A stretch of DNA of 32,000 bases from Pseudothioglobus sp. nBUS_23 (GCF_051201565.1 NZ_CP179200.1:600001-632000), one strand, 5' to 3'. Counted from the stretch's first letter, positions 1 to 32,000 are shown. Program-made: numbers and translations. The notes: a model not told the origin generated them from the sequence alone.

Positions 1-1
1 A

Positions 2-973
2 AAAATCGCATTATTTACAAACGTAGCTGAAGACTCAGTATTTATATCGCTTGACAAAGATACCATTTATAAAGTACCAGAGGACCTTCATAGCCAAGGC
101 CTTGACGATGCTGTTGTCTCTAAATTAGGTCTTAAGTGTAAAAAAGCCGATCTTACAGAATGGAAAAATGTAGTCTCTAGATTGGAAATGCCAAACCATA
201 GTGTAGATATTGCAATGGTTGGAAAATATATGGATTTAACAGAATCTTATAAATCTCTTTCAGAGGCACTTATTCATGCAGGAGTTCATACGCAAACTAA
301 AGTCAATATTCACTATTTTGACTCAGAAGAAATTGAAAAAAATGGAGCAGAAAGTTTAAGCAATATGAGTGCCATTTTGGTTCCAGGAGGATTTGGCATA
401 AGAGGCATTGAAGGAAAAATAAAAGCTGTTCAATTTGCACGTGAGAATAATATTCCATATTTAGGGATATGTCTGGGTCTTCAAGTTGCAGTGATTGAGT
501 ATGCTCGTCATATGGCAAATATGAAGGGAGCCAATAGTACGGAGTTTGATGAAAATACTAACTATCCTGTAATTGGTCTAATAACAGAGTGGCAAGATGA
601 GAATGGTGACACCCAGACGCGGGATTCTGATTCTGATTTGGGGGGCACCATGAGACTTGGCGGTCAAGAGTGCCAATTAGTTAAAGGCAGCCATTCCCAA
701 AAAATCTATGGCTCAGAGAAGGTAACTGAAAGACACAGGCATAGATATGAAGTAAACAATAAACTGATATCACAAATTGAAAATGCTGGACTTACTGTTT
801 CTGGAAGGTCAAATGATGGCTCTCTTGTGGAAATGGTTGAAATAACTAACCATCCCTGGTTTGTTGCCTGCCAGTTTCATCCTGAGTTTACCTCAACGCC
901 AAGGGATGGACACCCACTCTTTGAGAGTTTTATAAATGCCGCTAAGGAAGCACATAATTTAATACTTTCTTAA
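2..973 (+). CDS. pyrG: CTP synthase, C-terminal part (5' end lies upstream of the window)
   Basis: The frame is open from nt 2 ([36 protein letters not shown]...). The glutamine amidotransferase domain shows GICLGLQ (nucleophile Cys) and HRHRYEVN / [10 protein letters not shown] motifs. Confidence 0.95.
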
Positions 974-1006
974 TTAAAAAAATCTTTTGATTTTATAATT
1001 TCAATT

Positions 1007-2251
1007 ATGTCTTTGAAAAAAACAGAGATTACGGTTTTGGGTGGAGGTGTTATAGGTCTCTCTGTTGCATTAAGAATGTTGAATGCAGGAAGAGAAGTTA
1101 CTTTAATTGATCCTGAGGAGCCTGGGACTGGGACTTCATTTGGCAATGCTGGCACTATCGCGGAATACGCTGTTCTGCCAGTTGGATCTCCAGAGGTAAT
1201 TAAACAGCTACCCTCGCTTCTATTTAATAAGAATAGTCCTATAGCAATCAAGCGCTCTGCAATTCTATCCTTATGCCCTTGGCTTATAAAATTTTTATAC
1301 CAGTCAATGCCAAAGAACGCCGCGAGAAATGCTCAAGCGATTGCCTCATTAGTTCAAGGTTCAAGGATGCGATGGGAGGAGCTTTCCTCACAAGTTGGTG
1401 GAGAGTCCTTCATAAAAACAGATGGTAATGTCTATCTTTATCCTAAAGAGGAGCTTTTAGAGTATGGAATAAGGGATATTGAGAAAAGAATACAGCTTGG
1501 CTTAAATGCAGAGATTTTAAATATTGATGAACTTAAAAAGCTGGAGCCAAAACTTGATTTATCTGAGGGTGGAGCCTCTTTCTTTCCGGATGGAGCGTAT
1601 ATGAATGACCCTGGAAAAATGGTCAAGCTAATTTTAAATGCATCAATCAATAAGGGTTGTCAGATTATAAGTCAAACCGCAACAAAAATTGAGAGAGTAA
1701 ATGATGGTATCAAAGTCCATCTTGATAACAAGTCAACAATATTAACTAAACAGTTGGTAGTTGCAGCAGGTGCTTACTCTAAAAAATTTGCTCAACAAGC
1801 AGGCGATAAAATTCCACTGGATGTAGAGCGCGGATATCATGTTGAGTATGACATGGCGGAGCCTCTTCTAAATAGGCCATGCTGCTATGCTGCCGGAGGT
1901 TTCTATATGTCGCCAATGTCTGGTAGGCTGAGAGTAGTTGGAACTGTTGAGCTTGGCGGCTTGAGTCCTAAAATTTCTCAGCACAGAATCAAGTACTTAG
2001 AAAAAGGCGCTAGGCAATTTTTTCCAACACTTAGCAATCCAAGCAGGACATGGCTTGGATTTCGCCCATCAATCCCTGATAGTAGGCCAGTAATCTCTCA
2101 GTCAAGCAAAGGAAACAATATTGTTTATGCTTTTGGACACGGGCACATAGGACTTACCTTAGCACCAATCACAGCAGAAATTGTTGAGTCAATACTGACA
2201 AAGACTAAGACCCCTATATCAATATCTGAGTTCTCAGCAACAAGGTTTTAA
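1007..2251 (+). CDS. FAD-dependent oxidoreductase, D-amino-acid dehydrogenase (DadA/DAO)-like
   Basis: N-terminal Rossmann motif ITVLGGGVIGLSVAL...EVTLID. The length of 414 aa and the C-terminal FGHGHIGLTLAP are typical of the DAO family. Substrate is not inferable. Confidence 0.8.
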   Translation: MSLKKTEITVLGGGVIGLSVALRMLNAGREVTLIDPEEPGTGTSFGNAGTIAEYAVLPVGSPEVIKQLPSLLFNKNSPIAIKRSAILSLCPWLIKFLYQSMPKNAARNAQAIASLVQGSRMRWEELSSQVGGESFIKTDGNVYLYPKEELLEYGIRDIEKRIQLGLNAEILNIDELKKLEPKLDLSEGGASFFPDGAYMNDPGKMVKLILNASINKGCQIISQTATKIERVNDGIKVHLDNKSTILTKQLVVAAGAYSKKFAQQAGDKIPLDVERGYHVEYDMAEPLLNRPCCYAAGGFYMSPMSGRLRVVGTVELGGLSPKISQHRIKYLEKGARQFFPTLSNPSRTWLGFRPSIPDSRPVISQSSKGNNIVYAFGHGHIGLTLAPITAEIVESILTKTKTPISISEFSATRF

Positions 2252-2265
2252 TTTCATTTACTAAA

Positions 2266-3657
2266 CTACTTCTTTTTTACAAATTTCATGAGGCGTCTTT
2301 TTTTCTGAATTTGGCGCGCAGACAAGACATTTTTTTTATCTTTGAATGGATTGTCACCACTCTTGAAGTTGATTTTTATCGGAGTATTGGTAAGCTTGAG
2401 AGAAGTAGTAAAGAAATTCATTAAAAATCGTTCATAACTCTTTGGTACATTTTGAACGTGATTTCCATGAAACATGAGCGTTGGGGGGAATACATCAGTT
2501 TGATTCACAAACTTCAGTCGAAGTCTTCTTCCTGCAACAGGGGGCGGCTGATGAGAACTATTTGCCTGCTCTAAGATTTTGTTTAGAAGTGATGTTGGAT
2601 ATCTTTTACCTGCATGCTCATAGGACCTTTTGATGGGTTCAAATAGTTTTCCAACACCGGAGCCATGAAGCGCTGAAATGAAGTGAATGGAGGCATAACT
2701 AACGAAAGAGAGTTTCACATCAAGCTTCCTTTTGACTTCACTTTTTTGATACTCATCCAGTCCATCCCATTTATTGACGACTATCAATAAGGCTCTGCCT
2801 TTGTCAGCTATCATTCCAAGCAATGTGGCATCCTGTTCCGTCACTCCTTCGTGAGCATCCAAGACTAGAATTACAACTTGGGAATCTTCTAAAGCACTGA
2901 TTGCTTTTATGATGCTAAATTTCTCTATTTTTTCATCAACGCTTCGCTTCCTTCGAATGCCTGCAGTATCAATTAGTGTGAACTGCTCTCCTTCCCTTTC
3001 AAAAGGGATAAATATGCTGTCTCGGGTCGTTCCAGGAAGATCCACTGCCATTACTCTTTCCTCACCTAAGATTCGATTAATTAGTGTTGATTTGCCTACA
3101 TTTGGTCTGCCTAATACTGCTACCGCAATACCATCAATGTCTTGCTTTTCTATGTCAGTTGACTCTGGCAATAGGGGTAATGTTTTTTCAATAAGATCTT
3201 GGATGCCTTGGTTGTGTTCAGCTGAAATGAGTGTGGGTTCTCCTAATCCGAGCTCATAAAATTCAGATGCTGAACTCAGATTCAATCCCTCTGCCTTGTT
3301 GCAAACCAAAATTATATTTTTTTTGAGCTTTCTGAGCTGACTAGAAATATCAAGGTCTAGTGCTGTAACGCCATCTTTGTTACTAACAATAAAATAAATG
3401 ACATTGGACTCATCGAGCGCACTCAAAACTTGGTTTTGAATACCTGAATCAATGACCGAGTCTTCATTTGTCAGACCACCAGTATCTACAATTGTGCAGA
3501 AGCGCTCATCCTCAAGCTCAATGTTTGCATACTGACGATCTCGCGTTAGGCCTTCATAATCCGAAACCAGAGCCTGACGAGAATTACTGAGACGATTAAA
3601 CAGTGTCGATTTACCTACGTTAGGCCTACCGACCAGAGAGATGATAGGGTAGCTCAC
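2266..3657 (-). CDS. der: Ribosome-associated GTPase Der/EngA (two tandem GTPase domains plus KH-like C-terminus)
   Basis: Two P-loops (GRPNVGKSTLFNRL and GRPNVGKSTLINRI), DTGG/DTAG and NKAE/NKWD boxes, basic C-terminal tail. Confidence 0.95.
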   Translation of the reverse strand: MSYPIISLVGRPNVGKSTLFNRLSNSRQALVSDYEGLTRDRQYANIELEDERFCTIVDTGGLTNEDSVIDSGIQNQVLSALDESNVIYFIVSNKDGVTALDLDISSQLRKLKKNIILVCNKAEGLNLSSASEFYELGLGEPTLISAEHNQGIQDLIEKTLPLLPESTDIEKQDIDGIAVAVLGRPNVGKSTLINRILGEERVMAVDLPGTTRDSIFIPFEREGEQFTLIDTAGIRRKRSVDEKIEKFSIIKAISALEDSQVVILVLDAHEGVTEQDATLLGMIADKGRALLIVVNKWDGLDEYQKSEVKRKLDVKLSFVSYASIHFISALHGSGVGKLFEPIKRSYEHAGKRYPTSLLNKILEQANSSHQPPPVAGRRLRLKFVNQTDVFPPTLMFHGNHVQNVPKSYERFLMNFFTTSLKLTNTPIKINFKSGDNPFKDKKNVLSARQIQKKRRLMKFVKKK

Positions 3658-3677
3658 AATGGATAACCTGAAAGGAA

Positions 3678-4295
3678 TTAATTCAGATCGTCAAGTTTGA
3701 TCTGAATTAATTGAGATAAGCTTGAATTATCAGTAATGTTTTCAATTGCGAGAGCGTAACTATTTCTTGCCTCTTCGTTGTTGCCGAGATCTAAATGCAC
3801 ATCACCAGCAAGGTTATAAAATAAACCTGAAAACTCGTTAGCATTATCCATATTTAGAACAGCCAGAGCCTCTTGATGCTGTCCAAGCTCTAAATAGAGC
3901 GAGGCTGAACGAAGGGCTGCAGTAGATGCAATGACAGAATTCTCTCGACTCATTAAAGGCTTTAAAGCGTCCAACGCTAAAGAGTAGTTTTCAGCTTCAA
4001 ACAAGTATTTAGCCATTAACAGTGTTGCTTGGTCTGAATATGAGCTGGAAGGGTGATCTTTGATTAATTTGTCATAAGCACCCACATTGGCTGAATCTGA
4101 AGCATAGCTTAAATATAATGCCCTAGCATTCAAGGCTTGACTGTCTTGATAATCTACATAATAATTCCACCCAAATATCCCTGCAAGACCAAGAACTGCT
4201 CCAGCAATTATTTGCTTGCCGTTGGAATCCCACCACTTTTTTAATTTGTCAACTTGCTCTTCTTCCGAATCGCTAATTTCTATAAAGTTTTTCAT
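3678..4295 (-). CDS. yfgM: YfgM-like membrane-anchored TPR-like protein (ancillary SecYEG/chaperone partner)
   Basis: Acidic N-terminus with EEQVDKLKKWWDSNGK, a single TM segment (IIAGAVLGLAGIFGW) and a helical-repeat C-terminus. It aligns by eye along E. coli YfgM and sits in the conserved position after hisS. Confidence 0.8.
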   Translation of the reverse strand: MKNFIEISDSEEEQVDKLKKWWDSNGKQIIAGAVLGLAGIFGWNYYVDYQDSQALNARALYLSYASDSANVGAYDKLIKDHPSSSYSDQATLLMAKYLFEAENYSLALDALKPLMSRENSVIASTAALRSASLYLELGQHQEALAVLNMDNANEFSGLFYNLAGDVHLDLGNNEEARNSYALAIENITDNSSLSQLIQIKLDDLN

Positions 4296-5560
4296 AAAAT
4301 CTCCTGAAGATGCTGAATGATACCCTCAAGTTCAATTGATTGCTGAACTCCTTGGCCCTTTAAAGGCTTTAAACCTAGAACATTTTTTGCCAACTCCTCC
4401 TCTCCAAGTATCAATGCATAGTCGGCGCCAGACTTGTTCGCTTTTTTCATCTGACTTTTAAGAGTTCCTATGGTTATATCATTTGTAATGGTTATGTTTG
4501 GCATCACTTCAAGGATCTGTCTTGAGATCTTCATTGATTCAAAATGAGCGCTCTCTCCCATAGACAAAAAGTATAAATGAGGCCTATCTGAAATAAGTTG
4601 TTTAGATTTATCGTGAATCAGAAGAGCAATTCTCTCTAGTCCCATTGCAAAGCCTATTGCTGGAGTTGGGTTGCCTCCCATTTTTTCAACTAAGCCGTCA
4701 TACCTTCCTCCACCACAAATTGTACCTTGAGAGCCAAGCTCATTAGATACCCATTCAAAAACAGTTTGGTTGTAGTAGTCGAGACCTCTCACAAGCTTTG
4801 GGTTCACCTTATAAGGAATCTCAAGATGATCCAGATAATTTTTTAATGATTTAAAGTGTTCATTTGACTCTCTATCAAGATGATCAATCATCTTAGGTGC
4901 TTCGGCAATGAGCACCTTTAGATCCTTGTTCTTGCTATCAAGAATTCTTAATGGGTTTGTTTTAAGCCTCCTTGAACTGTCCTCGTCAAGTCTGTCCTTA
5001 TTGTCACTAAAGTACCCAGTTAGAGTTTCTCGATATGAAGCTCTACTCGCTGCTGAGCCAAGTGAGTTAATTTCAAGTTGAGCATTAATTTGTAATGACT
5101 TCCAAAGAGAATCAGTAATAGAGATAAGTTCAGCATCAATTTTTGCATCCGATGCGCCAAAAACTTCAGCACCAACCTGATGAAATTGACGATACCTTCC
5201 TTTTTGTGGTCGCTCATGCCTAAACATCGGGCCATTATAAAAAACTTTTTGGATGCCTTCTCTAGGTAAGTTGTGTTCAATCATCATTCTGACCACTCCA
5301 GCTGTACCCTCAGGCCTCAATGTCAGAGAGTCTCCGTTGTTGTCCTTCCAGGTGTACATTTCTTTTTCAACAATATCTGTCACCTCTCCAATCGCCCTTG
5401 AAAAAGTTTCAGTGCTCTCAACGTTTGGAGTGCGGCAGTATTTGTAGCCAAAAGATAGCAGGAGATTATTGATAGTGTTATCCAAAAACCCCCAGATTTG
5501 TGAATCTGCAGGTAGAAGATCATTCATACCACGGATAGCTTGAATTTTTTTTGACATCAA
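4292..5560 (-). CDS. hisS: Histidine--tRNA ligase
   Basis: N-terminus KIQAIRGMNDLLP, class II motifs (FRHERPQKGRYRQFHQ, GGGRYDGL), C-terminal anticodon-binding domain. It overlaps yfgM by 4 nt. Confidence 0.95.
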   Translation of the reverse strand: MMSKKIQAIRGMNDLLPADSQIWGFLDNTINNLLLSFGYKYCRTPNVESTETFSRAIGEVTDIVEKEMYTWKDNNGDSLTLRPEGTAGVVRMMIEHNLPREGIQKVFYNGPMFRHERPQKGRYRQFHQVGAEVFGASDAKIDAELISITDSLWKSLQINAQLEINSLGSAASRASYRETLTGYFSDNKDRLDEDSSRRLKTNPLRILDSKNKDLKVLIAEAPKMIDHLDRESNEHFKSLKNYLDHLEIPYKVNPKLVRGLDYYNQTVFEWVSNELGSQGTICGGGRYDGLVEKMGGNPTPAIGFAMGLERIALLIHDKSKQLISDRPHLYFLSMGESAHFESMKISRQILEVMPNITITNDITIGTLKSQMKKANKSGADYALILGEEELAKNVLGLKPLKGQGVQQSIELEGIIQHLQEIL

Positions 5561-5642
5561 TAATTTCTATCTTTAAATAATCTTATTTTACCAATTATAT
5601 TTGAAGATGAGCTCAAAGCAGTAACCAACTGATAAATAAATC

Positions 5643-6545
5643 TTAGTTGTTTTTTATTCCACTTGGGACATGACCTGTTGGAACATATTGAGAGGCAGAG
5701 TCACAATGCTGTTGCTGATCATCAAAAAAAATGTCTGCTGCGAATTGTCTTAAAAAGACGCCTTTATCTAGGCCACCAAGAAAGAATGATTCATCTATAC
5801 GAATTCCCCATTCTCGCATCGTATGGATTACTCTTTTGTGCGATGGGGCAGACCTTGCTGTGACTAGAGCAGTTCTTATTGGGTTGTTCTCCTCCGGGAA
5901 CGTAGACTGGATTTTTTGCAGCGATACCAAGAAGGACTTGAAAGGTCCAGCTTTTAGTTCAATTTTTTCAGACAAAACCTCGTTTTTATGAAAAGCCTCA
6001 AGGCCTTTCTCTTGGAAAATTCTCTCAGCCTCATCTGAGAAGATAACAGCATCTCCATCGAAGGCTATTCTGAGCTGGGAAGGGTGACTATTGTTTGATT
6101 TTGACTCTACAATGGATGCTGCTGCGTAGCCTGACTGAAGTGCTTTTTGTACGTCATTGTAGTTGCTTGATAAAAATAAATCAGCCTCAAAGGCACCAAC
6201 GAAAGGGTGCGTGCTCTCACCACGAGTAAAGGCTGCTCTAGAAATGTTAAGGCCATAATGCTCTATCGAGTTAAAAATTCTAAGGCCAGTATCAGCGCTG
6301 TTTCTTGATAAAAGAATGACATCGATTGGTGTTTTTTTGCTATTGAGCTTAAGTAATTTTTTTACTAGAGTAAATCCTACTCCAGGCTCTAAAACGACAT
6401 GCTCATTCTCTTGTTGATGCTTTGCATATGCCTCAATACCCTCTTCTTTAAATATCTTATGAGAGTGATCAAGGTTGAATAAAGCCCTCGAGGAGATTGC
6501 AATGACTAATTTACTGCTCTGCGATTTTACTTTCTTACTACCCAT
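5643..6545 (-). CDS. 5'-nucleotidase, cN-I-like family (PF06189-type)
   Basis: LVIAISSRALFNLD N-terminal block and HAD-like IAFDGDAVIFSDEAE motif, characteristic of the cytosolic 5'-nucleotidase I-like bacterial family. Length is about 300 aa. Confidence 0.7.
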   Translation of the reverse strand: MGSKKVKSQSSKLVIAISSRALFNLDHSHKIFKEEGIEAYAKHQQENEHVVLEPGVGFTLVKKLLKLNSKKTPIDVILLSRNSADTGLRIFNSIEHYGLNISRAAFTRGESTHPFVGAFEADLFLSSNYNDVQKALQSGYAAASIVESKSNNSHPSQLRIAFDGDAVIFSDEAERIFQEKGLEAFHKNEVLSEKIELKAGPFKSFLVSLQKIQSTFPEENNPIRTALVTARSAPSHKRVIHTMREWGIRIDESFFLGGLDKGVFLRQFAADIFFDDQQQHCDSASQYVPTGHVPSGIKNN

Positions 6546-6994
6546 TCTGCTCCATTGTACCTATCCAAGCAGTAATCAAGCCATCTAAGCATAAATACAT
6601 TGAGCTCTAATTGGAATGCTAAGTCGCTACAGTCATTGATTAATGGATGATGAGAATTAATCCTCGTCTCTTTGCAAATTGAATCAACTTCTAAAAGCTT
6701 TGCATCAAAATAGAGTTTGAATCGAATATCGGGCCTATTAATGACTCCATGAGGCGAATTAATTCTGTGCGTGAGAGTATAGGTGCCAGTATATTTAGAT
6801 TTATCGTGACAGATAAGGTAAAGGTCATTGGAAGGTTTTTTGATTCCAATTAGATCCCCTTTAACTGATGGTAGAAGAGGGACTAGTCTTGATATTTTTT
6901 TAAAATTAAGTTCAAAAACCTCTGATAAGCTTGAATAAGTTACTTTTTCTTTGTTATAAATTAGTTTGGTTTGTGCTTGATCATTCATCATCAA
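6527..6994 (-). CDS. DUF1249 (YqiB-like) protein
   Basis: Blocks FELNFKKISRLVP, FKLYFDAKLLEV and FMLRWLDYCL match the E. coli YqiB blocks CEMNFSQLRRLLP, VRLYHDAMVAEV and FLADWLRYCL. It overlaps the downstream nucleotidase start by 19 nt. Confidence 0.8.
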   Translation of the reverse strand: MMMNDQAQTKLIYNKEKVTYSSLSEVFELNFKKISRLVPLLPSVKGDLIGIKKPSNDLYLICHDKSKYTGTYTLTHRINSPHGVINRPDIRFKLYFDAKLLEVDSICKETRINSHHPLINDCSDLAFQLELNVFMLRWLDYCLDRYNGAEWVVRK

Positions 6995-7068
6995 TTCAAC
7001 ATTTTAATGTTTAACTAACAAAAGGCTTGTATTAAATTCTATTGAAAACTGTATAAATTAATTTGAAT

Positions 7069-8511
7069 TTAAAAATCACCTTGATCAAAATTTGACATAT
7101 TATTAACGTATGAGGCATCCATCTGATCATCACTGACTCCCTGGAATCTATCTTCAAAAGCTAAATCCTCAAACCTTGAGTACTGTCCAACGAAGGCAAG
7201 TTTGATATTACCAGTTGCACCATTTCGATGCTTAGCTATTCTGAGATCAGCCTTTCCAACCTCTTCTGGATTGGTATAGGCGTCATCATGATAGACCTCA
7301 TCTCGATAAATGAAGCCAATAATGTCAGCATCCTGCTCAATCGATCCAGACTCTCTTAAATCAGCCATCTGTGGAATTCTACCTTTCCCAGTTTTTGCTC
7401 TAGATTCAACCCCTCGATTGAGCTGAGAGAGTGCAATGACAGGCACGTTGATTTCTTTTGCAAGTGACTTAAGGGATCGAGATATCTCTGAAATTTCCTG
7501 AACTCGGTTTTCTGACTTGCCGTGAACAGTCATGAGCTGAAGATAGTCCACCATGATAAGGCCAAGGTCTGGGTATCGTCTTTTGAGTCTTCTGCATTTG
7601 GCTCTAATTTCTGTTGGTGTTATTGAGGGAGTCTCATCAATCAAGATTGTGTTTTCTTCAAACGCTCTAACAGCATGATTAAAACTATTCCAATCAATCT
7701 CAGACATGTCACCATCGCGTAATTTGCTTGAATCAATCCTTCCAAAAGATGAAATCATTCTAATGACTAACTGCTCTGTTGGCATTTCTAAACTAAACAC
7801 TGCTACCGGTGTTGAATTGTGGATTGCTACATGCTCAACAATATTCATTGAAAGCGCAGTTTTGCCCATACTAGGCCTTCCAGCAATGATAATTAAGTCA
7901 CCATTTTGAAGACCTGAAGTGAGCTTGTCGAATTCTGAGAAGCCAGTCTCTGCACCTTTGTAACCTTTTAACTCTTGCATTTCATGAACACGATTCACGA
8001 CATCTTTAATAATGTCTTTGACATTCGTAATCTCTTGCTTATTCCGGCTAACCTGCTCAGCTATTTCAAATATTTTTCTCTCTGACAAGTCTAGTAGATC
8101 ATTCACTTCAATGTCTTTAGGATTGAAGGCGGTATCGGCTAGTTCTTTACCAATTTTTGTAAGCTGTCTGTAGATCGAAAGCTCTCTAACATGCTTCGCA
8201 TAAGCTTCGATATTTGAGACGCTGGGCGTGTTCTCAGCTATTTGGGCAAGATAGGCAAAGCCTCCAATAGAATCTTCATCATGAGACTTTATGACCTGTT
8301 CTTTTACTGTAAGAATATCAGCTGGTCTATCATGCTCTAAAAGAGTCACTATCGCATCATAAATGATTCGGTGTGAGGTTTGATAGAAGTCATCAGATCC
8401 AAGAATATTTACTACGTTGTCCCAAGAGTCATTATGAAGCAATAGACCACCAAGAACAGACTGCTCTGAGTCCACTGAGTTAGGTGGTATTTTTGCGTTA
8501 TCAATATCCAT
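7069..8511 (-). CDS. dnaB: Replicative DNA helicase DnaB
   Basis: N-terminal PPNSVDSEQSVLGGLL, Walker A GRPSMGKTALSMN, Walker B LIMVDYLQLM, SQLNR and Arg-finger region. Confidence 0.97.
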   Translation of the reverse strand: MDIDNAKIPPNSVDSEQSVLGGLLLHNDSWDNVVNILGSDDFYQTSHRIIYDAIVTLLEHDRPADILTVKEQVIKSHDEDSIGGFAYLAQIAENTPSVSNIEAYAKHVRELSIYRQLTKIGKELADTAFNPKDIEVNDLLDLSERKIFEIAEQVSRNKQEITNVKDIIKDVVNRVHEMQELKGYKGAETGFSEFDKLTSGLQNGDLIIIAGRPSMGKTALSMNIVEHVAIHNSTPVAVFSLEMPTEQLVIRMISSFGRIDSSKLRDGDMSEIDWNSFNHAVRAFEENTILIDETPSITPTEIRAKCRRLKRRYPDLGLIMVDYLQLMTVHGKSENRVQEISEISRSLKSLAKEINVPVIALSQLNRGVESRAKTGKGRIPQMADLRESGSIEQDADIIGFIYRDEVYHDDAYTNPEEVGKADLRIAKHRNGATGNIKLAFVGQYSRFEDLAFEDRFQGVSDDQMDASYVNNMSNFDQGDF

Positions 8512-8530
8512 TATTATGATTTAGAAAAAT

Positions 8531-8556
8531 AAAAAGCCCTCGATGAGGGCTTTTTA
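8531..8556 (-). terminator. Rho-independent terminator after rplI (hairpin is symmetric with A/T tracts on both sides)
   Basis: Perfect 7-bp stem AGCCCTC/GAGGGCT (8535-8551) with a 3-nt loop. It is flanked by A5 and T5, so on the minus strand the stem is followed by TTTTT. It lies 30 nt downstream of the rplI stop. Confidence 0.8.
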
Positions 8557-8586
8557 TTTTAACTCAGTTAACTGAATTGAATTGAG

Positions 8587-9042
8587 TTATTCTGTTTCAG
8601 TAGCAGCAATAACGACAACCTTAACAGGGACAACAACCTCAGCATATAATGAAACTGTAATTTCGTACTCGCCAGTGTTTCTAATAGCTTCAGGCATGTT
8701 GATGTCTCTCTTTTCGACTTCGAAACCTTGCTCCAAAAGATTTTCAGCAATATCAGCTGTGCTGACAGAACCATAAAGCTTGCCCTCTTCTACAGCGTTA
8801 GCAGAAATTGTACAGACAATATCTTTCATTGCAGTCTCTAAAGTCTGTGCATCAGAGAGTGCAGCTGCTTCTTTAGCTTCTAATTCGGCACGAAGCGTTT
8901 CAAAGACAGCCATATTGGCCTTGTTAGCAGGCTTTGCTTTTCCTTGAGGTATAAGATAATTACGAGCATACCCAGATTTGACGTTTGCTATATCACCAAG
9001 GTTGCCTAGTTTTTCATTTTTCTCTAACAAAATTACTTGCAT
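8587..9042 (-). CDS. rplI: 50S ribosomal protein L9
   Basis: MQVILLEKNEKLGNLGDIANVKSGYARNYLIPQGKA is the canonical L9 N-terminus. Confidence 0.97.
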   Translation of the reverse strand: MQVILLEKNEKLGNLGDIANVKSGYARNYLIPQGKAKPANKANMAVFETLRAELEAKEAAALSDAQTLETAMKDIVCTISANAVEEGKLYGSVSTADIAENLLEQGFEVEKRDINMPEAIRNTGEYEITVSLYAEVVVPVKVVVIAATETE

Positions 9043-9050
9043 AAGGCCTC

Positions 9051-9308
9051 CTATTTTTTGTGTTTGTCAGTGTACGGAATCAGCGCCAGAAATCTCGCTC
9101 TCTTAATGGCAGTGGTCAATTGTCTTTGAAACTTTGCAGAAGTTCCAGTGATCCTTGAAGGAGTTATTTTTCCACTCTCGTCTATATTCTTTAGAAGAAT
9201 ATCCACATCCTTGTAATCAATCTCTTTGACGCCAGCTTTGGTAAAGCGACAAAAGCGGTTAACAGGAATTTGGAACTTACGTCTTTTAGTTACTTGTTTT
9301 TTAGCCAT
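9051..9308 (-). CDS. rpsR: 30S ribosomal protein S18
   Basis: [61 protein letters not shown] is a canonical S18 core. Confidence 0.95.
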
Positions 9309-9317
9309 TACTTCCTC

Positions 9318-9701
9318 CTATTTCTGATCAGAGTCTTGAACCGTAGCTTTCTCTTTGCTTGGTTCTTTGACTTTATCTTTGTCAGCTTCCGTTACCATTA
9401 TTGATGGCTCAGTAATAGCCTCTTTCTTAGAAATGATTAAGTTTCGAAGAATAGCATCGTTAAAACGGAAGTTATAGTTTAATTTATCGAGAGTTTCTTT
9501 GTCACACTCAATATTCATCATTAAATAATGCGCTTTATAAATCTTGTTGATTGGGTAGGCCAAGTGTTTACGACCCCAGTCTTCATCCCTATGAACAACA
9601 CCACCGCCTGTGGTGATTAGTTCTTTGTATTTTTCTATCATTGTTGTCACCTGAGAGCTTTGATCAGGATGGACAATGAGAGTTACTTCATAATGTCTCA
9701 T
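9318..9701 (-). CDS. rpsF: 30S ribosomal protein S6
   Basis: [18 protein letters not shown]...[12 protein letters not shown] with an acidic C-terminal tail. AAGGAG RBS lies upstream. Confidence 0.95.
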
Positions 9702-9720
9702 CTATATCTCCTTATGGATT

Positions 9721-9752
9721 AAAAAAAGCTTGCCAACATCTGCAGGTCAAGC
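9721..9752 (-). promoter_or_regulatory. Terminator-like hairpin plus U7 tract inside the rpsF 5' leader (candidate autoregulatory or attenuator element)
   Basis: The minus strand reads GCTTGaCC-tgcagatgtt-GGCAAGC-TTTTTTT. It lies between a sigma70-like promoter (9765-9794) and the rpsF RBS. No upstream minus-strand gene exists for it to terminate. Confidence 0.4.
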
Positions 9753-9764
9753 AAGGAAGTGGGT

Positions 9765-9794
9765 ATTTTATACTAGTTATATCTCATATATCAA
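9765..9794 (-). promoter_or_regulatory. Candidate sigma70 promoter of the rpsF-rpsR-rplI operon
   Basis: Minus strand: TTGATA (9794-9789), 16-nt spacer, TATAAAAT (9772-9765). The background is AT-rich, so a chance match is possible. Confidence 0.35.
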
Positions 9795-9845
9795 TTAATT
9801 GCTGTTCCTATCGCATTACATCAAGCAATAATATAAACTTGAATT

Positions 9846-10520
9846 ATGAAAACTAATCTTGAAATATGTATAGACAGCTGTTCTGGAATTGATGCAGCTG
9901 TTGAGGGAGGCGCTGATCGAATAGAACTTTGCAGTTCATTAGAGTATGGCGGTTTAACACCCACCATAGAGGTTTTAAAACATGCCTCCGAGTGCGGCAT
10001 TCAAGCTAGATCAATGATTAGACCGAGAAAAGGCGACTTTGTTTATTCTTTAGAAGAATTAAAAAAAATGCAAAATGATATCGATATGGTTCGATCTTTC
10101 AATATTGAAGGTGTTGTTTTTGGTGCGATATTATCTAATGGAAGTCTTGATCAAGATTTATTAGAAGAATTAATTTCTTATTCAGATGGCCTTAAGAAAA
10201 CTCTTCATAGAGCAGTAGATACAATACCTAAAACAAAAGACTCTGTTCGGATAGGCATTCAGCTTGGGTTTGATACTATCTTGTCATCGGGAGGTAAAAA
10301 TACAGCATTAGAGGGCTTATCAGTTTTGTCTGAAATGCACAAGTTAGCCTCCGGAAAAATTAACATTATGCCGGGATCAGGGGTCAACTCAAAAAGCGTT
10401 AAGCAAATCCTAAAAAATTGCCATTTTGATTGGGTTCATTCTTCCTGCTCCATTGAAAAAAATGGTCACAAATTGACTGATATGAAATTAATTAAGGGTC
10501 TTAAGAATGCAATTAATTAA
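9846..10520 (+). CDS. cutC: Copper homeostasis protein CutC family
   Basis: LEICIDSCSGIDAAVEGGADRIELCSSLEYGGLTP, IRPRKGDFVYS and HRAVD blocks align with E. coli CutC. Confidence 0.9.
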   Translation: MKTNLEICIDSCSGIDAAVEGGADRIELCSSLEYGGLTPTIEVLKHASECGIQARSMIRPRKGDFVYSLEELKKMQNDIDMVRSFNIEGVVFGAILSNGSLDQDLLEELISYSDGLKKTLHRAVDTIPKTKDSVRIGIQLGFDTILSSGGKNTALEGLSVLSEMHKLASGKINIMPGSGVNSKSVKQILKNCHFDWVHSSCSIEKNGHKLTDMKLIKGLKNAIN

Positions 10521-11175
10521 AAAAAGGTTTTTCAAGATTGCAGTCATTCTTCTTCTAGCCACCCTGACTGTTTATATATTTAAATTAAATATTGAAGTTA
10601 AGGCTGAATTTTCAAAACCACTGGAGCCTCCAAGCAATGTTAATCAGATTGAATATGGATTAGATGAGTATCCAGAGAATTTAATTAATATGCTACTTAT
10701 GGTCGAGGATCAATCTTTTTATAGCCATCATGGTGTTGACTTTAAAGAAATCGCTAGAGTCCTTTATGGTTATTTGTTTGAAGATAAAGCACTTAGGGGT
10801 GCAAGCACCATTTCTCAGCAACTGATTAAAAATTCTCTTTTATCTAGAGAAAAAACCTTATCCAGAAAGTTAGAAGAGGCTTTGATGGCAATTCTTTTAG
10901 AGGCATCTTATGATAAAGATTTAATTCTTGAGAGGTATATGAATACGGTATATTTAGCTCAAAGAGGGGACGTCGCTTTTCATGGCTTTGCAAGTGGAAG
11001 TCTTTTTTACTTTGATAAAAATGTTGAAGATTTAAGTCTTGAGGAAATGGCAACACTTGTTGCCTTGCTGAAAGGACCTACATACTTAAATCCAGATAAC
11101 TATCCTGAGAGGCTTAATAAGCGCGTCAATATGATTTTGTCGATGCATAAAAAATATAAGAGAATAATAAATTGA
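10507..11175 (+). CDS. mtgA: Monofunctional peptidoglycan glycosyltransferase (GT51)
   Basis: N-terminal TM anchor, then GT51 motifs EDQSFYSHHGVD, GASTISQQLIKN and RKLEEA. There is no transpeptidase domain (222 aa). Confidence 0.88.
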   Translation: MQLIKKRFFKIAVILLLATLTVYIFKLNIEVKAEFSKPLEPPSNVNQIEYGLDEYPENLINMLLMVEDQSFYSHHGVDFKEIARVLYGYLFEDKALRGASTISQQLIKNSLLSREKTLSRKLEEALMAILLEASYDKDLILERYMNTVYLAQRGDVAFHGFASGSLFYFDKNVEDLSLEEMATLVALLKGPTYLNPDNYPERLNKRVNMILSMHKKYKRIIN

Positions 11176-11828
11176 ATATATTAGCTATTGATACTTGCAC
11201 AGATATAGCATCGGTTACATTGTATAAGTCTGGAGAGTTTACTAGTAGGGCGATGTCTGGAGTTGAGAAAACCTCTGGACATATTCTGAAGCTCTGTGAT
11301 GAAGTTTTTAAAGAGTCCAAAACTCAACTCAAAGAGGTTGATTTAATTTCCTATTCGAAAGGTCCTGGTTCATTTACTGGCGTCAGAATGTGTATTGGTG
11401 TTGTTCAAGGATTGTCTTTGTCAATGCAAATTCCAACAATGGGTTTTACAACATTGGAGTTGATCGGATTTAGAGCGATGCAGATTACAAAATCAAAAAA
11501 AATTGCAGTCGCACTAGATGCCAGAATGAGGGAAGTTTATTGGGCAACTTATGTTGACGGTTTGATAGATAATATGAAGATATGTAATCCTCAAGAGGTT
11601 GATGATTTAGATTCAAGTTTTGTTGGAGTTGGAAGTGGCTGGAAGGCCTGCAGTGAAGCGCTAAAAATAGCCTCAAACATAAGTAAAATTGACTTATCAA
11701 TTAAACCAGAATCATCAGCGTTAATAGAATTATCACTTCAGGCAATGAATGAGGGTTTTGAGGGAACTTTGGATCTCCCTCAACCAATCTATTTACGAAA
11801 CAACGTGGCTGAAAAATCATTAAAATAA
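11172..11828 (+). CDS. tsaB: tRNA t6A37 threonylcarbamoyl-transfer protein TsaB (YeaZ)
   Basis: The TTG start gives (M)NILAIDTCTDIASVTL, matching the E. coli TsaB start MRILAIDTATEACSVAL. GPGSFTGVR motif is present. It shares a 4-nt overlap (TTGA) with the mtgA stop. Confidence 0.88.
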   Translation: MNILAIDTCTDIASVTLYKSGEFTSRAMSGVEKTSGHILKLCDEVFKESKTQLKEVDLISYSKGPGSFTGVRMCIGVVQGLSLSMQIPTMGFTTLELIGFRAMQITKSKKIAVALDARMREVYWATYVDGLIDNMKICNPQEVDDLDSSFVGVGSGWKACSEALKIASNISKIDLSIKPESSALIELSLQAMNEGFEGTLDLPQPIYLRNNVAEKSLK

Positions 11829-11854
11829 AACCTTTTTTCTAACTGCATAAATTT

Positions 11855-12592
11855 ATGTGGAAATGGATTCAAAGGCAAGCCTCTCCAAAGGTTTTTTATC
11901 AGACTTGTAACAGGCTTACTCCCTGGTTTTTTTGGCCATTTTTAAGTTTGTTAATATTAGGCCTGTATTGGTCTCTTGTGATCTCACCTGCTGATTATCA
12001 ACAGGGTGATGGTTACAGAATAATTTTTATTCACGTTCCTAGCGCCATACTTTCAATGATGGTGTATGCAGTCATGGCAATTTCTGGAGGAATTGGACTT
12101 ATTTGGCAAATCAAGATGGCCGAGGTTGTCGCAAAAGTTTCAGCTCCGATCGGGGCTGGATTTACAATTATTGCTTTGGCTACAGGCGCAATATGGGGTA
12201 AGCCTATGTGGGGGGCTTGGTGGGTGTGGGATGCAAGGCTAACATCAGAGCTTGTGTTGCTTTTTTTGTACCTTGCTTATATGTCCCTTAATAGCGCATT
12301 TGATAATCCTAGAACGGCGGCTAAATCCAGCTCAATTCTTGCAATAGTTGGTCTGATTAACCTTCCTATAATTCACTACTCTGTCAAGTGGTGGAATACA
12401 CTTCACCAAGGCTACTCTGTAGGAACTGGAGGCATCAAAGATCTGGATATGCAGATTGCACTTGCATTGATGTTTGTTGCGTCAATTTTACTATATGCGT
12501 TACTAGTTGCAATTAAGGCTAGGACTGAGGTGCTTATTCGTGAACAAAACTCTCGATGGGTTCAAGAGGAAGTAAGGAGTTTAATGTTATGA
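11855..12592 (+). CDS. ccmC: Heme exporter protein CcmC
   Basis: 245 aa and collinear with E. coli CcmC. WGKPMWGAWWVWDARLTSELVLLFLY (WWD motif) and IHYSVKWWNTLHQG are present. Confidence 0.96.
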   Translation: MWKWIQRQASPKVFYQTCNRLTPWFFWPFLSLLILGLYWSLVISPADYQQGDGYRIIFIHVPSAILSMMVYAVMAISGGIGLIWQIKMAEVVAKVSAPIGAGFTIIALATGAIWGKPMWGAWWVWDARLTSELVLLFLYLAYMSLNSAFDNPRTAAKSSSILAIVGLINLPIIHYSVKWWNTLHQGYSVGTGGIKDLDMQIALALMFVASILLYALLVAIKARTEVLIREQNSRWVQEEVRSLML

Positions 12593-12759
12593 CTATGGTA
12601 GAGTTTTTTTCTTTTCTTCCTTATGGTAAATATGCATTCTATGTATGGCTAGCTTATGGTGTTTCAGCTTTAACAATCATTGCTCTTTTTGTTTCTGCCA
12701 AGCGAAATCATGCAAATACTTTGTTATCTCTGACTAATAAATTTTCAAGAAGTAAATGA
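12589..12759 (+). CDS. ccmD: Heme exporter protein CcmD
   Basis: Small single-TM protein (YAFYVWLAYGVSALTIIALF) between ccmC and ccmE. The ATG at 12589 forms an ATGA overlap with the ccmC stop and has AAGGAG 9 nt upstream. The longer track ORF from 12556 lies inside ccmC. Confidence 0.8.
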   Translation: MTMVEFFSFLPYGKYAFYVWLAYGVSALTIIALFVSAKRNHANTLLSLTNKFSRSK

Positions 12760-13202
12760 CTAAAAGACAAAACCGAATGGTATTGGTGGGGCTTCTTGTA
12801 ACTGGAGTATTTTTGGCAGGATATCTTGGAATTAAAGCCTTCAGTGAGAACTTATTATATTTCTATACGCCCTCAGATATTGTTAATGGAAAGGCTCCAA
12901 CCGAAAAAAGTTTCAGAGTGGGCGGTCTTGTAGAGAATGACAGCGTAAAAAGAGACGGAATGCTAGTTAATTTTTCTGTATCAGATAATTTGGAATCAAT
13001 TGAGGTTACTTATGAAGGTATATTGCCTGACCTTTTTAGAGAAGGTCAAGGAGTTGTAGCTTCAGGATCAATAGTAAATAAGTGTGTAAGGTCGACCTGT
13101 AAAAATACCTTTATTGCAACAGAAGTCTTAGCAAAGCATGATGAGAATTATATGCCACCTGAGGTTGCAGCTGCACTTGAATCGCAAGAGGCAAAAGAAT
13201 GA
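12756..13202 (+). CDS. ccmE: Cytochrome c-type biogenesis heme chaperone CcmE
   Basis: N-terminal anchor, [17 protein letters not shown] and the heme-binding [13 protein letters not shown] motif. Confidence 0.95.
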   Translation: [148 protein letters not shown]

Positions 13203-13720
13203 AAAAAATACTGCCTTTATTAGTTTTTCTAGTGGTTGGAGTTTTTCTGTTTCTAAGCTTAAATTCAGATCCAAATAAGTTACCTTCTCCACTTGTTGGA
13301 AAGAAGTTTCCAATAATTGAAGGCACTGATTTTTACTCAAATGAAACTGTTAAATTAAATGATTTAATGGACAATAATTTAGCGCTTGTCAATGTGTGGG
13401 CTTCATGGTGCGTGACCTGCAGAAAAGAGCATCAAGTGATAATGAATGTAGCTAAAAATACCAATCTAAAGCTCATTGGAATTAATTATAAGGATACAAA
13501 AAGTGATGGAATGGAGTACCTTAAGGTTATGGGTAACCCTTTCGATGAGATAGTTTTTGATCCTAATGGTGAAATCGGAATGGAGCTAGGGGTTTATGCT
13601 ACTCCAGAAACTTTTCTAATTAGTGGAGAGGGTTTGATTATTCATAAACATATAGGAGAAATAACAAAAGAGATCTGGAATGAAAATTTTCTACCTCTTA
13701 TTAATGTATCTGAAAGTTAA
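13199..13720 (+). CDS. ccmG: Thiol:disulfide interchange protein DsbE/CcmG
   Basis: Signal anchor, thioredoxin fold with WASWCVTCRKEH (CxxC) and GVYATPETFLI. ATGA overlap with the ccmE stop. Confidence 0.9.
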   Translation: MKKILPLLVFLVVGVFLFLSLNSDPNKLPSPLVGKKFPIIEGTDFYSNETVKLNDLMDNNLALVNVWASWCVTCRKEHQVIMNVAKNTNLKLIGINYKDTKSDGMEYLKVMGNPFDEIVFDPNGEIGMELGVYATPETFLISGEGLIIHKHIGEITKEIWNENFLPLINVSES

Positions 13721-13772
13721 TTTTTTTAGTATTTTCCTACTGAAAATTTTCTTAAATAACCCTGAATGACGC

Positions 13773-13800
13773 TTGACATAAGGGTTTATAAATGGATAAT
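13773..13800 (+). promoter_or_regulatory. Candidate sigma70 promoter of hupB
   Basis: TTGACA (13773-13778), 16-nt spacer, GATAAT (13795-13800), about 70 nt upstream of the hupB ATG. AAGGAG RBS at 13858-13863. Confidence 0.5.
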
Positions 13801-13870
13801 AAAATTGAAACCTTTTAAATTTTTTTCAAGGTTTTATATCAATTCTTTTTTAAATTAAGGAGTTAGAATA

Positions 13871-14143
13871 ATGAATAAATCAGATTTAGTTTCAGCAATT
13901 GCTGATAACTCAGGTCTTTCTAAAGCTGATGCTGCTAGAGCTTTAGAAGCAACAACTAGTGCTATCTCTGGTGCACTAGCAAGTGGTGACTCTGTTGCCA
14001 TAACAGGTTTTGGTAGTTTCCTTGTAAGAGCACGCGCAGCGCGCACTGGTAGAAACCCCCAAACAGGCGCTGCTATTCAAATTTCAGCATCAAATGTACC
14101 TGCATTTAAAGCAGGAAAATTATTAAAGGAATCTGTTAACTAA
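13871..14143 (+). CDS. hupB: DNA-binding protein HU
   Basis: [11 protein letters not shown]...[45 protein letters not shown] is canonical HU, 90 aa. The symbol is chosen from synteny with ppiD. Confidence 0.93.
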
Positions 14144-14165
14144 TTAGATTTTTTGTCAGTATAAT
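14136..14165 (+). promoter_or_regulatory. Candidate promoter for the tRNA-Val/tRNA-Asp pair, overlapping the hupB stop
   Basis: TTAACT (14136-14141), 18-nt spacer, perfect TATAAT (14160-14165). The predicted start falls inside the left arm of the hupB terminator hairpin. Confidence 0.3.
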
Positions 14166-14200
14166 ATGCCCGTTTCCTGATTTGATTCGGGCATTTTTTT
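14166..14200 (+). terminator. Rho-independent terminator after hupB
   Basis: Stem ATGCCCG (14166-14172) / CGGGCAT (14188-14194), 15-nt loop, then T6 (14195-14200). The loop is larger than ideal. Confidence 0.5.
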
Positions 14201-14276
14201 GGGCGCTTAGCTCAGTTGGGAGAGCATCGCCCTTACAAGGCGAGGGTCACAAGTTCAAGTCTTGTAGCGCCCACCA
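14201..14276 (+). tRNA. tRNA-Val (anticodon UAC), CCA encoded
   Basis: Cloverleaf folded by hand: acceptor GGGCGCT/AGCGCCC, D-arm GCTC..GAGC, anticodon stem TCGCC/GGCGA with loop CTTACAA (TAC at 14234-14236), T-arm ACAAG-TTCAAGT-CTTGT, discriminator A, CCA. Confidence 0.93.
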
Positions 14277-14281
14277 AAAAC

Positions 14282-14358
14282 GGAGTGGTAGTTCAGCTGG
14301 TTAGAATACCTGCCTGTCACGCAGGGGGTCGCGGGTTCGAATCCCGTCCACTCCGCCA
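14282..14358 (+). tRNA. tRNA-Asp (anticodon GUC), CCA encoded
   Basis: Acceptor GGAGTGG/CCACTCC, anticodon stem CCTGC/GCAGG with loop CTGTCAC (GTC at 14316-14318), T-arm GCGGG-TTCGAAT-CCCGT, discriminator G, CCA. It lies 5 nt after tRNA-Val. Confidence 0.93.
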
Positions 14359-14514
14359 AAACATTGATTCTTAGCATTTTTAGTGCAAGTGAATCTGTTT
14401 GAATCCTCTATACAAATCTTTTTGTAATAATTCTCTTGTAAGCCTCGATTTATATAGTATTAAATTGATTTTTGTATTTAGATATAATGTGGTTTTTTAT
14501 TAATATTTTGACTA

Positions 14515-15114
14515 ATGAAAACTTTACTCAATGTAGGTTGCGGATTATCAAATATCTCTGAACTTAAGGGATTTAATAATGGCAATTGGAAAGAAATTAG
14601 GTTCGACATTGATGAAGTGGTCGAACCTGATGTTCTAGGAACATTGACAGACATGAGTTTGGTTAAAACTGCAAGCATTGATGCCATATACTCATCCTAT
14701 AACTTAGATCATATTTATGCTCATGAGGTTCCAATAGCGCTTAAAGAGTTTTACAGAGTTCTTAGTGAAGATGGCTTTGTTGTAATTATATGCCCTGATC
14801 TTCAAACAATTTGTGAATTGATTGCTAATGATAAATATTTAGAAGTTATTTATGAGTCACCACTTGGGCCAATTTATCCAATAGATATTCTATATGGCCA
14901 CAGGGGTCAAATAGAGGCTGGGAATAAATATATGGCTAAAAAAGTGGGTTTCACTTATGCTGCGTTGGATGCAACATTTTCTGCTGCGGGCTTTAAAACT
15001 AGGTATGGTGGCAGACTTCCTAAGCCTGGCGGTGAATTAGCAATGGTTGCATTTAAGCAAGAAAAATCTGAAGAAGAAATAAAAAAAATAGCAGACCCTA
15101 TTTTTCCAAATTAA
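14515..15114 (+). CDS. Class I SAM-dependent methyltransferase (Methyltransf_11-like), substrate unknown
   Basis: Motif I LNVGCG near the N-terminus, an acidic residue after beta-2 (RFDID), post-I/II region SIDAIYSSYNLDHI and LKEFYRVLSEDGFVVI. Confidence 0.7.
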   Translation: MKTLLNVGCGLSNISELKGFNNGNWKEIRFDIDEVVEPDVLGTLTDMSLVKTASIDAIYSSYNLDHIYAHEVPIALKEFYRVLSEDGFVVIICPDLQTICELIANDKYLEVIYESPLGPIYPIDILYGHRGQIEAGNKYMAKKVGFTYAALDATFSAAGFKTRYGGRLPKPGGELAMVAFKQEKSEEEIKKIADPIFPN

Positions 15115-15341
15115 TTTTTTAGTATTTGAATCCATATTTATCTCGGAATCAAGAATAGAAATAATTGTGATATAGAATTAGCAAACTTTATTATTAAAGC
15201 ACTAAATACTGAAAATCATTTATTAATTCTTGTTATATAATCTGAAGTAAGGATTTAGCTTACCCATCAGGTTTAACACTTGATTGTAAATATCAAAGTG
15301 TTGAAGTACAATGACACTTTGCTTTTTGTAAGTACTTATTC

Positions 15342-16331
15342 ATGAAAAAAAACCCAATTAGTTCTACTGTCGATTTTGAGAAAGATGGGGTTCAGCACGG
15401 CTATTTAAAACTGCCTCATTCACATGATGATTCAGCTTGGGGATCAATTGTCATTCCTATTACAGTTGCTAAGAATGGCAAAGGTCCAACAATTCTTTTA
15501 ACAGGAGCAAATCATGGTGATGAATATGAAGGACCCATTGCACTATTTGATTTAGCCAACCAGATAAAGACTGATGAAATTTCCGGTAGAGTGATAATTA
15601 TTCCTGGAATGAATTATCCAGCTTTTAAAGCAGGAAAAAGAACTTCGCCTATTGATGGCGGCAACATGAATCGAGTTTTTCCTGGAAATCCAGAGGGAAC
15701 TTTTACTGAAAAAATTGCGGATTATTTTAAACGAACTCTGTTACCCCTTGCAGACTATGTTGTTGATTTTCACTCAGGCGGTAAGACACTGGACTTCTTG
15801 CCTTTTTGCTGTGCCCATGTTTTAGATGATAAGGAGCAGCAAAAGAAATGTATTGCAGCTATGAAGGCATTTAATGCGCCACACTCTGTAATGCTTTTAG
15901 AGATTGATGCCGTTAATATGTATGATACTGCTGCTGAAAACATGGGTAAAGTGTTTATTAGTACAGAGCTTGGCGGGGGCGGATCAACTTCCGCCTACAC
16001 AGTTGAGATTGCAAAAAAAGGCATCAGGAATATTCTAAGACATGCAGGTATAACCAGGGGCGAATTGGAGGTTGATGAAACCTTAAATTTGGATATGCCT
16101 GATGATAGCTGTTATATTTTTAGTGAATCAACGGGTCTGGTTGAGCACTGCGTTGATCTTGGAGATGAAGTTCAGGCTGGTCAGTTAGTTGCTAAAGTTC
16201 ATAATATTGAAAGAACAGGTTCTGCACCAGATGAATATCATGCAAAGATTGATGGGATATTCACTGGTAAGCATTTCCCTGGACTTGTGGTTAATGGTGA
16301 TTTCTTAGGTGTCATTGCAGTGCCTATCTAA
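15342..16331 (+). CDS. Succinylglutamate desuccinylase/aspartoacylase (AstE/AspA) family zinc deacylase (DoeB-like)
   Basis: ILLTGANHGDEYEGPIA zinc-binding HxxE block, a second His block VVDFHSGG, about 330 aa with a C-terminal beta domain. Confidence 0.8.
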   Translation: MKKNPISSTVDFEKDGVQHGYLKLPHSHDDSAWGSIVIPITVAKNGKGPTILLTGANHGDEYEGPIALFDLANQIKTDEISGRVIIIPGMNYPAFKAGKRTSPIDGGNMNRVFPGNPEGTFTEKIADYFKRTLLPLADYVVDFHSGGKTLDFLPFCCAHVLDDKEQQKKCIAAMKAFNAPHSVMLLEIDAVNMYDTAAENMGKVFISTELGGGGSTSAYTVEIAKKGIRNILRHAGITRGELEVDETLNLDMPDDSCYIFSESTGLVEHCVDLGDEVQAGQLVAKVHNIERTGSAPDEYHAKIDGIFTGKHFPGLVVNGDFLGVIAVPI

Positions 16332-16344
16332 TCAAGGAGATTTC

Positions 16345-17376
16345 ATGAACCCATTATTTGCATCAGACAATGTCACTAGCGCATGCCCAGAGGTCATGGA
16401 TGCGCTTATTGAAGCTAACCTAGGAATTGCTTACTCTTATGGCGATGATGAATGGTCGTCAATTTTAAAAATAACATTATCTGAAGTTTTTGAAACTGAG
16501 TTGGAAGTCTATTTAGCCGTCACTGGAACTGCATCAAATGCGCTGGCACTTTCAGCGCTGGCACCAGTCTATGGAAAAATATATTGCCATGAGCTTTCTC
16601 ATATTAATACGGATGAGTGCGGAGCACCTGAATTATTTACAGGTGGTGCAAAACTAAATCCTATGAGAAGTAGCAATGGAAGGGTTCAGGCAAAAGATTT
16701 AGAAGAGATTATTCGTGGCTCAGGGAATGTTCATGTTACTCAGCCTTCAGTTGTCAGCATTACTCAATCTTGTGAAACGGGCACTGTCTATCAGCTCCAA
16801 GAGATAAGAGATATTGCAAAAATAGCTCATGAACATGCAATGAGTGTCCATATGGATGGAGCCCGTTTTGCTAATGCGCTGGTGTCTCTCGATGTCAGTC
16901 CAGCTGAGATGACCTGGAAATCTGGTGTGGATGTTCTGACTTTAGGCGGCACTAAAAATGGCTGTCTTGCAGCAGAAGCCATTATATTTTTTAAGCCAGA
17001 AATGGTTGGTGATTTTCCTTTTCTTCATAAGAGATCTGGGCAACTGCTATCTAAAATGCGCTTTATTTCTTCTCAGATGAATGCTTATGTTTCTGATGAT
17101 GTGTGGATAAAAAATGCCAAGCATGCTAATGCTATGGCAAAGATTTTAAGTGAAGGGCTCAACCATTTTTCAAATATTGAATTAGCCTATCCCACAGAAT
17201 CTAACGAAGTCTTTGTTCATCTTCCACGAGATGTCATTGATTATCTGAATAGTTATGGATATGATGTCAATGAGGAAGAGCTCGATGGAAAAGCTGTCAG
17301 ATTTGTAACTGCATGGGATACAAAACTGGAAGATATTGAAAATCTCTTAGAAAAACTAGCTCAAAAATATCAATAA
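16345..17376 (+). CDS. ltaE: Low-specificity threonine aldolase family PLP enzyme
   Basis: FASDN start, TGTASNALAL, HMDGARFANA and PLP-lysine block LTLGGTKNG. The ATG at 16345 has AAGGAG 6 nt upstream, immediately after the stop of the deacylase gene. The track ORF start at 16309 overlaps the upstream gene. Confidence 0.85.
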   Translation: MNPLFASDNVTSACPEVMDALIEANLGIAYSYGDDEWSSILKITLSEVFETELEVYLAVTGTASNALALSALAPVYGKIYCHELSHINTDECGAPELFTGGAKLNPMRSSNGRVQAKDLEEIIRGSGNVHVTQPSVVSITQSCETGTVYQLQEIRDIAKIAHEHAMSVHMDGARFANALVSLDVSPAEMTWKSGVDVLTLGGTKNGCLAAEAIIFFKPEMVGDFPFLHKRSGQLLSKMRFISSQMNAYVSDDVWIKNAKHANAMAKILSEGLNHFSNIELAYPTESNEVFVHLPRDVIDYLNSYGYDVNEEELDGKAVRFVTAWDTKLEDIENLLEKLAQKYQ

Positions 17377-17508
17377 AGCTTCTGGCATAAAACTTCTTAA
17401 GATGATTCGCTTAGCCTTGTATAATGCTTCACAAAAGCTATTAGAGAGATATAAATTTATAGAATCCTCAAATTAGCAAAGACTTTAACAATATCGGTAA
17501 AAATTATT

Positions 17509-19353
17509 ATGTTAGGTGCAATAAGAAATAAATCAAAAGGCTGGATATCTTATCTTATCGTTGGAATACTTATAGTTCCATTTGCGTTATGGGGCATTCA
17601 GGATTATGCTGGACGCTCTGCAAACACTTCAATTGCGAAAGTTGATGGAGAGGATATTGACATAAATATATATTACCAAGAATTGAATTCTCAGCAACTT
17701 AATTTGCAGCAGCAACTGGGTGCTGCATACACACAGGAAATTGATAATACGCTGAAGCAAACTCTTCTAGATTCTTTAATTAATGAAAAGCTTATCGAAA
17801 ACTATGCCAACTCCTTAGACATTGTTACACTGGATGATGAGGTGAAGTCAGTTATTGAAATGAACCAAGCATTTTTGGTTGATGGAGAGTTCTCACAAGA
17901 CCGTTATATTCAACTACTAAGGCTCAATAGTTATACCCCAGCAGGATATGAAATAGCACAGTCTAAGGCGCTTAATCGCGAACAAGTCAAAAGAAATTTG
18001 AGCGGCTCAGCCTTCATGTCTGTAACTCAAACACAGCAATTAAACGATCTTGCATCTCAGCAAAGAGAGGTTTCTTATTTGGCTCTTAATACTGAAAACT
18101 ACATTGATCAGGTTAGAGTCTCTGAAAGCCAAATTTCAGATTATTTTAATGATAACAGGTCCAGTTTTATCGAAGGCAGAAAGGTCAAGGTAGATTTTGT
18201 TGAGCTCACATTGGATGCGATGGAAGAGCCGGAAAGCCCAACTAATGACGAGCTTAAAAGTTTGTATGATGACAATGCTGAACTGTTTACCAATCCAGAG
18301 AGAAGAAGAGCACAGCATATTTTGGTTGAGAGTGAAGAGTTAGCAAATGATTTGTTAGGTCAAATTAAAGAGGGCGCTGATTTTGCTGAGCTTGCTAAAG
18401 TAAACTCTGAAGACACCTCATCGAATGAAGAGGGCGGTGACCTTGGCTTTTTCGAAAGAGAGTTAATGGGCGCTGAATTTGATGAGGCTGTATTTGCTAT
18501 GAATATTGGTGATGTCAGCGAGGTTGTTCCAACAGATTATGGTTATTTTCATATTATTAAGCTAACCGGTATTGAGTCAGAAACAATGCAATCTTTTGAT
18601 GAGGTCGAAGACCAACTTGTTTCGTTGTATATCAAACAAGCTAAAGAAAAGTCACTGTTTGGCTCTCTTGAGGAGTTCATGAACTTGTCATATGAAGAGT
18701 CATTAGACATGGTTGCTGACCAGTTTGGTTTAGAGCTTCAAACGAGTGAGTATTTTTCTGAGAGAAGCGACCAGTATGATCCAAAATTTGTAGCCTCCGC
18801 CTTTAGCTCTGCTGTGATTGATGGGGGCGAAAACTCTGAGGTCATGGAGATGAGCCCAGAAAAATTTGTCGTTTTAACTCTATCTGATCTTCAATCTGAG
18901 CGCGAAAGAGAGTTAAGTGAGGTAGAAGGTCAAATTGAAGTAGCATTGAAGACCGATGCAGCAAAAGAGGTTGTCGATAATTTAGCCGAAAATATTGCCT
19001 CAGCACTCTCTAGTGATGATGAGCAGACTGCGAATCAAATCATTTCTGAAAATAATTTAGAGTGGGTTAATGAAGGTTGGATTTCAAGAGCAAATGAGTT
19101 GCCATATGATGTGACTTCTTTATCTTTTACTCTTGCAAAACCTGAAGAGGGTAGACACACTTACAGTGCTGAGAGTGCTAATAGATTCACTTCATTGGTT
19201 ATTGATTTGGCTGGTGTAAGAACTCCGGAGGGTGAATCGGATACAGGTATATCAGCTCTCTATTTAAGCCAGGAGAATAATGAAATGTTTGTCTCCTTAA
19301 TTAAACAACTAAGAGAAAACGCTGAGATAAAAGTTTTTACTGACCTGCTCTAA
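17509..19353 (+). CDS. ppiD: Periplasmic chaperone / peptidyl-prolyl isomerase PpiD
   Basis: N-terminal anchor ([18 protein letters not shown]), SurA-like N domain, one parvulin domain (RRAQHILV...GGDLGFF...GYFHIIKL). 614 aa, in the conserved position next to hupB/fabI. Confidence 0.9.
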
Positions 19354-20135
19354 AGATCAGGTCCTTTTTCATAAAAGTTATATCCTGCGTCTACATAGGT
19401 CACCTCTCCTGTAACGCCTGATGCTAAATCAGAGCACAAGAATGCAGCTACATTGCCGACTTCTTCAATACTGACATTACGCTTAAGCGCGGAGCTTTCT
19501 GCTGCATGATCAAGGAGTTTACCAAAACCTTTGATGCCGCTCGCTGCTAGAGTTTTAATAGCTCCTGCTGATACAGCGTTGACTCTAATGCCTTTCTCAG
19601 CGCCCATAGCTGCAGCCATATATCTAACATTTGCCTCAAGTGAGGCTTTAGCTATACCCATGACATTGTAATTTGGTATCGCTCTCAGTGCACCTAAGTA
19701 ACTTAGAGTCAGTAAGGCACCATTTTCATTAAGCATTGGCATTGCTGCTTTTGCAAGCGCGGTAAAGCTGTATGAGCTAATTTCATGAGCCTTCAAAAAG
19801 CCTTCACGCGTTGTAACCTCAAGATAATTGCCATCCAGTTCTGACCTTTCAGCAAAGGCAACCGAATGGATTAATATATCAAAGCTGTCCCATGACTTTT
19901 TAAGCTCACCAAAGGTTTCATTAATTTGCTCATCACTTGATACGTCGCAGGGAATGACGATTGACGAGTTACAAATCTCAGCACATTTTTCAACGCGACC
20001 CTTGAGTTTTTCAGTTTGGTAGGTAAAGGCAATCTCACAACCATTCGCTGCCATTGATTCAGCAATCCCCCAAGCGATTGAGCGATTTGATGCAACACCA
20101 ACAATGAGTGCTTTTTTGCCTGTTAAAAAACCCAT
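19350..20135 (-). CDS. fabI: Enoyl-[acyl-carrier-protein] reductase (NADH) FabI
   Basis: Collinear with E. coli FabI from [25 protein letters not shown] through [22 protein letters not shown] (Tyr/Lys catalytic pair) to EVTYVDAGY. Confidence 0.96.
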
Positions 20136-20278
20136 GAAACCTCCACAATATTTATAATAGAATCAGAGATTAATTATAAACACATTGACTCAATAGTTGC
20201 CCTTTAGTTAGTATTTGAGCCTAATTGAGTGCATATTAATCTAAAGTGGTTAACTTTATTTTTTTAATCGAATTATTT

Positions 20279-20743
20279 ATGAAGCATAAGGAGTACTTTC
20301 TCTTATTTTTAGTTTTGGTTTTGTCAGACCAATTCACTAAGCAAATCTTTATGGCTTCATTTGAATTAGGCCAGTCAGTGGCTATTAATCCGTATCTGAG
20401 TTGGACCTATCTTCATAATACAGGGGCGGCTTTTAGTATTTTGTCTGATGGTGGCTGGATAGGAAAAATATTCCTATTAGGGGTGTCTATTTTGGTCTCT
20501 CTTTGGGTTATCTGGTGGGCTCAGAAAACACCTGCAATATTTAAACAGAAGTTGTTTGGACAGTTTTTTCTTCTCTCTGGTGCGGTTGGAAATTTAATTG
20601 ACAGAGCGCTATACGGATATGTCATTGATTTTATTGATCTGCATGTGAACAGTTTCTATTGGCCTGTCTTTAACTTGGCGGATAGTTTTATTTTTATTGG
20701 TGTTGCACTCATCATATTTGAGAGAAAATCATCTGCTCAGTAG
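20279..20743 (+). CDS. lspA: Lipoprotein signal peptidase (signal peptidase II)
   Basis: NTGAAFS, GGAVGNLIDR and FNLADSFIFIGVALII motifs. The ATG at 20279 is preferred; an in-frame GTG at 20246 would add 11 aa. Confidence 0.9.
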   Translation: MKHKEYFLLFLVLVLSDQFTKQIFMASFELGQSVAINPYLSWTYLHNTGAAFSILSDGGWIGKIFLLGVSILVSLWVIWWAQKTPAIFKQKLFGQFFLLSGAVGNLIDRALYGYVIDFIDLHVNSFYWPVFNLADSFIFIGVALIIFERKSSAQ

Positions 20744-20799
20744 AATTCGAGTGCTTTAATGAAAGCATAGAAATGGTAGAATAATAACTTAATGAATGA

Positions 20800-21372
20800 A
20801 TGATGAACTTGATGAGAAACAGTCTTCTATTGCCCTTAATGTTACTTTTCAGTATTGCAGCCAATGCTGGCTTTAACAAGATCTCTAATTCTGGTGAAAC
20901 GCTTCCTTTAGAGAGTGAGAGTTGGTCATGCGTTTTGGATAATGAAACATCACTCGTTTGGGAAGTTAAAACTGACAAGAAGGGCGTTCAATATGCTCTT
21001 AATACATACACCTGGTTTGATGGAGTGAGTGGGAGGGATAATGGCACCTTCAGTAAAAATTGCTACTGGGGCAAAAATTGTAACACTCAATCTTTTATTA
21101 AGGACATTAATAAGGCAGAACTTTGTGGCTATTCAGATTGGAGACTGCCAACTAGGGAGGAGCTTAACTCAATTGTTGACTATTACGGAGAGGGTGATTT
21201 ACTGATTGATGCTGATTTCTTTCCAAACACTCAGATGGATGGATACTGGACCTCTACTTCTGTTAACTCTATCCCTAAAATGGCCTATGAAACACCATTC
21301 TTCTATGGCGGCTCGATGGCTCGCGATAAGACCATTGACACTTTTGTAAGACTTGTCAGAAGTGCTGACTAG
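20800..21372 (+). CDS. Secreted DUF1566 (Lcl C-terminal domain) protein
   Basis: Signal peptide ending IAANA. DUF1566 hallmarks are LVWEVKTD, YSDWRLPTREEL and GYWTSTS. Confidence 0.7.
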   Translation: MMNLMRNSLLLPLMLLFSIAANAGFNKISNSGETLPLESESWSCVLDNETSLVWEVKTDKKGVQYALNTYTWFDGVSGRDNGTFSKNCYWGKNCNTQSFIKDINKAELCGYSDWRLPTREELNSIVDYYGEGDLLIDADFFPNTQMDGYWTSTSVNSIPKMAYETPFFYGGSMARDKTIDTFVRLVRSAD

Positions 21373-23056
21373 AGAGATCGATCAATCATTGTATGAGTCT
21401 TACTCTGATGATATTCCTCTTTTTCTGAAAAGAATCTACGCTGCAAGAGGGGTGTCTGAATCTCAACTTTCGATGGCTCTTCCAGGGCTCCTTAAACCGA
21501 ACTTTGATCAGCTCAATATTGCCCTCGAGCTTCTAGAGCGATGCCTTATAGAAGATAAGCGTATTTTAATCGTTGGAGACTTTGATGCAGACGGCGCAAC
21601 TGCCAGCGCTGTCGCTATTAGAGCGCTCAGACTTATGGGCGCAAAGTATGTTGACTTTTTGGTTCCTAACAGGTTCAAGCATGGCTATGGATTGAGTCCT
21701 GAGATTGTGAAGGAGGCTAAGCGTGACAAAGAGCCAGACCTCATTATTACTGTTGATAACGGCATATCGAGTAATGAGGGAGCTGCATTAGCGAGATCAC
21801 TTGATATTGATGTCATCATCACAGATCATCATCTTCCGCCAAATGAACTTCCAAATGCCAATGCAATAATTAATCCAAATCTCAGAGGGTGTGACTTTCC
21901 CTCGAAAAATTTAGCTGGGGTTGGCGTTAGTTTTTATTTGTTCTCATCTCTTAAGACTCACCTTGCAAAGCAGGGCTATTTTGAGAAAAATAACATTCAA
22001 AATCCTGACCTGAGAGTGCTTTTAGATTTAGTTGCACTTGGAACGGTAGCTGACGTTGTAAAACTGGATCAAAACAACAGAATTTTGGTAAATGAGGGAA
22101 TTAAGCGTATTCGTCAAAAGAACTGCTCAAAAGGCATCCTGGCAATCCTTGAGCTTACTAAGCGTCCAATTGAAACATTGCAGGCTTCAGACCTAGGATT
22201 TACTGTAGCTCCAAGAATTAATGCAGCAGGAAGGCTGAGTGATATTTCACAAGGGATAAGGTGTCTTCTCTCAGAAGATATGAATGATGCAAGAAGGTAT
22301 GCGCAAACGCTTGAAGAGTTCAATATTAAAAGGCGCAAAGAGCAGACAAGAATGCAGGATGAGGCGCTCGCTATTGTTGAAAGTCAAGCCATTGATCAGA
22401 GTGATTTCGCCATTGTGCTTTATGATGAGTCTTGGCATGAAGGAGTAGTTGGCATTGTAGCTGGAAAACTCAAAGAAACCTATCAGTGCCCCTCGGCTGT
22501 ATTTGCCAAAGCTGATGATGTTTTAAAGGGGTCTATACGCTCTATTCCTGATGTTCATATCAAAGACTTATTGGACCTTGTAGATCGAGACAATCCAGGA
22601 CTCATTGAGAAGTTTGGAGGGCATGCGATGGCTGCAGGCCTCACGATTAAACCTCAAAACTTTGAAAAGTTTAAAAATGCATTTACTGAGGCAATAACAA
22701 GGCATCTCAAAGGCAAAAAACCCATCATTGAGCTCTTAACTGATGGCCAACTTGACTTATCAGAAATCACATTTAAGAATGCAGATCTTTTGCGTCAAGC
22801 CTCTCCATGGGGGCAGGGATTTGAAGAGCCTATCTTCTATGGAGACTTCGAACTGTTGGAGCAAAGAGTTATTGGTGAAAAGCACCTGAAGTGCAATCTA
22901 AAGCTCCAAGGTACTAATTCAGTTCTGGAGGGGATTGCTTTTTTTCAAGAAAAGCTTGATTCCAAGAAGGTTAGGGCGGCATATAAACTAAACGTCAATT
23001 CATTTAGAGGAAACGAGTCCTTACAGCTGATGATTGAGTCTATTGAAAGTGCTTAA
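21353..23056 (+). CDS. recJ: Single-stranded-DNA-specific exonuclease RecJ
   Basis: DHH motifs (IVGDFDADGATA, DNGI, ITDHH), DHHA1 (GGHAMAAG) and a C-terminal OB region. No ATG lies near the conserved N-terminus, so the start is TTG at 21353 or GTG at 21362. Confidence 0.93.
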   Translation: MSEVLTREIDQSLYESYSDDIPLFLKRIYAARGVSESQLSMALPGLLKPNFDQLNIALELLERCLIEDKRILIVGDFDADGATASAVAIRALRLMGAKYVDFLVPNRFKHGYGLSPEIVKEAKRDKEPDLIITVDNGISSNEGAALARSLDIDVIITDHHLPPNELPNANAIINPNLRGCDFPSKNLAGVGVSFYLFSSLKTHLAKQGYFEKNNIQNPDLRVLLDLVALGTVADVVKLDQNNRILVNEGIKRIRQKNCSKGILAILELTKRPIETLQASDLGFTVAPRINAAGRLSDISQGIRCLLSEDMNDARRYAQTLEEFNIKRRKEQTRMQDEALAIVESQAIDQSDFAIVLYDESWHEGVVGIVAGKLKETYQCPSAVFAKADDVLKGSIRSIPDVHIKDLLDLVDRDNPGLIEKFGGHAMAAGLTIKPQNFEKFKNAFTEAITRHLKGKKPIIELLTDGQLDLSEITFKNADLLRQASPWGQGFEEPIFYGDFELLEQRVIGEKHLKCNLKLQGTNSVLEGIAFFQEKLDSKKVRAAYKLNVNSFRGNESLQLMIESIESA

Positions 23057-26000
23057 CTAAAACTTACAGGTCTTTTGTTTGGCCTTCGGAAGTGATCCAC
23101 AATATATATCCTCTGCTCTTTGACTTCCTTTATCAAAAGCCTTCTTAAGCCACTTTTTACCCTGATTAGGATCTTTCTTGACGCCATTACCATTCAGGTA
23201 GTGAGAGCCAAGCTGCTCCATTGCTGGAATCCACTCAAGAGAGGCAGATTTTTTAAGATTCTCTAACGATTTATCAGTATTACCAAAATTGGAATACATT
23301 TGAGAGAGAGCGAAGTGAGATTCCTGATTCTTGCTTCCTTTAGGATCAAGAACGATGGATCTTTCATACCAAAAGATAGCCTTCTTTTGATCCGTATCAA
23401 CATATTGATCAGCCTGATTGGTTGCACTCAGTGCACTACAAAAATAAGGCTTCCAGTAGCCATACTCTTCAGAGGCATAACCTTTTGATACAAGTTCTTC
23501 TCCGAGGTCTACCCCGTCAACGATGACTTGCGCAATAATTTTTGTGTTAGTCTTTCTTAAGTTGGTGAGTTTGATGCTTGATGCATTTTCAAGTTTTTGA
23601 GCGACATAATCCTTCACTTTAAGTCCTAATTCCATCTGTTTGGGGCAAGAGCGCGTCGCATCAGGTGCATCAATGTCTTTTAGACTTACCTTAATATTAG
23701 AGCCAGCGAGTTCGTGGGGATCTGCAATATCAACAATCAGTTTATCGCCATGAGTTACTTCAATAACTTTAGAGACTGTTGGGTCAGAGTCTGATGTCTC
23801 AACTTTCTTTGCCACTGTCGTTTTTGTCTCTTCTGTTTTTGCCACTTTTTTGATAACATCACCTTTTTTAGCTGTCAGATAAAAATAAATTTGTGAGTCG
23901 TTATACTTTCCGCTCAACTTTTTCTTATTGAGGTTTCCTTCAAACTCAACTAATTGATCTTCACAGCCGCTACAAGGGTGAAAATAAAATAGAGCTTTAA
24001 TGTCTCCATTTTGATTTATTCGACCCTCAAAACTAGCATAACTTGGCGTAACGATGCCCTTACTGTCTTGAGTGATGGTGACTATACCATTATTGACTTC
24101 AAGTGAGCCACTTCCAAGCTGAGTCATAGGAGACTGAACAAGTGTAAATGAATAATAGCCATCCAAGGCATCTGTAGATTTAATATTTTTAAATAGTTCT
24201 GATTTTTCAGAGCTAAATTTATCTTCTGTTATTTCTTTAACGACAGGTGTTTCTTTTTCTTCTGTTACAGTTTCTGTCTTGACAACAATGTCATCGATAC
24301 ATACTTCTAGGTTTCTAGAGGCCGCTATCATTACAGCACCTTCTTTAGCTCTATCATCATTAGTGCTAGCAACAACTTTTCCATTAACGAGGTACTTAAT
24401 ACTGTTCCCTAAAGCAATGAGCTTAATATCTGACCATTGATCACCTATGGCTGCTCTTTCACCGCTTGCTATTCCCTGATTGACTCTATTAGAAGGGTGA
24501 GCGAATTCTATTGAAGCGCGGCCAGGTATTTTGTTAATAGCTCTATATTGAGGTCCATTATTTCGACCTTTTCTAATATGTGTTTCTAAAGTCCCTAATT
24601 TTTTACTAGAAAGTTTTACTTTGTATGAGATAGAATAATTTTTCCAATTAGCACTTCCAAGCATAAAATCTGTCCAATTATTGGTTGCCTTGTTGCAATA
24701 CATTGCATTACCATCATTGTCCTGCTTAATGAACCAGTTGTTTTGCTCATCGACTACTCTTATCTTTCGCTGATCTGCATTTTCAAAGTCCTCGCTGAAG
24801 GATGCTGAGCCATCAGTAGAGGCGCCTTTGGCACTTGTTCCCCAAAATAACTTAGCATAGTAATTGTCCCAATATTCTTTTGCTTTTTTCTGAGACTCTT
24901 GTCGGGCTTTATTATTTAAAATAATCTGCTCAGGATTAATGGCTGGTTCTGCGGGTTTTTTTACAATTGATGTTGAAGCTGGCTTGCCATTTCTAATTGT
25001 CTCATAAACTATTTTTTTCCAATCGAAACTTCCTGGTTTGGGGTATTTCATACTGTCATGAATAGCTTGAGTCACTACAATTCTGCCTCTCTCAAAATCT
25101 ATGGTTATAGTTTGTCCACCATAACCATCCATGGCCATGACTGGTCTATTTTCCATCCCTTTAAATCCAGTATGAAAAAAACCACCATAACTGCCTGGGA
25201 TGCCAACTCTTCCAGTGCTTCCCTGTGCGCCATTTTTTGGTATTCTTCTTTCATGAATTGTTTTTAAATATTTACCAACGCAAGTATCGTTTTCCCAATC
25301 ATCAAGCATGGCTTTTGCGATTCTTAGATAGTCATAACGGGTCGTGTAAAAAGTATGCATTAGAGATTTTTCATCTTTTTTAGCAACTCCAGTTTTGTTA
25401 AAAAAGATCTCATCTCCAATTCTTATTTTTTTGGCAAATACATCATCTAAGAGGCGCTTAAAATCATCTTCACCGTACTTATACCAAAGATAACTCAGAA
25501 CTATATTTGGATTCGCATCGTTATAACTGTATTGAGCAAAAGATTTTTTTGAGCCTCTGAACTCATTCTTCATCATCATTTGAAGGGATGAGTCATTGAA
25601 AGTATTTAGTCCTTTTGGGTTAATGAAGTTATCATTTTTAATGTAGGCTGAGTCACCTGCTGACATATTTAAAAGGTTAATTAATTTTTGATTATGATAA
25701 AGCGTATTTTGAAGTATCGGCCAGTCATCTAATCTGGAGTCTACACTTTCAATTTTCCCTTCACATATCGCATGGCCAGCCAAATAGGAAGTGATACTTT
25801 TGCCCATTGACCTTGAATGATAAACAGATGAGTCTGTGAACATATCTCCAAATCTATCTTTAGGAGTGATTTCATCGATTACAATTTTATCGTCCTCATA
25901 TAAGAGGTAACTCAATAATGGCGTTGTTTGCATTTGTTGTTTGATGTATCTATCTTCTCGAAGATCAAATTGAAAGTTGTAAGGATTTGAGGCTTCAACT

Positions 26001-27757
26001 TTATGAAAACTTTCGCAGCATTGAGGCGCGTAATATAAATATTTATAAAGGAAATATCTCAAAGTTTCATTATTTGGATTGGCGCTTTCTGGGATCGAGA
26101 CTGTTCCTCCTGACATCTTAAAAGCGTCCCCATATAAATTAATATCGTTAGAATTAATTGTTTTTTCTCGTTTTTTAACAATATTCTTTATACAGGCATC
26201 TATATTTGATTTGCCGGAAGTAGTTTCAGTGCAATCATAATAATCGTCCCAGTATTGTTTTGCTTTTTTCTCAGCCTCTATAGCGGCATTTCTCTCCTTA
26301 ATTATTTGCTGAGAATCAACAACAGGCTCAGTAGATGGCTTGGATTTTGAACTAGGCTTGCCATTTTTTATTCTTTCATATGACATTTTTTTAAAATCAA
26401 TACCACCTGGTTGAGGAAATTTCATATTGTCATGAATGGCTTGAGTGGCAATAATTCTTCCTCTTTCAAAGTCGATTAATACAGTTTGACCTCCATATCC
26501 ATCCATACCCATGACAGGCCTATTTTCCATTCCTTTATAGCCAGTATGAAAAAAACCTCCATAACTTTGAGGTAAGCCAACCCTTCCTTCGTAGCCTTGG
26601 GAGCCATTTTTTGGTATCCTTCTTTCATGAATAGTTTTTAAATATTGACCAGCACAAGTATCGTTTTCCCAATCATCGAGCATGGCCTTTGCTATTCTTA
26701 GATAGTCATATCGGGCTGCGTAAAATTGACTCCATATACTTAGATCATCTTTTTTTGCGTCTTCATTTTTAAGAAAGAAGACCTCACCTTCAATTCTTGC
26801 TTTGTTCTTAAAAACATCATCCAAGAGCGCTTGAAAGTTATCAGCACCTAACTTATAAATAAGATACGAGCCGACAACATTTGGATTTAAATTATTATAA
26901 TTGTAGATGGAGTTTGATTTTTTCGAGCCTTTAAACTCCCTTTTCATGATGTCTTCGACAGTAGGGCTTGTGACAGCTCGATTTGAATTCGTAAATCTGT
27001 TAGACCCATTGAAATATGCTTGAGTGCCTGATGCCATATTCAACACATCTATCAATTTTTGATTATGATAAAGCGTGTTTTCAAGTATCGGCCAGTCATT
27101 TAATCTCGAGTCAACACTATCAATATACCCCTCACATATTGCATGACCTGCAACATAACCAATGAGGGTTTTTGCAACTGATTGTGAATGAAATTTACTT
27201 GAATCTCTAAACATACCGCCAAACCTATCTTTAGGCGTTATTTCATCAATTACAATTTCTCCATCTTCATATAGTAAATAGCTCAATAACCCAGTATCTT
27301 GCAATTGTTTTTTTATGTATCTATCTTCTCGAAGATTAGATTGAAATTGATAAGGATTATCAGAAGGTTCAACTAAGTAGGGATATCTTGGTGAACTATC
27401 TTCACAATGCAGTTCTTTACTATTTGGGCCACAAAAAGGGTGAATATTAAAAGAATATAAGTATCTATAAAGATAATATTGTAAGGTTTCAAAATTTGGG
27501 TTAGCATCTTCTGGTATTTCAGATATACCTCCAAATCGGTCGATTTTTTTAGAGCTCTGTTTGTTAGATGACTTTGAAGCTTTGGATGAAGAATTAGTTG
27601 ATGAAGAAGCATCATTACTGCTTCCGGCACAATTGTAGACAAAATAAGTCCCATCCGCAGAAATACTCCTTACTGGATCACTACCATCAGGGCAAGAGCC
27701 TGCATAGCTTTGTAATGAGAAAAAAGATAGAATTAAAAGAAGGAATATTTTTTTCAT
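23057..27757 (-). CDS. Giant exported multidomain protein: signal peptide, CPDG Cys-hairpin motif, Ser-rich linker, 2x class-C beta-lactamase-fold serine hydrolase unit, LamG/DUF1080-like jelly roll, orphan domain, SNase-like OB fold, Sel1-like repeats, Cys-loop tail
   Basis: Uninterrupted ORF of about 4.7 kb. MKKIFLLLILSFFSLQSYA signal peptide. SxxK (SVAK, SMGK) and HTG boxes occur in two repeated units. The W...W.NY...jelly-roll pattern ends in IDDIVV. The SNase-like block is HGDKLIVDI...LKDIDAPD...VIVDG.DLGEELVSKGYA. Sel1-like blocks are AIFWYERS... and QLGSHYLNGNGVKKDPNQGKKWLKKA. The ATG at 27757 is preferred over the TTG at 27766. Confidence 0.85.
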   Translation of the reverse strand: MKKIFLLLILSFFSLQSYAGSCPDGSDPVRSISADGTYFVYNCAGSSNDASSSTNSSSKASKSSNKQSSKKIDRFGGISEIPEDANPNFETLQYYLYRYLYSFNIHPFCGPNSKELHCEDSSPRYPYLVEPSDNPYQFQSNLREDRYIKKQLQDTGLLSYLLYEDGEIVIDEITPKDRFGGMFRDSSKFHSQSVAKTLIGYVAGHAICEGYIDSVDSRLNDWPILENTLYHNQKLIDVLNMASGTQAYFNGSNRFTNSNRAVTSPTVEDIMKREFKGSKKSNSIYNYNNLNPNVVGSYLIYKLGADNFQALLDDVFKNKARIEGEVFFLKNEDAKKDDLSIWSQFYAARYDYLRIAKAMLDDWENDTCAGQYLKTIHERRIPKNGSQGYEGRVGLPQSYGGFFHTGYKGMENRPVMGMDGYGGQTVLIDFERGRIIATQAIHDNMKFPQPGGIDFKKMSYERIKNGKPSSKSKPSTEPVVDSQQIIKERNAAIEAEKKAKQYWDDYYDCTETTSGKSNIDACIKNIVKKREKTINSNDINLYGDAFKMSGGTVSIPESANPNNETLRYFLYKYLYYAPQCCESFHKVEASNPYNFQFDLREDRYIKQQMQTTPLLSYLLYEDDKIVIDEITPKDRFGDMFTDSSVYHSRSMGKSITSYLAGHAICEGKIESVDSRLDDWPILQNTLYHNQKLINLLNMSAGDSAYIKNDNFINPKGLNTFNDSSLQMMMKNEFRGSKKSFAQYSYNDANPNIVLSYLWYKYGEDDFKRLLDDVFAKKIRIGDEIFFNKTGVAKKDEKSLMHTFYTTRYDYLRIAKAMLDDWENDTCVGKYLKTIHERRIPKNGAQGSTGRVGIPGSYGGFFHTGFKGMENRPVMAMDGYGGQTITIDFERGRIVVTQAIHDSMKYPKPGSFDWKKIVYETIRNGKPASTSIVKKPAEPAINPEQIILNNKARQESQKKAKEYWDNYYAKLFWGTSAKGASTDGSASFSEDFENADQRKIRVVDEQNNWFIKQDNDGNAMYCNKATNNWTDFMLGSANWKNYSISYKVKLSSKKLGTLETHIRKGRNNGPQYRAINKIPGRASIEFAHPSNRVNQGIASGERAAIGDQWSDIKLIALGNSIKYLVNGKVVASTNDDRAKEGAVMIAASRNLEVCIDDIVVKTETVTEEKETPVVKEITEDKFSSEKSELFKNIKSTDALDGYYSFTLVQSPMTQLGSGSLEVNNGIVTITQDSKGIVTPSYASFEGRINQNGDIKALFYFHPCSGCEDQLVEFEGNLNKKKLSGKYNDSQIYFYLTAKKGDVIKKVAKTEETKTTVAKKVETSDSDPTVSKVIEVTHGDKLIVDIADPHELAGSNIKVSLKDIDAPDATRSCPKQMELGLKVKDYVAQKLENASSIKLTNLRKTNTKIIAQVIVDGVDLGEELVSKGYASEEYGYWKPYFCSALSATNQADQYVDTDQKKAIFWYERSIVLDPKGSKNQESHFALSQMYSNFGNTDKSLENLKKSASLEWIPAMEQLGSHYLNGNGVKKDPNQGKKWLKKAFDKGSQRAEDIYCGSLPKAKQKTCKF
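24857..26134 (-). repeat. Intragenic tandem repeat, copy 2 (serine hydrolase unit, residues 545-970 of the giant ORF)
   Basis: See copy 1. The copies are separated by a 34-aa spacer (DCTETTSGKSNIDACIKNIVKKREKTINSNDINL). Confidence 0.9.
26237..27541 (-). repeat. Intragenic tandem repeat, copy 1 (serine hydrolase unit, residues 76-510 of the giant ORF)
   Basis: Alignable over its full length with copy 2. Long identical peptide runs and locally near-identical nucleotide stretches, for example 26666-26720 vs 25291-25345 and 27053-27115 vs 25681-25743. Confidence 0.9.
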
Positions 27758-27780
27758 ATTAAGCAATACACACTAAGAAT

Positions 27781-29322
27781 TTAAAACTTACATGTTGCTT
27801 GTTTGTCTGGGGTAAGAGAGCTGCAATAAACTTTTTCTGCCCTATCTTCGCCATGTGCATAAGCCTGTTTGAGCCAATATTTGGCCTCGCTTAAGTCTTT
27901 AGTAAATCCATCCCATCCATTAAGATAGTTTTCACCAAGCTGAAATTCACCTTCACTCCATCCTTGTTTTGCAGATTCGATGAGATGATTATTAGCAGAG
28001 ATAGAATCACCCAAACTTCTATATGCTATGTTGAGTTCAAATTCTGCTTTTCCTCTTTGAGAGCTATCAGGCTCCATTACGATTGCGCGCTCATACCAAA
28101 AAATGGCTTTATCAAAATCCTTGTTCCACATGTGCTGCTCTGCAGATAAATAGGCCGTCAAAGAGCTACAGATATAAGCTTTCCAGTATCCCCATTCATT
28201 TGATGCATAACCCTTAGATATTAATTCTTCCCCTAGGTCTTTACCATCCACAATGACTTGAGTGCGAATACCTTTATTTGTTTTTCTAAAGTTTTTTAGT
28301 TTAATACTTTGTGCATCTGCTAATTTTTGAGCAACAATGTCCTTAACCTTTTGACCAAGCTCCATTTGCTTTGGACAGGATTTAATGGCATCTGGAGCAT
28401 CAATATCCTTCAGAAATATTGTTAAACCGCTGCCAGCAAGTTCATGCGGCTCTGCAATATCAACAATAATCCTGTCGCCTTGAATGACTTCAATAATGTT
28501 AGATACTGTTGGATCCTTATCCGAGGTAGCGATTACTTTAGTAGAGGAAGAGCTTTGGTTGTTATTCGTTTTAGGAGCGCTGGTTTGTTTACAACCTTTT
28601 ATTCGTATAATTCCTCCAGCCCAATTCTCAACATCAATCCAAAGCTCAGCATTTGTTTTTTTCATGTTACTGGGATCAATTGGCTTAGATCTATTGTGCT
28701 TCGTTAGGCTCACATAACTTGGCCTTACTGGGACTTCTCCCTCTTGAACACCATAAAGAAAGTAGGCCATCCTTCCAACAATATGTCCATCATGAGTAAG
28801 CTTAAGATTCACCTCATCCTGCAAATAACTTGGATCAGTTGACAGACCGCCCATATCCCAAGCTGATCCTTTTGCAAAGCTTACCTTGGAGCCACTAATA
28901 ACAATTGCACCTCGCGCTGAAGACCATGACTCAATAGTTCCGCCAACAGAATCTTCGTAGTTGACTCTTCTCATATCAAAATTACAACGCCAATTGTCAG
29001 CGTTACTTGTGAGCTTGTGTTTGCTAAAGTCAAAATCAGTTTTGGAGAGAACTCTTTCAAGTAATTCTTGAAGTATGTCTGCAGCAAAAACAACCTCATA
29101 GGTTACTATTGAAGAATCTCTGGTGAGTGAAGAGCTGCTAGAGGAGGATGAGCTTTGACTTGATGAGTTTGAAGAATTATTACTCCCACCAGCACAATTA
29201 TAAACAAAGTATGTCCCGTCATCAGAAATAGATCTGACTGGATCACTCCCATCTGGACAATCACCAGCAAAGCTAAAAGTTGAAAAAAATAATAGAGTAA
29301 ATGCTAAAAATAATTTTTTCAT
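27781..29322 (-). CDS. Exported protein, paralogous at both ends to the giant ORF (signal peptide, CPDG Cys-hairpin motif, poly-Ser linker, orphan central region, SNase-like fold, Sel1-like repeats, Cys-loop tail)
   Basis: MKKLFLAFTLLFFSTFSFA signal peptide, GDCPDGSDPVRSISDDGTYFVYNCAGG. The C-terminal 248 aa are collinear with the last 245 aa of the giant ORF, down to the final ...TCKF. Confidence 0.85.
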   Translation of the reverse strand: MKKLFLAFTLLFFSTFSFAGDCPDGSDPVRSISDDGTYFVYNCAGGSNNSSNSSSQSSSSSSSSSLTRDSSIVTYEVVFAADILQELLERVLSKTDFDFSKHKLTSNADNWRCNFDMRRVNYEDSVGGTIESWSSARGAIVISGSKVSFAKGSAWDMGGLSTDPSYLQDEVNLKLTHDGHIVGRMAYFLYGVQEGEVPVRPSYVSLTKHNRSKPIDPSNMKKTNAELWIDVENWAGGIIRIKGCKQTSAPKTNNNQSSSSTKVIATSDKDPTVSNIIEVIQGDRIIVDIAEPHELAGSGLTIFLKDIDAPDAIKSCPKQMELGQKVKDIVAQKLADAQSIKLKNFRKTNKGIRTQVIVDGKDLGEELISKGYASNEWGYWKAYICSSLTAYLSAEQHMWNKDFDKAIFWYERAIVMEPDSSQRGKAEFELNIAYRSLGDSISANNHLIESAKQGWSEGEFQLGENYLNGWDGFTKDLSEAKYWLKQAYAHGEDRAEKVYCSSLTPDKQATCKF

Positions 29323-29388
29323 AATAATTTTTTTAATTTTTTTTCATATTTAAAGCGATTTAATATCACTTTAAAGCGTGATCAAATC

Positions 29389-30540
29389 TTATGAAAAAAT
29401 GTAATCATATAGTCGCGGCAATTTAGGGGTAAAGAAAACTTTATCAGCAATCAGATCGTGATCCAGTCCGAGTGCTTTTTCAATGCAAGCTGCACAGACA
29501 GAGCGGTAATCTATAGTAGACATGAGGTCTCTTTGTTCGAATTGTTCACTCTTAGAAAGTCCAGGCCACTGGGAGATAATATTGCTTTTAGTTATGGCGC
29601 CGCCCGCCAAAAGCCCAGCGGATCCATAACCATGATCAGACCCCCTTGTTCCGTTCTCAGAGACCGTCCTTCCAAACTCAGTGAGGGTAAGGATAATACT
29701 TCTATCCCAGGCATCTCCGAGACCATCCTTGTAACCAGCAATAATGTCATCAACAACGGCTAGCTGATTTCCATGTTGCCCATTTTCTTCAGCGCCCTGA
29801 TTAGCATGAGTGTCAAACTGATCAACTTTGATTACAGAAGCCAGTGGACCACCTTCTTGGGACATGACTTTGCCAGCATATTGGGCAAGACTGGCAGGAT
29901 CTCTAGGAACGATTACATTTGACTGAGTACTTTTTTGTTGGACTTTTTTGAAAACTTCTGCGCCATCACCCTCGTGAGTCATTGAAATATTTTGAATTAG
30001 ATTGGTTATTAAGTCACCAGATTTCAAAATGCTTGCTGGATAAAAGTTATCATTTTCATTGCTACCTCTTAAAATTAAAGGCATATCAAGAGACATAGCT
30101 CGTCCAGGTGTTTTTGCAAGATCTAGTGCTCGGCCGAGCCAGCCGGTCTTTTCAGAAAAAGGAGTCAATCCTGCTCCTTGCATTAAATTTTGTCCTTCAA
30201 AATGAGACCTTAACACATATGGAAAATTAGTAGCGTGAATGACGGCTGCATTGTTCTTAGCCATCAAACCAGCAAAATATTTAAAAGAGGGGTGCAGCCC
30301 AAAAAATGAGTTCAGCTTTAGATAGTTCTGCGATACCAGATCTTTTCTCATCTTTAATAAATTTGGGTCTCCAAATGGGGGGACAGCAGTCAGTCCATCC
30401 ATTCCTCCTTCTAGAATAATTACTGAAATAGTTCCAGGAGGTTTGTCCTGAGAATAGCCTGGAATCGGGAGGCCAGCTAAAAATAAAGAAGCACCAGATG
30501 CTTTTAAAAAATCTCTTCTTGTTAAATTGATATTAGGCAT
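29389..30540 (-). CDS. DUF1501 protein (sulfatase/alkaline-phosphatase-superfamily-like) with twin-arginine signal
   Basis: The N-terminal TRRDFLKASGASLFLAG is a canonical Tat motif. Blocks DTHANQ, LTEFGRT and GSDHGYGS are typical of DUF1501. Confidence 0.8.
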   Translation of the reverse strand: MPNINLTRRDFLKASGASLFLAGLPIPGYSQDKPPGTISVIILEGGMDGLTAVPPFGDPNLLKMRKDLVSQNYLKLNSFFGLHPSFKYFAGLMAKNNAAVIHATNFPYVLRSHFEGQNLMQGAGLTPFSEKTGWLGRALDLAKTPGRAMSLDMPLILRGSNENDNFYPASILKSGDLITNLIQNISMTHEGDGAEVFKKVQQKSTQSNVIVPRDPASLAQYAGKVMSQEGGPLASVIKVDQFDTHANQGAEENGQHGNQLAVVDDIIAGYKDGLGDAWDRSIILTLTEFGRTVSENGTRGSDHGYGSAGLLAGGAITKSNIISQWPGLSKSEQFEQRDLMSTIDYRSVCAACIEKALGLDHDLIADKVFFTPKLPRLYDYIFS

Positions 30541-31990
30541 TTTTTAACCCCATAAGTTCAGGACTACACATTAAAGCAATGAATTTTTCATTCTCGTACT
30601 TTCCAACTCGATTAACGAGATCTCGAGTGGCACTATTGGCTCCAATTCGATCCATAATTTCTGATGACGAGAATTGAGGGCGTCCAACTCTATAGATAGC
30701 ATCAGCAAACCTGATTCTTCGCTCAAACATTTCACCTGAGAGCCATTCATTTTTATCACTCGAGTATCCATCGGGCTGCCTTGCAAGCCAAAAACTCTGA
30801 CCCAGCTCTTCATAAGTTTTACGGTGATTCATGAGGTTATTATCATATCCAAAGACCTCATCCCAGCCCATGAAAAAAGTAGCATTGCTCAGCCTAATGG
30901 TTTGAAATAGCCAAGTCATTGGCCATTGGAACTTTGGCTCTTTCGATAGAATTGCTCTTTCAATAACAGCGGTATGAATTTGATCTAAATTACCATTTCC
31001 TTTTCTCCAGGCATTCTCGATATAGCTAACATCTGATTGGCTAGGATTGTCACTCACAAAGTGCTGGGCAAGTTTGATTGAAAGGTGAGAAATGGTATGC
31101 TCATGCATTGCTAGAAAATCTGTCAGCTCTCTTAAACCTCCTTTGCCCTGGTTGATGGTTTTACCCATTACTCTTTTAACTCCTGGCTGGGCCCAGGTTC
31201 TCTTGTATACATCCCAATGATCAGTCGTATTAGCTAACGCTCTCATTTCGTTTAATGGTTTTTCTAGCTCAGTTCCCCATCCCGCTAGAACATTTGCCGC
31301 ATTCCTAATATCAGTCTCAGAATATTTTGCTGATGGGGACACAGAGTGAAGCTCCAAAAGCTCTCTCCCTAAATTATCATTAAGGCCTGCCTGTCTGCCG
31401 TTTCTTCTTTGCTCTCTAGTTTCAGTTGAGTCCTCACCTGAGCTCCAGATATTGTCTAAATAAATCAGCATCGAAGGATGAGAGGTGGCCTTGTAAAGCA
31501 TTTCTGAAAATGAGCTATTTAAGTTAGCTAGTATCGCTTCATCTATTAAGTGACCAATGACGTTTTGATTGTCATGTATGTTGCCCGTTGTGAAATGATT
31601 TGCCCAAAAATTCATAAAGCGAATTTTTATTTGGTCCTGACCATAAACATTTCTATGAGAAAACTTCAAAGAATCTTTTTGTCCCATCAGATTTTTTTCC
31701 TCATTCGCTGTTTTAGCTGCCTGAGTATCTTGGCCATCAATCTTCTCTCTCTCTTTCTTTCGATTCGCTCTGTAAAGAGTCCACATCTCTGCCCTTTTCT
31801 TAAGGTTAGGCTGGAGCTCTCTAGGCCACTCCTTAATATCAGAGTTCATGGATTTAAAGCTTTTGATTCCAAGTGCTGGCGACTTGGCATTGAGTTGGCT
31901 TATTGCCCAGGACTTAATGTCATCAGGTAGTGGTGTTTCACCTCTAAACATAAGGCCAAGCTTCTGTGCAATCCTGAACTGCTCATTCAT
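30533..31990 (-). CDS. DUF1800 protein
   Basis: FWANHFT, LLELHSVS and LMCSPE(L/F) type blocks, size of about 485 aa, and an 8-nt overlap with the downstream DUF1501 gene (the usual DUF1800-DUF1501 pairing). No in-frame stop lies between the ATG at 31990 and the window edge, so the true start could be further upstream. Confidence 0.7.
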   Translation of the reverse strand: MNEQFRIAQKLGLMFRGETPLPDDIKSWAISQLNAKSPALGIKSFKSMNSDIKEWPRELQPNLKKRAEMWTLYRANRKKEREKIDGQDTQAAKTANEEKNLMGQKDSLKFSHRNVYGQDQIKIRFMNFWANHFTTGNIHDNQNVIGHLIDEAILANLNSSFSEMLYKATSHPSMLIYLDNIWSSGEDSTETREQRRNGRQAGLNDNLGRELLELHSVSPSAKYSETDIRNAANVLAGWGTELEKPLNEMRALANTTDHWDVYKRTWAQPGVKRVMGKTINQGKGGLRELTDFLAMHEHTISHLSIKLAQHFVSDNPSQSDVSYIENAWRKGNGNLDQIHTAVIERAILSKEPKFQWPMTWLFQTIRLSNATFFMGWDEVFGYDNNLMNHRKTYEELGQSFWLARQPDGYSSDKNEWLSGEMFERRIRFADAIYRVGRPQFSSSEIMDRIGANSATRDLVNRVGKYENEKFIALMCSPELMGLKNA

Positions 31991-32000
31991 AAAATAATTC

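What the first reader, a model, noticed from the sequence alone, without database searches (positions are those of the whole stretch)
23057..29322. Adjacent paralogous exported proteins with conserved N- and C-terminal modules and completely different central cargo
Seen directly: the 513-aa ORF (27781-29322) and the 1569-aa ORF (23057-27757) lie head to tail on the minus strand, about 23 nt apart. Both begin with MKK plus a hydrophobic signal peptide. Next comes a nearly identical motif, G(S/D)CPDGSDPVRSIS(A/D)DGTYFVYNCAG (about 27620-27700 vs 29185-29265), followed by a Ser/Asn-rich low-complexity linker. Both end with a module of about 245 aa (23057-23794 vs 27781-28527) that aligns end to end. 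That module reads DPTVS.hIEV..GD.hIVDIA.PHELAGS...LKDIDAPDA..SCPKQMELG.KVKD.VAQKL...SIKL.N.RKTN...QVIVDG.DLGEEL.SKGYAS.E.GYWK.Y.CS.L, then AIFWYER-type Sel1-like repeats, then C-x10-CKF-stop. Between these shared ends the short protein has an orphan region of about 180 aa. The long one has about 1250 aa of enzyme-like domains. Constant ends with an exchangeable middle is the reverse of classical polymorphic-toxin logic, which has a constant N-terminus and a variable C-terminus. I do not recognise the N-terminal motif or the overall architecture as a described family. The paired cysteines in every module fit an oxidising (periplasmic or extracellular) location.
Basis: partly seen in the sequence, partly recalled or inferred. 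Interest (0 to 1): 0.7.

Follow-up and report, generated by a model that had tools for sequence, protein, structure and literature searches.

The report
Shared export tag on modular exoproteins
Two neighbouring genes of a marine SUP05-clade bacterium encode exported proteins assembled from a lineage-specific kit of interchangeable modules, and their shared N-terminal piece is an undescribed, very strongly conserved 22-residue cysteine-bracketed tag carried by well over a hundred different secreted enzymes and binding proteins.

Summary
Two head-to-tail genes, 513 aa and 1566 aa, share an N-terminal leader (26 of 29 residues identical) and a C-terminal module of about 250 aa (55% identical).

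The interpretation needs revising. The two ends are independent, shuffled modules, not a matched frame around a cargo.

- **Leader.** It consists of an SPase-I-type signal peptide, then C-P-D-G-S-[E/D]-P-x-[K/R]-S-x-S-x-D-G-T-Y-[F/Y]-V-x-x-C, then a Ser/Asn-rich linker. I found it on 141 proteins, almost all from Thioglobaceae. Their cargos include FG-GAP repeats, polysaccharide and alginate lyases, a GH5 cellulase, serine hydrolases and an HExxH protein. Pfam and NCBIfam have no model for it.
- **C-module.** It is a degenerate staphylococcal-nuclease-like fold that lacks the catalytic arginines, followed by three Sel1/TPR repeats. It is one of several alternative C-terminal accessory modules.
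- **The "orphan" middle of the short protein.** It is a recurrent, confidently modelled β-domain.
- **The middle of the long protein.** It holds two tandem SxxK/HTG serine hydrolases, a ConA-like domain and a small β-domain.

Proteins with the same two ends and other middles do exist (P0124, P0125, P0126, P0128), and some sit at this same variable locus.

My preferred reading is that the leader is a post-Sec targeting or retention handle and the C-module is a non-catalytic binding module. Neither role has been tested. The database name "thermonuclease" is probably a misnomer.

The parts
29266..29322 (-). Short protein, signal peptide (residues 1-19, MKKLFLAFTLLFFSTFSFA), with a predicted SPase I site after S-F-A
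   Evidence: Sequence. Family statistics: Ala at -3 relative to the Cys in 128/136 leaders and a small residue at -5. The residue at -1 is S, G, D or K, which rules out a lipobox.
29194..29259 (-). Short protein, Cys22-Cys43 tag (CPDGSDPVRSISDDGTYFVYNC)
   Evidence: 26/29 identical to the long protein. Twelve near-invariant positions across 136 unique leaders. No Pfam or NCBIfam hit.
29110..29193 (-). Short protein, Ser/Asn-rich low-complexity linker
   Evidence: Sequence. AF2 pLDDT below 50.
28588..29109 (-). Short protein, 'midS' β-domain (residues 72-245). Recurrent, no Pfam model, conserved Cys113/Cys244
   Evidence: hmmsearch envelope. AF2 pLDDT 91.6, pTM 0.81. Only weak Foldseek hits to LolA, TbpB and BT2262, TM about 0.3. 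Found in 44 proteins, also in tandem copies and with other partner modules.
28156..28533 (-). Short protein, degenerate SNase-like (OB-fold) domain, residues 264-389
   Evidence: Pfam PF00565 at 21.0 bits, equal to the cut-off. hhalign against staphylococcal nuclease E=9e-5. R35 and R87 are absent and D40 varies across the family.
27781..28125 (-). Short protein, three Sel1/TPR repeats plus the C-terminal C-x10-C-K-F loop and stop codon
   Evidence: Pfam Sel1/TPR. PDB Sel1-repeat proteins, E=3.7e-11. AF2 pLDDT above 90. Foldseek hits to three-repeat TPR domains, TMt 0.6-0.7.
27623..27757 (-). Long protein, leader (signal peptide plus Cys22-Cys43 tag). The ATG at 27757 is preferred over the TTG at 27766
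27533..27622 (-). Long protein, Ser/Asn/Lys-rich linker
   Evidence: Sequence.
26357..27532 (-). Long protein, serine-hydrolase copy 1 (β-lactamase/DD-peptidase fold). Motifs S193-V-A-K, Y-N-N near residue 287, H404-T-G
   Evidence: Pfam PF00144. Motif positions. 62% identical to copy 2.
24983..26110 (-). Long protein, serine-hydrolase copy 2. Motifs S650-M-G-K, Y-N-D near residue 745, H862-T-G
   Evidence: Pfam PF00144, 33.9 bits against a cut-off of 27. Weak alignment of the SxxK region to class C β-lactamases. Motif positions.
24266..24787 (-). Long protein, ConA-like / DUF1080 (3-keto-disaccharide-hydrolase-like) domain
   Evidence: Pfam PF06439 at 24.7 bits, just under the 26.8 cut-off. 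Envelope.
23897..24181 (-). Long protein, small recurrent β-domain ('betaFDG', DG-YSF...G-LE...NG...FEG-I...G-I)
   Evidence: No Pfam hit. 33 copies in 26 proteins of the family, usually C-terminal and often in tandem.
23426..23803 (-). Long protein, degenerate SNase-like domain
   Evidence: Pfam PF00565, 27.9 bits against a cut-off of 21..
23057..23398 (-). Long protein, Sel1/TPR repeats plus the C-x10-C-K-F end and stop codon
   Evidence: Pfam Sel1, 43.3 bits against a cut-off of 30.7..

Best explanation
Both genes encode Sec-exported, disulfide-bonded exoproteins of a Candidatus Pseudothioglobus (SUP05 / Arctic96BD-19 clade) bacterium. They are assembled from a lineage-specific kit of shuffled modules. 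Every member starts with the same leader: an SPase-I signal peptide, a 22-residue Cys-bracketed segment, and a flexible Ser/Asn/Thr-rich linker. From its alternating residue pattern and central D-G, I infer that this segment forms a disulfide-stapled β-hairpin. A cargo follows the leader, and often one of several alternative C-terminal accessory modules follows the cargo. The short protein is leader + a β-domain of unknown ligand + a degenerate SNase-like OB fold + three Sel1/TPR repeats. The long protein is leader + two tandem R61/AmpC-type serine hydrolases with intact SxxK and HTG motifs + a ConA-like domain + a small β-domain + the same SNase-like/Sel1 module. The two genes share 'constant ends' because both drew the same leader and the same accessory module from this kit. 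What is shown: the architecture, the breadth of the family, the purifying selection on the leader, and the loss of the nuclease catalytic residues. What is inferred: after Sec export and signal-peptide cleavage, the exposed hairpin tag is recognised by a common partner, such as an outer-membrane or secretion component or a surface polymer. That would route or tether this whole set of enzymes, with the linker acting as a spacer. I also infer that the SNase-like/Sel1 module is a non-catalytic binding module that holds the cargo on a substrate or partner.
For: Organism and conserved locus: orthologues 88-98% identical, named Ca. Pseudothioglobus singularis 'thermonuclease family protein', in the synteny MFS - 548-aa gene - DUF1800 - DUF1501 - short - long - recJ. 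Breadth of the leader: about 95 of the best 150 representatives (50%-identity clusters) match only residues 1 to ~60. 141 proteins in my set carry it. The genome scan found 48 exact-pattern matches in 40 stretches, almost all in Thioglobaceae, with at least 8 in a single-cell genome and tandem arrays of three genes. Cargo census of 51 leader proteins: FG-GAP 20, PF14099 polysaccharide lyase 7, Sel1 7, alginate lyase 5, SNase 3, β-lactamase 2, GH5 1, MORN 1, GHL15 1. Constraint on the leader: near-invariant C, D, G, S, P, S, S, D, G, Y, C across 136 unique leaders. For codons 22-45, short versus long, pS=0.78 (saturated) and pN=0.063, so conservation comes from selection, not recent gene conversion. 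It is not a lipobox, because D or K occur at -1 and an A-x-A-type site sits two residues before the Cys. C-module: Pfam SNase plus Sel1. R35 and R87 are absent, D40 is replaced by N, Y or V in family members, and there is an invariant extra 'AEPHxLAG' insert. Shuffling: the architecture table. P0124 and P0232 appear, from reading their N-terminal sequences, to share one cargo but carry different C-modules. The same locus holds different leader-cargo-C-module genes in other strains.
Against: No experiment or partner gene supports a targeting or anchoring role for the tag. AF2 models the leader with pLDDT below 40, so the hairpin is only inferred from the residue pattern. I could not determine whether these proteins end up in the periplasm, on the surface or released, nor whether the organism has a type II secretion system. 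A 96%-identical leader gene sits in a Ca. Njordibacter genome, so any partner would have to be either general or transferred with it. The SNase-like assignment rests on threshold-level scores (21-28 bits; hhalign probability 59%) and a low-confidence model (pLDDT 40-68). Activity with an alternative catalytic arrangement is not excluded, since D21 and a D at the E43 position are mostly kept.
Confidence: 0.6

Rival explanations
1. This is only a local tandem duplication followed by domain accretion. The shared ends are leftovers of common ancestry with no role of their own.
For: The genes are adjacent and co-oriented. The long gene contains an internal tandem duplication, with copies 62% identical. 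Relatives have one hydrolase copy (L004, 1127 aa; P0126).
Against: The same leader sits on 141 proteins with unrelated cargos at many loci. At least four other middles lie between the same two ends. Synonymous sites are saturated while the tag is 92% identical at the protein level.
Confidence: 0.05
2. This is a multigene family of variable surface proteins. Its conserved 5' end, comprising signal peptide and tag, is kept as a recombination handle for swapping cassettes, giving surface diversification against phage or grazers. On this view the tag is not a recognition element.
For: The MFS-recJ interval is a variable spot that holds different leader genes in different strains. Tandem leader genes in L038 and L039 have lower pS, 0.22-0.47. 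The signal peptide itself is unusually conserved, with S at -8 in 135/136 and Q at -6 in 120/136. C-terminal modules are exchanged on what looks like the same cargo.
Against: In the window pair, the DNA of the leader has diverged to saturation at silent sites. That leaves little identity to drive homologous recombination. The conservation is at the amino-acid level, with specific invariant residues. The cargos are mostly enzymes, not repeat antigens.
Confidence: 0.15
3. The proteins are lipoproteins. Cys22 would be the lipidated residue and the conserved segment a lipoprotein sorting or surface-export signal.
For: Many leaders read A-G-S-C, A-A-G-C or A-G-G-C, which fits a loose lipobox pattern. 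One virus-like contig (L051) has a canonical L-V-G-C lipobox seven residues upstream of the same CPDGSEP tag.
Against: The residue before Cys22 is D in the window's short protein and its orthologues and K in others, and both are disallowed at -1. Position -3 relative to a lipobox cleavage would be A or G rather than L, V or I. An A-x-A SPase I site is conserved two residues upstream. The strictly co-conserved Cys43 suggests a Cys22-Cys43 disulfide, which is incompatible with lipidation of Cys22.
Confidence: 0.07
4. They are secreted nucleases, as annotated ('thermonuclease family protein', 'endonuclease YncB'), fused to accessory domains. The C-module would be the catalytic business end.
For: Pfam PF00565 hit at or above the cut-off. 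Database names. D21 and an acidic residue at the E43 position are mostly retained.
Against: Both catalytic arginines (R35, R87) are missing in all 14 aligned members. The Ca2+ ligand D40 is N, Y or V in several members. The most conserved feature is an insert absent from SNase. The module is appended to lyases and hydrolases in the way a binding module would be.
Confidence: 0.1
5. This is an inverted polymorphic-toxin or effector system, with constant delivery and anchoring ends and a variable toxic middle.
For: Constant ends with variable middles do occur. There is a sub-threshold Ntox17 match, E=0.012-0.6, against a 25-bit cut-off.
Against: No toxin family reaches threshold. No small immunity-like gene follows either ORF, and recJ abuts the long gene's stop codon. 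The middles are carbohydrate-active-enzyme-like, hydrolase or binding domains. The two ends assort independently.
Confidence: 0.03

Closest known systems
Short, family-wide sorting or docking modules on diverse secreted enzymes (T9SS C-terminal domain, GlyGly-CTERM/rhombosortase, PEP-CTERM/exosortase, cellulosomal dockerin plus linker)
   Same: One short, highly conserved module joined by a low-complexity linker to many unrelated enzymes and binding proteins within one lineage. The cargo spectrum is dominated by polysaccharide-active enzymes and FG-GAP repeat proteins.
   Different: This module is N-terminal, directly after an SPase I site, whereas those are C-terminal. It is only 22 residues bracketed by two cysteines. 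It has no transmembrane segment and no sequence match to any of those families (no Pfam or NCBIfam hit). No processing enzyme or receptor has been identified.
CsgA N22 targeting segment of curli subunits (from my own knowledge of the field, not tested here)
   Same: About 22 residues at the mature N-terminus, exposed after Sec cleavage, that could direct a periplasmic protein to an outer-membrane route.
   Different: No sequence similarity. CsgA N22 has no disulfide. The curli segment serves one or two substrates, not more than a hundred.
Staphylococcal nuclease / thermonuclease family (PF00565), including non-catalytic SN-like OB folds
   Same: Sequence match over about 77-97 residues, with GD..., (I/V)DxP(D/E) and ...DG.(D)L..(E)L...G.A motifs in register.
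   Different: R35 and R87 are absent, D40 is variable and E43 is replaced by D. There is an extra invariant AEPHxLAG insert and a conserved disulfide. It is always fused to Sel1 repeats.
Sel1-like / TPR three-repeat peptide-binding domains
   Same: Pfam Sel1 and PDB Sel1-repeat hits. The AF2 model superposes on three-repeat TPR domains, TMt 0.6-0.7.
   Different: It ends in a conserved C-x10-C-K-F (or C-G-C-E-F) loop. The ligand is unknown.
Streptomyces R61 DD-peptidase / class C β-lactamase / family VIII esterase fold (PF00144)
   Same: SxxK, Y-x-N-like and H-T-G motifs are present in both copies. Pfam score is above the cut-off.
   Different: Very distant from any solved structure (E about 0.006 over 66 residues). 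It is present as a tandem pair inside a multi-module exoprotein. The substrate is unknown.
LolA / TbpB-handle / SusCD-associated lipoprotein half-barrels, as the nearest folds to the middle domain of the short protein
   Same: A curved antiparallel β-sheet with short helices. These are the best Foldseek hits.
   Different: TM-scores are only 0.28-0.35 with rmsd 7-10 Å and no hit below E=1e-3. This is a resemblance, not membership.

Membership tests
Staphylococcal nuclease / thermonuclease (PF00565) | Sequence match to the SNase profile above the curated cut-off | tested here: met
   Long protein 27.9 bits against 21. Short protein 21.0 against 21, exactly at the cut-off. hhalign E=9e-5, probability 59%.
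Staphylococcal nuclease / thermonuclease (PF00565) | Catalytic Arg35, Arg87 and Glu43, and Ca2+ ligands Asp21, Asp40 and Thr41 | tested here: not met
   R35 is replaced by F, L or I. R87 falls in a gap or aligns to G or K. D40 is D, N, Y or V across members. E43 is D, K or E. Only D21 is mostly kept.
Sel1 repeat (PF08238) | Profile match above the cut-off and a helical-repeat structure | tested here: met
   Long protein 43.3 bits against 30.7. Short protein 30.5 against 30.7, borderline. PDB Sel1-repeat protein 8sxq, E=3.7e-11. AF2 helical repeats with pLDDT above 90.
β-lactamase / transpeptidase-like serine hydrolases (PF00144) | Profile match plus the SxxK, YxN and (K/H)(T/S)G motifs | tested here: met
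   33.9 bits against 27. S193-VAK and S650-MGK, Y-N-N and Y-N-D, H404-TG and H862-TG. Catalytic activity was not tested.
3-keto-disaccharide hydrolase / DUF1080 (PF06439) | Profile match above the cut-off | tested here: inconclusive
   24.7 bits against a 26.8 cut-off when the domain is scanned alone. 19.6 bits in the whole protein.
Bacterial lipoproteins (lipobox / SPase II substrates) | [LVI][ASTVI][GAS]-C lipobox with only a small uncharged residue at -1 | tested here: not met
   Position -1 is D in the window's short protein and D or K in 9 of 136 leaders. Position -3 is G or A. An A-x-A SPase I site is conserved upstream.
Polymorphic toxin systems | A toxin domain and an adjacent cognate immunity gene | tested here: not met
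   No toxin family reaches the cut-off (Ntox17 10.8-16.3 bits against 25). No small ORF lies downstream, and recJ abuts the stop codon.
Known protein-sorting tags (T9SS CTD, PEP-CTERM, GlyGly-CTERM, dockerin, YSIRK and others) | Match to the family's Pfam or NCBIfam model | tested here: not met
   No family covers residues 1-70 of either protein at E<=1 in Pfam or NCBIfam.
Known protein-sorting tags (functional class) | The tag is required for localisation, and a dedicated recognition or processing partner exists | not testable with these tools
   This needs genetics, proteomics or localisation experiments. No partner gene was identified in the neighbourhoods examined.
LolA-like fold (middle domain of the short protein) | Structural superposition with TM above 0.5 | tested here: not met

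The most novel reading that the evidence does not exclude
The Cys-bracketed 22-residue segment plus linker is a new class of N-terminal, post-Sec sorting or docking tag. On this reading it works as a 'dockerin-like' disulfide hairpin recognised by a dedicated outer-membrane or surface receptor. It would define and route essentially the whole polymer-degrading exoproteome of the heterotrophic SUP05 / Arctic96BD-19 clade. The SNase-like/Sel1, 'betaFDG' and 'KPLRH' modules would then be new substrate- or surface-binding modules.
Probability: 0.35. Interest if true: 0.8.

Novelty: new variant of a known kind. Interest (0 to 1): 0.62.

Why it matters
Pseudothioglobus and its SUP05-clade relatives are abundant marine bacteria with small genomes. 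How such cells deploy extracellular enzymes without losing them by diffusion is an open question. A single, strongly constrained N-terminal tag shared by more than a hundred lyases, hydrolases, FG-GAP proteins and binding modules is a concrete handle on that question.

- It defines the candidate exoproteome of the clade by sequence alone.
- It predicts a common recognition partner that can be sought by pull-down.
- It supplies several unannotated domain families (the tag, midS, betaFDG, KPLRH and the degenerate SNase/Sel1 module) that current databases label 'hypothetical' or, misleadingly, 'thermonuclease'.

Tried and rejected
1. **Lipoprotein reading of the leader.** Rejected on lipobox statistics.
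2. **Recent gene conversion as the cause of leader identity.** Rejected, because silent sites are saturated.
3. **'Leader-only' small secreted peptides.** The profile search returned 45-81-aa ORFs. The two I examined on long contigs come from one assembly with many frameshifts (JGI 3300047157), where neighbouring genes are also split. I treat these as artefacts.
4. **Profile search of the 5.8-billion-protein index with the leader alignment.** It listed only short fragments, so it gave no cargo census or reliable count.
6. **Promoter and terminator scan of 22800-32000.** Nothing above the shuffled background, so co-transcription remains undecided.
7. **Literature searches on Thioglobus/Pseudothioglobus secretion, FG-GAP and sorting signals.** Nothing relevant was found.
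8. **Single-linkage clustering of cargos.** It lumped 65 of 74 proteins into one component because of shared accessory modules. This shows shuffling but is useless for counting cargo types.
9. **Rfam and tRNA scans.** Only two tRNAs were found, far from the finding.

Full report
**1. Checking the observation**

Both are on the minus strand, 23 nt apart. BLASTP of one against the other gives 149/273 identities (55%, E=2e-88) for the C-terminal module and 26/29 identities (E=5e-14) for residues 17-45. No other copy of either motif lies in the window. The cysteines are paired module by module.

**2. Organism and locus**

Orthologues of the short protein, 88-98% identical, come from marine metagenomes and from Candidatus Pseudothioglobus singularis. 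There NCBI names the protein 'thermonuclease family protein' and JGI names it 'endonuclease YncB'. The locus is syntenic in several genomes:

thrS-infC-rpmI-rplT-pheST - MFS - 548-aa gene - DUF1800 - DUF1501 - short - long - (convergent) recJ - Lcl_C - lspA - fabI - ppiD

**3. The known pieces**

- Pfam finds SNase (PF00565) plus Sel1/TPR in the shared C-module.
- In the long protein it also finds two β-lactamase-fold domains (PF00144) and a sub-threshold 3-keto-disaccharide-hydrolase/ConA-like domain.
- The two hydrolase copies are 62% identical. Both keep SxxK, Y-N-[N/D] and H-T-G, so they look catalytically competent.
- They are very distant from any solved structure.
- A profile of 14 C-modules aligned to staphylococcal nuclease (E=9e-5) shows that both catalytic arginines are absent in all members. 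D40 is N, Y or V in several members, and E43 is usually D. An insert, 'AEPHxLAG', and a Cys pair are invariant.

The 'thermonuclease' label is therefore probably wrong in functional terms. This looks like a non-catalytic SN-like OB fold fused to a three-repeat Sel1/TPR domain.

**4. The "orphan" middle of the short protein**

It has no Pfam hit. However, an exhaustive HMMER search of 1.84 billion representatives found it in many other architectures. With a 32-sequence alignment, AF2 models it at pLDDT 91.6 and pTM 0.81 as a β-rich domain with a conserved Cys pair. Foldseek against PDB gives only weak LolA, TbpB-handle and BT2262 resemblances with TM about 0.3. It is a real, recurrent, unannotated domain whose fold I could not name.

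**5. The leader**

The same representative search showed that about 95 of the best 150 hits match only residues 1 to ~60 of the query. These hits are proteins of 59-791 aa whose remaining sequence is unrelated.

A degenerate DNA pattern for the motif found 48 matches in 40 stretches of the 185,579-species genome set. Nearly all are in SUP05-clade, Pseudothioglobus or Thioglobus genomes. One partial single-cell genome has at least 8 copies, and there are tandem arrays of three genes. The 548-aa gene two genes upstream of the short gene, just beyond the window's end, also carries the leader.

Across 136 unique leaders the pattern is:

...S-x-Q-[S/G]-[F/Y/L]-A-[G/A]-[S/G/D/K]-C-P-D-G-S-[E/D]-P-[V/I]-[K/R]-S-[I/V]-S-x-D-G-[T/S]-Y-[F/Y]-V-[Y/F]-x-C

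The Cys is at residue 22 in 127 proteins. D or K directly before the Cys excludes a lipobox. The conserved small-x-small site two residues upstream fits SPase I. That would leave the Cys-bracketed segment at the mature N-terminus, followed by a Ser/Asn/Thr-rich linker.

Between the two window genes, codons 22-45 have pS=0.78 (saturated) and pN=0.063 (alignment). The identity therefore reflects long-term purifying selection on the peptide, not recent gene conversion. Neither Pfam nor NCBIfam covers the region. Database names are 'hypothetical protein', and my literature searches found nothing.

**6. Cargo and shuffling**

A Pfam census of 51 leader proteins gives FG-GAP 20, PF14099 polysaccharide lyase 7, Sel1 7, alginate lyase 5, SNase 3, β-lactamase 2, plus GH5, MORN, GHL15, PG_binding and SHOCT. 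One cargo has an HExxH motif.

I built local HMMs for eight modules. They give architectures of the form leader - cargo - (nothing | 1-3 'betaFDG' β-domains | 1-2 'KPLRH' modules | SNase-like+Sel1 | betaFDG+SNase-like+Sel1).

Proteins with the window's two ends and other middles exist:

| Protein | Length | Middle |
|---|---|---|
| P0124 | 723 aa | unassigned cargo X |
| P0125 | 961 aa | alginate-lyase-like + betaFDG |
| P0126 | 739 aa | one serine hydrolase |
| P0128 | 592 aa | PF14099 lyase |

Conversely, the ends also occur apart:

- The C-module occurs behind a different Cys-containing leader (P0122, P0131).
- It also occurs at the N-terminus of long Sel1 proteins (P0140, P0146).
- P0124 and P0232 appear, from reading their sequences, to share a cargo but end in different modules.
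- The middle domain of the short protein occurs in tandem copies, or with MORN, ConA-like, KPLRH or betaFDG partners.

The ends are therefore independent modules, not a coupled frame.

**7. The locus is variable**

- In one relative, the whole MFS-recJ interval holds a single gene, P0124.
- In another, P0128 follows MFS and precedes DUF1800.
- L004 has a long-gene homologue with a single hydrolase copy.
- L002 and L003 have the long gene split by a frameshift.

**8. Mechanism**

Shown:
- export signal, paired cysteines and modular architecture;
- strong constraint on the tag;
- a lineage-wide set of cargos rich in polymer-degrading and binding domains;
- loss of the nuclease catalytic residues.

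Inferred:
- The tag, probably a disulfide-stapled β-hairpin, is a common recognition handle after Sec export. It would serve for outer-membrane translocation or for tethering at the cell surface, with the linker as a spacer.
- The C-terminal accessory modules, including the SNase-like/Sel1 unit shared by the two window genes, bind substrate or partner.

The hairpin itself is inferred from the alternating residue pattern around the central D-G, because AF2 gives low confidence there.

Rivals considered: mere duplication, a recombination handle in a variable surface-protein family, lipoprotein anchoring, an active nuclease, and an inverted polymorphic toxin. Each is weighed in the rival section. 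Only the recombination-handle idea keeps appreciable weight.

**9. Comparison with known systems, and novelty**

In function, the closest analogues are short lineage-wide sorting or docking modules: the T9SS CTD, GlyGly-CTERM, PEP-CTERM, dockerins and the CsgA N22 segment. This tag differs from them in position (N-terminal, post-SPase I), size, its disulfide, and the absence of any sequence match. No partner is known.

I classify the finding as a new variant of a known kind: a modular exoprotein family with a shared sorting or docking tag. It also contains several unannotated domain families. The interest is moderate to high for marine microbiology and protein secretion, but it depends on experimental proof that the tag has a sorting or anchoring role.

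Noticed in passing
L001:5589-7232 (just beyond the window's 32000 end, upstream of the DUF1800 gene at 30533-31990): A third leader-bearing gene (548 aa): leader + an unassigned ~410-aa middle (no Pfam family on record) + a 'KPLRH' C-terminal module. It belongs to the same locus, so the window shows only two of three leader genes there.
   Followed up: partly
L002:14300-14700 and the same place in L003: The long-gene orthologue is split into 937-aa and 535-aa ORFs by a frameshift just after the second hydrolase copy. This is seen in two independent assemblies. It could be a pseudogene or a systematic sequencing error.
   Followed up: partly
L004:4818-8201; window 24983-27532: A more distant relative has a 1127-aa version with only one serine-hydrolase copy. 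The tandem duplication in the window's long gene (copies 62% identical) is therefore lineage-specific.
   Followed up: partly
L030:6027-7250 (Candidatus Njordibacter sp. Uisw_058 chromosome): A leader-bearing gene with an HExxH motif (HEIYH) is 96% identical to a gene in a SUP05 single-cell genome (L044). Its GC content is 33% against 43% for its surroundings. This looks like recent horizontal transfer out of Thioglobaceae.
   Followed up: partly
L051:2241-3629 (IMG/VR contig IMGVR_UViG_3300031608_001091): A virus-classified contig encodes an FG-GAP protein in which the same CPDGSEP...C tag follows a canonical lipobox (LLVGC) by seven residues. Nucleotide-sugar-type dehydrogenase/epimerase-like genes (judged by eye from the ORF translations) lie next to it.
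   Followed up: no
P0122, P0131, P0133, P0144, P0147, P0150, P0160 (proteins): A second conserved leader, signal peptide + [Y/I]LDDW.DD..CGWM..P.PPE.....V.KR.L.C, replaces the CPDGS leader in front of the same middle domain and C-module. A similar Cys-bracketed segment occurs internally in P0216 and P0153.
   Followed up: no
window 23056/23057: The last base of the recJ stop codon (23056) directly abuts the stop codon of the convergent long gene (23057). There is no spacer for a terminator.
   Followed up: no
window 20800-21372: A 190-aa protein with an Lcl C-terminal domain (PF07603, E=8e-26) overlaps the recJ start. It is a conserved neighbour in all syntenic loci.
   Followed up: no
window 29389-31990: A DUF1800/DUF1501 gene pair lies directly upstream of the short gene. 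The DUF1501 protein starts with an RRDFLK motif, which looks like a twin-arginine (Tat) signal. The pair is present in some relatives of the locus and absent in others (L046).
   Followed up: partly
L049, L050 (JGI sample 3300047157): Many 45-81-aa 'leader-only' ORFs returned by the profile search come from an assembly with pervasive frameshifts, where neighbouring housekeeping genes are also split. They are artefacts, not small peptides.
   Followed up: yes
window 14201-14358: tRNA-Val(TAC) and tRNA-Asp(GTC) lie in tandem. They are unrelated to the finding.
   Followed up: no
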